Below the pieces are notes generated by a model that was not told the origin of the DNA, did no database searches, and was given only the letters and a program-made list of their open reading frames with translations. The position numbers and the translations under genes were made by a program. A stretch of DNA of 64,000 nucleotides. It comes from Paramoeba atlantica (lineage: Eukaryota > Protista > Discosea). Of the stretch, positions 1-64,000 are shown in pieces (position 1 is the stretch's first letter; every line of letters begins with the position of its first letter). The stretch lies in contig CDRNVI010000015.1 in assembly GCA_977017575.1 (NCBI GenBank), positions 124,001 through 188,000 on the forward strand, read 5' to 3'.

Positions 1-2
1 TT

Positions 3-551
3 GATCTGACCAGTCTTCCTTCTGGAATAACGATCGTTACCTTCCGTCACAACAGGCTCTATGGAAAGCTTGACCTCACTTCCCTTCCACGACAACTTAA
101 TTCGCTTCTCGCCAATAATAATAAATTTGAAGGCGCACCGGATCTGGGGCACCTGCCGTCTTCACTTTCTAATCTCAACTTAAGTCACAACTATTTTATA
201 GGCCAACTTTGCTTTCAGCATCTTCCACACAGTCTCAAGATTTTGTCTTTGTCTCACAACGGATTTGAAGGGTTTCTGGATCTGGAATTGCTTCCTCCGA
301 AATTGAATTTTTTTGACGCTGGAAATAACCAATTCCAGGGCACCATTTCTCTAGCGAAGCTTCCTCCTGGCATCGAACATCTGGATTTTAGTGGAAATCA
401 TCTGATCGGGGAGCTTCATTTAGAAAATCTGCCACCAACCTTGGCGAACTTATACTGCAATGAGAATAACTTTAACGGTACGTTGAACCTACAAAATATT
501 CATTTTGAGATAGATTTCAACGGAAATTCGTTCCGTACCGTATTGGAATAG
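3..551 (+). CDS. Leucine-rich repeat protein, plant-type ~24-aa LRR (5' truncated by window edge)
   Basis: Frame open from base 3 (DLTSLPSGITIVTFRHNRLYGKLDLTSLP...) into the listed 243..551 ORF; repeated LPxxLxxLxLxxNxFxGxLDL units. Confidence 0.9.
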   Translation, partial: DLTSLPSGITIVTFRHNRLYGKLDLTSLPRQLNSLLANNNKFEGAPDLGHLPSSLSNLNLSHNYFIGQLCFQHLPHSLKILSLSHNGFEGFLDLELLPPKLNFFDAGNNQFQGTISLAKLPPGIEHLDFSGNHLIGELHLENLPPTLANLYCNENNFNGTLNLQNIHFEIDFNGNSFRTVLE

Positions 552-909
552 TTTTCTTTTTAATATAATTTTGTAGACACACATGACTGATTCCAAACGT
601 ATAACATTGATGTAGCCCTCTTTTTGGTCATTTCTGGTCTTGGTTTCTTGGATAACGAAATTCTATTTATTTTTTTGAGTCCTTTTTCTCAGCGGTAACA
701 GCAATATTTCAAACAAAACTTTGTTGGGAAGTGCACTGGAAGAGGCTTTACTGCCACCATAACTATCAAAACTTGGAGTTCCGATATACATGTATATTAT
801 ATGCTGTAGATCAATCAGAAATCCTCATTAATCAAAGATTCACTTTTTTTATTCTCTGCTTGTCTATCCATTGGCCTGAATAATAAAGAAGGACAGGTAA
901 CTTCGAAAA

Positions 910-1581
910 ATGTCTGGTGAAGCGAGGTACCCCATTTTGCCGTCACGCATGGGTCTAAGCGTGATGAAAACTCGACTCAAGGGTGCCCAGAATGGGCACC
1001 GCATGCTGAAAAAGAAAGCAGATGCCATTCAAGTGAGGTTTCGCTCGATTGTAAAAGAGCTATCCGAAACAAAAAACGAGTTGGTAAGTCACACAAAACA
1101 GGCACAGTTTTCTCTCTGCGAAGCTCGGTTTTTCGCTCCAGGCGGTACATTAGATTTCGCAATTCAAGAGTCGCTGAAGCTCCCGACACTTCAAGTCCAT
1201 CTTGCCACAGAAAGTATTGCTGGAGTGCCCACACCAAAATTTTCGCTTGCAACGGACTCACTTGAGTGGGAAAAGACAGTGAGCACTGATGTTGTTTCTT
1301 TGGGGCAAGGCGGTGCACACATTACCCGGGCCCGCCAAAGTTTGTATGAATTACTATCGGAATATGTGCGAATTGCATCTCTACAAACTGCATTCATTGC
1401 GCTGGATCAAGCTCTTCGCAAGACTAACCGTAGAGTCAATGCTTTGGAAAAGGTTGTGATTCCAAAGATGATTCGTACAGCGCATTACATTGAAAGTGAG
1501 TTGGAGGAAATGGGCAAGGAGGAATTCTTTCGACTCAAAATGGTGTGCAAGAAAAAGAAACAAGAGGGACATAGCCGGTAA
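910..1581 (+). CDS. VMA8: V-type proton ATPase subunit D
   Basis: PSRMGLSVMKTRLKGAQNGHRMLKKKADA and KTNRRVNALEKVVIP...YIESELEE are V-ATPase D hallmarks. Confidence 0.97.
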   Translation: MSGEARYPILPSRMGLSVMKTRLKGAQNGHRMLKKKADAIQVRFRSIVKELSETKNELVSHTKQAQFSLCEARFFAPGGTLDFAIQESLKLPTLQVHLATESIAGVPTPKFSLATDSLEWEKTVSTDVVSLGQGGAHITRARQSLYELLSEYVRIASLQTAFIALDQALRKTNRRVNALEKVVIPKMIRTAHYIESELEEMGKEEFFRLKMVCKKKKQEGHSR

Positions 1582-1956
1582 ATATTTTTATAGTTTCTCA
1601 TGAGGGAAGTGGGCTTTTCTATAAACTCATACAATATAAATACGGTACCTGCAATGTGTGATAGGTAAAAATGGGGTATAATAGCCATTTTCCTGGATTA
1701 AATGTCCAGGACTTGCCACTACTGTCCCCTTACTATCCTAGCGTTGCTCGGTATCCGCCTCATTAGCGTTGCGTTTGGGGCTGTCTCTTGCCGCGAAGCG
1801 GCAAATCTTTTTACCTCCCCTCTTAGCGTTGCTTTCTACCAGAACCGGGCAACGCTAGGATCTATAGTCTGTCTTATTTTCTACTGATTTTTTTAAATAC
1901 CTTTTAAATATTTTGGAGAAGAAAACGTTTTTCAAGTTGTTGACATCCTTTTGTAA

Positions 1957-3819
1957 ATGTTGAATCCAGATTCTTCGAAACTCAAAATCTTTGTCCGTTT
2001 ACGCCCGATTCGTCCACGGCACTTGGCTCCGGATGGTATGACATCGTTAAATGAATTGGGCGTCTCCTGCACACAGCACGTATCAAACGATAAGCCCGAT
2101 TCTCCTCTTTCTTCACCTTTTCACATTCCATGGAGGTGGACATCTACTAAAATTAGTCACCTTGGGTGGAGTTCAGAGGCTTCATCTTGCGGTCCTGCGA
2201 ATGGAAACAGAACTCAAGAGACGCGGAAACTCATGAAGGGCAACGGCATTTCAATGCAACAATTCGACTGTCACCGGGTGTTTAAACCTCACGAATCCAC
2301 TTCAGAAATTTTTCAGTCTCTGGTCCCCCTATTACATGATATGACTCGTACGCGCCAGAATTTGTGCATTGCGGCCTATGGTCAAACCGATACCGGAAAA
2401 ACTTATACTCTTTTTGGAACAGAAGCTGTCCCTGGTATTTTTCGTTTGGCTGCAGAAACGTTGCTGGGTGTAAGTAGGGCCAAATTTTCACTTTCTGTTT
2501 CTGCCGTCGAAGTGTACAACGAACAAATTCGCGATTTGGTGGATCCCAGGGCTCCTGTCGTAGTGCTCCAAGAAGCTAAAGAGAAAATATGCTCTCGAAT
2601 AATACAGATATCATCCGTTACAGAAATATGCAACATAATGAATCTAATTCAAATACATCGATTTACTGGAATTACGGACGCACATTCTCACGCCAGTCGA
2701 TCTCATTGTATCGCCTCTCTTCATCTGATGTTCAGTGAAACGGATCAAGTCTGTTTGCAGATTGTAGATCTGGCCGGCAGTGAAAACGCCGAAGATCCTT
2801 ACGAACATCCTTCAAAAAATATGAATATTCTTCATGGATCATTCACCTGGTTCGTCCGCAGCGAAGAGTACAAAGCTCACAAGAGACGAACACAGGAAGG
2901 ATCCAATATTCGAAAAAGTCTTTTGGCTCTTACGCGGTGCGTTCACACGCTAGCGAGTTTGAATCACTCTCATGTCCCGTACCGAGATAGTAAATTAACC
3001 AGGATTCTTAAAACGGTACTTTCGGGGTCCGGAGTTCTAGCTCTTATATGCACCGCTGATCCCTCAAACTATCGTGGTACGTTGAGCACCTTGCGCTTCG
3101 CGGATTCGGTCCTACGTATGTTGACGAATCGAGATAGAGACGGCGCAGGCGATCTTGCTCCGTTGTTAGCGCACTGTGAAGAAGAAATAAAAATATTGGA
3201 AGAAAGTGCTGTTTTGAACACTGCAGAACATATCGATAACCTTCAAGAACTAACTTCTGCGCACAAAAAGAAATTGAGCCTGATTGAATCAGAGGCGAAA
3301 AACCAAGAACTCAAACGAAAAACGAAGAAAGCCGATTATAAAAAACTTTTCTATCAACTGGAAAGTCGTACTCGGGCTCCTTGGCGTCAAACTCCCCCTT
3401 TATCACGTCAGAGAACCACTAGCTGTCCTGCACTTTTGTATGGAAGAGATACTGATCACCATAGTTGTAGATCTCTCGTTGAACGCCAAAACTATGATGT
3501 AGGGAAGAATTCTTTTGATGCAATAGTATTATCCCGGGAAAAAGACTTTTTGCAAAGACAAAAGCAAAGTGTGGAAAGAGGTTTAGAAAGAATGAGAAAT
3601 ATGGATAATTGCGTTGTTGACATGACCAAAAATTTGAGAATATTGCAACATGAAGTAATTGCCCTAAAGAAACGTTTTGGATACTGCAATACAGACAAAT
3701 GTGTGGATGACAGTTTCGATCCAAGCAGTGGAAATTCACAAAATGATATTACTTTAATACCTAAATTGCATAACATGTGCAATTACTTGGACCTATTTCT
3801 TTCAGAAAACAGAGAATAA
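1957..3819 (+). CDS. Kinesin motor-domain protein (divergent) with C-terminal coiled coil
   Basis: IFVRLRP, P-loop YGQTDTGKT, EVYNEQIRDL, DLAGSE, HVPYRDSKLTRIL, TLSTLRFA. Confidence 0.93.
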   Translation: MLNPDSSKLKIFVRLRPIRPRHLAPDGMTSLNELGVSCTQHVSNDKPDSPLSSPFHIPWRWTSTKISHLGWSSEASSCGPANGNRTQETRKLMKGNGISMQQFDCHRVFKPHESTSEIFQSLVPLLHDMTRTRQNLCIAAYGQTDTGKTYTLFGTEAVPGIFRLAAETLLGVSRAKFSLSVSAVEVYNEQIRDLVDPRAPVVVLQEAKEKICSRIIQISSVTEICNIMNLIQIHRFTGITDAHSHASRSHCIASLHLMFSETDQVCLQIVDLAGSENAEDPYEHPSKNMNILHGSFTWFVRSEEYKAHKRRTQEGSNIRKSLLALTRCVHTLASLNHSHVPYRDSKLTRILKTVLSGSGVLALICTADPSNYRGTLSTLRFADSVLRMLTNRDRDGAGDLAPLLAHCEEEIKILEESAVLNTAEHIDNLQELTSAHKKKLSLIESEAKNQELKRKTKKADYKKLFYQLESRTRAPWRQTPPLSRQRTTSCPALLYGRDTDHHSCRSLVERQNYDVGKNSFDAIVLSREKDFLQRQKQSVERGLERMRNMDNCVVDMTKNLRILQHEVIALKKRFGYCNTDKCVDDSFDPSSGNSQNDITLIPKLHNMCNYLDLFLSENRE

Positions 3820-4292
3820 TAGTGTTCAATATTTTCAAAAAAAATTGATTTACGTGTAGGCTGTTTCTTCAGATTTTGCATCTTGTGTAATAAATATTTG
3901 AGAATCATATACTTTCGTTTCTCACACAAGATTTTGATCAAGAGTTTATTCGTATGTCAAGATGTTCATTAAAAAAAGAAATGCGAAGCAGTGCAACCTA
4001 GTAATAGTATTTGTTGGCTTATGTTTAGTAGTATTTTGAACCCGTATACATGTACATTTGCAATGCATTGCTCATAATTCATTTTCTTGATAGACTATAT
4101 TTCAAAAATTGCACTATATTTGCGAACATCCTTTGATTTACTAGTAGTTTTTTAAACTTTCTTTCGCATAACCCATTTCTTATTGCGGTTTGTCTCTTCC
4201 CTGCGCTGAGAGGTATTGATTGAAATTTCACAATAATCCCTACTTCAATCTCATATACCTTGTCGCGTATCGGTCATTCATTTTCGCCTAAA

Positions 4293-7200
4293 ATGGCAAC
4301 TCTCGAGGAGCTTCCGGAGGTAATATCGTTGCCAAAAATGGAAAACGAAATACTGCGCGCATGGAAGGAAATGGATGCTTTTAAGGTGTCTTTAAAGCAG
4401 TCCGAGAACCGTCCGATTTTTTCCTTTTATGATGGCCCCCCATTCGCCACTGGCCTTCCGCACTATGGGCATTTTCTTGCCGGCACCATGAAGGATATGG
4501 TGTGTCGATACGCGCATCAAACAGGTCACCATGTTGTTCGAAGATTTGGTTGGGATTGTCATGGCTTACCGATTGAATTTGAAATAGAAAAGTCTCTAGG
4601 TATTAAGTCCAAAGCTGAAATAGAAGAAATGGGCATCAAAGACTATAATGCCGCATGTCGCGCAATAGTTATGCGTTACGCTGCACAATGGGAGCAACAA
4701 GTGACACGTATGGGGCGATGGATGGATTTCGAGCATGATTACAAAACAATGCAAACATCGTACATGGAGTCTGTATGGTGGGTGTTCGCAGAATTGTGGC
4801 GAAAAGGTTTGGTGTACCGAGGATTTAAAGTGATGCCTTACAGCACAGGATGTACGACCCCTTTGAGTAATTTTGAGGCAAATATGAACTATAAAGAGGT
4901 ATCCGATCCTAGTGCCTATGTGACGTTTCCTATTGAGAACTTTTCCACATGTGAAAAGGAATCGTTTCCTATATCAAAACGTATCAATCTTCTTGCTTGG
5001 ACAACAACCCCGTGGACGTTGCCTTCGAATCTAATGCTATGCGTCCATCCTGACGTGGAATATGTGTTATTCGAAATCAAGAATCCGGAAAATCACGATT
5101 CTGCATTGGAAATAAGTAACCGGAGTCCTCAAATATATGTGGCTGCTAAATTGCTCCTTGCTTCTGTACTTCGGATTGTTTTCTCCGCCGAGGTTGATGA
5201 TGCGAACATTATGGCAACGTTTCCTGGTTCCAAACTTGAAGGATATCGCTATGAACCACTTTTTGAGTACTTTTCCGATCCGAAAAGTGTTCGTTGGTCG
5301 GATCGCGGCGCCTTTCGCGTGGTAGTTGATACGTTTGTAACGCAGGAAACTGGAACCGGCATCGTTCATTGCGCACCTGGATTTGGCGAAGAAGATTTTC
5401 GCGTGGCTCAGAAATATGGAATCGTAAGCGTTGGTGGTGATTCAAACCCTACACAAGCCGGGGGCAAGGAAAGGGAAGAATTAACAAATGAGATACCTTG
5501 TGCAATACAAGACACAGTAATTGTTTGCCCAGTCGACGACAGCGGGTGCTTCACCGATGAAGTCCCCGACTTTAGAGGTGTGTATTGCAAAGACGCTGAC
5601 AACGATATCTTAAAGATACTAAAGCGTAAAGGTCGATTACTGCACAAGGGGGCCATAGTACACTCGTATCCTTTTTGCTGGCGTAGCGAAACCCCTTTGC
5701 TGTACAAGGCAGTATCTTCTTGGTTCATTAATGTTCGAGCCTTGAAGCCCCGCTTGATTGCCAATACACTTCAAAGTCGTTGGGTTCCTGATTTTGTTCG
5801 AACGAAGCGGTTTATGAATTGGCTTGAAGAAGCGCAAGATTGGGCGGTAAGTCGTAGTCGGTACTGGGGAACACCTCTTCCACTATGGGTGAGTTCAGAT
5901 GGAAAAGAGCTTCGCTGTATTGGAAGTATTGAGGAACTCAGGAGTGCGTTGAAGTCCAAACACGCTCTAAAGAATGCGAACAATTTAGATGACTTACATC
6001 GAGAGTATGTGGATCAATTAGAAATTCCAAGTGCCCGAGGAAACGAATATCCTCCACTCCGACGCGTTAAAGAAGTATTCGATTGCTGGTTTGAGAGCGG
6101 GTCCATGCCGTATGCTCAAGTGCATTACCCGTTCGAAAATAAAAAGGTTTTTAAGAACAGCTTTCCAGCCGATTTTATAGCAGAAGGTTTGGACCAAACT
6201 CGAGGGTGGTTCTATACGCTTCTAGTTTTGTCTACTGCGTTATTTGATAAGCCAGCGTTTCAGAATTTGATAGCTAATGGCCTTGTACTAGCAGAGGACG
6301 GTAAGAAAATGTCAAAGCGGCTGAAAAACTATCCGGACCCCATGAAAGTTATAGAGAATCATGGTGCTGATGCACTGCGCCTTTATCTAATCAACAGCCC
6401 TGTAGTTCGTGCGGAACCACTACGATTTAGAGAATCTGGTGTAAAGGAGATTGTTCGAGAAGTTTTCTTACCTTTGCTACACGCGGTGAAATTTTTCTTG
6501 CAGAACGTGAATGCCTTTTGGTCTCGCACGTGTAACTCTCAGAATAAAATCAGTTGTAGCATCCAGAAATTTCTCCCTTGGGAAACATTGCAGTCAAGTA
6601 ACATCATGGATCGTTGGATTAAAAGTGAGACGCAGAGCCTAGTCTCTTTTGTTCACGCAGAAATGGAAGGCTATCGACTGTACTCAGTTGTGCCGGAACT
6701 GGTTCATTTTCTGAACAATCTGACCAATTGGTATGTGCGAATGAACCGAAGACGCATAAAGGGATTAGTCAGCGTCACCGAGCAGCGTAATTCATTATGC
6801 ACGTTGTTTCAGGTGCTGTGGAGCACGTGTCGCATTATGGCCCCTTTCGCACCTTTCACAGCAGAAATTATCTATCAAAAATTGCTGCCCTTACTGCCAA
6901 AGGCCAATAAAAGCTCCATGTATGGAGAAGAAAAGCCGGGCATGCGTTCACAGTTACGTTCCTTGTGGAAGCGCCTCACACAATTCTTTACACTACAGCT
7001 CCTGAAAAAAAGTGAAGAACGCTCAAGTATTCATCACATAATGCTTCCTTCATGGGATAAAACACAAGTTAATACCGATGTTGAAAAATCTGTTCGTCAA
7101 ATGCAGAAGGTTGTTGAAATGATTCGCACACTTCGAGATCAAAACGGTGTGCCTTTAAGAAATGCCTTGCGGCGGGCGGTAATATGTCACCCAGAAGCTG

Positions 7201-7856
7201 AAGTGCGCAAAATCATCGATGAATTGCAAAGTTATGTATGCAGTGAAGGAAACTTGTTTGAAATTACTACTGGTCCTCCAGACACGTATTGTGTCCCGCG
7301 CATTGAACCGAATCTTGCTACTTTGGGAAAGAGACTTCGAAAAAAGGCTGCCAATGTTGCAACTGAAATAAGCAACCTTCCTGATGTAATGTCTCGACAA
7401 CTTTTAGAGGTAGGAATGCTACATCTCCCTCAAAGTGGATTACAAATAACGCTAGAGGACGTGAAGGTGAAATACGAGTTACGCCCGGATAGTGAGCACG
7501 CCAATAAAAAATGTGTTATCATGCGAGAGCCACGTGGTTTGATTATTTGTCTGGATTTGACACAAGACGGAAATACGATAGGAGTCGGCATGGCCAGAAT
7601 TTTTGTGTCACACGTACAGCAAATTCGTAAACGCCGTGGTCTCCGTATAGAAGATGAAATCGTGGTAGAATATTACACAACCTCTTCGCTGCTGAAAAAC
7701 GTCTTTCGCGATTATGCTCATGTTGTAAACGGTACGATAAAAGTTCCGTGGGGCCCAGCCGTGCAAGGCAGCAACAAGGCTAAAATGATTGGATCAGAAG
7801 ATCTCGCAATAGGAGACGAGGCCATAACAATTAGTCTGTATTGGCCCAGTAGATAA
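4293..7856 (+). CDS. IARS1: Isoleucyl-tRNA synthetase, eukaryotic type
   Basis: FYDGPPFATGLPHYGH, GWDCHGLPIE, WTTTPWTLPSN, KMSKR; first ATG at 4293 (ORF track start is TTG 4260). Confidence 0.98.
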   Translation: MATLEELPEVISLPKMENEILRAWKEMDAFKVSLKQSENRPIFSFYDGPPFATGLPHYGHFLAGTMKDMVCRYAHQTGHHVVRRFGWDCHGLPIEFEIEKSLGIKSKAEIEEMGIKDYNAACRAIVMRYAAQWEQQVTRMGRWMDFEHDYKTMQTSYMESVWWVFAELWRKGLVYRGFKVMPYSTGCTTPLSNFEANMNYKEVSDPSAYVTFPIENFSTCEKESFPISKRINLLAWTTTPWTLPSNLMLCVHPDVEYVLFEIKNPENHDSALEISNRSPQIYVAAKLLLASVLRIVFSAEVDDANIMATFPGSKLEGYRYEPLFEYFSDPKSVRWSDRGAFRVVVDTFVTQETGTGIVHCAPGFGEEDFRVAQKYGIVSVGGDSNPTQAGGKEREELTNEIPCAIQDTVIVCPVDDSGCFTDEVPDFRGVYCKDADNDILKILKRKGRLLHKGAIVHSYPFCWRSETPLLYKAVSSWFINVRALKPRLIANTLQSRWVPDFVRTKRFMNWLEEAQDWAVSRSRYWGTPLPLWVSSDGKELRCIGSIEELRSALKSKHALKNANNLDDLHREYVDQLEIPSARGNEYPPLRRVKEVFDCWFESGSMPYAQVHYPFENKKVFKNSFPADFIAEGLDQTRGWFYTLLVLSTALFDKPAFQNLIANGLVLAEDGKKMSKRLKNYPDPMKVIENHGADALRLYLINSPVVRAEPLRFRESGVKEIVREVFLPLLHAVKFFLQNVNAFWSRTCNSQNKISCSIQKFLPWETLQSSNIMDRWIKSETQSLVSFVHAEMEGYRLYSVVPELVHFLNNLTNWYVRMNRRRIKGLVSVTEQRNSLCTLFQVLWSTCRIMAPFAPFTAEIIYQKLLPLLPKANKSSMYGEEKPGMRSQLRSLWKRLTQFFTLQLLKKSEERSSIHHIMLPSWDKTQVNTDVEKSVRQMQKVVEMIRTLRDQNGVPLRNALRRAVICHPEAEVRKIIDELQSYVCSEGNLFEITTGPPDTYCVPRIEPNLATLGKRLRKKAANVATEISNLPDVMSRQLLEVGMLHLPQSGLQITLEDVKVKYELRPDSEHANKKCVIMREPRGLIICLDLTQDGNTIGVGMARIFVSHVQQIRKRRGLRIEDEIVVEYYTTSSLLKNVFRDYAHVVNGTIKVPWGPAVQGSNKAKMIGSEDLAIGDEAITISLYWPSR

Positions 7857-8462
7857 GATGTTAGATAAAAGTAAATTTACTCATTGACTCAATTTTTTTA
7901 CGTAACAAAAACTCTGCTTTCTGATATCAAGGCGGGATGTGAGATTGCAAAGGTACGTAATTTCGATGCATTATAGTTTATGGTCCTTAAATTAGCGTGT
8001 TTTAGGCTCCTTACATTTAAACTATGCTCACAGTTTATCTTTACTTTCTTAGCTCAATGACGAATAATTACAATACTGTCATTGTTATTATTTTGTTAAG
8101 CCTATCTTATTGGCCAGTTCTAGTACTTTTTATTTTAGTGACTCAATACGGCTCTAATGCTGAACATCCACTCCTGAATACTAGTTCGTTACCTTACTTA
8201 TGCTTCCAATTGTACGACATTGTGATTAAAAGCATGTTTTGCATACCAAATACATGGAATGTCTAAGTAAACATTTATACCTGTAGGTGCACGTTCTGTA
8301 CGACTACATACGAGTAAAAATGTTGTTAAGCATCCCTCATTGTAATTAGAAAACATGTTCACTTAAGGGAATCAGGTCACATTTTTGTGGCAAATACCTC
8401 CGTACACAAATGTATACTGGGTATATAAATCTCTCGTTTTCTACTTAACTATTGTCCTGTGA

Positions 8463-8684
8463 ATGAGTGCTCTTTTTAACTTTGAAAGTCTTCTCTACGT
8501 AGTTCTTCTTACTATCTGCGCTTCAACGTACGCAAAATCACTGCGAAACAGTCTTTTTGAGCGAGAATCTCCACATCTTTATCAAAGGTTTCTTTACAAA
8601 TGCGCTATAGTAGGTGAAAGGCTAAGTCCATGGGTCTCTTTAGGGTGTATCCTTATGGCCATAAGAGTCTTGTTTTACCGATAG
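8463..8684 (+). CDS. TMEM167: Protein kish (TMEM167 family)
   Basis: MSALFNFESLLYVVLLTICASTY...AIVGERLSPWVSLGCILMA matches the kish signature. Confidence 0.95.
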   Translation: MSALFNFESLLYVVLLTICASTYAKSLRNSLFERESPHLYQRFLYKCAIVGERLSPWVSLGCILMAIRVLFYR

Positions 8685-8941
8685 CAATACCATCGGTATT
8701 ACTGATACTAAGTATCGGTCAGCTTTGCTGGCCAGTAACATCATTTTAAGGTGAGTTTCGGTCGTTCGGAAGCTTTTCTTTACCCTTTTCTTCACCGCAC
8801 TTCAATTTGGGTAGTTGGATATGCAAGGATACTTTCATGAATAGTTTACTTATCCATAAGTCCAATATGAAACACAATTTGGACATTGTTTTGCGAAATG
8901 GAGAATACCACATAGAGATTCGATAGCTATCTTTCACTTTA

Positions 8942-10075
8942 ATGTTGGGAAGAAATTCGAGCTCTTATGAACTACTGCCCTTGGAGTGGTATCTTCGAAT
9001 CATCAACCGGTCGTTGCCTGAATGTTTTGGATCTCTATTACGAATGAGACAACGCGTACAATCGGGCAACAAATCAATGAATCACTCATATATCAAGAGT
9101 TCGTTTCGACGCGAGAGCGATCTCAGCATGCGAATTGTACTGTGGTCGTTGGGAATATTTCGTTATCAACCGTACCTGCGCTGTATATTTATGCATAACA
9201 CCCTGAAAGCCTATCGAGATGGAATAAATGATGCTTTGGCAATTGCCTTACATCTCTTGTGGGATCTTTACAATGATAATACGAATTTAATTTCCCGGTG
9301 GGAGGCGACTTGTCGTTTAACGTTAGTACACGAAAATAATATTTCCGTTTCCTTGGGCAATTCTGAGGACGGCAGTTCATTGGTTCCGACATCGACCTTT
9401 GAGCAAGTACATGTGTCCCCAAATATCAGTGATAGAGAGGATTCATGTAGAAGCGATGAGTATTCATGTGACGCGGAAGACACCCAATCGTCAGGGATTG
9501 TCCCTTCCGAATTACCTACGCGTGCGGAATTATTCGACACTATTGATGTAACCTCATGTAAAAACGATAATAAATATGAAAGTCTTAAGAATACTGATGG
9601 CGTTCTCTTTGCTCTGATCTCTCTGCGACACATCGCGTTTCGAAAGCTGTTTTCGATGGCACCGCAACCCAGTCTTTTTATCGCACCCTCGAATTGTCCA
9701 TTTGCCGGGCTGGGGCTATTCCTATGTGGCAGCGTCGCGCCGAATACTTTCCTGGGAGATTACATCGGTGAGTCTATGCGGAGCGACGAAGCCCAATTCG
9801 TTTCTTACGCCCTCGAGCAGTCGGCGAACAATATTGTAGATGCAACTCGTCTGCGGTGCTCTGCTTCAATGGCAAACGACTACCGTGATGGACGGCCGAA
9901 TACGACACCGAACGCCCACCTCTGTACGTCGAGTGCCAAGGCGACAACCACACTAAGAAGTACTCGATGGATTAAGGATGAAGAGATACTTATTAATTAC
10001 GGGCCAGACGTCCGCCATTACCCAAAAAAATGCATCGGAATCATTCAAAGAACACGAGGTGAAATCTTATTATGA
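8942..10075 (+). CDS. Divergent SET-domain protein
   Basis: C-terminal IAPSNCPFAGLGLF...LGDYIGE...MAND...NA...IKDEEILINYG. Confidence 0.8.
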   Translation: MLGRNSSSYELLPLEWYLRIINRSLPECFGSLLRMRQRVQSGNKSMNHSYIKSSFRRESDLSMRIVLWSLGIFRYQPYLRCIFMHNTLKAYRDGINDALAIALHLLWDLYNDNTNLISRWEATCRLTLVHENNISVSLGNSEDGSSLVPTSTFEQVHVSPNISDREDSCRSDEYSCDAEDTQSSGIVPSELPTRAELFDTIDVTSCKNDNKYESLKNTDGVLFALISLRHIAFRKLFSMAPQPSLFIAPSNCPFAGLGLFLCGSVAPNTFLGDYIGESMRSDEAQFVSYALEQSANNIVDATRLRCSASMANDYRDGRPNTTPNAHLCTSSAKATTTLRSTRWIKDEEILINYGPDVRHYPKKCIGIIQRTRGEILL

Positions 10076-10632
10076 TGCCTGAACTAGAGGAAAAGACAAT
10101 ACTATTAAAAAATTATGATAATGTGTTCTGATCTGTTTTACTTCGGATTTATTTCTTATCCAAATGTTTTTATTCATGGTTTTACTTCTTGCATTGGTTT
10201 TTGGGGGTTGCGCTCCTACTTGATTCAAATTAGTTTTTACGCTTGCCTTTGATTTGGTTACTTTTTTACTGAAGCGCCGTTTCTTGATTAGGTATGGCCG
10301 TTTTTTCTGCTCTCAGGGGCTTGGAAATGTAGGAAGTGGGGGATGAGTGGGGTTTACAAAAGAAATGTAGTATAACAAAGCAAGCTCTGCGTTGCCAAAA
10401 GCTTTCCAGCAATAGACGTACCCCCCTTAGTACACTTCATACCACCTGAGTGGTGGAAATTATCATTCGCTGAAACAAAACAAGTGATATATGCTTTCTA
10501 TAGAAGTGTCAGTACGTTTATTTATTCAACTGCATCAAAGAAATATGTCTGTTATTACAGAAATATTAAAGAAATATCACTGTTATTATTCCTACGTATT
10601 ATTCCTACTGCACTAAATATTCCTGTTTTAGT

Positions 10633-10824
10633 ATGGGGCGAAGTAACAACCAGAGGCGAAGAACGGCAAAAAGGACAGGACGTCCGTTGCTTCTCAAGAA
10701 AACGAAATCAAAGTGGAAGAAACTTGCCGCACAAAGTTCCTCAGAAAAATTTAAAAATTCCCGTCTTCGTAAAGGGTATACCAAGAACGAGAAAGGACGC
10801 GTCAAAAAAAGGAAGTATACTTAG
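10633..10824 (+). CDS. Small highly basic hypothetical protein (63 aa)
   Basis: ATG start after a pyrimidine/AG context, on the coding strand, K/R-rich; no recognised family. Confidence 0.5.
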   Translation: MGRSNNQRRRTAKRTGRPLLLKKTKSKWKKLAAQSSSEKFKNSRLRKGYTKNEKGRVKKRKYT

Positions 10825-11085
10825 CTCCATCCGCTGCATTCGCATAAAGCACCTCGGAAGATTCCATGACTCGAACTTCATAAATATCTTCCTTCGCCTG
10901 ATGCTGTGACGGTCAATAGGGATTGGGGAAGTTTGAATGCGAACGCACAATTTTTCTGGTATTCCAGTGTTCTTACATAAAGTGTATGTGTTCATGACGT
11001 TGTTTTATGACCTAACTAGTAGGCGTTGTTTTACGGCATATTTGATATTTTATATGGTTTTTGTAGGTTCAAAGCTTTATAAATA

Positions 11086-11135
11086 ATATTTTCTTATAAT
11101 ATTTTCCTATAATGTTTCCTATAATATTTCCTATA
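11086..11135. repeat. 12-bp minisatellite (ATATTTCCTATA) split by the transposon; continues at 12677-12706
   Basis: Four units left and two-plus units right of the element; phase is continuous across the TA target. Confidence 0.85.
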
Positions 11136-12674
11136 CTGTGACCCCCCCTTTAATAGAGACACCCCCTCAGACCCCCCTTTAATGGAGACAAAATTAGGGG
11201 AAGAATTTTTTGGATGGAGCTATTTTTTTTTTGGGGGGGGGGGCGAAGTGGATAAGAAAATTTGGATTGTCCCTTAAAAAGGGAAGAAAAATTAGAATTC
11301 ACTGAACATTCTATTTGTCGCTTCGCTAAATGCGGTGGTTGTTTTCAAAATAGACTGCCGGGGAGGGAGCGGAGTTGAGGACGGCGCCTATTTCGTCCAA
11401 CTGACAATTATGTAGGGAGGTGAATTCACTATCTTTTCCCAGAACTGACAAATAAACAGGGGGTGGGCGGTGACAAATAGATGTATGTAGGGGGGTGACG
11501 ATAGATGTACATAGTTGCTATATACAGCATATATACTGCATAGATGTATCATAGTTGCTATATACAGTTGCTATATATAGTTGCTATATGTAGATGAACC
11601 CCTCCTACCCTGGAGCTGTTAATTATTGACTTCCTCTTATAGGAGGATAAGTCAGATGTGTGCCCTCTATGGTTGAGATTACTCCTGTGTTGGCACAGAT
11701 GCTTCGAGCATCAGCATTCGCACAGCGGACCTAGGCTGGAACTAGGGGGCTGGAACTAGGCTGGAACTACTACTACTATATAGATAAGGGGTTGGGGGTA
11801 TGATCTCGTGTGATCTCACGTGATCTCGCATTAACTCGCGTGATCTCGTCTTGGGCCTAACCCGCAGCCCCTCAAATGTAGGGGGGATAAAATCCTTTGG
11901 AAGGCAGAGTGCGGAATTTCAACCGCGGCTCTCGAATATCCGTTGTTTCTTAATAGTCAGAGCGTCATGTAACCCCTGAAACCGCACTCTCGATGGCAAA
12001 GTGACCGCTCCAAGGAAAAAGAGCAAGTATGCACCCATTTTACCAAAAATAAGAACCATTCTATTTTTTAACGTATAGTGGTTCCAATTGAACTTCCCCC
12101 CGGCGGAATTCGAACAAAAGCTTTTTTGTCCGTTTTTGCTCATTTTTGTTGCAAACGAGAGATCTCGTTTCGCTAGTGAAGCGCTTTGGCACCTTTTTTT
12201 CCCTAGTGCTCATATGGTGACCCGAAAAACAGCCCAAACAAAATTCTTGATGAATACGAACCTTGGAAGGAAGTCTAAAACCATATGTTTCTGACCCAGG
12301 GGGTACCAGGGGGTCCCTACAAAAAAAGGGCAGCAAATCGCTTAACCAGGAAAACGAAATCTATCCAATGCTGCGAAAAAGAAGAAAAACTGATAAAAAA
12401 ACTCAAAATTCCGCGGCGGGGAAGATATCTTGAAACCACTCTACTTTTGTTCCTCACCACGTTTTCGCATTAACACGACTTTTGTTGACACAACATTTGT
12501 CGCCTCGACTTTTGTTGAGATAACTTTTTAGCCCCCTGTAAGGAAAGGCTTCTGAAACTGAGGCGCCGCGAAGCGGCGCCAATTTTTTTTTCCTGTTTCG
12601 GATTTTCATTTCATCCCCCCCTTTAATAGAGACAAATGACGAAATTGTGTCTACATTAAAGGGGGGGGTCACAG
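11136..12674. mobile_element. Non-autonomous TIR element (Tc1/mariner-type, TA TSD), 1539 bp
   Basis: ~27-bp TIR CTGTGACCCCCCCTTTAATAGAGACAC, TA on both sides (11134-35, 12675-76), subterminal copies of the TIR motif near 11172 and 12615; no transposase ORF recognised. Confidence 0.85.
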
Positions 12675-12744
12675 TAATATTTCCTATAACATTTCCTATA
12701 ATATTTTTGACAGAGATTATCAGCATATTTGTTTCTACTATAAA

Positions 12745-13044
12745 ATGGTCTATACCAGTTGGAAGTGCGATCGTTACCTTATTTTCGCACCGAAATATCA
12801 CGCGTCCTGGCAAGCCATGCCCATGATCGGCTACTTTGTAAGTGGTGTACTGGTGTGGAAATACTTCGCATTCAACACTGAGGAAACAGAAAGACGCAAT
12901 GCGTGGTGGAGCGGATATCCCTGGTGGAGAGACCCCATAACATTGCGAAAGGAAGTGAAATACAAGCAAATGATTAGAGACAATGATGTGGATATATCCG
13001 AGGCAAAGTGGACGGGGGTAGAGAAAAGCAAACTGGTTCATTGA
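12745..13044 (+). CDS. Kinetoplastid mitochondrial F1Fo ATP synthase membrane subunit (i/j-like)
   Basis: MVYTSWKCDR...EETERRNAWWSGYPWWRDPI...KYKQMIRDNDVDISEAKWTG closely resembles the T. brucei ATP synthase small subunit as I recall it. Confidence 0.7.
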   Translation: MVYTSWKCDRYLIFAPKYHASWQAMPMIGYFVSGVLVWKYFAFNTEETERRNAWWSGYPWWRDPITLRKEVKYKQMIRDNDVDISEAKWTGVEKSKLVH

Positions 13045-13339
13045 ACCAGCCGCCATACTTTGACGGAACCGGAGGAGATGGTGGGTACGCTCAGGTGGGT
13101 AGGGTATTTGTAAAAAGGTGTGAAACAGAGACTGGAAGTTGGAAAACTCAATTACGATTTCGAAAACGCTATACACGCTGTATACAATTTTGCTAACGTT
13201 TCCCAGGATGAAACAATTCTTGAAAACCTCCTTTTGGTTTCTTTGGAATTGGTTTCTTTAGTGTTGCAGCTTGTAAGAAAACATCACGCTTTTTATGTCT
13301 AGCTTAAAATTTACTTTTCTCTTGTATTTTACATAAAGA

Positions 13340-13756
13340 ATGGTAGGCTGCAAAGGAGCCAAGGCGAACAAATTTCGTATCACACTGGGTCTCCCCGTTG
13401 GGGCGATTATGAACTGCAGTGACAATACGGGGGCGCGCAATCTATATATTATTGCCGTAAAGGGAATCCGTGGTCGGCTTAACAGACTGCCCGCCGCCGC
13501 AGTCGGCGACGTCGTATTGGCCACAGTAAAGAGCGGCAAACCGGAACTCCGCAAGAAAGTGCTCCCTGCGGTGGTCATACGGCAACGACAAAAGTGGAGA
13601 CGGAAGGACGGCACCGTGATCTACTTTGAGGACAACGCAGGAGTGATTGTGAATCCGAAGGGGGAGATGAAGGGATCAGGTATTGCCGGGCCTGTGGCAA
13701 AGGAATGTGCTGATCTCTGGCCGAAGATCTCGACAAATGCACCTGCAATAGTGTAA
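13340..13756 (+). CDS. RPL23: 60S ribosomal protein uL14 (L23)
   Basis: [18 protein letters not shown]...[28 protein letters not shown]; kinetoplastid-like C-terminus. Confidence 0.98.
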
Positions 13757-14069
13757 TTATTGCAAGTAGAAAGTATCGAAGTAGTGAAAATTGCTCACCT
13801 AAATTAGCGCAAAAGGAAGGAGAAAGAATAAAATGAAGGGAAGGAAGGGAAGGAACAGCAATACGTTCCATACTATACCAATACTATACCAGCATATCAT
13901 TTACTGTATCGATATTTGAACACTGATTGCAAACTGTTTTGCAAATCGTGAATGAAGTCATCTAAAAAAATTCGGACTTGTCTTAGATCGTTACACGTAT
14001 TACATTGCACAGAATACAATTTATTTCCCTTATTCTTGTTAAGGAGTTTTTGGAAAATTCTTTCACTAC

Positions 14070-14771
14070 ATGTCGAAATCTGTTTTAATTTACGGTGGTT
14101 GCGGAGCCCTAGGTAGGGCATGTGTAACACACTTCGTCAGTAAGGGATGGAATACTATCAGCGCGGACATCCATGAAAATTCGGAAGCGTCTTCTAATGT
14201 TATTGTTCCTTCATTTCGTTTCGCTACAACGAACACTGAGCTTGACGATTTCTTTTCTGCGATGCCTGAGCTTCATTGTATACTGAATGTGGCGGGAGGC
14301 TGGCAGGGTGGCAGTGCTGCCTCAAAGCATTTGGTGCGCAATGTCGATTTGTCGTACACTCAGAGCGTTGTGAGTTCCACATACTGTACGGAAATAGCGG
14401 CACGTAAGCTCTTGGGAGGTGGGTTATTGTTGCTTCCCGGCGCCGCTGCGGCACTTCAGCCGACTCCGAAAATGTTAGGCTACGGGATGGGAAAAGCAGC
14501 AGTTCATCATCTCGTACGTAGCTTGGCCGAACCCGAATCCTGCGGACTGCGTGTAAACTGTTGCACGATCGGGTTGCTGCCTATTACCCTCGACACAGCG
14601 CAGAATCGTGCTTCGATGCCAAATGCAGATTTCAATGAGTGGACACCCTTGAACGAGGTGGCATGGGTGGTGCAGCAGTGGGCGGCCGACCCTGAGACCC
14701 GTCCGCAAAGCGGTAGTCTGGCTGTATTTCGAACACGAGAGGGGCGAACTCGTGTGGCATATGAGCAGTAA
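14070..14771 (+). CDS. QDPR: Quinonoid dihydropteridine reductase
   Basis: VLIYGGCGALG, NVAGGWQGG, YGMGKAAVHHL, PITLDTAQNRASMPNADFNEWTPL. Confidence 0.95.
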   Translation: MSKSVLIYGGCGALGRACVTHFVSKGWNTISADIHENSEASSNVIVPSFRFATTNTELDDFFSAMPELHCILNVAGGWQGGSAASKHLVRNVDLSYTQSVVSSTYCTEIAARKLLGGGLLLLPGAAAALQPTPKMLGYGMGKAAVHHLVRSLAEPESCGLRVNCCTIGLLPITLDTAQNRASMPNADFNEWTPLNEVAWVVQQWAADPETRPQSGSLAVFRTREGRTRVAYEQ

Positions 14772-15283
14772 AAAGCTTTACGCCGATCAATTTCTTTTCT
14801 TTTGATTCGCGCTACGCAATCAGTGCAAGTACGCGCAATTCATAGATGATGGCGTACTCTTCTATTAATGTACACTACTTGGGCAATATGCTGGCGTGTG
14901 TAGAGGTGCTGATGGAGCCTTTTCTAGTTTTTGATACGCTTCGTATTGTTATATCGTATGCCATGCTATGTATTTATTTTAAATAAATACATAAATTAAT
15001 ACATAAATTAATACATAAATAAATTCTTTGTGTCCCTTGTCTAAAGGTCGTATGCTAAATCCATCGTTGCACCCTGAATGTAAAGTGAAGTTCAGTATTC
15101 ATCTTATTCGGAATTTCATTTCCTCGTAAAAGCGTATTGTACATATTGTATATCAGTTTGTACCATTTACACCACTTACTCTTCTTTCGAATTTTAATAG
15201 GTTATTTATGAAGATATTTCTGTTCGAAAATTCGTGTACGCACTTACTTACACCGTGCCGTTTCGCCAAAACCAGGGGCACTA

Positions 15284-15400
15284 TTTCTTTTTTAGGCTCT
15301 TCGTTAAACGCGGTGGTTGCTTTCAACTTAGAAGTCACTCGTGCTGCGCGCTTCGCGTTGAAAACTACCTCCGCGTTTAACGAAGAGCCTAAAAAAGAAA
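15284..15400. repeat. Palindromic MITE-like element, 44-bp arms (family copy 1)
   Basis: 15284-15327 is the near-perfect reverse complement of 15357-15400; homologous copy at 22191-22277. Confidence 0.8.
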
Positions 15401-15867
15401 ATTTAGCCTGGAAAACGGAAAGATTATAGCCAAAAATAGCCGAATTTCGGGTACAAATGGGGTGATTTTCGCATATTTTTGCTCTCAGAGCACTAAATCC
15501 GACATTTGCGCGTGGGAAATCACTCGCAGGCATGAATGAAAGCCTACCGAACGTATTGGGTAGAGAATGCGACTCCAACCATACCATTCTTTCGACACAA
15601 AAATGCCCCTTTAGGTCCGAAAAATACTTTTTCACCTTTTTTAGTCAAAAATGGGTCATTTTGGGGGGCGCACCACAGTTCGAAGAAGTGATACCTTGCG
15701 AAAACAACTGCGTAGAAAGCTAGTGTAGGTCCCAAACTATCAAAATACAATAGGGGAAACGATTTTGGAAAAATATTTTCTTTGTCATTTTTTTCGCCAA
15801 GTTAAAATTTTTTTCAAAAATTTTTTTCCGAAAAAATCCGAACTTGGCGGACCCGTCCTGCGGATAC

Positions 15868-16177
15868 GCGGGGGGGTCACCCCCGGGTAGGGGGGTGGAA
15901 AATGCGCGCCAAGACCCCGGCTACCCTTTCTGCGGTTTTTTTTCGAAAACTAATTTTTTCGAAAAAATTTGCTCGACCATGCCCCCCCCCCCTGGACCCC
16001 CCCCATGGACCCCCCATTTTTTTCAAAAAATTTTTTCAGTTTTGGACCACCGGAGCCCCCTTTTATATTTTTTTCTTCTATTATATTACTGTGTTCCTCT
16101 TTATATTTTCACTGTTTTTGTTCACTTTTTTTTCAATAATCGAGTGTAGAGCGGTAGTTTTACAACCACCGCAATAA
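15868..16177. repeat. Dispersed ~310-350 bp repeat (copy 1), ending in the dyad GCGGTAGTT-N4-AACCACCGC
   Basis: Aligns by eye to 57528-57880 and in part, inverted, to 59327-59470. Confidence 0.85.
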
Positions 16178-16186
16178 CGTATAATA

Positions 16187-16581
16187 CAGTGCGTGGTGTT
16201 ACTACGGGACGGGTTAATTACGGGACGGGTTAATTACGGGACGGGTTAATTACGGGACGGGTTAATTACGGGACGGGTTAATTACGGGACGGGTATTTAA
16301 GGGACAATATGGGGGTCGGGTCATATATTTGGAATGGGACAAAAGAACTACAAGTGTAGCTCCCAAATCACAGAGCGCGCAAGTTATCAAGCACACATAA
16401 AAATGTTTTTGTAAGATAAGGGAACGAAAAAGGAGACAAGTAAAGGAAGATAATGGAAAGAAAAAGGTATATTAGGGCCTTGAAAAAAAAGGAGAATTAA
16501 AGGACGGTTAATTACGGGACACTTTGGCCTTGATGGGGGGTGTCCCTTAATTAACCCGTCCCGTAATAAGGCCCCGCACTG
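16187..16581. mobile_element. MITE (Tc1/mariner-type, CAGT ends, TA TSD), 395 bp, with six 16-bp subterminal repeats
   Basis: TA|CAGTGCGTGG...GGCCCCGCACTG|TA; ~40-bp imperfect TIR; TACGGGACGGGTTAAT-type unit at 16203, 16219, 16235, 16251, 16267, 16283. Confidence 0.88.
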
Positions 16582-16754
16582 TACGTGGTTTACAATAAGT
16601 GGGAGGAGCACACTACTATATATACTTTGATAAATTTTATAATTAAGCTGAAGCTACTGCATTTGTAGAGTACTTGCCCCACATGACCAGCTCTCTTATT
16701 TTTTGATGCACTTCGAAATCAACTATATCACCGTTTGTTGATCTATTTCGACTG

Positions 16755-17414
16755 ATGACGAATTATTCTGATGGGCGGTGGACCCCTGAGGAACTTGCCG
16801 TTTTGCAGACCGTATTTAGTGATGTATCACAAATTAAGCTGATGGATCTGGTCGAGGAAGCTAGAATACAACTCGTGCAGCAGCTTCGCTCGTATCGCGA
16901 TCCAAAACGAATAAAGGCTTATTTTCTATTGTTCTCACGTCGCATGAAAAGAACTACGAGCTCGATCGTTTCTCAAGCACCCATACGAAATCGTCATGCT
17001 CCATCAATATATAGCGAGAAGGAAGAAACCGAATCCCCAAGGGATGAGATGAGCGTGGAAGCAGGCGTCAAATTTTCCATCTCTTCGCGCTCTGTGCCTG
17101 TGAATGCTGCGCGATCACGTCCCTGTTTGCTACATTGTAAATTAGGTCACGTTCTGCGACTTGATCGCATGGAAAGTGGGGAACTTGAAGTATATTTGAA
17201 CCTTATTTACCAAGCATTGCTTAATCATAAAAGCAAAAGAGAAATCGGTACTGCGACAGTCGACGTGCTAGACGAAATTATGAGATTGTTCCCCGAGTTC
17301 TGTGTATATGCTGAAACACCTTACATTCTGAAGGAATTTCTGAAAAAATTGTGCAGGCAGATCGACAGAAATGGAAATGTTGGACTTGTTGATTTCGCAT
17401 TTAGCAATTGTTAG
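16755..17414 (+). CDS. Hypothetical protein, possible N-terminal Myb/SANT-like motif
   Basis: 219-aa ATG ORF on the coding strand; RWTPEELAVL...RDPKRIKAYF is only weakly Myb-like. Confidence 0.7.
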   Translation: MTNYSDGRWTPEELAVLQTVFSDVSQIKLMDLVEEARIQLVQQLRSYRDPKRIKAYFLLFSRRMKRTTSSIVSQAPIRNRHAPSIYSEKEETESPRDEMSVEAGVKFSISSRSVPVNAARSRPCLLHCKLGHVLRLDRMESGELEVYLNLIYQALLNHKSKREIGTATVDVLDEIMRLFPEFCVYAETPYILKEFLKKLCRQIDRNGNVGLVDFAFSNC

Positions 17415-17753
17415 GTGAAAACATTTTTGGGAACACGCTAATTATGAAAGTAGACACTACATGTGCACTATGTGCACTATTTTTCTTGTGTTTCGATCTT
17501 ATACTGTAGATCGAAAGATGGCATAGTTAATACTAGTTCACCTAGTACTAGTTCACTTAAAAAGTTGATCGCGGCTCTCAACGTGCGTATAAACCTTTGA
17601 GTGTTCAAAGGCTTTTTTACAAGAAACATATGAAGGAAGAGATATTAATTAAACGTCAATTTTATGGTTCGGAAACGTTGGCTGCACTCTTGGTTCATGT
17701 ACAACTATTTTAGAGCGCGTTGCTATGGTGAACTGAAAACTGTGGGATAATCT

Positions 17754-18629
17754 ATGGGTATCGCGTTTTCGCTTCCCCCTCGGGCCGCACGTTCATGTTC
17801 CAAGACTGGTGAATACAGCACGGGAGTGTCTCGCAGCACACAAACTTCTATGGATTCCACACGATCCGTTTCTCCCAAAGAAATACATTCAGTGGGCAAA
17901 CCGTCTCACATCACGCGTAGCGATGTGACCACTGGCATCAAGTCAAATCAGCCTACTGGAAGCGAACTTTGCCCCGCATTGGGGAACGGTCTGGGAATTC
18001 CCATCTCGAGTCCCACTATTTTTCACGCGAGTAGTGCAGCTACCCCATCCCAGGATCTTACAGTTCGCCAAAACGCTGCCTATGAGCGTGGCCGTCGAGA
18101 TGGAATGGAACTTGCAACCGGTGAGGCACGAGCTCGAGGTAGTGGAGATCTGTGGCTAATGGGAGGTACATGCATCTGCGTGCTGTGCACCATAGGGCTC
18201 ATTTTCTTACGTAAAGCGCAACTTACGCTTCGTCAAATGGAACACATGCGTCAGGATTCTACCACGCTTCTTCACCTCAAGGAAAAGGAGCTCTCCACGG
18301 AACAGGCACAGATTCAACACCTGCAAGGAATGCATCGTGAGTATCTCGCGAGGTGTCAGAAACAGGTCGCTGTAATTTCTAGACTCCGCAAACGGCAGCA
18401 TGCCCTAGCTCGAATGCTTCGAAACCGTGAGGTGTCGGAAACGCTGCAACAAAAGAAACATAAGCATGCTATCACATCTTTCTATGAAGAGAAAATAGGT
18501 ATCGCAGATGCAAGCTTCAAGGAAAGGTTTGCTGAATATCAAGTTAAGGAAGCGCTAAATATGCTGGCAGGGGCGCTTATGTGCCTCTCCATGTGGATAT
18601 CCTTTCAACTAGGACTGGCATGTGGCTAA
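17754..18629 (+). CDS. Hypothetical membrane protein with coiled coil
   Basis: 291-aa ORF; hydrophobic stretch near aa 135-152, coiled-coil-like region, hydrophobic C-terminus. Confidence 0.75.
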   Translation: MGIAFSLPPRAARSCSKTGEYSTGVSRSTQTSMDSTRSVSPKEIHSVGKPSHITRSDVTTGIKSNQPTGSELCPALGNGLGIPISSPTIFHASSAATPSQDLTVRQNAAYERGRRDGMELATGEARARGSGDLWLMGGTCICVLCTIGLIFLRKAQLTLRQMEHMRQDSTTLLHLKEKELSTEQAQIQHLQGMHREYLARCQKQVAVISRLRKRQHALARMLRNREVSETLQQKKHKHAITSFYEEKIGIADASFKERFAEYQVKEALNMLAGALMCLSMWISFQLGLACG

Positions 18630-18859
18630 ACGTAACTAGTTTAAAGCAGCGGCGCACTATTTTTTAATAGTCATGTCCTTGTACTTTGTAAGTACACGAA
18701 ATTTTTACAAATTTGTATATAAAAAAAAGTTGTATATGATTCGTAGAAACCAAGGAAAATTGTACGTATATTGGGCAGTGATTACGTTTTTTGAAATGGC
18801 GTCTAAATTCTAGTATTTCTTGGATCAATTTTTTTCTATACATACGAGTAAATCCGAAG

Positions 18860-20818
18860 ATGGCTGTAAACAAGATACAAAAAGAATTAAAGAAAACTTC
18901 TATAAGCGTATCACCTGATCCCGCTTCCAAGTACTCTGACGTTAATCTTTCTGCAAAGACTGTATTCGAGGATCTGGAAATAGCTCCTCGTCTTTTGCAG
19001 GGTGTTAAAGCTATGAATTTAACAGAACCGACCGCCATTCAAAGCGCGGCATGGAAAAGCGTTACAGATCCTGATTGTCGTGACATTGTAATACACGCTG
19101 AAACAGGAAGTGGCAAGACTCTCAGTTATCTTCTTCCTCTCGTGAATTTGCTTTTGCGGGAGAACAAGCTAGACGGCCAACCCCCAATAACGCGCTCGAT
19201 GGGTGTACTTTTACTTGTGTTGGTTCCCACTCGCGAGTTGGTCACACAGGTGTTAAACGTATGCCGCACTCTATTGCGGTATATTCCCTTTCTCATTCCA
19301 GGGTGTGTAATGGGCGGTGAGGCAAAGACAAAAGAGAAGGCGCGACTACGTAGAGGGAACCATATATTGGTCGCGACACCGGGCCGACTTTTGGATCACA
19401 TGCGCAGTACACAGAGTTTTATATTGTCGCATCTAAAGTTCATTGCGTTAGACGAAGCTGACCGCCTACTCAGCGAGGGCTTCGAACAAGACATTAGAAC
19501 TTTTAGTGAAATTATAGGAGACAAACTTGGTGATAAAGAGCTCTGCAAGAAAATTCTGATTTCCGCAACGCTGACGTCTTCGGTACTTCGGCTAACTCAC
19601 TTCATGCTGCGAAACCCGACTGTAGTACGTGTAGGAAGTGAACAGGGGAGCATTGATAGTACGAAACTTGCGCAATGTCAAACGATGAAGAGTGATTCCA
19701 TAGGTGCCGGCATGCCCCATACAGTGATTGATAGAGAGAGCATCATCATACCTAGTGCACTCGAACAAGCTTACGTTATTTGTCCAGCGAAGCATCGTTG
19801 TGTTATCCTGATTGCATTTTTGTTTGATCACCTTTTTCGCGATTCAATACCATCCGACCATGCGCGGTATGAAGTGAATCCCCCTGTAGGAAAAGTTATT
19901 GTTTTTGTAAATACAACGGCCGAAGTGGAATTCCTATATCTTTTGCTTTCAAAGTTGTCAGTACCTTCCCTATGGAACTCAACACGACATGCTACTCGAT
20001 TTTCTTCACACAATTCCGTAGATGGTGGGGATGAAGGTATTTGGCATTCTGGTCAAAACACAGTTTTGGGCTCCAGCAACACAGAAGATTTTACTCTTTT
20101 TCGGCATGTCAATGTTTACCAATTGCATGGTTCCATGACGCAAAATGACCGAAATGCTGTTTTCAAATCTTTTGACGCGCAAATTAGTGGAGTACTTGTT
20201 TGCACCGATGTGGCCGCAAGAGGTTTGGACATTGCCGAGGTCCAAAGCGTAGTTCACTATGATCCCCCACTCGACGAGACGATGTACATTCACAGAACAG
20301 GACGTACAGCTCGTATGGGTCATAAAGGTAGCTCTTGTATTTTTCTTTTACCGCACGAGGCTGAGTTTGTTGATCATTTGCTTTCTCTTGGTGTTGTCGT
20401 AGAGCGCAAGAGTCACTTTAACTGGTTATATGGTTTATTACGTGCCAGTGGTCTTTCCAAGACTAATACTATATGGGACTGTGCTCATCAACTGCAGCAA
20501 GAAGTCCAAGGAGTTGTCGGACGGAACCAGAGAGTAAATAGTGCTGCAACTTCCGCATTTATCCAATGGAGAGCGGCCTATTCAACTTACGCATCTCACT
20601 TACGCAAGTTTTTTGATGCAAAAGAGATTCATCTCGGATTTCTTGCACGTTCTTTTGGGCTTGCAATGCCTCCAAGCCAGATAGGACGTTTTGCAATGAA
20701 AAACAACACACTGGAAGGCAAACGAGGCAAATCCTATCCAGAGTACGGTGAATGTAGCAAGAAGAAAAAAATTGATACTGCTGTTCGAGATAATTCTTCG
20801 CTTTCTGAATTTATGTAA
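18860..20818 (+). CDS. DDX31: DEAD-box RNA helicase DDX31/Dbp7-like
   Basis: AETGSGKTLSY, PTREL, TPGRLLDH, DEAD, SAT, HRTGRTAR, IHLGFLARSFGL; first ATG at 18860. Confidence 0.9.
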   Translation: MAVNKIQKELKKTSISVSPDPASKYSDVNLSAKTVFEDLEIAPRLLQGVKAMNLTEPTAIQSAAWKSVTDPDCRDIVIHAETGSGKTLSYLLPLVNLLLRENKLDGQPPITRSMGVLLLVLVPTRELVTQVLNVCRTLLRYIPFLIPGCVMGGEAKTKEKARLRRGNHILVATPGRLLDHMRSTQSFILSHLKFIALDEADRLLSEGFEQDIRTFSEIIGDKLGDKELCKKILISATLTSSVLRLTHFMLRNPTVVRVGSEQGSIDSTKLAQCQTMKSDSIGAGMPHTVIDRESIIIPSALEQAYVICPAKHRCVILIAFLFDHLFRDSIPSDHARYEVNPPVGKVIVFVNTTAEVEFLYLLLSKLSVPSLWNSTRHATRFSSHNSVDGGDEGIWHSGQNTVLGSSNTEDFTLFRHVNVYQLHGSMTQNDRNAVFKSFDAQISGVLVCTDVAARGLDIAEVQSVVHYDPPLDETMYIHRTGRTARMGHKGSSCIFLLPHEAEFVDHLLSLGVVVERKSHFNWLYGLLRASGLSKTNTIWDCAHQLQQEVQGVVGRNQRVNSAATSAFIQWRAAYSTYASHLRKFFDAKEIHLGFLARSFGLAMPPSQIGRFAMKNNTLEGKRGKSYPEYGECSKKKKIDTAVRDNSSLSEFM

Positions 20819-20854
20819 GAGGTTAATCATGATCACCAGAAGTAGATAGCGCAC

Positions 20855-20920
20855 GTGCTCTCATCGGGCGTGGCGATCGGTATTACCATGACCGTCAAGC
20901 ACAAATAGAGCACAAGATAA
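20855..20920 (+). ncRNA. Candidate single-hairpin H/ACA-like (AGA-box) snoRNA
   Basis: 7-bp lower stem GTGCTCT/AGAGCAC, internal loop CATCGG/ACAAAT, upper stem, AGA at 20915 exactly 14 nt from the upper stem. Confidence 0.55.
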
Positions 20921-21034
20921 AAAGAATTACACCTTATTACGGTGCCAACAACATGTTGGATGGTTACGACTTAAACAAAGCTTTGAACCAAAAGTAAGAT
21001 CTAACATGTTTTAATTTTTTGTACACTTACGATC

Positions 21035-21610
21035 ATGTTCAAACGTTTGAGCGATAGAGTACTTTCGAGTTGGCGTGGCGGAATATTTACTGGAATAGGG
21101 GCGGTAATGGGTTGCGGAGGTGTAGTCTACTTATTAAGACATCCGTTGCGTTCGGACACGGTACATCAGACTGCGGATGTCGCTAGTGAAGCATTGAGCG
21201 ACATACGACTGCGCCAACAGGCAATCGTATTATCCAAAGAAGTCGTGAATAATATTCTACGGAATGATGAAAGTTTAAATTTGTTAAAAGATCTCCTATT
21301 GAGGCTTCTGCAGCAAGAAGAGACCCGAAATGGATTGATGATGCTCCTTCACGGCGTCTTTGAAGATCCTTACTTTCAGGAGACCACCAAAAAATTCGTC
21401 GTTCGTATACTCAGCGATGCATGGATTATGGAGCGCTTAACTCAGATGACACATGAATTAGGAGGTGATCTCCTTGCTAATGAAACTACGAAGTCGCAAA
21501 TGGTTGAATTCTTGCAGTCTACTGCAGGAACCGCCATAGAATCACAAGAAGTTAAGGAGAAAGCTATGAGCACTGGCCGTGAAATTGTTTGGGGAGTTTT
21601 TTGGAAATGA
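21035..21610 (+). CDS. Hypothetical protein with one N-terminal TM segment, probably mitochondrial
   Basis: MFKRLSDRVLSSWR presequence-like start, glycine-rich TM, helical remainder. Confidence 0.8.
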   Translation: MFKRLSDRVLSSWRGGIFTGIGAVMGCGGVVYLLRHPLRSDTVHQTADVASEALSDIRLRQQAIVLSKEVVNNILRNDESLNLLKDLLLRLLQQEETRNGLMMLLHGVFEDPYFQETTKKFVVRILSDAWIMERLTQMTHELGGDLLANETTKSQMVEFLQSTAGTAIESQEVKEKAMSTGREIVWGVFWK

Positions 21611-22190
21611 GTCACATTTTCTCTTGTCCTGCTAGTATGTAATTGTTTTACTCCGTTCAGTACTTTCCCTGTCTCATGACATAATTTGGAAGTAAACTTA
21701 AAATATGCACCTATGGCGACCAATGTGGAAAACAGCAAGGCGATTCGATAACAAGCCTCCACAGTAAAATTCACAACGTTATAAACTTTTATAACAACGG
21801 AACACTTTCGCGGAACTTTACGTCGGCTATAGCCCAACATGTATGTAAATTTCTGATGACTGTTACCGAAGATAACGACAAATAACATTCTCCAAATAAG
21901 ATTCGTCATTTACAATTTGTAAGAGGAATGTATGTAATCGGGTAGTGAAATCTGAAATTTTCAGCTGTGTGATATGTATGTTTTGTCCCTCTTATATTGG
22001 TATTGTTGATTAAAGAGCAGATTCAAGAATAATAGACTAAGCGACGTTTCTGACACAATGTGTTCTACGTATTGCTACGACAATGAAAATAGGGGTCCGA
22101 ATAACTTTAAAACTTTATGACTTTAAAGGAACTATTTTTTTTTGTACCTTGCATTGCTTTTCTCTCTGAGATATTTATTGTTAATGTTCA

Positions 22191-22277
22191 CTTCGTTAAA
22201 CGCGATGATTGTTTTCAGTGAAGAAGTCACCACTGCTACGCGCATCGCGTTGAAAACTACCGCCGCGTTTAACGAGG
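22191..22277. repeat. Palindromic MITE-like element (family copy 2)
   Basis: CTTCGTTAAACGCG...CGCGTTTAACGAGG arms and spacer homologous to 15284-15400. Confidence 0.75.
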
Positions 22278-22472
22278 ACAATATACATATTGTATAGTAT
22301 AAATAACGAACTTCGTAGAAACGGCATAAATGTCAGCGTGCTAACTGCTTCGTTAAAAAGCGGTGGTTGTTGGTAAACGGGCTTCGCAAATTGCTTCCCA
22401 CTAACGACGTCGCGTATGGAAGAAAATATAACCGTCGGGAGTGGAACCTGTGACCACCAGATTACAAACGGC

Positions 22473-22521
22473 GGGTCTTATTAAATGGACTATCTGGTTC
22501 GACTCCTGAGACCTACGTTTT
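22473..22521 (+). promoter_or_regulatory. Isolated Pol III-type B box with A-box-like element, flanking stem and T4
   Basis: GGTTCGACTCC at 22496-22506; GGGTCTT/GAGACCT stem; TTTT at 22518-22521; too short for a tRNA. Confidence 0.4.
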
Positions 22522-23016
22522 CGAGCACCGTGATTTGTGCCCAAATCGAGGCTGGGGGGGGGCTAGACCCCCTTTTCTCACTCTCCTGGATCCATCCTAC
22601 CCCGGACACCATAAAGAAGGGAGAGGCAGAGGTTGTAAACAACCCCCGCAATAAACATGATACTTCGAATGTGCATTTACTTGTGCGCTTGCGAAGGCAT
22701 TCTACTTGATTCCTCGATTGATGTTAATCTAACGTTGTGTGCTTGTATAAAATACGGTCGTTTAATGCAGTACCTGTATTCGAAAACGAAGAGAATTGTT
22801 TTGCGACTGAAAATTAGTTAAATCCTAGGAAAGAAAAAGGGATTGCTCAGTGCACAGATAAGTACAAAAGGTATATCGAAAGATCGTTTTTCAATACGTG
22901 GCGATTTATAGACCAGGAAAAGTTTTTACATGGAATGGAGTCGACATACCGAAGAAGCAAGTGGAGAGCTGTTCTGGTGGAACTCGCGCTATTAAATATG
23001 TGTCTGGAACAGAGGG

Positions 23017-24054
23017 TTGAGCATTTCGACGAGCGAAAAAAATACAGCATCCTTGCGGGACGACGATATCTGGTGTAGTTTCCTACGTGCCAAATCACGG
23101 TGTGTCTACACATTATGCATTTTCTGTTCGATGGGTCCCTACGTTGACAACTTGTGTATCTGTGCGCGGTGCGCTGGCACAGTACACTTCCAATGTTCAA
23201 CTTCTTGCGAGGAATGCGAGGATGCCAATCTCTCTTCTACAACTATGCCTTCAAGCATGCGGAGAATCTGCCACACTTGTGTATCGCAAAGTGTTAGATT
23301 AAAGACTTTGTACACGGGTTCATCACATAGTGAATTGTTACAAATCATGTGGAGACTGGAAAAAAATTCTGTTGAGTATCCACAAAGCGTGAGACATAGT
23401 CTACTACAAATAAAGAAAATGCGTTACACAGATCAATCCATTGCGATTAAACAAGTGCAAAATATTATGTACATTTTCCATCATCCTTTGAATACTCTAC
23501 GCCTTCAAAGAGCTTGCGTCAAGTCCAAAGGTGGGGTGTTCGGAGTGTATGCCCTACAAAGCATACCACGCTACACTCACGTCGGCATTTACCCGGGATA
23601 TACGGACATTTTTGCCACTGAACAGTGTTATCGAGGCCGAAAACCTCCGAAATATACCTTGCTAGGCCTCAATTGTGCCGATTATAATAATCAAGTTTTT
23701 CCAGAATTCGAATCGACGTTCCTTCCATATCTCAATGAGCCCTCGCCAGGTGAATCTGCCAATTGTGCCTGGATTCAAGAGCATAATGTTGCTGAAGGTA
23801 GGCTCAGCGTCTTAACTGTTAAAAATGTGTCAAAAGGAGATGAGCTACTCGTAGGATACGGACCTTTGTACGACAGGTTATATCCATTTGAGTACGACTC
23901 ATACTCGTTTCATAAAACGGAAACGATGCTATCGGGAAACTATTTTGTGCTCGGTCATTCTACATGCGCTGAAGCTGAAAGCAATGTGGTCGGTTATGTA
24001 TTATGGGATGCTGCAACTCGGGAGTACAGTGAAGTGAAAATTGCCGAATTCTGA
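23017..24054 (+). CDS. PHD-finger plus SET-domain protein (start codon uncertain)
   Basis: CIFC..CARC..H..C..CHTC PHD spacing; SET motifs GVFGVYA...GIYPG...YLNEP...NCA...VSKGDELLVGYG. Confidence 0.82.
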   Translation: MSISTSEKNTASLRDDDIWCSFLRAKSRCVYTLCIFCSMGPYVDNLCICARCAGTVHFQCSTSCEECEDANLSSTTMPSSMRRICHTCVSQSVRLKTLYTGSSHSELLQIMWRLEKNSVEYPQSVRHSLLQIKKMRYTDQSIAIKQVQNIMYIFHHPLNTLRLQRACVKSKGGVFGVYALQSIPRYTHVGIYPGYTDIFATEQCYRGRKPPKYTLLGLNCADYNNQVFPEFESTFLPYLNEPSPGESANCAWIQEHNVAEGRLSVLTVKNVSKGDELLVGYGPLYDRLYPFEYDSYSFHKTETMLSGNYFVLGHSTCAEAESNVVGYVLWDAATREYSEVKIAEF

Positions 24055-24527
24055 CATACGTGTAATTTCCTGATATGAAACGTTCTGGAAAAAATAGCGT
24101 TAGCGGGCGAAGAGTGCTTTTCGCGCTAGTGGACATTTTTTTTCAAACTAAGTTCATCTTGCACAGCTACGGGCATCACACCATATGGGCATGACAACAA
24201 CATGCGCAAACAGCTTCTGACGCCAACAACCTTCTTATAGAACACTTCTCGTCAGAAAATGCATAACGTGCATGAGAACGGGCAAAGTGGAGAGTGAGTA
24301 ACAATAAGAAAATAACTAAGTACAAAACATGGAAAAGTGGGTGCAATATAAGTGGTCATTACCCAAAATGTCTTATAGTTTAGATACAGATTTCGATGTT
24401 TCGGATTTATTGGTGATGTAGAATGCTCACGGCATTGTACATCGTTATCGGCTTTCCATTTCTTCTCGTTTCTTATTCAGTCTTTTACATCAATTCAGTA
24501 GTAAATTAGAACAGTCGGTGAGGTATC

Positions 24528-25268
24528 ATGAGACAGAGCTTGTACGCCTGTATGGACGAGTGTGCATCTGCCAAAACGGATGAAAAGTTCTCTGTTCGCA
24601 GGCAACAAAGTGCAAAAGTTAGAGGTGCGATTATTCCAGCTGAATATGCCATGGAGAAATTTCTGCAAACGATCCAACACACACAGCCTGCATGGAGCAC
24701 GAATACTCCAATATGTGAATGGCCTGGTATCCTATGCGACACCAAATTGCAGGTCGAGTCGATCAAGTGGACCTCTCAAGATCTCAGTGGCACAGTGCGT
24801 TGTAGCATGGTGCCTTCTACAGTAGAGAAGCTGAATCTGTCCAATAACCTTCTGACGGGATCGCTGCATTTGGCAGATTTGCCGTATTGTTTACAACAGT
24901 TTCATGCGCATCATAATGATTTTGAGGGAAATTTGGAGCTTGCAGATCTACCTCCCCATATGGAGAGGCTTATGTTAAGTAGTAATCGGTTTTCTGGTTC
25001 GATCGATCTGCGCCACTTGCCGAACTTGCTCCAGTCATTGTGGATTGATCGAAATCTTCTTACAGGATCGCTAGAGCTCGATGCATTGCCCTCGCAATTG
25101 CGTATCCTTAAACTAAGTGACAACCTATTTTCTGGGTGCGTCAAATTTCCTGAAGTACTTCCCTCGTGCCTCATTGAGATCAACATCAATCGCAATGCGC
25201 TGCATATTCCTTCTTCCCTTCCCTGTGGTGTGGTAGGCTGGGATCAAGACACCTCACGTATTCAGTAA
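24528..25268 (+). CDS. Plant-type LRR protein with LRRNT-like cap
   Basis: WSTNTPICEWPGILC cap followed by about six LPxxLxxLxLxxNxLxGxLDL repeats. Confidence 0.9.
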   Translation: MRQSLYACMDECASAKTDEKFSVRRQQSAKVRGAIIPAEYAMEKFLQTIQHTQPAWSTNTPICEWPGILCDTKLQVESIKWTSQDLSGTVRCSMVPSTVEKLNLSNNLLTGSLHLADLPYCLQQFHAHHNDFEGNLELADLPPHMERLMLSSNRFSGSIDLRHLPNLLQSLWIDRNLLTGSLELDALPSQLRILKLSDNLFSGCVKFPEVLPSCLIEININRNALHIPSSLPCGVVGWDQDTSRIQ

Positions 25269-25580
25269 GTGAAGTTGTGCAATTCTTGAATATTTTAAAT
25301 GAACATTATGTCGTTTATTCAAAGATCCCTCATAAATTTCAGAACGTTTGTGGAAAAGTGTTGTTGTCCTAGCACTATACAGTCGTACCTTATTAATGAT
25401 ATGACAGTAACGGAGAAAAACGATGCTATAACTCTACGTAATACTAAACGTTTTTGCTATGTATGGTAGGATAAGTAAGGTACAAAGTAAGTAAGGTAAG
25501 TAGTAACGTACTACCAGATTGTACATGTAGTACTGCGTAAACATCTTTCTAATATTATTCAGTTTATTGCTTTGAAAGTG

Positions 25581-26570
25581 ATGACGTACGATCACACGAA
25601 TCCTACAGTTAAGCGACTTTTGAGGGAATTAAAGAGCATGACAGAAGCAACATCTCCATATTTTCTTGCGTATCCATTGGAGGACAATCTTTTTTGTTGG
25701 CATTTTACTCTACTTGGTCCGCCTGACTCACCGTACGCCGTTGGCTATTACCATGGGAAACTTTTAGTGCCCTCAAATTATCCTTTTTCTCCTCCCGACA
25801 TCGTTTTGCTCACTCCCAGCGGTCGGTTTCAAACAAACAAAAAAATATGCGTCTCTATTTCTTCTCATCATCCCGAGAACTGGAAGGTGACATATAACTT
25901 GCATACTGTGTTACTTGCGCTTCGCGAATTTATGTCAACTGCGGGTAACAATGCTATAGGAGCATTAGAATATCCGGACGCAGTGCGAAAGGAGCTAGCG
26001 AAGAATAGTTGGGACTTTGTGTGTCATTTATGTGGCCAATCCATCGCATCGCATAGGGACAATTTACAAAAAAATGAACGAAATTTAAGTCACCAAGATG
26101 ATTCCGCAGAAACAATTGCTTTTGTGTATGGCTCGCCAGCTGAATCACATATTACTCCGGATAATGATTCAGAAACTCTCGAAGGTCATGACGAAATTTC
26201 CCCAACTTTGGAACCGTTACATGATACAACTTCCCAGGTCGTACGGCGGAGTGATTCACTAAATGCTGCACAAACCCTTGATGAGGATGGGATTTCGGAG
26301 CCTTCTGGTGGCGACTCTTGTGAGCATCTACTAAGCAATGTTAACTCCGAGAAAAACGTATCAAAAAGATCTCAAGACGTGGGAGAAAATGCATCGCTGC
26401 AAGCTGTACGTACAAAAGAGCCCGCGACAAATGAACTTTGTCAAGTTGTCATCAACGCTGAAACATTAGACTGGAGTATTGCTTTTGTCCTGCTTGCCAT
26501 TTTTGCAATCCTGATAAGGAAATGGTTGAGCGGTACGTTGGATGACGTTGCTATTTTTGCCCACGTATAG
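25581..26570 (+). CDS. UBC6: Ubiquitin-conjugating enzyme E2, UBC6/UBE2J family, tail-anchored
   Basis: KRLLRE, WHFTLLGPPDSPY, YPFSPP, TPSGRF..KKICVSISSHHPENW; C-terminal TM. Confidence 0.93.
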   Translation: MTYDHTNPTVKRLLRELKSMTEATSPYFLAYPLEDNLFCWHFTLLGPPDSPYAVGYYHGKLLVPSNYPFSPPDIVLLTPSGRFQTNKKICVSISSHHPENWKVTYNLHTVLLALREFMSTAGNNAIGALEYPDAVRKELAKNSWDFVCHLCGQSIASHRDNLQKNERNLSHQDDSAETIAFVYGSPAESHITPDNDSETLEGHDEISPTLEPLHDTTSQVVRRSDSLNAAQTLDEDGISEPSGGDSCEHLLSNVNSEKNVSKRSQDVGENASLQAVRTKEPATNELCQVVINAETLDWSIAFVLLAIFAILIRKWLSGTLDDVAIFAHV

Positions 26571-26796
26571 AAATACAAAAGCATGGTATCCTGCATAATG
26601 AACTACTGTTCTTACTGTAAATACACTGTTGCTACTGTGACCCCACTATACTTTTCACGAAAGGAAAAAATAATACTAAGGGTGTAGCAAAGATTAACTC
26701 TATACGTTTCACTAAAACTTATGCATAGTGCAGACTTCTGTAATTGGGCTAGATGCAAACTCGTTTCTTGAATTCATATTTACTACTCGAGTTCTC

Positions 26797-28092
26797 ATGA
26801 GTGCACCGAGTAGTCGCTTTTTTTGCCCCGTATATTGCAAGAGATCCGAAGCAAACGATGTCCTTCTTGTTTGCGTTCAGAAAAATGTTTGCACTGCATG
26901 TTTATTCTCAGAGTTCCATCCGCGTGAAACTAAACATGAAACGTCCCGTTATTTTAAAATAACAACAGGGCCTAGTGAATGTGACGATGTCACACTCTTT
27001 ATTTCGCAAGAAGATACACTGCATTTCACAGAAGATCAAACTTTAGCATGTTGTACTCTTTTGTCGCTACATGGCAAGTATTGCCTCTTCTGGCAAGTAG
27101 TTCTGGAGTGGGATGGATGCTTTCGAGTCAAACAAGTTCATTTTAGCCATATCTCGAGCGCTTTTCCCAAGCGTCTGACCTGTGCTCATTTCCTTGACCT
27201 TGCAGCGACAAAACCGAGTGAAGTAGTCTGCGTACTTATTGGCGACGCCACAGGTTGTGTTTTCGAAGTACAGTGGCGGGGAGTAGGCGGTTCAGATCTT
27301 GTCTGCACGTCCACAAAAGGCTTTGCACACATCTCAAGCATTACCGCGATTGCGACTCACCGGTTGAATTCCTCACTTGCTGATGCATGTCACGCTGCAC
27401 GGTCTGTCACCCACAGCACGAACTTTACCCCATCACATTTGGTTGCAACCGCAGATAAAGATGGGAAGATTCGGGTCTGTAGTCTCCCTCAGCCCCATTA
27501 CCTACTTTGTGTCTGTCTCATGCACGAGCCAACAACCGTTAGTGGTCTTTTGCTCCATCCTACCCACTACCATGAACGAGAAGATAAAGAAGAAACCCAA
27601 CTGCTGTGCTTCTCCAGTACGACAAATGGGACACTTGTCGTGCATCATGTCCTAAGCGGTGAGATTTTGCATATTATACGACAGTGGTCGGAAGTTCCTT
27701 TTTCTGTGGGTCAGAGTATGACCCACTCGGGGTACCGTGTTGTAGCACACTTCGTCAAATATGATGAAAGATCGCTAGATTTCTTTGTAGTTGTCGCAGA
27801 CGGTGGTTTAAATTTCCGCGCAGCCAAGGCATGCGCTTATAGAGGTGAGCATGGTAAATGGTTGGTTGATAGTGTCCCGTTGTCTAGTGTAGAAAAGAAA
27901 GTGATTAGTGCGGATAGTGTCGCTTATGCAAGCAAGTATCTTTGCGAAACAACAGGTCTTTTCACTTCTTCGGAGAATTTTATACAGAAATATGCGCTAT
28001 TTTATACTGCAGAGTGCATTGGTCGGAAAAGTACTGCGGTAAGAATGGAATGGGAAGACATTACTTCCGAGTTTTTGTCGTATATTTCGTAG
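26797..28092 (+). CDS. WDR4: WD40 protein, tRNA m7G methyltransferase non-catalytic subunit Trm82/WDR4-like
   Basis: ATADKDGKIRVCSLPQPHYLLCVCLMH resembles the Trm82 TADRDEKIRVS..P....FCLGH motif. Confidence 0.7.
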   Translation: MSAPSSRFFCPVYCKRSEANDVLLVCVQKNVCTACLFSEFHPRETKHETSRYFKITTGPSECDDVTLFISQEDTLHFTEDQTLACCTLLSLHGKYCLFWQVVLEWDGCFRVKQVHFSHISSAFPKRLTCAHFLDLAATKPSEVVCVLIGDATGCVFEVQWRGVGGSDLVCTSTKGFAHISSITAIATHRLNSSLADACHAARSVTHSTNFTPSHLVATADKDGKIRVCSLPQPHYLLCVCLMHEPTTVSGLLLHPTHYHEREDKEETQLLCFSSTTNGTLVVHHVLSGEILHIIRQWSEVPFSVGQSMTHSGYRVVAHFVKYDERSLDFFVVVADGGLNFRAAKACAYRGEHGKWLVDSVPLSSVEKKVISADSVAYASKYLCETTGLFTSSENFIQKYALFYTAECIGRKSTAVRMEWEDITSEFLSYIS

Positions 28093-28445
28093 GGAAGGTT
28101 GTTGACTGCCCCAAAAAATCTTTTAAAAGTCGCTTACACAAGGGCGAGGCTTCTTGGGTTCGTGCTTCCTTTTTTCGAGTGCTGTCTTGAAATGGAAACA
28201 CGATTTACAAAAAATGGAGCACTAGCGTAGTAATGCCGTTCGAATATAGTTTCTTGCTTCCCGGCTTGAATTATGGTGTATGTAACCCTTCTTTCAAAAA
28301 GAGTTCTTGTAAAAGGCGGCATTATGTATAATAATTTTTTTTATAATTATTGGTAATTATTAACGTCATAATTTTAACTGCTGCTATGGAGACATACAGG
28401 ACTTTACACTGCAGTGTTTTAATTTGAACATTTTTTTTACATGTA

Positions 28446-28838
28446 GTGCATAAGTACGATAAAACATTGGGTTTAATTGATTACCGAATGGGGATGGAGA
28501 GCAGTATTTTAAATGTCAAAAAAATTCTTGACGAAGAACTGAAATCTTGGCGTCGGGAACCGAGAAATAAAACGACTGAGCTTTCGAGCCCCGAAAAAAA
28601 ATATAATTGCGCTGTGCAGAATGAGTCGGCGAAGCTTGATAGAAATCTTCCCTTTGATGGATATAGCTACTATGATGCACTCATGCCACCTAGCAAATAC
28701 GCACGTCTTTTCAACTGTGTTGAATGTGACAAAGCATCACAGGGATTGTATCGCTGTGTTCGATGTTCAGCCAAATACTGTTCTCTAAGATGTCGAGATT
28801 TACATGAAGAAACGAGTTGTACAAACTTGAAGCTCTAA
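28446..28838 (+). CDS. zf-HIT protein, Swc6/ZNHIT1-like (first ATG at 28488)
   Basis: CVEC...YRCVRCSAKYCSLRCRDLHEETSC HIT zinc finger. Confidence 0.8.
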   Translation: MHKYDKTLGLIDYRMGMESSILNVKKILDEELKSWRREPRNKTTELSSPEKKYNCAVQNESAKLDRNLPFDGYSYYDALMPPSKYARLFNCVECDKASQGLYRCVRCSAKYCSLRCRDLHEETSCTNLKL

Positions 28839-29156
28839 ATTTTCTGTATTGTATCAGTAAACGGAATATAATACATGTTCCTGGTCATACATACAGGATA
28901 TGTAGGCCTAGGGGGGTGCGCACCAAAAAAAAAGATATACTTAACCGACTGTGTTCACTCCATGTTAAGTATTGCAGATTTATCAACCTAGATACACAAC
29001 GTATTCTTGATTGTTATGCGACCAACATAACATTACATGCGACCAACATAACATTACATCAAACACATGATTGTTGAAACTTCATTTAATTGATGTACAT
29101 TATACTTGCGAATTACATGAAATGTCCGCATAATTCAGCCCTATTACACTACTGTC

Positions 29157-30230
29157 ATGCAGGTTTCGGCACGATTGCTGCACCACGCTGATAGGCCGAA
29201 GTTAGAACACCTGTCCCGGCGCCTTACTGAACTAGTCCGTCTTAGCTCTTCTCGTGCAATTGACCCTAGCATCGCACGCCAAACATACGAGGCTATGGAG
29301 CTCCTCGGCGTACGCTCCCCGAACCTTCACCTCTGGGTGCTGCAGAAACCACCTACCTCTTCATGCTGCCAATTTACAGTTGAGATGGCTCGCTTTCCTG
29401 AAGTTTTTTTCTGCAGAGAAATATTTTCTGTAGTACAGCGGCTACTGCCTTCTGAGGTGATTCGTATGTTGGGTATTGCATATCGAATGCGTCAGAATAT
29501 TCAAAACTCTGTTGTGAATGAAAGCCCGTTTACGTGCGTTGGTGGGTCACAAGGTGAGAGCGTCGGTTCCGCTGTACTTCCTTTCGCTGCAGATCGAGAG
29601 GACCATATAGAGGAGGTTGTAGCCCAATGTGCAAAGCGGATCACTGAGCTTCGAACAGCATTGTCAGCTCGTGAACTTGCAGCTTCTCTTACTCGATTCG
29701 AAAGCTTAGGCTTTTTCGGAAAATGCACGCGCCAGGAGCTTTTGAACAACTTACTGCGACGGTTTTGGTGTGTTATAGATGATTCTTCATCAGGCTGTCT
29801 CCGTGACATTTTACTCACATTCACAACCCATTTTTCGAGACTCCCTAAAGAGAGTGTTCCGGATATACTGGAAGCTGTAGCTCAACGCGCTGTAGATTGC
29901 CTTGGAGAAGCTTTGACAACGCAGGAAAACGTTTCGCAGTCCTTCGAAGGGTCGAAACGGCATGTTCAGAGTCATAAAGAACGGCAAAAAGTTTTATCTA
30001 ATACTCTGGAAATAATATCATTATGTCATAGCTTTGGCTGGGAACACAATGGACTAAATAACGCAGTTCGTTACTTTGTGGAAACAGAACCTCCAGAAAC
30101 TGGTGAGCACATTACGGCACTGGTCGACGAAAAAGACAACAAGAATGATCAATGGAAAAAATGGTGTTCCTTGCTTCTCCCACAGCAACGTAAATTACTT
30201 GAGCTGTTGATGCAGCTCCCGGGAGCTTAA
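29157..30230 (+). CDS. Hypothetical helical protein
   Basis: 357-aa ATG ORF on the coding strand, no motif recognised. Confidence 0.75.
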   Translation: MQVSARLLHHADRPKLEHLSRRLTELVRLSSSRAIDPSIARQTYEAMELLGVRSPNLHLWVLQKPPTSSCCQFTVEMARFPEVFFCREIFSVVQRLLPSEVIRMLGIAYRMRQNIQNSVVNESPFTCVGGSQGESVGSAVLPFAADREDHIEEVVAQCAKRITELRTALSARELAASLTRFESLGFFGKCTRQELLNNLLRRFWCVIDDSSSGCLRDILLTFTTHFSRLPKESVPDILEAVAQRAVDCLGEALTTQENVSQSFEGSKRHVQSHKERQKVLSNTLEIISLCHSFGWEHNGLNNAVRYFVETEPPETGEHITALVDEKDNKNDQWKKWCSLLLPQQRKLLELLMQLPGA

Positions 30231-30595
30231 AAGATGAAATCGATGAAAACCAAATTTGAGTGATGGAAGTGCGAGTACAATGTATTACAGTACATGATAA
30301 TTCCTGTATATTCCGCATCATTCTTCTCCTTGTACTTTTTTATCCCAATTGAACTACCTAGCAAATATTGCCACTGAAAAATTGTAATCTGATTCTGATT
30401 ATCAGAAGACAGAAGTACACTGCGATCACACACTTTTGTATTATGTTTGGAGAGTGGCCTAAGATAATAACTAAACGGGACACTTTCGCGGAGCTTCACG
30501 TTGGCCGGCGGCCTACTTTTACGGAAGTTTCTGATGATTGTTCCCGGAGATTCCGTACATCTCAATTATTCTCCCACGTACATCCATGTTGAAAT

Positions 30596-31987
30596 ATGCT
30601 AGGATATACTTGTAAAGATTGTAAAGATTGCAAATCATCACAGATACCAACAAAATTTATGACAGTTGGGAGCAGTTCATTATTAGTGCCTCTCCGAGAA
30701 AATACACATACTCAGAGCAAAGCCCAAGCTGCGACATATAACGCAAAATTCCTGAGACGATATGTCTCCACTCGGGACGACACACGCTCTATTCTTCGTA
30801 TTGATCAGCTTGACGCTCTCAATCTACAATCTGCTCTTCTCCGTGTTCTTTACACCCAACTTTCTCAGATATTTCTTCTTTTTCCCCAGGGGAATTCGGT
30901 GTCTCACTTATTTACTCACTACATCTCAGAGCTTCGGAGTATTCTACACGCACTCCTCCTATTTGTGGCACTACCACAAGTGTACGGTGATCGATTGCAT
31001 AACCTTTTCTACGGGACGTATTTTACTTGGAAATTGAAAGCAGCGTACATATCCTTGGAGGTTCTCTTACCGTACGCCATTCAAAAGACTTCTGCTCAAG
31101 TTTTTGAAGCGAATTGGGATCCTGATCCGAGCGTGTCTTGCTTTTCGTCGCGACGTGTATTCATATCTCGCATATTGAATTTTGGTGAAATAGCAGCGCA
31201 GTCATTCAGTTTAGTAAACACTATTCTTTTTCTGTGGATGGGAAAGTATCGCAACCTTACTGATCGTGTTCTTGGTTTGCCTTTACGCTACGGATCGCAA
31301 CGCATGATAAAAATATTGTATGCCCCATTCGTTCTTCGCGCACTGTCTTGGAGAATCCTTTCAAGTTTTTTACATACCACAGGACCATGGTTACGTCCCA
31401 TATTCCTAGGCTTACTCCGCGGACCACAATGCTTGATACAATATACGCAAGTATTTTTTCATTCGGTAACTCAAATAATATCTGTATCACTGCGTATATT
31501 GGTCCTTTATCTGAAGCCAATAATGGAGCGGAGTCCTACGTTTGGGCCCGGTTCCAACTTTAATTCTTTTCGTCGATTCCTTTTTGAGCGGTTTCTGTCA
31601 TTGACCCCCTCTATAACTCGTCAAAGCAATTCTATAAATATGGAAACGGGTGGTGCAAAAACTTTGTCAAACCCTCTGTCAAACCCTGATGATGGAACTG
31701 AGATTCGGCACTCGCTGCTTTCCTCTTTATCTTCCTGTGGAATATGCTGTGCTTGCCCGATCTTAATATCTGTGCACTGCATGCCATGTCGCCACTCCTT
31801 TTGTTACTATTGCATCGCTCGCATTCTTCCGCTGCGATGCGAGACTTCCGAAACTAGTCAAGAGAGTTCTAAGCGGCGACCTAGTCTTACACCTGGGGGA
31901 ACAAACTTAATTTATCTGAACGCTGATGATGAGAGACCCATGTGTCCAAAATGTGATCATTCTGTATCGCATCTCATTCGTGGGTGA
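30596..31987 (+). CDS. PEX2: Peroxin-2 (RING peroxin)
   Basis: RIDQLDA..L, GKYRNLTDRVLGL, C-terminal CGIC...CRHSFCYYCI...CPKC RING. Confidence 0.88.
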   Translation: MLGYTCKDCKDCKSSQIPTKFMTVGSSSLLVPLRENTHTQSKAQAATYNAKFLRRYVSTRDDTRSILRIDQLDALNLQSALLRVLYTQLSQIFLLFPQGNSVSHLFTHYISELRSILHALLLFVALPQVYGDRLHNLFYGTYFTWKLKAAYISLEVLLPYAIQKTSAQVFEANWDPDPSVSCFSSRRVFISRILNFGEIAAQSFSLVNTILFLWMGKYRNLTDRVLGLPLRYGSQRMIKILYAPFVLRALSWRILSSFLHTTGPWLRPIFLGLLRGPQCLIQYTQVFFHSVTQIISVSLRILVLYLKPIMERSPTFGPGSNFNSFRRFLFERFLSLTPSITRQSNSINMETGGAKTLSNPLSNPDDGTEIRHSLLSSLSSCGICCACPILISVHCMPCRHSFCYYCIARILPLRCETSETSQESSKRRPSLTPGGTNLIYLNADDERPMCPKCDHSVSHLIRG

Positions 31988-32228
31988 TCATTTAAAAACT
32001 TGAATTTAAATTTATCGCCTCAATCAAGAGCTCTCACCTCATCCTTTAGGAAGGGGCCTTTACGTTCCTTAAAAACTTTTCGATCAAATTCTATGAATAT
32101 TTTTGAATTGTAGTCACTGAAAAATCGTAGGGTTTAGCGTTTTAGAGATGTTTAGAGAGTATATTACGCACTTCTTTCGTATCCAAGAATTTCTGTGTAA
32201 AAAAATATATTTTCGCATTGGTGGCACC

Positions 32229-33767
32229 ATGCAATTTTCTCATCGTTGTCTTCGAAGCCCATTTCTGGGGTTGACTCGCAGGGTAATCTTATGCAACATT
32301 CAAACCGCATATCTCGCTCAACAAGCTACCCCAGCAATCAGTGCGGTCACCTTTGCCAGCACACGAGGTCTAGCAAGCGAGGCCCTCAGTAAGACCGATG
32401 ACGGGAAAGTAGTCGCCGCTCCCTCAATGGATCGGGTCTGGGAATTGTGGAGTGAGGGAAATCTTTTTGCTCTGCCTATCGCGGAGCTACAAGCGTTTCT
32501 TCGCGAACAGAAGGTCCCCGTAGACTTGACATGGAAAAAGACAACTCTAGTCAAACAAGTAGAGGAGTTAGTGGGCAAACAGAAAAATACAGGACGGAAT
32601 GTGAAGGATATTACCCCAGTCTCCGGTTTAGCCAAAACCGCAGAGGGTCCCGGAGGTGCGCTCAATCCCGCGGATGTCTACGGAGAGCTCGCCGGTGACG
32701 GCATCCTCGAGAGTCAGACCTTTGTGGACGTGCAACAAAGTGGGCTCTACACGGGTGCCGATGCCATGGGTCCGATCATCCCCCGTGCATTTCAGCTTAT
32801 GCATGAGTCCATCTGTCCCGACGTCCTACTCAGTCGTATCAACACCTCCGCATTTCCCGGGGGAAATGCCACTCTCCAGGCCTTTACTTTAATCCAAGCT
32901 AAGGCCGCGAGTGCGAACAAAGCTCGCTTTAACAAAGCCTTCCAGTGGTGTGTGATGAATTTATGGAATATGAATATGGACGGGGAGGCTCATGTCTCCC
33001 TCGGGCGTCTGTTGTTGTGGAAAGGAGCGCAGGGGAAGCAAGTCCAAGCCCCGCTCCCCGGGGGCGCCGATGAGTACCAGACGCTGTGGACGCTGCAGCA
33101 ACAGCTCCAGGCGGCGCAACCCTACAGCTGGCTTGGTATTGCCCATGGCGATTGTGGAAAACATGTTGCGGAGTTCCTGTCACAGAACGGGTGGACGGAG
33201 ACGCAAAATGGGGAAACCACCACGACCTATCGTGTCAGTGTGCAGCGACAAAAAGAAGTCCTGGAGGGGGAAGTGGGGGTAGACGGAAAGACGATTAGCT
33301 TACAAAAAAGCTGGGAGCGGTTTCTACTTACGTTCTACGTACGAGACGCCATGCCCGATGTGCGTATCCAGCTTCGCGCACGTATGCCACTGAAAAAGAA
33401 GACGGCAGAAATGTTTCAGAACGTGAATTTGATTAACGTCCTTCCGGGTGGCGAAAAGGTCAGTAGTGCGCTCCCTGGTGATCTCGGCGAGGTTGTCTAT
33501 GTCTTGCGACAAGAGACCAAGAGTTGGGAAAAGAAATTGAACTCAGGTATTCTGTTAACACTATCAGAAACGACCACCAACGTTGCGTTTACGAAGAAGG
33601 ACACACGTGAGAAAAGGTTGGAGTATGAATTAAGCACAAAGCTACCGACGCAGGACAGCAAGCCAGATCTGACAGCGCTAAGTGACGAGCTTTGGGAGGC
33701 GGTACTGTCGTTTGCGTCGGCGGTGCAGCCTGGTATGCAGGCTTTCCGTTGTTCTCCTAAGTCGTAG
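32229..33767 (+). CDS. RESC2: Guide-RNA-binding RESC2 (GAP1/GRBC2) homolog, mitochondrial RNA editing
   Basis: VWELWSEGNLF, PRAFQLMH, AFQWCVMNLWNMNMDGE, MPDVRIQLRAR, RLEYE, ALSDELWE match T. brucei GAP1 blocks as I recall them; RESC1 paralog not excluded; upstream ATG at 32148. Confidence 0.85.
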   Translation: MQFSHRCLRSPFLGLTRRVILCNIQTAYLAQQATPAISAVTFASTRGLASEALSKTDDGKVVAAPSMDRVWELWSEGNLFALPIAELQAFLREQKVPVDLTWKKTTLVKQVEELVGKQKNTGRNVKDITPVSGLAKTAEGPGGALNPADVYGELAGDGILESQTFVDVQQSGLYTGADAMGPIIPRAFQLMHESICPDVLLSRINTSAFPGGNATLQAFTLIQAKAASANKARFNKAFQWCVMNLWNMNMDGEAHVSLGRLLLWKGAQGKQVQAPLPGGADEYQTLWTLQQQLQAAQPYSWLGIAHGDCGKHVAEFLSQNGWTETQNGETTTTYRVSVQRQKEVLEGEVGVDGKTISLQKSWERFLLTFYVRDAMPDVRIQLRARMPLKKKTAEMFQNVNLINVLPGGEKVSSALPGDLGEVVYVLRQETKSWEKKLNSGILLTLSETTTNVAFTKKDTREKRLEYELSTKLPTQDSKPDLTALSDELWEAVLSFASAVQPGMQAFRCSPKS

Positions 33768-34096
33768 ACTTAAAGCTCGAAGTGAGCGCTTTCTTCGGGG
33801 AAATCAGAAGAAAAGTAATTTGGTTCTTGGATACGTAGTGCAGATCTATAAATGTACTACACTCATCACATATATTTTGGTGCGCAGAGCACGTCACAAA
33901 ATACAATGATTCTTCCTGTTTATCTTGTAACAAGGCTGATACAACGTTCTTATGCATGCGCTTGAGAATTTGGTACACATGTATTCGATTCAGATTTTTG
34001 TGTAAGCTGTTTGGTGCTAAAATTAGTGTTTTTTAACGAGTAGGAACCCTTTTTTGTCTTTTTGAGGGTAACGGGAACTCTGAATATTAATTTACA

Positions 34097-35476
34097 ATGA
34101 GCTATGAGAGAGATAAATGCAAACAAAATCTCGGAGCCACAGAGGAGTGTGCGCTAGACATCCGGACATCCGAGGCTCCTGTCCATCACCAGGCGAGTTT
34201 ATTTGCCACTGTGGCCAACATTCTATGCACTATGATTGGAGGTGGGCTCCTTAGTCTACCCCTTGCCTTCGCCCAGGCTGGCCTTTTTCCCGGTCTTCTC
34301 CTGACGGCGGTTTGCGCGTCCACATGCTTAATTGCCGTCTACTTCATAGCTCGAAGTTGTGAGAGTATTGGTGTGTTTTCGTTCCGAGGTCTTGTAGTTC
34401 ATTCATTTTGCCACCTGCCCTCTCGCTTGCTAGGGGCGCTGGCGGAAGGGATTATATTATTCAGCAACACAGGCTCTCTGCTGATCTATGCAGTGGTGAT
34501 TACAGACTCCATGCCGGGGATGGCAGCCCACTACTGGGGTGTCGCTGGACCTTGGACGGAGAAATATTTCTGGCTTCTCACCTGTGGAGCATTTTTCCTG
34601 CTCCTCAGTCCAATTCGCCGTTTACATGAAATTGTTGCCATTGCGGTGTTTGGTTTTCTCGCAATGATATACATTTCTGTCGTATTGTTTGTGCGGTGCG
34701 GTAAAAATCTCACCGTTCTTCCAGAGAATAGCACGCACTGGGGCGTCGCGTCGACCTCTTTGCTCACCTCGTTTAGTCTAATCAATGGGGCTTACATGTT
34801 TCACATGAACGTCCCCCCGCTCTATGGTGAACTTTACAACGCGTCTCCACGGCGTATGCTCCTCGCAGGGGGTATTTCCCTTGTCATTGCCTTCCTGCTA
34901 TACGCGAGTGTGGGTATTTGTGGATACTATCTTTTTGGAACCCCAGAATTGCTCTCACTCAGCTCTGGGGGGAACTTTTTAAACAGCTTGCCCGCAGAAG
35001 CGATTGATGTGAATCTAGCCCGGCTGATGATCGTGTTTCACATTGTGTGCGCGTTTCCTATTTATGCTTTTGTCGCTCGCCGGGCCCTGCACATTATCTT
35101 CACAGGGCAGGATGAGGAGGAAAATTTTCTGCGACGTGCAATAACGGGAGGGAGTCTGGTACTCCTCACAATGGGCGTCGCACTCTTTATTCCCGATCTC
35201 GCGTTATTGTTGTCCTTTACCGGGGCTGTCTTTGGTTGTACATTTGGGATGATTCTTCCTTCCGTGATTTATTACCGAATTCATGGTGGGGCCTGGAGGC
35301 AACACAGAGAACGAAATATATCAGTTGGCGATTCCAACGTTGTACAATCGTCGTCTCATGTACCCTCCACGCACTTAATGAAGCTTGCCCCCGTTCTAGC
35401 GATTCTTGGATTCATAGCAATGATCACAAGTGTAGTAGTAATGGCCCGTGACCGTGCCTTAAAGGATACATTGTAG
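34097..35476 (+). CDS. Amino-acid transporter (AAAP/Aa_trans family)
   Basis: ANILCTMIGGGLLSLPLAFAQAG, about 11 TM segments, YMFHMNVPPLY, FPIY. Confidence 0.93.
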   Translation: MSYERDKCKQNLGATEECALDIRTSEAPVHHQASLFATVANILCTMIGGGLLSLPLAFAQAGLFPGLLLTAVCASTCLIAVYFIARSCESIGVFSFRGLVVHSFCHLPSRLLGALAEGIILFSNTGSLLIYAVVITDSMPGMAAHYWGVAGPWTEKYFWLLTCGAFFLLLSPIRRLHEIVAIAVFGFLAMIYISVVLFVRCGKNLTVLPENSTHWGVASTSLLTSFSLINGAYMFHMNVPPLYGELYNASPRRMLLAGGISLVIAFLLYASVGICGYYLFGTPELLSLSSGGNFLNSLPAEAIDVNLARLMIVFHIVCAFPIYAFVARRALHIIFTGQDEEENFLRRAITGGSLVLLTMGVALFIPDLALLLSFTGAVFGCTFGMILPSVIYYRIHGGAWRQHRERNISVGDSNVVQSSSHVPSTHLMKLAPVLAILGFIAMITSVVVMARDRALKDTL

Positions 35477-35828
35477 GAGAGGAAAGAAATGACAATCCTG
35501 TAAATGCAGTACATGTCAAGATTGGGTCAAGCATTTTTTAGCGCATTTTTGATCAATGTTTTACACTGCCATTTAAAATGAACCCCACAAAAAGATTTAT
35601 AGCGAAAATGATACTGGCCAATCACATACCGTATCCTAATTTTCGTCATCCTTTTTCTTTCTAGTTGGTTAGTATGTAAACGAGCTTATATGGCACATGT
35701 ACTTGTTCTAACTTGGTGGCATCACCTTGGTTCCGAAATACCTGAACTTTTCCTAATAAAATCTATTCAAATAAAAAATACCCGTACGTATTTTTTAGAG
35801 CAAGCAGGCTTTCTTTTTCATTTTTGAC

Positions 35829-36659
35829 ATGACATGGGGGCAGCTTGTTATTGGCCCCGCGGGAAGCGGCAAAACGACGTACTGTACTGGCATGTACGAT
35901 TTTCTCACACAACTTTCTCGCTATGTTGTGGTAGTGAATTTGGACCCAGCACAAGAGTCGGATCCCTTGCCTTATCCATGCAAAGTCGATGTTCGAAAAT
36001 TAGTCAATTGTCAAGATATCGCAGAAAAAGAAAAACTTGGTCCCAACGGTGCACTTCTATCTGCCATGGATTATCTTGCAATGCACACGGATTGGCTTAT
36101 ATCGACTCTCCTCGAGATAGAGGAGTTCGACAAGGCCTATGTTCTTTTTGATTGTCCAGGACAAATTGAACTCTACATTCATCATGATGGAATGAAAAAG
36201 ATTGTTGCTCAGATATGCAAACAAACTAAAATGCATCTCGTAGGGACACATCTGATAGATTCTTTGTGTTGTCGAGGTATGGAAAGTTACATCGCAGCCG
36301 TATTGGTATCACTTTCGTCAATGATACCTTTTGAAATTCCTTTCGTTCATGTCCTTACCAAAGTTGATTGTATTGTAGCGCAAGATTTGTTATTTGACAT
36401 GGACGTTTACGAATCTGCGCAAGATCTATCAGCCTTTCTCGCAAGATACCTACGAAACAATAAGAAGACTAAAATATTGGGAAAGCGAAACTTTTTCTTG
36501 AAGAGCACTGCAGACTTTCTTGACAGTGTTGGTCTAGTGGAATTTTGTTTTCTTGATATTCAAGATAAGGTTTCAGTGGGAAAATTAGTTTCAATTATAG
36601 ATGTCATTGGCGAGTACTGTACTTGCGAAAATATGATCAAAACATCTTGCGACACATAG
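35829..36659 (+). CDS. GPN-loop GTPase (GPN2/3-like)
   Basis: GQLVIGPAGSGKTTYC, NLDPA, GPNG, FDCPGQIELY, VLTKVD. Confidence 0.93.
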   Translation: MTWGQLVIGPAGSGKTTYCTGMYDFLTQLSRYVVVVNLDPAQESDPLPYPCKVDVRKLVNCQDIAEKEKLGPNGALLSAMDYLAMHTDWLISTLLEIEEFDKAYVLFDCPGQIELYIHHDGMKKIVAQICKQTKMHLVGTHLIDSLCCRGMESYIAAVLVSLSSMIPFEIPFVHVLTKVDCIVAQDLLFDMDVYESAQDLSAFLARYLRNNKKTKILGKRNFFLKSTADFLDSVGLVEFCFLDIQDKVSVGKLVSIIDVIGEYCTCENMIKTSCDT

Positions 36660-36861
36660 GCCTATCAAATTATTGATAGTATCTGAATTTTCAAAACTTC
36701 CGAATTTTAATGCTTTGATAAATAAGATTAATTTTGAATTTTCAAGCTCATATCAAGAATAGCAAGTTATTGAGCTTTTTGCTTTATTTCGCGAATATCT
36801 TGCAATGAAACTCCACATAAAATCATACCGGACAGGATACCAGTAAACGTTTGTCGGGACT

Positions 36862-38778
36862 ATGTCCCCATCCTTCCGAATATGGTGCGGTCCTAGGCGC
36901 CACGCTTTGTCCCGAATCTGCTGTTTATCACGGCAATCGCAGCCCTTTGGATCACGATGTCGGATGGCAAAGTTCAGTTCCAGGTTCTACGAATATGAAA
37001 TACACATACCAATTCAATGTTTTTCATTGCTAAGAACATGTCGTCGCGAATATTCAGCCGAAAGCGCGAGTAATGAAGAGGAATGCGGACCAATTTTATT
37101 AAGCCCCTTAATTCGAGAGCTTAAGGCATTGCCAACACGTGAGGAGATAGTAAAAAATCTTAGTGAGGTACGCACGCAAGAAGAGTTTGAGACGTGTGTG
37201 AATCAAGTGAGACAGTTTATAGCACAAAATCCAACGTTCGGCGTAATTCACGATCGTAGCGATATCCTCCACCGCCTCATGGAAGCATCTTACCAAGTGC
37301 GCGAAATTGAAGTCTCGTGGAACACGATGCTTCTTTTCCGGGAGAACGGGATGCATCTGATTCGGCCTCATGTGTACGCCGTCCTTAACCTTATTCGCAG
37401 AAATATGGAATATCGTTTGGAAAATGAAGGGAGAAATCCGTCTGTGGTAATAGAAGTACTCGCTCGTCTCCGACAATTCATCCACTATATGGACGTAGAT
37501 GAAATTTTAATGGACTATATGCTATGGACACGCATCATCGTTGTACTTTTACAACTAGTGAGTCTTCTCGATAGGCAGCTATTGTACCGGGATCGATGGA
37601 GCTACAATACTACGAAAAAGCGGGAAGGGCTTTACATCGACTTTGTCGTAACACATGAGCGCCTTACTGACTACGATTTTACCGTTCAAGAGACATATCG
37701 TTTTATAGATGAAATACTTGTACGCATACGCAGTGTTGTCCCCTCTCGGCCGAATTTCGCTTTTATGCACCGCATGGCAGAGCTCATGTTTGCATGCGAC
37801 GATTTTGATCGCATGTATTCCATACTGGAAGATATGAAAGGTATGGGAATGTATTACTCGGACTCCCTTACTTCCCGCCTCCTACAACTTGCAATTGGAT
37901 TCAACTATCCAAATGCAATGCAGTTGTTCGTTGAATGGAGAGTTTTTCACGAGGGGTCCGTGCTTAATGCATTTGATTGCTTCCGTATACTGGCATACTA
38001 CTGTCGCTCCGGAGGGGGGAAGCCATGCCCAAAATGTGGCGAGTCCTTCAATCATCGCAACGGTTCCTTGGATCATTGGATAAACTGCACTAAGCCGGAG
38101 CACAGATCATGTTCGTACCTTCAGCTCGCTCGAACCTCGAAGGGGCTTTACAATGACCTTCGAGATATTCCGCAAAATTCAGACTGGTCATCGCAGGCCT
38201 TCACAGTTCTAGAATTCGCTCAGCAACGTAGCATTACTTGGGGATCCGGAGAGTGGCGCCTGTTCTTGCTGTGCTGTACCTTTTCCCCGAGAGCAGTGGA
38301 GGCAATAGAAGCCATGGAAAAAGAATATCCTCTCAAGAAATGGGATGACATTATTTCGTGTATGGTTTGTCGTTTATTGCGCTTCAATAAACCTTCAGAA
38401 CAACTTAAGCTTTGTCATCGGTTGAAGTCTGAAGGGAAATACATACATACGATGGTGCTCAATGAAGTGCTCTTGGGTAGTTACCACATAGATGACGCTG
38501 GAGCTCGAGAAATGCATCTCGACTACTGCGTCCAACTAATGCAAGCCACTGGAAGTGCTCCATACTTGTGTACACTGGACACACTTTTGTCACACTTCAA
38601 GAAGATCAAAGAAAATGGCGAAGCGACCGATCATGAGCATACGTTGGTAAATCAGATCATCCTTTGGGCTCAGCGTACCAGCGGAACTGCAAAACGTAGC
38701 TTCTGGGAAACTGTGCCTGGAACCTCTCGGAAGCACCGCACCTATCCTGTACCTGAACTTTCACATTTCTCACAATGA
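36862..38778 (+). CDS. Hypothetical, probably mitochondrial, helical-repeat protein with a Cys/His cluster
   Basis: Arg-rich presequence-like N-terminus; PPR-like helices; CPKC...H..C...H..C. Confidence 0.8.
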   Translation: MSPSFRIWCGPRRHALSRICCLSRQSQPFGSRCRMAKFSSRFYEYEIHIPIQCFSLLRTCRREYSAESASNEEECGPILLSPLIRELKALPTREEIVKNLSEVRTQEEFETCVNQVRQFIAQNPTFGVIHDRSDILHRLMEASYQVREIEVSWNTMLLFRENGMHLIRPHVYAVLNLIRRNMEYRLENEGRNPSVVIEVLARLRQFIHYMDVDEILMDYMLWTRIIVVLLQLVSLLDRQLLYRDRWSYNTTKKREGLYIDFVVTHERLTDYDFTVQETYRFIDEILVRIRSVVPSRPNFAFMHRMAELMFACDDFDRMYSILEDMKGMGMYYSDSLTSRLLQLAIGFNYPNAMQLFVEWRVFHEGSVLNAFDCFRILAYYCRSGGGKPCPKCGESFNHRNGSLDHWINCTKPEHRSCSYLQLARTSKGLYNDLRDIPQNSDWSSQAFTVLEFAQQRSITWGSGEWRLFLLCCTFSPRAVEAIEAMEKEYPLKKWDDIISCMVCRLLRFNKPSEQLKLCHRLKSEGKYIHTMVLNEVLLGSYHIDDAGAREMHLDYCVQLMQATGSAPYLCTLDTLLSHFKKIKENGEATDHEHTLVNQIILWAQRTSGTAKRSFWETVPGTSRKHRTYPVPELSHFSQ

Positions 38779-39175
38779 CCCGTATGCCAAATTCTCTTTT
38801 TACTATGTTTCGGTATTCGTAAATATACGTAGATGTATAGAATATCGTTTTAGCAGTTAGTACTCATCCCATATGGTCCTCCGTTCATTTTGTATTATGG
38901 AACAATTTGCAAGATTCCGCGCAAAGCGTTCGGTCTAGGAACTGATGCAAAATTGTGCGCGGCATGCGCACGTGGTGTTTGTTTCAGGCCGAAGGACGAA
39001 CGGGATTTGTCTTGGAGTTCTATATTTGAAACCTTTTGGTATCATTGCATTTCATGAATACATTGTAGAGCGTAGAGTGTTTTCTTTCCTCCTAAGCAGT
39101 TTGTGCTCATTCCATATGATCCTTCCATTCATTTTGGAATATGGAACAATATTGCGAGATTCCGCGCAAATAGTA

Positions 39176-39256
39176 GTTCGACCTAGGAACTGATGCAAAA
39201 TTGTGCGCAGCACGTGCACGTGGTGTTTGTTTCAGGCCGAAGGACGAACGAGATTT
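39176..39256 (+). ncRNA. Single-hairpin H/ACA-like snoRNA predicted to guide the LSU pseudouridine equivalent to yeast U2880 (copy 2)
   Basis: Lower stem GTTCG-A-CCT/AGG-A-CGAAC, pocket AGGAA/GCCGA complementary to UCGGC-U-C-UUCCU, AGA 15 nt from the upper stem. Confidence 0.85.
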
Positions 39257-39424
39257 ATCTTGGTTTTACATTGAAAACACTTTTGATATCATTAGCTTTT
39301 AATAAATAAATGTACATTGTAGAGTGTAAAGTGTTTTCTTTCCTCCTAAGCAGTTTGTCTTCATTCCATATGATCCTCCGTTCATTTTGTAATATGGAAC
39401 AATTTGCAAGATTCAGCGCAAAGA

Positions 39425-39503
39425 GTTCGACCTAGGAACTGATGCAAACTTGTGCGCAGCACGCGCACGGTGTTTGTTTCAGGCCGAAGGACGAACGAGA
39501 TTT
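39425..39503 (+). ncRNA. Same H/ACA-like snoRNA (copy 3); copy 1 at 38928-39005 has GGA in place of the AGA box
   Basis: Identical pocket and AGA box at 39498-39500. Confidence 0.85.
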
Positions 39504-39905
39504 ATCTTGAAGTTTTACATCGAAAGCACTTTTGGTATCATTAGCTTTTAATAAATATATTACAGAGTGTAGAGTGTTTTCTTTCCTCCTAAGCAGTTTG
39601 TGCTCATTCCATATGATCATCCATTCATTTTGGAATATGGAACAATATTGCGAGAATTCGCATTAAGTTACTCTTATAACTTGTAAAGGGTCTCATCACT
39701 TAATACTGGTTGTTCAGTCTTTGTTCGCACTACGATTCCTAGTGTCATCGGTTGGGAACTTTTTTTTCTTTTTCTAAAAAACGTCCATAGTATTTTACAT
39801 TATGCCGGACGGTGGTTCGAACATGTGTGAAGCAATTTCGCACTTTTAGAGAAACGTAGGATTTATTCATAGACTTCAGCAATTGAGCACTCTTTTTTAA
39901 ATGAC

Positions 39906-42900
39906 ATGAATATTCCAACACTACACACAGATGCCATTTTTCTTTCGGTTTTGTTGCCCGTATCGGATTTGATTCACAGGCGGGATTCAGAAAACTCCAA
40001 TGACTTCGTTGCTGCATACCATAGCTTGTATATCATGGGCTCCTCTCAAGATAATGAAGCCGGAAATGTGGATTCTCAAAGAAGCGAAACAATGTACAAA
40101 ACCCTTAAAATTAAGAAGAAATGCGCAAACAATGACATTTTGACTGTTCGCTTGTTTCTCAATGTAGCCAGAACACCGCCGAACACTACGGATCATAAAC
40201 TCGGGAATCAGCAAATTAGGAAGAAAGGTAAAAAGACTACGAAACTATATAAAAATAGTTCATATACAAAGGTACAAATGGGATGTACGAAAACTCGTGT
40301 CCTACTGACCGGAAGTACTGCAACGTTATGGAATATTTACCCAATAAACGAAACCGAGTTTTACGTTGCTTATAGCCTCTATTTTCCTCTGTCAGAGGAG
40401 CTCTATCTTTCCAGAGATCCGGAGTCTTCAAACGTATTTCTAACGGCGCTTAAAGCAGAGGCCTCCGTATTTAGTTTTCAGCATGGTAGATTCGGTCCTA
40501 CATTAAGTACTCTGTCTTCGGACGGTATTACACACTACGGGTTTGGCTTGCGGCCTTCGAAAATCCTTGAAATTGAGAACGCAAGGAGTGTGCCCTCGAG
40601 CTTGTATTCCGGAGAACTTTCTTTGGAAAACATTGAAGCTCATGTGAATAGTGTTATCTGTTTCGTTCCTACAGAATCGTGTCTCGTAACTTTTGTTTCG
40701 CATAAGACAAATTTCGAAAGATTTTCTGCTCTTCATCCGAAGGATTCACAGCACTACACAGATGACTCCGGGAACCCGTTTTTTTATTTTGGTAAGCCGC
40801 TCTTACTAGAAGCTCAAAAACTTGAGTTCGAAACCTCTAAACTATTAAAGAGATCTTTGTCACTGAAGAGAAAAAAGATTGAAAATAATGGGAAAGCAGA
40901 ACAGTGGAAAGCGCGCGACCAAATTCGCGTCGGAACTGTACTCGCAACTGAGCAAAATAAATTTTATTCTCTGTTCTTTCCGGAAATTCGATACGAAGGA
41001 GACTGTGATGACCGGTCAAATGAGCTCCCGCATACGTCGACAGATTCCTCCGCTAACGCCTTGGAGACATCAGTTCGGCTTGGACACCCATACCGCTCCT
41101 TTGCCCTCAAATTCATCTTTACGATACGTGACATAAAAAAGGATGAACTAATCGTCGTTGTACAGGCTCCAGACTTGGGTTTCGATAGTGATGTCACCAT
41201 ACCCGATATGGTTGAATGCACTGAATGGCCGCGAGGGGAGCCCTACTATCATGGTATTGGAAAACACACATGTGGTGCTCCCATACTATCCCCACCTTTG
41301 AATCGGCTTCGTATAGTGCCCTGTTCCGCTATCGGAGACAGCCAAAAAGGTTTGATGGCAACAGAATACATTCCTTATGGAGTAGTTTTTCCTTATGGGG
41401 GAGAAATCTCCGATAAAGTGAGTCCCTACTCGTGGGCGACCAGTGATGGTACGCATATTGTTGGTGGAAACATTATGCGGTACGCAAACACGTATCACGG
41501 TCTCTCGCAATCTCCTAATGCGGTTTTATTAGATATTTCGGTATACCATCCGGACGGAAGCTTCAGCGCTGTTCCTTGTGTCGCATTAATTTCACCGGTA
41601 TCGCCTGGTGAGATGATTCTGGTGCATTCTTATGGAAGAGATGCGGACTTCGAAGTCATGAGAAAGATGCTATGTGACAACGAGTATTTGCCGCTGTCGC
41701 AATTCCCCTCGCAAATGCTCCTCCCTGGCATGGAAGCAATGGACAATTGGTATCTTCCTGGTGACGTTATTGCAGTTATTTCACAGAAAAATAGTCCTAA
41801 GAGCAACACGCGGGTTCAAATCTACACTATTCACCAAATTTATCAAGATCGAACAGTATCAGCTTTTCGTCTTCAAGTGAAGCCAGGATCCCTGGTAGAT
41901 TTCTTTTTACGGCGCGGAAGTAAACCGGTTTCACTGTCATTAGACGAGGCGATTCTTCTTATACCTGACGAAGATTACGAAGTTACACAGAAGCAACATT
42001 CTTTCTACAGCAATACGTGTAGAGACATTACCCCTCCCCCAGCCAGTCGTTCAGTGGATAATCAGAAAAATCGATCGATAAGAAAGATGACGAGCCCTTG
42101 GAAAACTGTCAGTCCTGGCTCGAAGTTGCAATGCAGGGGACCAATCGATGAGCTCCTTATGGAGAACTGCGCTCATACTGAGTATATTACGGACAATTAT
42201 CGAAAGGAGAAAAAAACAGAAATTTTTGCTGTCCGTCTCAACCATATGGTTGCAACACATATTCACTCTCAAGGGAGAACGTCAGATGTAAAGCTTAATG
42301 CAAACGAGCTCGATGAGGTAAGAGAGTCGGAGAGGATCGGTACATTTACATCTAGTGCTAAAATTAGACCTTCAGTTGACCCTAGTATTCTCAAACATGA
42401 AAACGATGCAGAGCATTTAGGAAATGATGATAACGGAAGTCGTTCTGCAAAGCGCTATTTGCCTTTGGCGTCATCAATCTTCAAATCGCCATCAATCTTG
42501 AAATCCTCTTCGTTTTGTGTAAGATCAGCTAATCACACTCCCTTATCCTTACTTTCCTCCCCTTCTCACTACATTTCACAAAGTCGAGACCATGATACGG
42601 TTGACAGAAAGTCTCATAACTGCGAGTTAACTCAAATTTTATTTGAAACTGACGATATGAAGTTTTCTAGCCTTACCCCTCGCTCAAAGATTGGAATTCA
42701 AAGATCTAGCATAAGTAGTAGTAAGTCTATACTTCTTCCTACAGAATATCCTCACCCAAGTGATGCAATACAAGAGCATAGCATCACAATTTCGCTTCCA
42801 AACGGTCCTACTGCAGCTCTTCCGTGGATTTCTCCGCAGACTAACGCCACCACTTCTATTCATGAGCTAAAACCTCGAGCTTCCCTCGGTGTCTCTGAGA

Positions 42901-43052
42901 TCGACGCAACCAGTTTTCCTTTACCCCCTCGTCGAGAGTACGACACAGACATCACAAATATAAGAAAAGAAATGTCTGATATTACTTCGCAAAGTAAAGA
43001 ATCGTCTAAACTAGTTGAAGAAATGTATCATGATAGCGTGTTTCTTATATGA
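39906..43052 (+). CDS. Large divergent SET-domain protein
   Basis: LRIVPCSAIGDSQKGLMATEYIPYG..PYGGE...IMRYANT...NA...VSPGEMILVHSYG; an upstream TIRDIKKDEL segment may be a second degenerate SET; Ser-rich tail. Confidence 0.75.
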   Translation: MNIPTLHTDAIFLSVLLPVSDLIHRRDSENSNDFVAAYHSLYIMGSSQDNEAGNVDSQRSETMYKTLKIKKKCANNDILTVRLFLNVARTPPNTTDHKLGNQQIRKKGKKTTKLYKNSSYTKVQMGCTKTRVLLTGSTATLWNIYPINETEFYVAYSLYFPLSEELYLSRDPESSNVFLTALKAEASVFSFQHGRFGPTLSTLSSDGITHYGFGLRPSKILEIENARSVPSSLYSGELSLENIEAHVNSVICFVPTESCLVTFVSHKTNFERFSALHPKDSQHYTDDSGNPFFYFGKPLLLEAQKLEFETSKLLKRSLSLKRKKIENNGKAEQWKARDQIRVGTVLATEQNKFYSLFFPEIRYEGDCDDRSNELPHTSTDSSANALETSVRLGHPYRSFALKFIFTIRDIKKDELIVVVQAPDLGFDSDVTIPDMVECTEWPRGEPYYHGIGKHTCGAPILSPPLNRLRIVPCSAIGDSQKGLMATEYIPYGVVFPYGGEISDKVSPYSWATSDGTHIVGGNIMRYANTYHGLSQSPNAVLLDISVYHPDGSFSAVPCVALISPVSPGEMILVHSYGRDADFEVMRKMLCDNEYLPLSQFPSQMLLPGMEAMDNWYLPGDVIAVISQKNSPKSNTRVQIYTIHQIYQDRTVSAFRLQVKPGSLVDFFLRRGSKPVSLSLDEAILLIPDEDYEVTQKQHSFYSNTCRDITPPPASRSVDNQKNRSIRKMTSPWKTVSPGSKLQCRGPIDELLMENCAHTEYITDNYRKEKKTEIFAVRLNHMVATHIHSQGRTSDVKLNANELDEVRESERIGTFTSSAKIRPSVDPSILKHENDAEHLGNDDNGSRSAKRYLPLASSIFKSPSILKSSSFCVRSANHTPLSLLSSPSHYISQSRDHDTVDRKSHNCELTQILFETDDMKFSSLTPRSKIGIQRSSISSSKSILLPTEYPHPSDAIQEHSITISLPNGPTAALPWISPQTNATTSIHELKPRASLGVSEIDATSFPLPPRREYDTDITNIRKEMSDITSQSKESSKLVEEMYHDSVFLI

Positions 43053-43401
43053 CTTTTTTCTGGAAAAATATTGTGAGCTACTTACAGGAAATTAGCCTTT
43101 CGTATAAGTAGCACTTACGTGTAATTACATGTAGTTGTTGTTAGTGTACTATAATATACACTGTAGTTATACAGCTGTTAGTGTGAATAAGCTATTATGA
43201 ATTCGCCAAAAGTAAGAAATACGAAACGTTCTTCTGTACTATGAACGCTTTTTAGTTTTAAAATATATTCAAAACCCTCAATTTTATGAATGAAAATGAA
43301 AAAAACGTGCAGTGGATTTAGAAGGGGTAGGAAAAAGAGCTAAGTTCTTTACTTCTTTTTTAGTTGTTTTCCCTTCAACTATTTCTCAAATTTTACTAAG
43401 G

Positions 43402-44358
43402 ATGTCGTCGCTGGAGCAACTGAAGTCTAGCACTCGCGTAATAGCGGACACAGCCAACTTTACTCTACTCGAACAGTACAAGCCGTTCGGAGCCACGACC
43501 AACCCGTCACTCATCTTACAGTGTGTGAATCTTGAAGAAAATGCCCTACTCGTACGTACGGCTGTGGACTACGCCCAGCGTAACTCTCCTGCTTCGGTTG
43601 TTGAAACATCACTTGATAAACTAACAGTGCTTTTCGGGTGTAAAATTTTGCAAAAGATCTCCGGACGCGTCAGTACGGAGGTCGACGCAAAGCTCAGTTT
43701 TTCAACAGAAAAATCAGTGGCGAAGGCACGACAACTCATTGCGATGTATGAGGAGGAAGGGGTGTCCCGTGATCGCGTGTATATTAAGCTCGCTGCCACG
43801 TGGGAGGGCATCCAAGCCGCCCGGGTATTAGAATCTGATGGTATTGCCTGCAACATGACGTTGTTGTTTTCTTTTGCTCAAGCTGTGGCGTGTGCCCAAG
43901 CCCGGGTGAGCCTGATCTCGCCTTTCGTCGGTCGAATTCTGGACTGGTTTAAGAAGCATGAAGGCCGAGAATCTTATCCCGCCAATGAGGACCCCGGAGT
44001 TTTGCGGGTAACAAAAATCTACAACTACTTTAAGGCACATAATTACGAAACCATTGTTATGGGGGCTAGTTTTCGCAACACGGAGGAGATAATTCAGTTA
44101 GCTGGTTGCGATTATTTAACCATTTCGCCCGCATTGTTGAAAGCCTTAGACGGAATGGACAAACCAGTACCCAGATTGTTGTCTGTCCAGGAAGCAAAAA
44201 TGAAGGCAGATCCTTTAATCCAAAGTTTTCTCACACAGGATGACTTTTTGTTTCTTCATAACGAGGATGCAATGGCGTCGGAGAAGTTAGCTGAGGGCAT
44301 TCGTTTGTTTAATCGCGATGCTAGAAAAGTTGAAGAGGTTATTCAAACATTTCTGTGA
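43402..44358 (+). CDS. TAL1: Transaldolase
   Basis: IADTANF, ATTNPSLIL, RVSTEVDA, YIKLAATWEGI, CNMTLLFS, SPFVGRILDW, MGASFRN; ATG at 43402. Confidence 0.98.
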   Translation: MSSLEQLKSSTRVIADTANFTLLEQYKPFGATTNPSLILQCVNLEENALLVRTAVDYAQRNSPASVVETSLDKLTVLFGCKILQKISGRVSTEVDAKLSFSTEKSVAKARQLIAMYEEEGVSRDRVYIKLAATWEGIQAARVLESDGIACNMTLLFSFAQAVACAQARVSLISPFVGRILDWFKKHEGRESYPANEDPGVLRVTKIYNYFKAHNYETIVMGASFRNTEEIIQLAGCDYLTISPALLKALDGMDKPVPRLLSVQEAKMKADPLIQSFLTQDDFLFLHNEDAMASEKLAEGIRLFNRDARKVEEVIQTFL

Positions 44359-44865
44359 ACATATATTTTAGGTGCGATGAGATTCCAGATAACCCCTTGA
44401 TGTGATAACCCGAGATTTAAGAGATGCATAATCTTCAGTTCTGAGCAGAATCAACGATTTCAGTGGGCTAGTATTGGGTATATTGGGCGTTGTTGCCTTT
44501 TTTCAATTGAGTACGCTCTAAATTCATACGCGTGCCATTGTTTATGTGTAGGGAAATCTACACCATGTAAGCTTGTACTCTTTGCAATTTCGTTTACTCG
44601 CATTGAGAACGTGCAATGTACTCGACTATTTCTCATGTAATAGTGGAGGGTGCAGACTTCATACAATGTACATCGAGTAATACGATTGGATTTTCTTTGA
44701 CTCTCTGGGCGAAATAATTCTATGGAAGGAATAATTTATGTACATTTAAGAATGACAAAGTCATGAGATACATTTACGTTTCTGCTCTCGCTCTGTCCAT
44801 GATATACCATTTGTGAAGTATTCTGCTTCTAATTTTTTAGTTCGAGTGTTTAATATTTTTCTGTA

Positions 44866-45324
44866 ATGCAATGCTCCAAAGAAGATTCCACGTCGGCAAA
44901 TGATTCGAATCCAACTGTTTGTGAGGAATTCGATGACGAAATTCTTTCCCAAAGAATCCTGTCCGAGAGTACATTGGAAGAAGTTGAAAGCATTCTACAG
45001 AACAATGAGCAAAAAATGGAATCCCTTCAAAGTGAGATACAAAGCCTTGTCTATCAAAATTACGATGGATTCATCGAGATATCCGACGTTTTATCAGAGA
45101 TAGCTGATTTGGCTCTAAAAATTGATGGCGAGGTCGTCTCTATGAAAGAATCTGTGAAAGAAATTTTTAATGGGGTTGGAAATCTTGAAAACGTGGTAAA
45201 AGGTCACGCAAACGACTTACATCAGGACAACAAGAATTTTACTATTGAGCCGAAAACGGAGCCTGATTCCGACACCGGCGATCAAGGGATACACGTAGAA
45301 ATACAAGAAGAGTTAAACTCATGA
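44866..45324 (+). CDS. Vps51-domain (CATCHR N-terminal coiled-coil) protein
   Basis: LQSEIQSLVYQNYDGFIEISD resembles the Vps51 motif MQ.LVYENY.KFI. Confidence 0.65.
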   Translation: MQCSKEDSTSANDSNPTVCEEFDDEILSQRILSESTLEEVESILQNNEQKMESLQSEIQSLVYQNYDGFIEISDVLSEIADLALKIDGEVVSMKESVKEIFNGVGNLENVVKGHANDLHQDNKNFTIEPKTEPDSDTGDQGIHVEIQEELNS

Positions 45325-45486
45325 AATTGGCTTTCTCTAGTCCAGGCGAAATCTGATGCTGTCCTGTCTCACAGCTGCCCTACTCCATACACTCTGTCAC
45401 AACCGAACTCACGTTCCGACGTGCGTAACATGTGAAAACATGTCTGCAGCAGAATACACAATATAGAAAATCTAGAGCTCTACATA

Positions 45487-47046
45487 CAGGGGTGCAAATC
45501 AGATGCTGGAGGGGGGGGTCTAAAATTAGCAATGTTTGCGCAATTTTGAAAAATAATAGCGCATTCGAGAGCTCTCGCAGAGATCTGTGTATTTGGATAG
45601 GCGGTTTCCCGGGGTGTAACGGGGTGGTCAACTGAGGAGAAGCCCAAAAACGTCAAAATGCAAAAAATGAAAGAAAAATTTTGTACGTTCAATAATTACA
45701 ACTTTCCCCTTTTTTTCTACTACTATGTCGAAACGCCGCGGAATGCTGTTTAAAGTGTTTATGAGCATGTCATGACCATCTGTTTTAATGTAATCAACCG
45801 CCTTTTCAATAGAATACAAAAGTTCAGTCCTATTTTCTGGGTTTGTACCATCTTTAATAAAGGTGTCCATGATGTCCCGAATGTTTTCAATAGGGTTAAG
45901 ATCTGGGGATTTTGGGGGAAAGTCTAAAACAAAGACTTGGTTTTCTCGAAAGGTTTTAAAGGTGCCATTGTGACAAGGATCATTACCCATGGCAACTCTA
46001 GTACCGCTATGACGCTTCAAGTAACTTAAGAAACCTCCCCTTTTTGTCATAGCTGCTTTAAAAACATTTGAAGTAATCGTAACTTTCCCATTTCTGTCCC
46101 TGTCGGGAAAGACGTGATAAAAAACTCCATAAATAAGGCTTATACCCATCCAAACGTTTACTCCATCTCCCCCAAACCATTTTTGCGCAGCTTTTAGGGG
46201 TGGCTTGGGGGGTCACTCGCTCGGCAAATGTAAGAACGGCTTTCGCGCCCAAGTTGACAAGTGAACTTTTTTTCGTCACACCAAATAATGTGACGAAGCT
46301 GTGCGACGGACCACTTCTGCATTTTCAGTGCAAATGTTAGTCGCTTGGCCTTGTGAACTTCAGTTAAGAACAGGCCTTTAGTAAAAGATCGTTGGATCAT
46401 CCCTTCGTCCTTCAAAAAATTTACTAGGGTCGGCCTGCTGCAGGAGAAACCACTTTTCCTAACCTCTCGAAGAATAAAACTCCACGAGGGACAACCTCGC
46501 GCACTTGTCGCGTTGGACGCGTCAATAATTTCGCGGCATGCCTCAAGAAGCTCCGGCGTTGTCACAGTGCGTTCGCGAGGAGGCGTAGCACGTTCAACAT
46601 CCCCGGTTTCCTCAAATCGCTTAACCCACAACTTAACAGTGCTGTCGTGGACGCCTTGTCTTTAGCAAGTGGCACTGTAAGAGTTTGTATTCTCGTGATC
46701 TTTAGCGAGAAGCATCCTGTGTGAATATTTTGTGTGCCCCGGGGGTTCATGTGATCTATCAGATAAGCTTTTACTGTTTTGCTTAGAGAGGGATCGCTTT
46801 TGCGGCATAATAGTGAGCTGAAAAACAAAAAAACACGGAAAAATCTGCAAAAATTGAAAAATCTGCAACGTTTAGGGGGGTAAAAAACCTTTAAAAAAAT
46901 ATCTTTTTCAAATTTGTTTTCTTTTAACGTGATAATAGCGCCGAAACATAGATCTCTGCGAGAGCTCTCGAATGCGCTATTATTTTTCAAAATTGCGCAA
47001 ACATTGCTAATTTTAGACCCCCCCCAGCATCTGATTTGCACCCCTG
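45487..47046 (-). mobile_element. Tc1/mariner DNA transposon, 1560 bp, ~100-bp TIRs, TA TSD
   Basis: TA|CAGGGGTGCAAATCAG...CTGATTTGCACCCCTG|TA; TIRs 45487-45586 and 46950-47046. Confidence 0.95.
45689..46808 (-). pseudogene. Decayed Tc1-like DDE transposase
   Basis: HTH GVHDSTVKLWVKRFEETG, WCDEKKF, GGDGVNVWMG, GNDPCH, PPKSPDLNPIEN; in-frame TAA at 46662-64 and frameshift at the G6 run 46207-12. Confidence 0.9.
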
Positions 47047-47408
47047 TATATTTACACATGTATTTACATGTATATTGAACGTAGTGGAAATTAACTGAAT
47101 GTAGATTAATACTGGATTGTCAGCAACATAAGAGTGTTTGACAGGTACATGGAAAGATCACATCACTTTGCATTCTTACAGCGTGGATTCGCGGCTTAGC
47201 CATCGCATAGGAGAGGGTTCAGTTCAGAAAGATATTGTGTATGATTGACAGCTATCTTCCGATGTTGGACATGCACAGAATCGCACAAATAACCCATATC
47301 ATCCTATATAAAGAGTAGCAAAAATATTAGTCTATTTATTACCTGGTTTTGTTCTTTTGTTGGATAGTTTTCCATTTTACTGTCGTAGTGCTGTATTCAG
47401 TCTATAAA

Positions 47409-47900
47409 ATGCGGAAAATCACCGCCCCACTTCTGGAAATTACTGAATTTTTCGTGCATAAGAGCGCAGTATACAGTATTAATGTTTTTAATATGATTTC
47501 CACTACCCTAACAGTTCGGCGAGCAAGAAAGACTAAATTACATCGAAAAATGAAACGATCACAAGATGACTTAGATGAAAATTTAGGAAAGGTGGAAAAC
47601 CGACTCTTCACGAAAGTCAGACACGCGGTAGAAACCAAAGTTCACATACCCCCTGAAGTTCTGAGAGGTATAATTACACCAGAATTACGTGCCTTAGAGG
47701 CGGACCTTTGTGGACATGAGCTTCAATCATCAAGCGCTGATTTAAGTAGTGTACCAACAGTGTATGTTGATGATAGCTCACCAAAGAATTACGCCATTCC
47801 AAGACGAATGATAAGGAGACGGAGAAATCTCTCTTGGCTACGGCTTCGAAATAAGAGATACACTGTTAAAGATGCACTAGGCTCTTTCAAAACTTTATGA
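47409..47900 (+). CDS. Hypothetical basic protein
   Basis: ATG at 47409; R/K-rich; possibly mitochondrial; no family recognised. Confidence 0.65.
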   Translation: MRKITAPLLEITEFFVHKSAVYSINVFNMISTTLTVRRARKTKLHRKMKRSQDDLDENLGKVENRLFTKVRHAVETKVHIPPEVLRGIITPELRALEADLCGHELQSSSADLSSVPTVYVDDSSPKNYAIPRRMIRRRRNLSWLRLRNKRYTVKDALGSFKTL

Positions 47901-48103
47901 ACATTTTCTATAACGAAGTCCATATGAGCGTCTAATACATTTGAAAGCAACGAAATAAATCCAATGGTACATCCCTCATAATGACCCTACTAACTCTCTT
48001 AAAAACTAATGTATTGCGGGACAACGTACACGTATTAAAGAAAAGCCTTTTTCACGCAAAAACATTTTTTTATTCCATGAAATCTTGACTTTGATCTAGC
48101 ATA

Positions 48104-49471
48104 ATGCGTGGTAAAAACTTTTATCAGTTCCTTCAACGCTCGGCACATGCAAACAAATGCATCAAGTCTGCACCTACGTCTATACCAGCAGTCTTTTCCA
48201 ACGTACCTCCTGTTTCTCTATATAGATCCACCGGAAGATTGTGTTCTGTTTCGAAAAAGAATGCTCTCTTTTCAATAAAGACAGATTCTAGCACAATTGC
48301 ATCTTTGCCCGCAATGGTTCGCTGCACGAAATGTGGACGACGTTTCACCACTCGGCAGGAACTTGAAACACATACTTATCGTAGTCATCCGCCAAGAACT
48401 CGGGCCGAACCTTCTACCGCTAAAGCTCAGGAAATTGTTTTCAAAAAAGAGCAGGAAGCAGGCACCACTTCGCATTCTACCGTTGCTAACAATAGCACGA
48501 CCACCTCCACTTCAGTACTGAATCGTGTGACATCAGTTCGAGATTTAAACGCGGCAAATGAGAGCGTGAAGCCAGCGAAAACGTCTTCTTCCAAAGATGG
48601 TAACACTTGCATTTTGTGCAATTTGCCGAATTCAAGCCACGAAGAGTTAAGCATACATAAAAAATCAATTGAACACCGCAACACTGCGCGCGATTACTTT
48701 GGTGGAGAGCATATTCTTAATTCGGATGGAGATATCGATGGACCATCTGAACTGGTTCAAGAGTTATTGCAGAAGATTCAACAAAGGAGGGTCCTTGAAA
48801 AAGAACTTTCGGAGTTGAGCACTGAAATTGGCGAGCGAAGTGCTGAAACACCTTCTCGTGTTGCGACGGATCTCTCACAAACTACAACTCCTCTGATGGG
48901 AATACCACTTTCGTATCCGTATAAGTTTGTGCCAGATTTTTCGCGAAGCCTGACCTCTGATAAGCCCAATGTAGATGTTACCAAGGAGTCTGCATCCTCC
49001 GAAGGGAGCTGCACCAGTCCGGGCACTGTAGACAAAAAGGACACATCCAGATTTACCAGCTTCGTGAATACGGCAACTCTTATTGGCACTGTACATCGAC
49101 AGATACTTTGCAGTTTTCGCGGTGGCGAGCCCTCAGCGAAGTTTTACGTACTCGTGCGCAGAAGTGTTTTGTCGTCAGGTCTTTCAGATGAATCATCGGA
49201 GGAAACTCAACGCAAAGCATGCGCTGAAAACGCGTCGCTCCCCCGAGTTATTGAAGAAGAAAGCTTCACGGTCGAATGCCGCGGAGAGCGTTGGTGCAAG
49301 CTCGTACAAAACTGTCTGTTTAGCGGAGTACTTGTTCATATACAGGGCCGACTTTCTATGCGTCCCCAGTTCCATGAAGAAGATGCCACTTACACTTACA
49401 ACGCTGTTGTAGAAGTGAATCAGTGCGAAGGCATAGTAACCGTATTGATGACGAGTGAACCAACAACCTAG
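48104..49471 (+). CDS. KREPA: KREPA-family editosome protein (two C2H2 fingers plus C-terminal OB fold; A1/A2/A3-like)
   Basis: CTKC..F..L..H...H, CILC...L..H....H, then VNTATLIGTVH...FTVECRG...GVLVHIQGRLSMRPQ. Confidence 0.85.
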   Translation: MRGKNFYQFLQRSAHANKCIKSAPTSIPAVFSNVPPVSLYRSTGRLCSVSKKNALFSIKTDSSTIASLPAMVRCTKCGRRFTTRQELETHTYRSHPPRTRAEPSTAKAQEIVFKKEQEAGTTSHSTVANNSTTTSTSVLNRVTSVRDLNAANESVKPAKTSSSKDGNTCILCNLPNSSHEELSIHKKSIEHRNTARDYFGGEHILNSDGDIDGPSELVQELLQKIQQRRVLEKELSELSTEIGERSAETPSRVATDLSQTTTPLMGIPLSYPYKFVPDFSRSLTSDKPNVDVTKESASSEGSCTSPGTVDKKDTSRFTSFVNTATLIGTVHRQILCSFRGGEPSAKFYVLVRRSVLSSGLSDESSEETQRKACAENASLPRVIEEESFTVECRGERWCKLVQNCLFSGVLVHIQGRLSMRPQFHEEDATYTYNAVVEVNQCEGIVTVLMTSEPTT

Positions 49472-49760
49472 ACTTTATGAGATTTCTACAGTTCTGATCA
49501 TGATTTTTCTGTCTTGTCGAGCGTCGGTTGGTAATTATTTCGTGCGAATGACAAAAAACTATCGCACATCAATAAAACAATTTTTCGCAAACGGATTCCT
49601 TTTTCGGTAAAATTAACTGAAGTAAAAGCGCTAATTAGTATTTCACGCTAAAGAAGGTTCCTTTAACATAAACTAGGTCATGTGTCTCTCGTAATTCCTA
49701 CATTCGGATCTCTCATCTTGTGTAGATCTCTCCCTATACATTTTACGCACTCTACCTCTT

Positions 49761-51302
49761 ATGTCGAACATACCCTCATATATGAGAGGTACAATGACCT
49801 CAAAATGCAAAGCGCAGGAGCAAAGTTTGCGAAGTAGCACATTACTTGGAAACAACAAGAGGGGAAACAATTCTTTGTCAAGGTCTTTTACCTTCACTCG
49901 ACCGAACTTTACGAAGCCACTTGACGTGCAGCAACAATGCAGTGAACTGAAAACAGGACAAAAGATCGGATTATATCCACTTTCTTCAGAGAGTGACACA
50001 CGCTATTTTCGTCGAAGAGGATGTCCCCAAGCGGATGGTATATCGAACTCCGATGCACATCATACAACACATATTCTTGATTCCGGGAAAGCGCCACTTC
50101 TGCCCGCATACATTGAGTCAACTACTCCTTTACCCGGTGATGTCCCACGAATACAAAGACGTCCTTGTCCTAGAGCCCGAACCACTCCTTGTGCTTCTCT
50201 TGTAGAAATTTCGGAAGGCCTTGCTACGAGCCGTAGTGATAGCTCTACCCATGCCAGCGGCCGCAGGTGCAGTTCCTCGAGCCGCAAGGCCTACTCTAAT
50301 TTATTGAGCGGTCCTCCGATCGTTGTTCCCCCCAACAATCATGTGGCTCCGCGTCCATATTGGGTACGTGGAAATGAGACCACACAGTCAGGCATGTCTT
50401 GCGGTCGCCGCAGCGCTCGATCCTGTTCGGTAACTCAAGTCGACACACGTCGGACGCTATTGTGTGGTGAGAGCGGCTCCGTGGGGCCTACCCCAATTCT
50501 ACCCTCTGTTGGTCGGCAGGACTCTACCAGTGTCAGCTTACCCGTTCGTACCCACCCTACATGCCGCTCTGCGCGTCAAAACTCCAGTAACCTACTTAAT
50601 TTCGTCCATGGAACGCCGTGCGCCTCGGATTCAACCCCCCGTGGAGGACTCCGTCGCTCCACCTCCATGTCCCAACCCCCTACAGCCCATGTGTTACAAC
50701 AACACATCGGCACCGAACCAGCACATCCCACAAACCCTACAACAGCAGCAGCACCAGCAGCAGCAACTACAGTCTTCACCCCCCTGACACGTCAACCCGT
50801 GGCTTCCCACCCCCAATCCGTACCTTCCCACCACCACCACCACCATCACCACAACAACAACCCCCTCCTTCCCGGAGCCTCCCCACACGATGATCCCACG
50901 CCCCGTCGCTTCTCCCTTCGCCCCATGTCCGGCCCCCCTCCCTTCACCCCCCCTCCCCTCCCCCCCCTCCGTCTCCCCAACCTGGCCATGAAACGCGCTG
51001 CCTCCGCGCGTCGAGGCGCCAGTGACGTGTTCCATTTCAAGGCGCCAGAGGCCAACGCCCGTGACCCGGTGGGGGGACGCGCCACGGGGCGTCGGTCGGT
51101 AGCGGGGAGAGGCCACGGGGGGAGGGGGGGTGACCCTGGGGTTTCGGGAGGGGGGAGGCACCCGGGGCCGTACAACGGCGCCCCGGCGTTTACGGTGAAC
51201 CTTCGCTCGTTTACGACGTTGGAGCCGTGGGGGAGGGGACGGAAAGAGGTGGGGGGAGGAAAGAGGTGGGGGGAGGGGGGGAAGGCGTATGGGTTTGGGT
51301 AG
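49761..51302 (+). CDS. Low-complexity Ser/Pro/Arg-rich hypothetical protein (3' frame uncertain)
   Basis: 513-aa ORF with a His run and C/G homopolymer tracts near the 3' end. Confidence 0.6.
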   Translation: MSNIPSYMRGTMTSKCKAQEQSLRSSTLLGNNKRGNNSLSRSFTFTRPNFTKPLDVQQQCSELKTGQKIGLYPLSSESDTRYFRRRGCPQADGISNSDAHHTTHILDSGKAPLLPAYIESTTPLPGDVPRIQRRPCPRARTTPCASLVEISEGLATSRSDSSTHASGRRCSSSSRKAYSNLLSGPPIVVPPNNHVAPRPYWVRGNETTQSGMSCGRRSARSCSVTQVDTRRTLLCGESGSVGPTPILPSVGRQDSTSVSLPVRTHPTCRSARQNSSNLLNFVHGTPCASDSTPRGGLRRSTSMSQPPTAHVLQQHIGTEPAHPTNPTTAAAPAAATTVFTPLTRQPVASHPQSVPSHHHHHHHHNNNPLLPGASPHDDPTPRRFSLRPMSGPPPFTPPPLPPLRLPNLAMKRAASARRGASDVFHFKAPEANARDPVGGRATGRRSVAGRGHGGRGGDPGVSGGGRHPGPYNGAPAFTVNLRSFTTLEPWGRGRKEVGGGKRWGEGGKAYGFG

Positions 51303-51722
51303 AGAAAGGGAGAGGGGGGGGGAGGGGGGGTAACGTGTAGGGGTAGTGAAAAGCAAAGGTGGGTTTGTTTTTTCTATGGTTGTTTGGATGGGTAGAATAG
51401 AGGAGAGTTGTGAATGGCTTGAATGTGGTAATATGGAGGGTATTTATCGTTCTAGATACTTATTAACTTTTGAAGTGTCAACGGGTATGATGATTCAAGT
51501 GATTTCAGAGACGCGCATGCGGAGTACATTACATGAGTAGTTATGTACATCCTTGAACTGAGTAGCCTACCATTGGAAGTACATGTAGTAGAGAGAGACA
51601 ATCTTCCGCTTGTAAATTACATGTTAACCCTTATGGTCATTGTTCGCTTATAAATATTAATAAGCTTTAACTATTAATATATATTCTTATCCTGGCAAAT
51701 TTAACTTTTCTTTTGAAGACTT

Positions 51723-54287
51723 ATGTTCGTATCTCTAATGTATAGAACATATAGAAAAAGCGTTCAAACTCGCCTTGACGATAAAATAGATCTGATTTCT
51801 TTGTTCGAATCTAAAGCAAAACTTCGGAACTTTGAGCAGGTGTCTACTCGAAACGTTAAGCCTGGTACTGAAGATTGCGCCGCGCCTAACGCACAACAGG
51901 CTTTTGAACACATCAGGAAGGAGTTTAGCGTGAGAAACGACCAAAATAATGCGCCGTTTTGCGGTAAGACGCTGCGAATTGCAAGGGAATCTTGTCTCAA
52001 GGCCGTAGGAGAGTGTACTAACAATGCTGTGGAAAGACAATATCACAACACGTCAAAAAGTAGAAAAATGTCTGATATGTTCGTACATTCTAGCGATGCC
52101 AAGATGGGTAGTACAACGCCATGTACCAGCAGTTCTAATATGGAGAAGGCTTTTGCAATTCGTGATAATGTAAATGGAAAGATATTGAATTCGCAAACTG
52201 TGCAACACACTGTGTCTGAAAAAAGGTTTTCAAAAGAACTGACTGAGGTTTTTTTTACTGTGAAAAGGAATGTTGAAAAGCAAAATAGTGTCCGCGAGTA
52301 CAATGTTATACTACTTAACTGCCTAAAGAATCACATAATGCCTGCGCAACAAACTTTACTTGAACGATCAGTGAAGAAAGCGCGTACTTTGTATTCAAAG
52401 AACAAAGAAGAAAAGGTATTGAATCTATTACCTGAGGCTGAGTGGCGTTCAATCAAGAGTCTTCCGAATGACCATACATTAGATTTAGAAACGGGTCGCT
52501 TATGCAATATCTCCCGCTCTTTTCAAAGGACTCGTTCAACGTGTCAGAGGACCGAAGTAGCAGATGTTCAAATTAACGAAATTACTAGCAACGGAAAAAT
52601 AGTATTTTCGCCTTCTAATGATGATAATCGAAGTGTGGTACCGGTTAGTGAGAACCATCGATATCTCTTATGCGTCTTACATAGTACGGGCAAAGGTACT
52701 ACGCAAGCCATAGAAACGTTGTCCAGCGTTTTCCGGATTTCAAAAGAGCGGTTTTCGACTACACAGCTTCACGAACGTAATATTGTTTTCTCGCAGCTAA
52801 TTTCTATTGAATTTAAGCAACCCGCTGATAAATTCGTCACACTTGTGAAACGTATCAATAACTCACAAGCTCACCTAATAAGGCTTTGTCCTTTTTCTTG
52901 GGAAAAAAACAAACTGCAGGTCGGAAATTTAAAAGGAAATTATTACTCACTGCTTCTTCGCCATTTCAAGGACAGGACATCAACTCTGGAGCGTCATGTT
53001 TCAACCTTGGGCTCAAATGGATTTATTAACTATTTTAGTCAGCGTCGATTTGGGTTTTGTTCCTTTGGAAACCATCTAATTGGTCTTTGTATAGCACGGA
53101 AGGACTTTGAGACGGCTTTAACAATGATAGTGCAAAATGAAGCCGAGCGTATTGGAACGACAGATATTCAGTCGATATTTTCTCGTCATCCATGGGTGCA
53201 ACAGTTTACCTCTGTCCTATGTGACAAAAAAGAGGGTGAAAATATTCTGGAATCAGTTTATCATAGTCTTCCGATTTCGGAACGAATGTTACATTTTACG
53301 GCACTTAGGAGTTATCTGTGGAATTTACTGGCATCTTGCCGATACAGCGCTGCGTTGGGTGACTCTACAAGTGCCTGTGTAGGTGACCTCATTGGTGGCG
53401 ACAGCCCTGGGATGAGCGCCGTTTCGTGGGAAAATGTCGATTCTGAAACACCTACTCTAAACAACCACGACAATGTCCATAATCTCCTAGCTCAGCGGTT
53501 TCCCAGAGACACAGTGAATTCTAAACTTATTACAGAAGTGGATTCTCAAGATCTGGCCACGGCCACCAGTATTGAGCAAGTTCTAGTGGCAATACCGTTG
53601 AACCCATCCTCACCTTGTTGCTCCCTTGAAAAAGAAATATGCAAATCCTTACATATCCGTAAAGGTAATCTTTTACGAAATTTTGGTCTTACTGAAATAT
53701 TGCGTTCCAAAGGTTGCAATGCAGAATATCGCTACATGATAGCTCGTCCACGAAAATATAGTATCTTTGTAATACCGGAAAGTGAAAAATTAGAGTCAAG
53801 TATCCGATTGCGCTCCGATCAAAATATCGCATTCACGTCCGAACCACTGCTGTCGCGTACAGAACTCGCCGGTTCACTTCTATCCCTTCGTTTATTTTCT
53901 TCATGTTGGCGGGCAGCAAGAGCGAAGACAACACTTTACGGTTCGTATGCCAGAAGAGGAACTCGAGCTGCAGCTATTGGTTTCATGTTACCTTATCCAG
54001 CTATGTGCTCTTCCGCCCTTCGAGAAGTCGTCCGTTTTAAGCGACAAGTACAAAGTTGGCCAGTACGTGGTGCAGAAGGTGATCACGATGAACCGGCGCA
54101 CAGGCCCGTTCGGTTGCGGGAGGTTGCTAATCTTGACCAACAAGAAGACGTACGCCACGAAGGTGACTACTTGAAGATAGGGTTTCATAGAAAGAGTTTA
54201 AGAAATGCTACAAATCAAAAGCTTACGGGGACACATCGAGATAAGCTGAAGAAAAAGTTTGAATGGGATGTTGACAAATTGAGTTGA
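51723..54287 (+). CDS. TruD/Pus7-family pseudouridine synthase homolog, apparently catalytically degenerate
   Basis: LQVGNLKGNYYSLLLR, GFINYFSQRRFG, LRSYLWN; the GTKD motif position reads QLHE. Confidence 0.8.
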   Translation: MFVSLMYRTYRKSVQTRLDDKIDLISLFESKAKLRNFEQVSTRNVKPGTEDCAAPNAQQAFEHIRKEFSVRNDQNNAPFCGKTLRIARESCLKAVGECTNNAVERQYHNTSKSRKMSDMFVHSSDAKMGSTTPCTSSSNMEKAFAIRDNVNGKILNSQTVQHTVSEKRFSKELTEVFFTVKRNVEKQNSVREYNVILLNCLKNHIMPAQQTLLERSVKKARTLYSKNKEEKVLNLLPEAEWRSIKSLPNDHTLDLETGRLCNISRSFQRTRSTCQRTEVADVQINEITSNGKIVFSPSNDDNRSVVPVSENHRYLLCVLHSTGKGTTQAIETLSSVFRISKERFSTTQLHERNIVFSQLISIEFKQPADKFVTLVKRINNSQAHLIRLCPFSWEKNKLQVGNLKGNYYSLLLRHFKDRTSTLERHVSTLGSNGFINYFSQRRFGFCSFGNHLIGLCIARKDFETALTMIVQNEAERIGTTDIQSIFSRHPWVQQFTSVLCDKKEGENILESVYHSLPISERMLHFTALRSYLWNLLASCRYSAALGDSTSACVGDLIGGDSPGMSAVSWENVDSETPTLNNHDNVHNLLAQRFPRDTVNSKLITEVDSQDLATATSIEQVLVAIPLNPSSPCCSLEKEICKSLHIRKGNLLRNFGLTEILRSKGCNAEYRYMIARPRKYSIFVIPESEKLESSIRLRSDQNIAFTSEPLLSRTELAGSLLSLRLFSSCWRAARAKTTLYGSYARRGTRAAAIGFMLPYPAMCSSALREVVRFKRQVQSWPVRGAEGDHDEPAHRPVRLREVANLDQQEDVRHEGDYLKIGFHRKSLRNATNQKLTGTHRDKLKKKFEWDVDKLS

Positions 54288-54575
54288 TTTTCCCATATAG
54301 CGGTGAAGCGAGTTGTGTTGTCTTTTATTATAAAAGACCTATACATTATGGGTGGTGAGAATTTATTCCCAGGTTCCCGGGCGAAACGCTTCCTTTATAA
54401 AGTTTACTTTCCAATTTTTACAGATTTTATTTGTCCAATATATTTGCTTCTCCAATTCGAGTACCCCCCACTAATAGTGCCGTTCGGCTAATACCTGGGG
54501 TACGATAAGCGGGGCTCAGCATATCAACTTGATAGTGATAACGATTGACTAGCCGTTATTGTGTACAAGTTAAAT

Positions 54576-56072
54576 ATGCTGTTTAGGAGAAGGCTCTTGC
54601 ATTCAAAAAGTTGTATCTTTGATATCTGTCTCGTGGGAGGTGGTGTAGTTGGCGCAACTTTATTCGCTGCGCTGTCAAGATATCCAGAGTTTCGTAATCT
54701 TCGCGTTTGTATGATTGATGACGGGAACAGAGAGCGCGTTCGTTCTTTTGGTGTCGAAAATTCCGAGTATACTGAACTCCGAACTGTGGCACTTTCACCT
54801 GCTTCAGAGAATGTAATAAATAACGTTTATGGAAAGGCTAAGAGCATCCAAGATTTAGGAAGCAGTTTTAAGGACCATGTTTCACTATTAGACACTCTGC
54901 CGATTTGTCGATATTCGCATCTTACCGTCAGAGACACCGCAAAGAAAGTCATGACTCTCCCTGGAAAAGGTTGTGTGATCGGCATAACTGCTTTACAAAA
55001 CTCCTTATTTAAGGCTATGGAAGAGATTTCCCATACACCGAACGGTTTCTCTAGCATTGGAAAGAAAATACATGACCATGAAAAAGACCAAGTTCGCGAG
55101 AAACCACCAAGCTCTCAAAATCATGATCGCGCAGTTTGGATGAACGGATGTGTAACGCGAGTTGTTCTTCCGTCCGAAACCACAGGCACAGCCACAATAC
55201 TGTACCGATCGAACACCGACAGAGTGCAATGCAAAATTACAACACACAAACGTGATTGTATGAGTGAACGCGAAATTCGGGCAAAATTAGTCGTCGGATG
55301 CGATGGAATTCGTTCGCTTGTAAAAACTGCATTGAGGAATACGGTGGTAATGCTTGACTACAACCAGCGAGCGTGCGTGTTTTCTGTACTGTTGGATTCT
55401 CATGCCGCTAATGCTGAAAGAAATTCGATTTGCTATCAGAATTTTTTGCCCAACGGTTCTATTGTGGGAATGCTGCCTACTGGAAACCATTCGGCAAACA
55501 TTATTTACTCCACCAATACGCTAGAAGCGCGAAACCTAGAAGCCACTGATGGCGAGGCGAAGATTATTGATGTTTTAAATGCGTCACTGTGCGATATTGC
55601 TCCGCGCGACATTCCACGCATAACCGGATTGCAGAAAGATCAGAGTCCGAACCCGTACCACGGACAATACAAAGTTTCCTTTCCTTTGGCAATGATGAAA
55701 GTGTCAAAGCCTTACGGACCCAATGTCCTTTTAGTTGGTGACGCGGCACGTGCAGTGCATCCACTTGCAGGGCAGGGGCTTAATCTTGGCCTGTACGATG
55801 CCGTAGCTTTTCTCAAAGGCCTCGCCGAAACAATATTCGTAGGCGGTGATCTGAGCAAAGAGGTTGGACCCCGATACACTTCAAATATTAAGTGCTCGTC
55901 TTACGTGATGGAAGCAGCTATTGAAGCGACTCGTATTGGTCTATCTAGTAATAATTTTTGGGTAAAGCACGTGCGTTCTATCGGGATGGAGATGTTTAAT
56001 CATAGTCCACTGTTACAGAGGTCCGTTGTAGCTTTGGCATCTGGAAAGCACAGCAATACTACCCTTTTTTAG
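54576..56072 (+). CDS. COQ6: Ubiquinone biosynthesis FAD monooxygenase COQ6/UbiH
   Basis: DICLVGGGVVG, LVVGCDG, YQNFLPNG, LVGDAARAVHPLAGQGLNLG; ATG at 54576. Confidence 0.92.
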   Translation: MLFRRRLLHSKSCIFDICLVGGGVVGATLFAALSRYPEFRNLRVCMIDDGNRERVRSFGVENSEYTELRTVALSPASENVINNVYGKAKSIQDLGSSFKDHVSLLDTLPICRYSHLTVRDTAKKVMTLPGKGCVIGITALQNSLFKAMEEISHTPNGFSSIGKKIHDHEKDQVREKPPSSQNHDRAVWMNGCVTRVVLPSETTGTATILYRSNTDRVQCKITTHKRDCMSEREIRAKLVVGCDGIRSLVKTALRNTVVMLDYNQRACVFSVLLDSHAANAERNSICYQNFLPNGSIVGMLPTGNHSANIIYSTNTLEARNLEATDGEAKIIDVLNASLCDIAPRDIPRITGLQKDQSPNPYHGQYKVSFPLAMMKVSKPYGPNVLLVGDAARAVHPLAGQGLNLGLYDAVAFLKGLAETIFVGGDLSKEVGPRYTSNIKCSSYVMEAAIEATRIGLSSNNFWVKHVRSIGMEMFNHSPLLQRSVVALASGKHSNTTLF

Positions 56073-56844
56073 CAAGTGTTCCTCTGATATTAGTAGTTCA
56101 TCTATAGTATGGATACGGGACTGCGTTAGTCTCCTCAAACTACACATCCATCTGTACGATTAGTCCCAGCTAAACGTTTCATGATAATTTTTTGAACTAG
56201 TTAGAGAAGTTATTCATTGTCATGCGCATCAGTGTGTATATTCACTATGCGTCCCCAGCATGTGCCGTATTGCAATGTCTCCCTACTTGAATGTTCGTCT
56301 GTTTTGTACCTTTAGCCTCTCAAATAGGAGGTCAAATAAAAATCAAAATTCTTCAAAGCACACTCAAAATAGTAGATATTCTGAAGTACATAGTAGGCAC
56401 AGTATCCTGACATTATAGAGGGGGGGCAACGCGTCTGTGGTGATTGGCAGAATATGGCAGAATTCGAAAGTGAACCGCAAAAAAATTTCGACGCCGCTGC
56501 GCGGCGCCTATGTTTTTCCCCCTTATGTGTTGTATTCTTAGCGCGTGGCGTATGGACAGAATTCGTGGTGGTGCTAAAGCTGCAAAATGACTCATTTGGT
56601 AAATGTTTTACGTAAAAAATTCACTATCCTTAATTGTTTTCTTCTAATACTTACAAAAATCGTTTTTTGTAGAATTTTAAATCCTTTTATTTCACCTTAA
56701 AAACGTGTAGCATTGATAGAATTTTACGTACTTGAGATCAAAAACCTTTTCATAATACTCGATATACCACGTTATCGATTGAAGGCACTGAAGTATCAAC
56801 TTGGCGACACCCGCTTCGCGCAACACAAGCATGAACAAACGGTG

Positions 56845-57230
56845 AAAGTGAAGCATTATTTCACATAAAAAATATTTTGTTTTTGTAAATTTTTTTATGT
56901 GCTCTAACTGTTGCCTTATTATATTTTCCGTGCATTGAAAGTGTTTTTCTGACATTTTTTTGCATACAGCTGCAGTTTTTCGCCGTGTCGGTACGCTTGT
57001 TAGTGGGGAAGAAGCGTGAGATAATCGGCTGAAGTTCGCCTGGGAAATTGTGATACTTAAGCTAAAGAGAGGAGAACAGGAACTCCGTCGCCTATTTTAG
57101 CACCTCAAACGGTATTGCGAGAACGTAGTAATCGTTCTTGAACAAGTGCAAGATAGTTAAATTTTTCTTTTTTGCTAGCATAGGGCGATAATAAATGTTT
57201 TGAAAAAAGTGTGAAATAATGCTTCACTTT
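56845..57230. repeat. 21-bp perfect inverted repeat enclosing ~345 bp
   Basis: AAAGTGAAGCATTATTTCACA (56845-65) and its reverse complement (57210-30). Confidence 0.6.
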
Positions 57231-57527
57231 GACCTAACAAACATATTTGCTCATCAGTGCAATTCATATGCGTTGCAATGAATGCTGCAAAGACACCATA
57301 AGCATCCTCGGACCCAATCTAGAAAATAAACGATGCTACCAGAGAGCATGTAAAACCCGTAAATGCGAGGCACTCCGCATCATTCGTAATGGAAAAAATG
57401 GAAATTGGTGAAAAAAACTATTTATGAGGATGCAAGAACATGAATCCAAGAGTGGAAGGTGAAGGCAACAATACAAAAGTAATAAAAAATTTTTACGCAA
57501 AACAATATGCCCACCGAAAGAAATTTT

Positions 57528-57880
57528 GCGGGAGGGGTCATCCCCGGGTAGGGGGGTGGAAAATGCGCGCCAAGACCCCGGCTACTGCTTCTGATGGTTT
57601 TTTTTCGAAAAAAAAATCTCAAAAGAAATTTCGTGCGGTATGCCCCCCCTAGACCCCCTCCCGTAGCCCCCCCCCCCATAGATCCCCCATTTTTTTCAAT
57701 TTTTTTTCAATTTTGGACCACCGGAGCCCCTTTTACATTTTTTTTTATTATATTACTGTGTTCCTTTTTATATTTTTTCTTCTATTATATTACTGTGTTC
57801 CTCTTTATATTTTCCCTGTTTTTGTTCACTTTTTTTCAATAATCGAGGGTATAGCGGTAGTTATACAACCACCGCAATAA
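57528..57880. repeat. Dispersed repeat (copy 2 of the 15868-16177 family)
   Basis: Shared CCCCGGGTAGGGGGGTGGAAAATGCGCGCCAAGACCCCGGCTAC, TTGGACCACCGGAGCCCC and CAACCACCGCAATAA blocks. Confidence 0.88.
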
Positions 57881-57906
57881 GTTGATTTACCTTTATCCAC
57901 TTAAAT

Positions 57907-58342
57907 GAAAAGGAAGACAGAAGAAGAAGACATGGAGGGCTCTGCAGCGCCAACCGTTAGGGTAGAGTCTCAGGTCACCGACCTTCATTGTCTTGCTACC
58001 CCCTTCCCAGGCGGCACTCGACGCCTTGCGGCCCGAGCACGGCTACCCAACCGTAGCTACCAGGACGGGCGTCCAACCCCGTTGCATCGTGTAGGCTGTG
58101 TCTCAAGCCTCCTTTGCGTAAGCATCTCGCAATTTAGCGGCTGTGCTGGAGCCTGGTTCAGCTCGGCGGTTCCGGGTCGGTCCTCCAGGGGAGCGGAGCT
58201 GGGTGTGGGCCTTGAAGGCACTCCTGATCGCTTTCCCTTTGTAGTGAGGCCGCCAGGTTGCGAGTTTTGTCGATAGCGGGAATCGAACCAACAACCTGCA
58301 GGTTGTAAGTCCACCGTCTACGAACTACGCCCGCACCGCTTT
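57907..58342 (-). mobile_element. Candidate tRNA-headed SINE-like element (~435 bp)
   Basis: tRNA-like head, GC-rich body, (TTC)n/T4 tail, flanked by CCACTTAAAT (57897-906) and CCACCTAAAT (58343-52). Confidence 0.55.
58268..58334 (-). pseudogene. Degenerate tRNA-like sequence (TAC at the anticodon position, truncated D arm)
   Basis: Canonical spacing of anticodon loop CT-TAC-AA, 5-nt variable loop and B box GGTTCGATTCC; stems imperfect and acceptor stem not formed. Confidence 0.7.
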
Positions 58343-58387
58343 CCACCTAAATACAATTCCACTTAAATACAATTGCGGTGGTTGCAT

Positions 58388-58419
58388 AACTATAAAGATA
58401 CAGTTTCTGTACCCTGTTG
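58388..58419 (+). other. Spliced-leader (mini-exon)-like sequence
   Basis: AACTATAAAGATACAGTTTCTGTAC contains the conserved kinetoplastid SL core GATACAGTTTCTGTAC; followed by CCTGTTG|GG, with no GT donor. Confidence 0.7.
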
Positions 58420-58696
58420 GGACTTTTTCCTTGGCTCATCCTTTCTTTCCCCGGCAACGGGCATAGTCTTACTGTTTTATATGCCGGCCGGCACTAAGGT
58501 CGGAACTGTCCCTCTTGCCGCTGAAGCAGGGGACGCGCCATCACCCCTTCACCACTTTCCGACTCACTCCCCTGAAGTAAATGTGCTTCCCTCCCTCGGC
58601 TTCTCTTTCTCCCGCGCCTGCCTTTCCGTGGAGGCAATGCGTCACGGTGTCTCCCTTGAGGACTACTAGACGTGTCCTGCGCCGAAGAGACTCTCG

Positions 58697-58862
58697 GCTC
58701 TCTGCACCTGGGGGTCGCCCAGCTCTCTGCACCTCGGCTCTGTCGCAGCTCTCCGCACCCGGATTGCCCCCGAAACAGTAATATGGGGATTACGCATCCG
58801 GCTCTCTGCACCTGCACAAGACAACCGAGCTCTCTGCACCTGGGACCCCAGCTCTCTACACC
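58697..58862. repeat. Six copies of the 12-mer GCTCTCTGCACC
   Basis: At about 58697, 58722, 58748, 58801, 58829 and 58851, with irregular spacers. Confidence 0.85.
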
Positions 58863-59326
58863 CGCACACCTCCGGCGAGGACTCACGTGATGCACCCGTC
58901 GTATGCGGGTAAGGATATTGTGAGAATAATCTCTGCACTACAAGTGCATGATTAAACAAATTCGCTCCAGGCTGCACACTACCGTTCCAGGCTGCACACT
59001 CGCCAAAGCGGAAGCCGGGAAACTCAAAAAATATGGGTAGATGGCAAGCGAGAGAGGAACGGTCCTCTACCCGCTAGCCTTCACGGTCTTCGGAATCCCG
59101 GGGAACGCGACACTCTCCCTTTTGCGGAAGTTGGGCCGGTAAACTTCCAACACAAAAGGCGTTTACAGCGCACATGATCATGGCCACTGGCGTCGCCATC
59201 CAACGCGGCAACGCTCAGATGCTGAGAGCGGCCTCACTGGAGCAGGACGGCGTGGGTAAAGGGGGCTTTGTGGTGACTGGATAGGACCATTTTATCGTTT
59301 ATTTATTTGAGAAACTGTACTACTCC

Positions 59327-59470
59327 AACTAGACCGCTCTACCCTCGATTATTGAAAAAAGGTGAACAAAAACAGTAGAACGTTTTCACTCAAAACATGA
59401 GGATTAATACGTGGTGTACAGTACTATAATAGAAGAAAAACTTATAAAAGGGGGCTCCAGTGGTCCAAAA
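59327..59470. repeat. Partial inverted copy of the dispersed repeat
   Basis: ACCGCTCTACCCTCGATTATTGAAAAAA...AAAGGGGGCTCCAGTGGTCCAAAA is the reverse complement of the 3' part of 57528-57880. Confidence 0.8.
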
Positions 59471-60002
59471 TAGAAAAAGAAATGTCGATACCCTCACAGT
59501 AAGTTCGCTTTCTATATGATGTCAATTTAAACAAGCATATATTCGACATGAAATGAAAACAGTTATTAACACTGATTATAGAAAAAAATGTATAAACGAT
59601 TGTATAGGTATGGGGCGCCATTATTCCATTGTTAAAAATAAGGAAGGCCGAATTAAAGTTTCCTCCTTTTGTAAAATTCTGTAGTGCAACTTGAGAAATT
59701 AAAATTGCTTTTTAAACTTTTGTAGACCCTGAGGTACAATACTTGTCGGTCATATCACATTGCCTAGTGCGCTGCTGAATCGTATCAGGACATTCATGTG
59801 ACCAAGATTTTATGGACATTCACCGAGTTGATAATTTATTTGGATTCCCTTTGACTAAGATTTTATAAATGCTATGTTCAACAGTATTGTTCGAAAGTTT
59901 GTTATTCAGGCTGCCCCCCCTCACGTATCTCGCTAAATGATATAAGCTCGCAGGATACGATTCCTTTTTATTCACGTTTTTTTGAGTCTGTCAAAGGCTT
60001 GC

Positions 60003-60196
60003 AATCCAGGCTAAAGTGGACGGGGGAGATACTAAAGGCAACTTTACAAAGCCACCTCGAAACTGGAACGGTATCACCCGTTAAAGATCCTTTTGTCAGT
60101 TCATAATGCTCTACAAACCGGAAGATACCGTTTCAATTTCGAGGTGGTTTTGCAAAGGTCCCTTTAGTATCTCCCTCGCCCACTTTAGCCTGGATT
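60003..60196. repeat. Palindromic element with ~72-bp arms (MITE-like)
   Basis: AATCCAGGCTAAAGTGG...GGTATC versus GATACC...CCACTTTAGCCTGGATT, about 8 mismatches; no clear TSD. Confidence 0.8.
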
Positions 60197-60265
60197 AAAT
60201 AGCCATCGGAACATGCTCCCTAGGGCTCTTTACAGCTTCCCACGCGAGGAAGTCGTTGTCGCCGC

Positions 60266-60304
60266 GGCAAAAAGGCAGAAGGCGGAGTTTTCTGCCTTTT
60301 TGCC
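60266..60304. other. Perfect 15-bp hairpin
   Basis: GGCAAAAAGGCAGAA / TTCTGCCTTTTTGCC with a 9-nt loop. Confidence 0.7.
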
Positions 60305-60670
60305 TTGCTCCTCCTCCTTCCTCTACGGCCTTGCGTGTCACAAGCTTCCAGGTAAAGTTTGGCCTTTGTAGGTGTATTACCGGCACAGGGTGGAGAAATA
60401 TCGAATGAAACCAAAGAGTATACAGGTATATCAGGCCCTAAACTCTGAAAAAACGTTCTAGGAATTCAGGAGTTCAGGAAAATATATTTTTTCACTTTCA
60501 CCCATAAATTTTCAGTTCTTTTTTTTCAAAATTTCAAAAATTGCTATGGTCACCCTGTTGAGGAGGGGGGGCAGGGGGTACCCATCGGAATTGTTGAAAA
60601 ACTATCTTGTCACTCAATTTGATTCATACATCTTTGTAAATATTTTTTTCAAAAACTCACGTGAAACGAT

Positions 60671-60717
60671 ATCGGGCACGAAATCGGGCCGCAAATCGGG
60701 CATGAAATCGGGCACGA
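60671..60717. repeat. 12-bp tandem repeat x4 (ATCGGGCACGAA)
   Basis: atcgggcacgaa atcgggccgcaa atcgggcatgaa atcgggcacga. Confidence 0.8.
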
Positions 60718-61081
60718 CGAATTAAACTATGGTAGTAAGGGAGTAGTATCTCCCTCAATAAACGTGATGATATAAAAAGGATAATGTACAATCTATTAAT
60801 TTAACTGCATTACAAGATGTTTAACTTGTACTACATACTACGTATGTACAAATATACGTTGTATGGTTGTACGTACCGTAACAACTACAAATATACGCAT
60901 ATTGTATATTAAAATTATTTATTTATTCTTGTCTACAATTTTTTCTGCTCGCCTTCTTCAGTCCATGAACCCTGCCAGGCCCCCTTTGAAAGGGACCCTT
61001 TCATGCTCTAAGCTTTTATAATAAAATGATCGTTGGTACGAATTCTCGGATAAATTCCTTCAATCCTCAGCCTTGTGTAAT

Positions 61082-62338
61082 ATGGCGAATCACGTCGTAC
61101 TCTGTCTTGTAACAGGTTTACCCGGTGCTGGAAAGTCAACTTTTTGTCAACTAGTTCTGTTGAACCACAGGCGTTATTCAGAAGAATTTTTATCTGCCAA
61201 TGCTGCACCTTTTACTGAAGTTACTAAAAATGAGAAAAGAGCAGTTCAGTTGAATCAAACTGCAGAATCTCTGAAACGATTATGTATTCAATCCGTCACA
61301 ATTGTTTCCTTTGACGAACTACATCCTATTCAAAACTACAGTACATACGACTTGCACGGAAAATTGGTTGTTAATGCCCAAAAATTACGTGACTGTAAAA
61401 GGGATTTCCGAAATACAATATTTCAATTGACTTCAGATCGTTCCAATGGAAAGGCTATCTCCGATCCCAGTACTTCCATATTGCCCTATACTACACATGT
61501 GAAACAACATCTTCATATGCATCTTATTCTGGTTGAAGATATTTTACAGTATCCATCTCAAAGGCAGGCTTATCATCTGCTAATGCATCAAAAGAGCATG
61601 AAGAAAGTTGAACCGCAGAGCGCCTTTTCTCCTATCTTGGAAGGAACACTAATGATCGCACAAATTAGCCCTAAGGCCGACACAGTGGAGCAAGGAATAG
61701 AAATATGTTGGCGTAGAAATTTGAATCGATGTTCGCATACTTCAGTTCCTTCTGATGTATTCAAACGATTATCTATGACCATTACAGGGCCGAGAAAGCA
61801 TTGGGAAAAGACAGCATGGATTAGTATACAAATAGGTGACGCCGACCTTCAAATGCCGGGTATATCATTCATTCCATTTTTGATGGATCCTTGTGATTTT
61901 CATAGGACTATTCGATTTTTTGTGATTTCTTTTTTTCGAGAGGCAATGGAAGGCTCGACTCCGGATAAACCCGTGCAGTGCTCTGTACATTCGCATCAAA
62001 ATGCTCCAAATATTATTTGTTCATGTCCTTATTTGTGCGAGAGAGCTTCTGAAAACGAAAAAACAAAACGTTTTTGCAGTCCTAATGAGAACTACCTTCG
62101 AAAATTGATCCACGAATTTGTAGATTTGGGAACAATGCCGATTTGCAATTCCTTATTCAATACAGCATCCATGACAAAAATCGAGCGCTCGCATATCGCG
62201 AAAAACGCAAAGAAAATCATGAAAAAAGAAACTTGTGCACGTAAAGGTCTTGAAAAAGGTGCGGACGTAATCGAACGTTTATTCACGGACATAATAAAGA
62301 ATTCCATACCCGACCAAATCAAAATAATAGATCAATAA
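61082..62338 (+). CDS. PSTK: P-loop kinase, L-seryl-tRNA(Sec) kinase (PSTK)-like
   Basis: LCLVTGLPGAGKST, LILVEDILQYPSQRQAY (cf. DDNFYYRSMRYEVY), CWRRNLNR..VPSDVFKRL. Confidence 0.7.
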   Translation: MANHVVLCLVTGLPGAGKSTFCQLVLLNHRRYSEEFLSANAAPFTEVTKNEKRAVQLNQTAESLKRLCIQSVTIVSFDELHPIQNYSTYDLHGKLVVNAQKLRDCKRDFRNTIFQLTSDRSNGKAISDPSTSILPYTTHVKQHLHMHLILVEDILQYPSQRQAYHLLMHQKSMKKVEPQSAFSPILEGTLMIAQISPKADTVEQGIEICWRRNLNRCSHTSVPSDVFKRLSMTITGPRKHWEKTAWISIQIGDADLQMPGISFIPFLMDPCDFHRTIRFFVISFFREAMEGSTPDKPVQCSVHSHQNAPNIICSCPYLCERASENEKTKRFCSPNENYLRKLIHEFVDLGTMPICNSLFNTASMTKIERSHIAKNAKKIMKKETCARKGLEKGADVIERLFTDIIKNSIPDQIKIIDQ

Positions 62339-62768
62339 AGTAGAAAAGATGATCATGCGAGTCGATCATATCTCAGAAACGCAGCGCACTTACTATAGTC
62401 CCTTTGGAACTTTTGACTTTCACTCGTCATTTTGCTAGCTTCATTTTTCAGTTTGCGTTCCCTACTAGATAGGAAGCACCGAAGATTCACCAAGTAAAAT
62501 TCCCTTACTAGTACTCAATAAGGCGCCACAGAATTAGCCTGAATTTGCCCAAATTACTTGGTTTCAGCCCTCTAATTGTCCTGTGTTTCACTTCTGTGTT
62601 GCATCTGCTTTATAATACGCTTCCATTAAGACATTTAGAGAAATGATTAATAGTTCTTCATGAACGCACTTTCGTTTGAAATACCTCCATACAAAAATAT
62701 TTGGTGCACTGTATTTCAAAAATATAAACCGTCTCTCTGTAACACTTTTATCCACCTCTTGATATCCA

Positions 62769-64000
62769 GTGGTTGGTCCCAGTGCTTCAGACGAATACGT
62801 ACGTGCGTACGTAAGATTTAAGGGGGATTCAAGGGCTGCAGGCACGTCGGTCAATACCTTAGATTTGGGAATTAATGCTGATAATACAGGGGACCTTACG
62901 GAACCTGGTAAATTTATCCGATTACATACTAAAGAGAATAATGTTACTACGTTTACCTTTACAGATATTTTTGATCCTGCTCAGTCACAAGCTGAAGTGT
63001 ACTCTTCTGTAGCGGAGCGCATAATCAAAGGCGTTTTTTCCGGCTATGATGGCTCGATAATCACGTATGGTCAGACTGGCAGTGGTAAAACTCACACAAT
63101 GTTTGGATCATTAGAGTTTAATGAATTTGATGGTTCTACTTTTTCCGGTTCACCGAAACTGAATAACGAGGCAGGTGTGGTACCCCGCGTTACAGCCGAT
63201 CTATTTCGTCATTTGAAGACTGAATGTCTTGATGCAGAGGTAACAATAATGATGCTAGAAATATACAACGAAAAGTTACGCAACTTACTTCCTTTTTCTG
63301 ACCAAGAATCACAGAAAGCTACGTGCAAAGGTGGTTGGAGTGAAGTGTCAGTTCTCGGAGAGGTGGAGCTATTTTCTTGTACAACTGAAGAAGATAGATC
63401 TTCTGTCCGGATTAAAGGGGCGCAAAGGCACTTAGTAAGGACTAGTACGGCCGCCCTTTCGCATATAAAAGGGGCAATGAAGCGCCGCACAGTCGCTGCA
63501 ACTTGTCTGAATGCACATAGTACACGCGGACATTGCGTTCTTCAATATGAAGTCACATGGAAGAAGCCCACAAACCAAGAACTTTCAAGTGCTCGATTGT
63601 ATTTAGTTGATCTTGCGGGCTCGGAGAATATCTCCAAGGCGAAATCTGACCTCCATGAAACGAAAAACATTAACCGATCATTGTATTGTCTTACCAAAGT
63701 CATCGCTGCGCTTAGTCCAAATACAGATAAGAGAAAGTCATGTCAATATGTGCCTTTCAGGGAATCCAAGTTGACACGTCTATTACGAGGCAGCATTGGG
63801 GGGAACGCCAAAACAGCGCTTATCTTATGTGTCGACGCATCTTCGATACACAGCGAGAGCGCCTTATCAACCCTTCGGTTTGGTGCTCAAGCTCAGCTAA
63901 TCGCTGCACAACGAACGCAGCACAACGCTAAATATTGGAGGAGTACCAAGCCTGACGTTATTCATAATCGTTCTCGAAGCTTCAATACCGTATTCCCCAC
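62769..64000 (+). CDS. Kinesin motor-domain protein, 3' truncated by window; apparent GTG start
   Basis: Manual translation open from 62763 to 64000: YVRAYVRF, YGQTGSGKTHTMFG, EIYNEKLRNLL, DLAGSE, INRSL, YVPFRESKLTRLL, LSTLRFG. Confidence 0.9.
   Translation, partial: MVGPSASDEYVRAYVRFKGDSRAAGTSVNTLDLGINADNTGDLTEPGKFIRLHTKENNVTTFTFTDIFDPAQSQAEVYSSVAERIIKGVFSGYDGSIITYGQTGSGKTHTMFGSLEFNEFDGSTFSGSPKLNNEAGVVPRVTADLFRHLKTECLDAEVTIMMLEIYNEKLRNLLPFSDQESQKATCKGGWSEVSVLGEVELFSCTTEEDRSSVRIKGAQRHLVRTSTAALSHIKGAMKRRTVAATCLNAHSTRGHCVLQYEVTWKKPTNQELSSARLYLVDLAGSENISKAKSDLHETKNINRSLYCLTKVIAALSPNTDKRKSCQYVPFRESKLTRLLRGSIGGNAKTALILCVDASSIHSESALSTLRFGAQAQLIAAQRTQHNAKYWRSTKPDVIHNRSRSFNTVFP

Follow-up and report, generated by a model that had tools for sequence, protein, structure and literature searches.

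A Defective Tc1-like DNA Transposon with DD32E Spacing in a Kinetoplastid-type Gene Cluster and the Probably Long-resident Family to Which It Belongs

To our knowledge, the mobile DNA of kinetoplastids has long been described as consisting of retroelements only. A 1560-bp stretch of DNA that looks like a cut-and-paste transposon, lying between genes of kinetoplastid type, therefore raises the question of what this element is, whether it is still functional, and how its family came to be in the genome. The stretch was analyzed within a piece of DNA of 64,000 nucleotides, which as a whole is called the window here. The original prediction had read the stretch as a bona fide Tc1/mariner transposon and had suggested a substantial and fairly recent invasion. 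According to the present analysis, it is very probably a dead, non-autonomous Tc1-like copy at an intergenic TA of a kinetoplastid-type gene cluster, and its family belongs to a long-resident DD32E radiation with recent bursts.

Extent and Setting of the Element

The boundaries of the element were read directly from the sequence. It lies on the minus strand and has a length of 1560 bp (window 45487–47046), with the termini CAGGGG...CCCCTG directly inside the flanking TAs. The whole element and the features at its ends are listed below.

45485–45486, no strand: left TA target-site duplication (read directly)
45487–47046, minus strand: whole element, defective copy of the DD32E Tc1-like family A (near-full copies in the same genome)
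45487–45590, minus strand: terminal inverted repeat (TIR) of ~104 nt at the 3' end of the element in the transposase sense, first bases CAGGGGTGCAAATCAG (inverted-repeat pairs, arm alignment)
46946–47046, minus strand: TIR of ~101 nt at the 5' end of the element in the transposase sense (inverted-repeat pairs, arm alignment, BLAST)
47047–47048, no strand: right TA target-site duplication (read directly)

A repeat finder returned two inverted arm segments, one of 80 nt (99% identity) and one of 32 nt (97%). They are separated by a G-run whose length differs by 3 nt between the two ends, and when joined they give the TIR lengths of ~104 and ~101 nt; by BLAST the two TIRs of the window copy are 96% identical. 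Both the nearly identical TIRs of ~100 bp and the TA duplication that had been predicted were found. Direct repeats of at least 8 nt were not detected inside the TIR of the window copy, and a TIR of the IR/DR type was ruled out on this basis.

The insertion point is situated 160 bp past the stop of a Vps51-N-like frame and ~300 bp ahead of the next frame, and the element is oriented antisense to both neighboring reading frames. Insertion inside a gene was considered and rejected. When the element and one TA were excised in silico, no flanking frames were fused, so the site is intergenic. The GC content of the element (0.429) is close to that of the window (0.430), and its GC3 falls in the host range. 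A tblastn search of the window with 16 transposases matched this element only. A TruD/Pus7-like protein is encoded in the neighborhood of the element; a word search with it at a strict threshold gave a single self-like match at 96%, and an adjoining frame of 455 aa gave weak zinc-finger look-alikes only in the ESM Atlas.

State of the Transposase Gene in the Window Copy

The pseudogene was searched as separate reading-frame pieces of the minus strand and not through its stop. The pieces matched the Pfam families HTH_Tnp_Tc3_2 (5.9e-9) and DDE_3 (4.5e-4), and intact sister proteins aligned across window positions 46808–45706 in tblastn. Defects were called by aligning the window copy with six other near-full copies of the family.

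45628–46808, minus strand: transposase pseudogene with ATG at 46806–46808 and a frame-shifted tail to the stop at 45628–45630 (Pfam, tblastn)
46662–46664, minus strand: premature TAA stop at codon 49, a C-to-T change; the other copies have C at the first base (alignment of copies)
46207–46213, minus strand: C-run one base short compared with five sister copies, frameshift near codon 199 (alignment of copies)
45985–45987, minus strand: codon of the second catalytic Asp, GGT (Gly), which is GAT in the other copies (alignment of copies)
45710–45717, minus strand: A-run one base short compared with four sister copies, C-terminal frameshift (alignment of copies)

A stop and a frameshift had both been anticipated, as had the Gly in place of the second catalytic Asp; the frameshift in the A-run is additional. 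The column of the second Asp holds an invariant Asp in an alignment of 30 sequences. Both frameshifts sit in homopolymer runs, which are error-prone in sequencing, but the second contig agrees: the copy on it (L002) has the stop, both frameshifts, and the GGT codon as well. The loss in the A-run is common to L002 and a further copy, L004. With Asp275Gly, the stop at codon 49, and the two frameshifts, the window copy has neither an intact triad nor an open frame, and because of these changes it is predicted to be unable to make an active enzyme. Since both TIRs are kept, it could still be mobilized in trans by intact relatives.

Intact Sister Copies and Class of the Element

A search for intact reading frames had been proposed as a check with the original prediction. 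Uninterrupted frames were present in two copies, L003 (1740–2855, 372 aa) and L010 (1739–2857, 373 aa), and both proteins contain HTH_23, HTH_Tnp_Tc3_2, and DDE_3 according to Pfam. The helix-turn-helix region of the intact copies is made up of two parts, HTH_23 at residues 30–72 and HTH_Tnp_Tc3_2 at residues 108–162; the predicted model of the intact transposase has helices at 28–68 and 85–134. The catalytic triad in L003 consists of D178, D275, and E308. Across 30 sequences D275 and E308 were invariant, and D178 was conserved at 90% or more. The Pfam match to DDE_3 covers the C-terminal part only (model positions 79–80 to 138–145 of 146), and for the first Asp the alignment with Sleeping Beauty and the predicted fold were used instead of Pfam.

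Among solved structures, a single one was matched by sequence, that of the SB100X catalytic domain of Sleeping Beauty (E 1.9e-9). Its three catalytic positions, D153, D244, and E279, align with the motifs WCDEKKF, AMDNAPCH, and NPIENIW. An AlphaFold2 model built on the 30-sequence alignment had a mean pLDDT of 81.9. Its top Foldseek matches (probability 1.00) were Sleeping Beauty (5cr4), Mos1 (3hot/4u7b), and the transposase domain of SETMAR. The distance from the second Asp to the Glu is 32 residues in all complete representatives of the DD32E clade and 34 residues in Sleeping Beauty and all 14 aligned outside relatives, which confirmed the spacing of 32 against 34 that had been counted by hand on the window copy. 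Triad and spacing are kept in 13 of the 16 aligned lineage representatives.

For the IS630/Tc1/mariner superfamily, a size of about 1.3–2.4 kb with a single transposase gene was taken as the standard. The element has a TA duplication, TIRs of ~100 nt around one frame, a length of 1560 bp, a helix-turn-helix, and a D-D-E triad. The original claim of a genuine member of this superfamily could be upheld on the TIRs, the TA, and the matches to HTH_Tnp_Tc3_2 and DDE_3. Glu as the third residue and the domain pair DDE_3/HTH_Tnp_Tc3_2 are those of Tc1 in the strict sense (DD34E), whereas the spacing of 32 residues is not. The Glu also departs from the DD34D triad of mariner, and Transposase_1 (mariner) gave no Pfam match at E ≤0.01 in the intact copies. 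Pfam matches to the pogo markers (DDE_1 and CENP-B-type DNA-binding domains) and to the Merlin domain DDE_Tnp_IS1595 were likewise absent from the intact copies. Merlin makes duplications of 8–9 bp; the duplication here is TA. In mechanism the element appears to be an ordinary Tc1-type transposon, with the 32-residue spacing as a small variant.

Intact members of the family encode a transposase of ~372 aa, with the two-part helix-turn-helix and an RNase-H-fold domain carrying D178/D275/E308. By analogy to Tc1, Sleeping Beauty, and Mos1, the enzyme would bind the ~100-nt TIRs and pair the ends, then excise the element and integrate it at a TA, which would be duplicated. The family itself forms a branch of a lineage-specific DD32E radiation that has probably long been diversifying in this genome.

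Copies in the Genome, Mobility, and Selection

The assembly that contains the window (45.7 Mb) was searched for further copies. A DNA search returned nine near-full copies at 96–100% identity, a second subfamily (family B) at ~84% identity to the window element, and truncated copies together with short internally deleted derivatives. The copies of family A are mutually 97.3–98.3% identical. TA was found on both sides in all 10 full-length copies examined. Their insertion sites differ, except in the pairs L001/L002 and L010/L011, which share common flanks and on that account are probably haplotype or segmental duplicates. L010 and L011 are ~99% identical with the same flanks; in L001/L002 the element, with 9 mismatches in 1560, has a higher mismatch density than the flanks. 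Haplotype-like duplicate contigs occur in the assembly (C15 compared with C53 and C69). A 25-nt pattern made up of TA and the 23 terminal bases of the TIR was found 52 times in the genome, compared with 0 times for a reversed-pattern control.

A deletion derivative of 775–795 bp with one common internal breakpoint was present at no fewer than four distinct TA sites. Because a single breakpoint recurs at at least four different TA sites, this derivative is best read as a non-autonomous deletion product that was moved in trans. Between families A and B a dN/dS of 0.19 was obtained at a dS of 0.45, and the low ratio suggests that the transposase was under purifying selection while the two families diverged. 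Recent activity of single families is supported.

A search for empty sites yielded none, and no presence/absence polymorphism either, because the sequence to the left of each of three other full-length copies proved to be repetitive in its own right; these copies are accordingly nested in other elements. One ~500-bp repeat (L005:1000–1500, C54:319270–319770) has at least 10 copies at 97–99% identity and stops exactly at the TA adjoining the DD32E TIR in L005; the same adjacency of repeat and TIR recurs at C20:401445–401934 and C56:24380–24911. The full-length copy L004 is nested in an element of the DD34E family described below.

Two Clades of Tc1-type Transposases

A protein search of the assembly with a more distant family member returned at least 113 DD32E transposase loci, haplotype duplicates included. 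They fall into identity classes of ~100, 63, 58, 56, 49, 47, and 38%, and many have no internal stop. Fifteen representatives were retrieved for comparison. Nearly all resolved representatives measure ~1.55–1.6 kb and have TIRs of 100–125 nt, with CAGGGG at the termini next to TA. In a quick maximum-likelihood tree the 15 genome sequences grouped together as a single clade, with an SH-aLRT of 100 and a stem length of 1.68 changes per site; the family of the window element is one of its three main branches. Protein identity inside the clade ranges from 37 to 100%, and between lineages from 37 to 63%.

When 1.84 billion representative proteins were searched exhaustively with HMMER, 11 of them scored below E 1e-30. 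All four traced matches above ~35% identity come from the ENA assembly ERZ24900291, which is from the same organism, and two proteins from a word search (P0001 and P0004) likewise trace to it. The nearest outsider, P0138 (GCA_029981815.1), is 31% identical to the DD32E transposase and has an Asp-Gly reading and a spacing of 33. The distance of 32 residues from the second Asp to the Glu is also seen in a few unrelated arthropod-type Tc1 proteins; this spacing therefore seems to be a marker of the DD32E clade and not unique in nature.

A separate, canonical DD34E Tc1 clade with a transposase of 336 aa is also present (for example L031:2681–3688 and L063–L065). At least 122 loci were counted in the assembly, again with haplotype duplicates included, in subfamilies at 100, 53, 49, and 44% and with many open frames. 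Outside relatives of this clade are 42–47% identical and comprise metagenomic, fish, and IS630-labelled proteins. The exact back-translated DLNPIEN motif was counted 261 times in the genome, compared with none in the control. The transposases of the DD34E and DD32E clades share 19% identity. The DD32E family is not a lone invader, as the genome holds several hundred Tc1-type loci.

Host Character and Authenticity of the Junctions

Thirty of the 34 long reading frames of the window are on the plus strand. The frame at window 32148–33764, 12 kb upstream of the element, matched the RESC1/2 CYTH-like domain of Pfam (2.6e-104), and in a comparison of its protein with Trypanosoma brucei structures the matches were RESC2 (8fn4, 3.5e-76) and RESC1 (5.9e-63). 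RESC1/2 are guide-RNA-binding proteins of the kinetoplastid machinery for U-insertion/deletion editing. The GC content of the window rises at 32001–34000 (0.49), which spans the RESC1/2 gene, and at 50001–52000 (0.535), with surroundings of ~0.42.

A pattern of the trypanosomatid-consensus spliced leader had no match in the assembly, and a looser pattern gave a kinetoplastid-like spliced-leader motif (ACAGTTTCTGTACCTTGTTG followed by GTA) at 168 sites genome-wide on many contigs. The 3' part of the spliced leader (ATAAAGATACAGTTTCTGTACCTTGTTG, then GTA and a conserved intron-like stretch) is scattered, with no single tandem array, and the upstream sequence is different at every spliced-leader-like site (L033–L036 among the 168 sites). 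Copies of the element and the spliced-leader motif are both present on contigs C2, C4, C9, C12, C14, C15, C16, C21, C29, C41, C44, C49, C54, and C56. The same insertion is also present on contig C53, where the junctions agree and 4.56 kb align at 99.67% identity (13 mismatches), so that two assembled haplotypes or duplicates agree. In ERZ24900291 a copy of family B is found together with its flanks at 99.93%. The contig of the window appears to be of kinetoplastid type, an assignment that draws on RESC1/2, the spliced-leader motif, and gene order and not on a phylogeny.

Alternative Explanations

A recent arrival of the family through horizontal transfer, whether from a host, from prey, or from a co-resident organism, part of which the original prediction had considered possible, would agree with the 97–100% identity of copies within single families and with the many intact reading frames, and Tc1/mariner elements are known for horizontal transfer. 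Such an arrival is nonetheless improbable. All 15 of the 15 DD32E representatives fall into one clade (SH-aLRT 100) with a stem of 1.68 and identities down to 37%, and the 32-residue spacing is clade-wide, whereas nearly all outsiders have 34 with few exceptions at 32–33. Families A and B are separated by a dS of 0.45 at a dN/dS of 0.19, the composition of the element is that of its surroundings (GC 0.429 compared with 0.430, GC3 within the host range), and the traced HMMER matches above ~35% all lead back to ERZ24900291 and hence to the same organism. With the nearest outsider at 31%, the suggested transfer from a host found no backing. The invasion that had been proposed holds insofar as DNA transposons are abundant and single families were recently active; a recent arrival is not supported, given protein identities of 37–63% between lineages and the dN/dS of 0.19. 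The data agree with a Tc1-type population that has been resident for long, has diversified, and was recently active, and not with a recent invasion.

That DNA of another organism was misjoined or misbinned with kinetoplastid sequence might be suspected, as the genome seems to be derived from, or mirrored in, the metagenome-style ENA assembly ERZ24900291. Contamination or a chimeric join is very unlikely, however. The element lies within a continuous one-strand gene cluster that includes RESC1/2 on the same contig, C53 repeats its junctions at 99.67% over 4.56 kb, and the ENA assembly reproduces a family-B copy and the DNA on either side of it at 99.93%. Many contigs have both element copies and the spliced-leader motif, with copies on dozens of spliced-leader contigs, and the composition of the element is identical to that of its surroundings; here the original prediction, which had argued against contamination from the genes on both flanks, was sustained. 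Almost no weight can be given to the idea that the stretch is a domesticated transposase gene and not a mobile element. The purifying selection on the family transposase would suit it, but such selection is also expected in an active transposon lineage. Moreover, four changes have disabled the gene of the window copy and made it a pseudogene. The family has many copies whose TIRs are conserved and which have a TA duplication at each different site, its deletion derivatives have been mobilized, and no single-copy, syntenic, TIR-less orthologue was seen.

Comparison with Known Transposons

The long-resident Tc1-type family is closest in its features to Tc1 of Caenorhabditis elegans and Sleeping Beauty. 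It shares with them the TA duplication, TIR ends of the CAG(G/T) type, a length of ~1.6 kb with one frame, the pair of HTH_Tnp_Tc3_2 and DDE_3, and an RNase-H fold with a D-D-E triad; in both sequence and fold, the intact transposase is matched best by the Sleeping Beauty catalytic domain. Unlike these DD34E elements, the family has a distance of 32 residues from the second Asp to the Glu, the two missing residues being located just past the DNxPxH motif, and its host is a kinetoplastid-type protist. Outside Tc1 proteins reach at most 31–35% identity to the DD32E transposase. Sleeping Beauty has IR/DR ends, whereas the TIRs of ~100 nt found here are without a direct repeat of 8 nt or longer.

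With the mariner element Mos1 (DD34D) the family has the superfamily, the fold, and the TA target in common, and the full-length model could be aligned with paired-end complexes of Mos1. In place of the third catalytic Asp of Mos1 it has Glu, and the TIRs of ~100 nt contrast with those of Mos1, which have ~28 nt. Mos1 transposes when it is put into Leishmania, so the chemistry works in kinetoplastid cells. The genome's own DD34E clade belongs to the same superfamily and is likewise multicopy with open frames. It differs from the DD32E family in sequence (19% identity), in its spacing of 34, and in having outside relatives at 42–47%.

Merlin of Bodo saltans and Perkinsela sp. provides a parallel as a class II element with TIRs in non-trypanosomatid kinetoplastids. 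Its copies were described in 2021 as few and degenerate with imperfect TIRs, and those of Perkinsela were judged inactive; many of the degenerate copies in B. saltans are antisense to the gene cluster, as is the window copy (PMC8101967). Merlin is a member of another superfamily (with DDE_Tnp_IS1595), and in contrast to it the present genome has hundreds of Tc1-type loci with many open frames. A survey of 57 trypanosomatid genomes in 2025 found no class II element and treated earlier claims as false positives (PMC12278014). The statement that class II transposons are absent thus still holds for trypanosomatids (PMC12278014) and fails for kinetoplastids at large, from which Merlin has been reported (PMC8101967). 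In the Diplonema genome paper, MULE-, Helitron-, and TATE-like frames were described and no Tc1/mariner (PMC10161547). The open-access papers and preprints searched contained no report of Tc1/mariner elements in kinetoplastids, nor of a class II element there beyond Merlin, and the designation DD32E occurred in none of their transposon papers.

With a DD32E radiation and a DD34E clade, hundreds of loci, and many open frames, we lean slightly toward regarding this as the first kinetoplastid genome documented to contain class II transposons in abundance, probably still active ones. Trypanosomatids would in that case have lost DNA transposons secondarily, and their absence would not characterize the group as a whole. 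Gene clusters on one strand with trans-splicing would then tolerate DNA transposons, and the genome could serve as a natural system for studying the control of cut-and-paste elements in such genomes. It would also provide kinetoplastid genetics with a native transposon system that targets TA, perhaps as a home-grown tool for mutagenesis.

Other Elements in the Window

Three further repeat-bounded units were observed in the window. At 11136–12674, a TA-flanked TIR element of 1539 bp with the ends CTGTGACCCCCCC.../...GGGGGGGTCACAG lies inside a short-period repeat; it showed no similarity to DD32E transposases in tblastn. A miniature element of 395 bp at 16187–16581 is flanked by TA and has CAGTGCG ends and TIRs of ~40 nt, which is the type of a Tc1/mariner-like MITE. 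At 57816–59375, a unit of 1560 bp is bounded by 43-nt inverted repeats at 95% identity and contains a tRNA-like stretch and a truncated spliced-leader-like piece.
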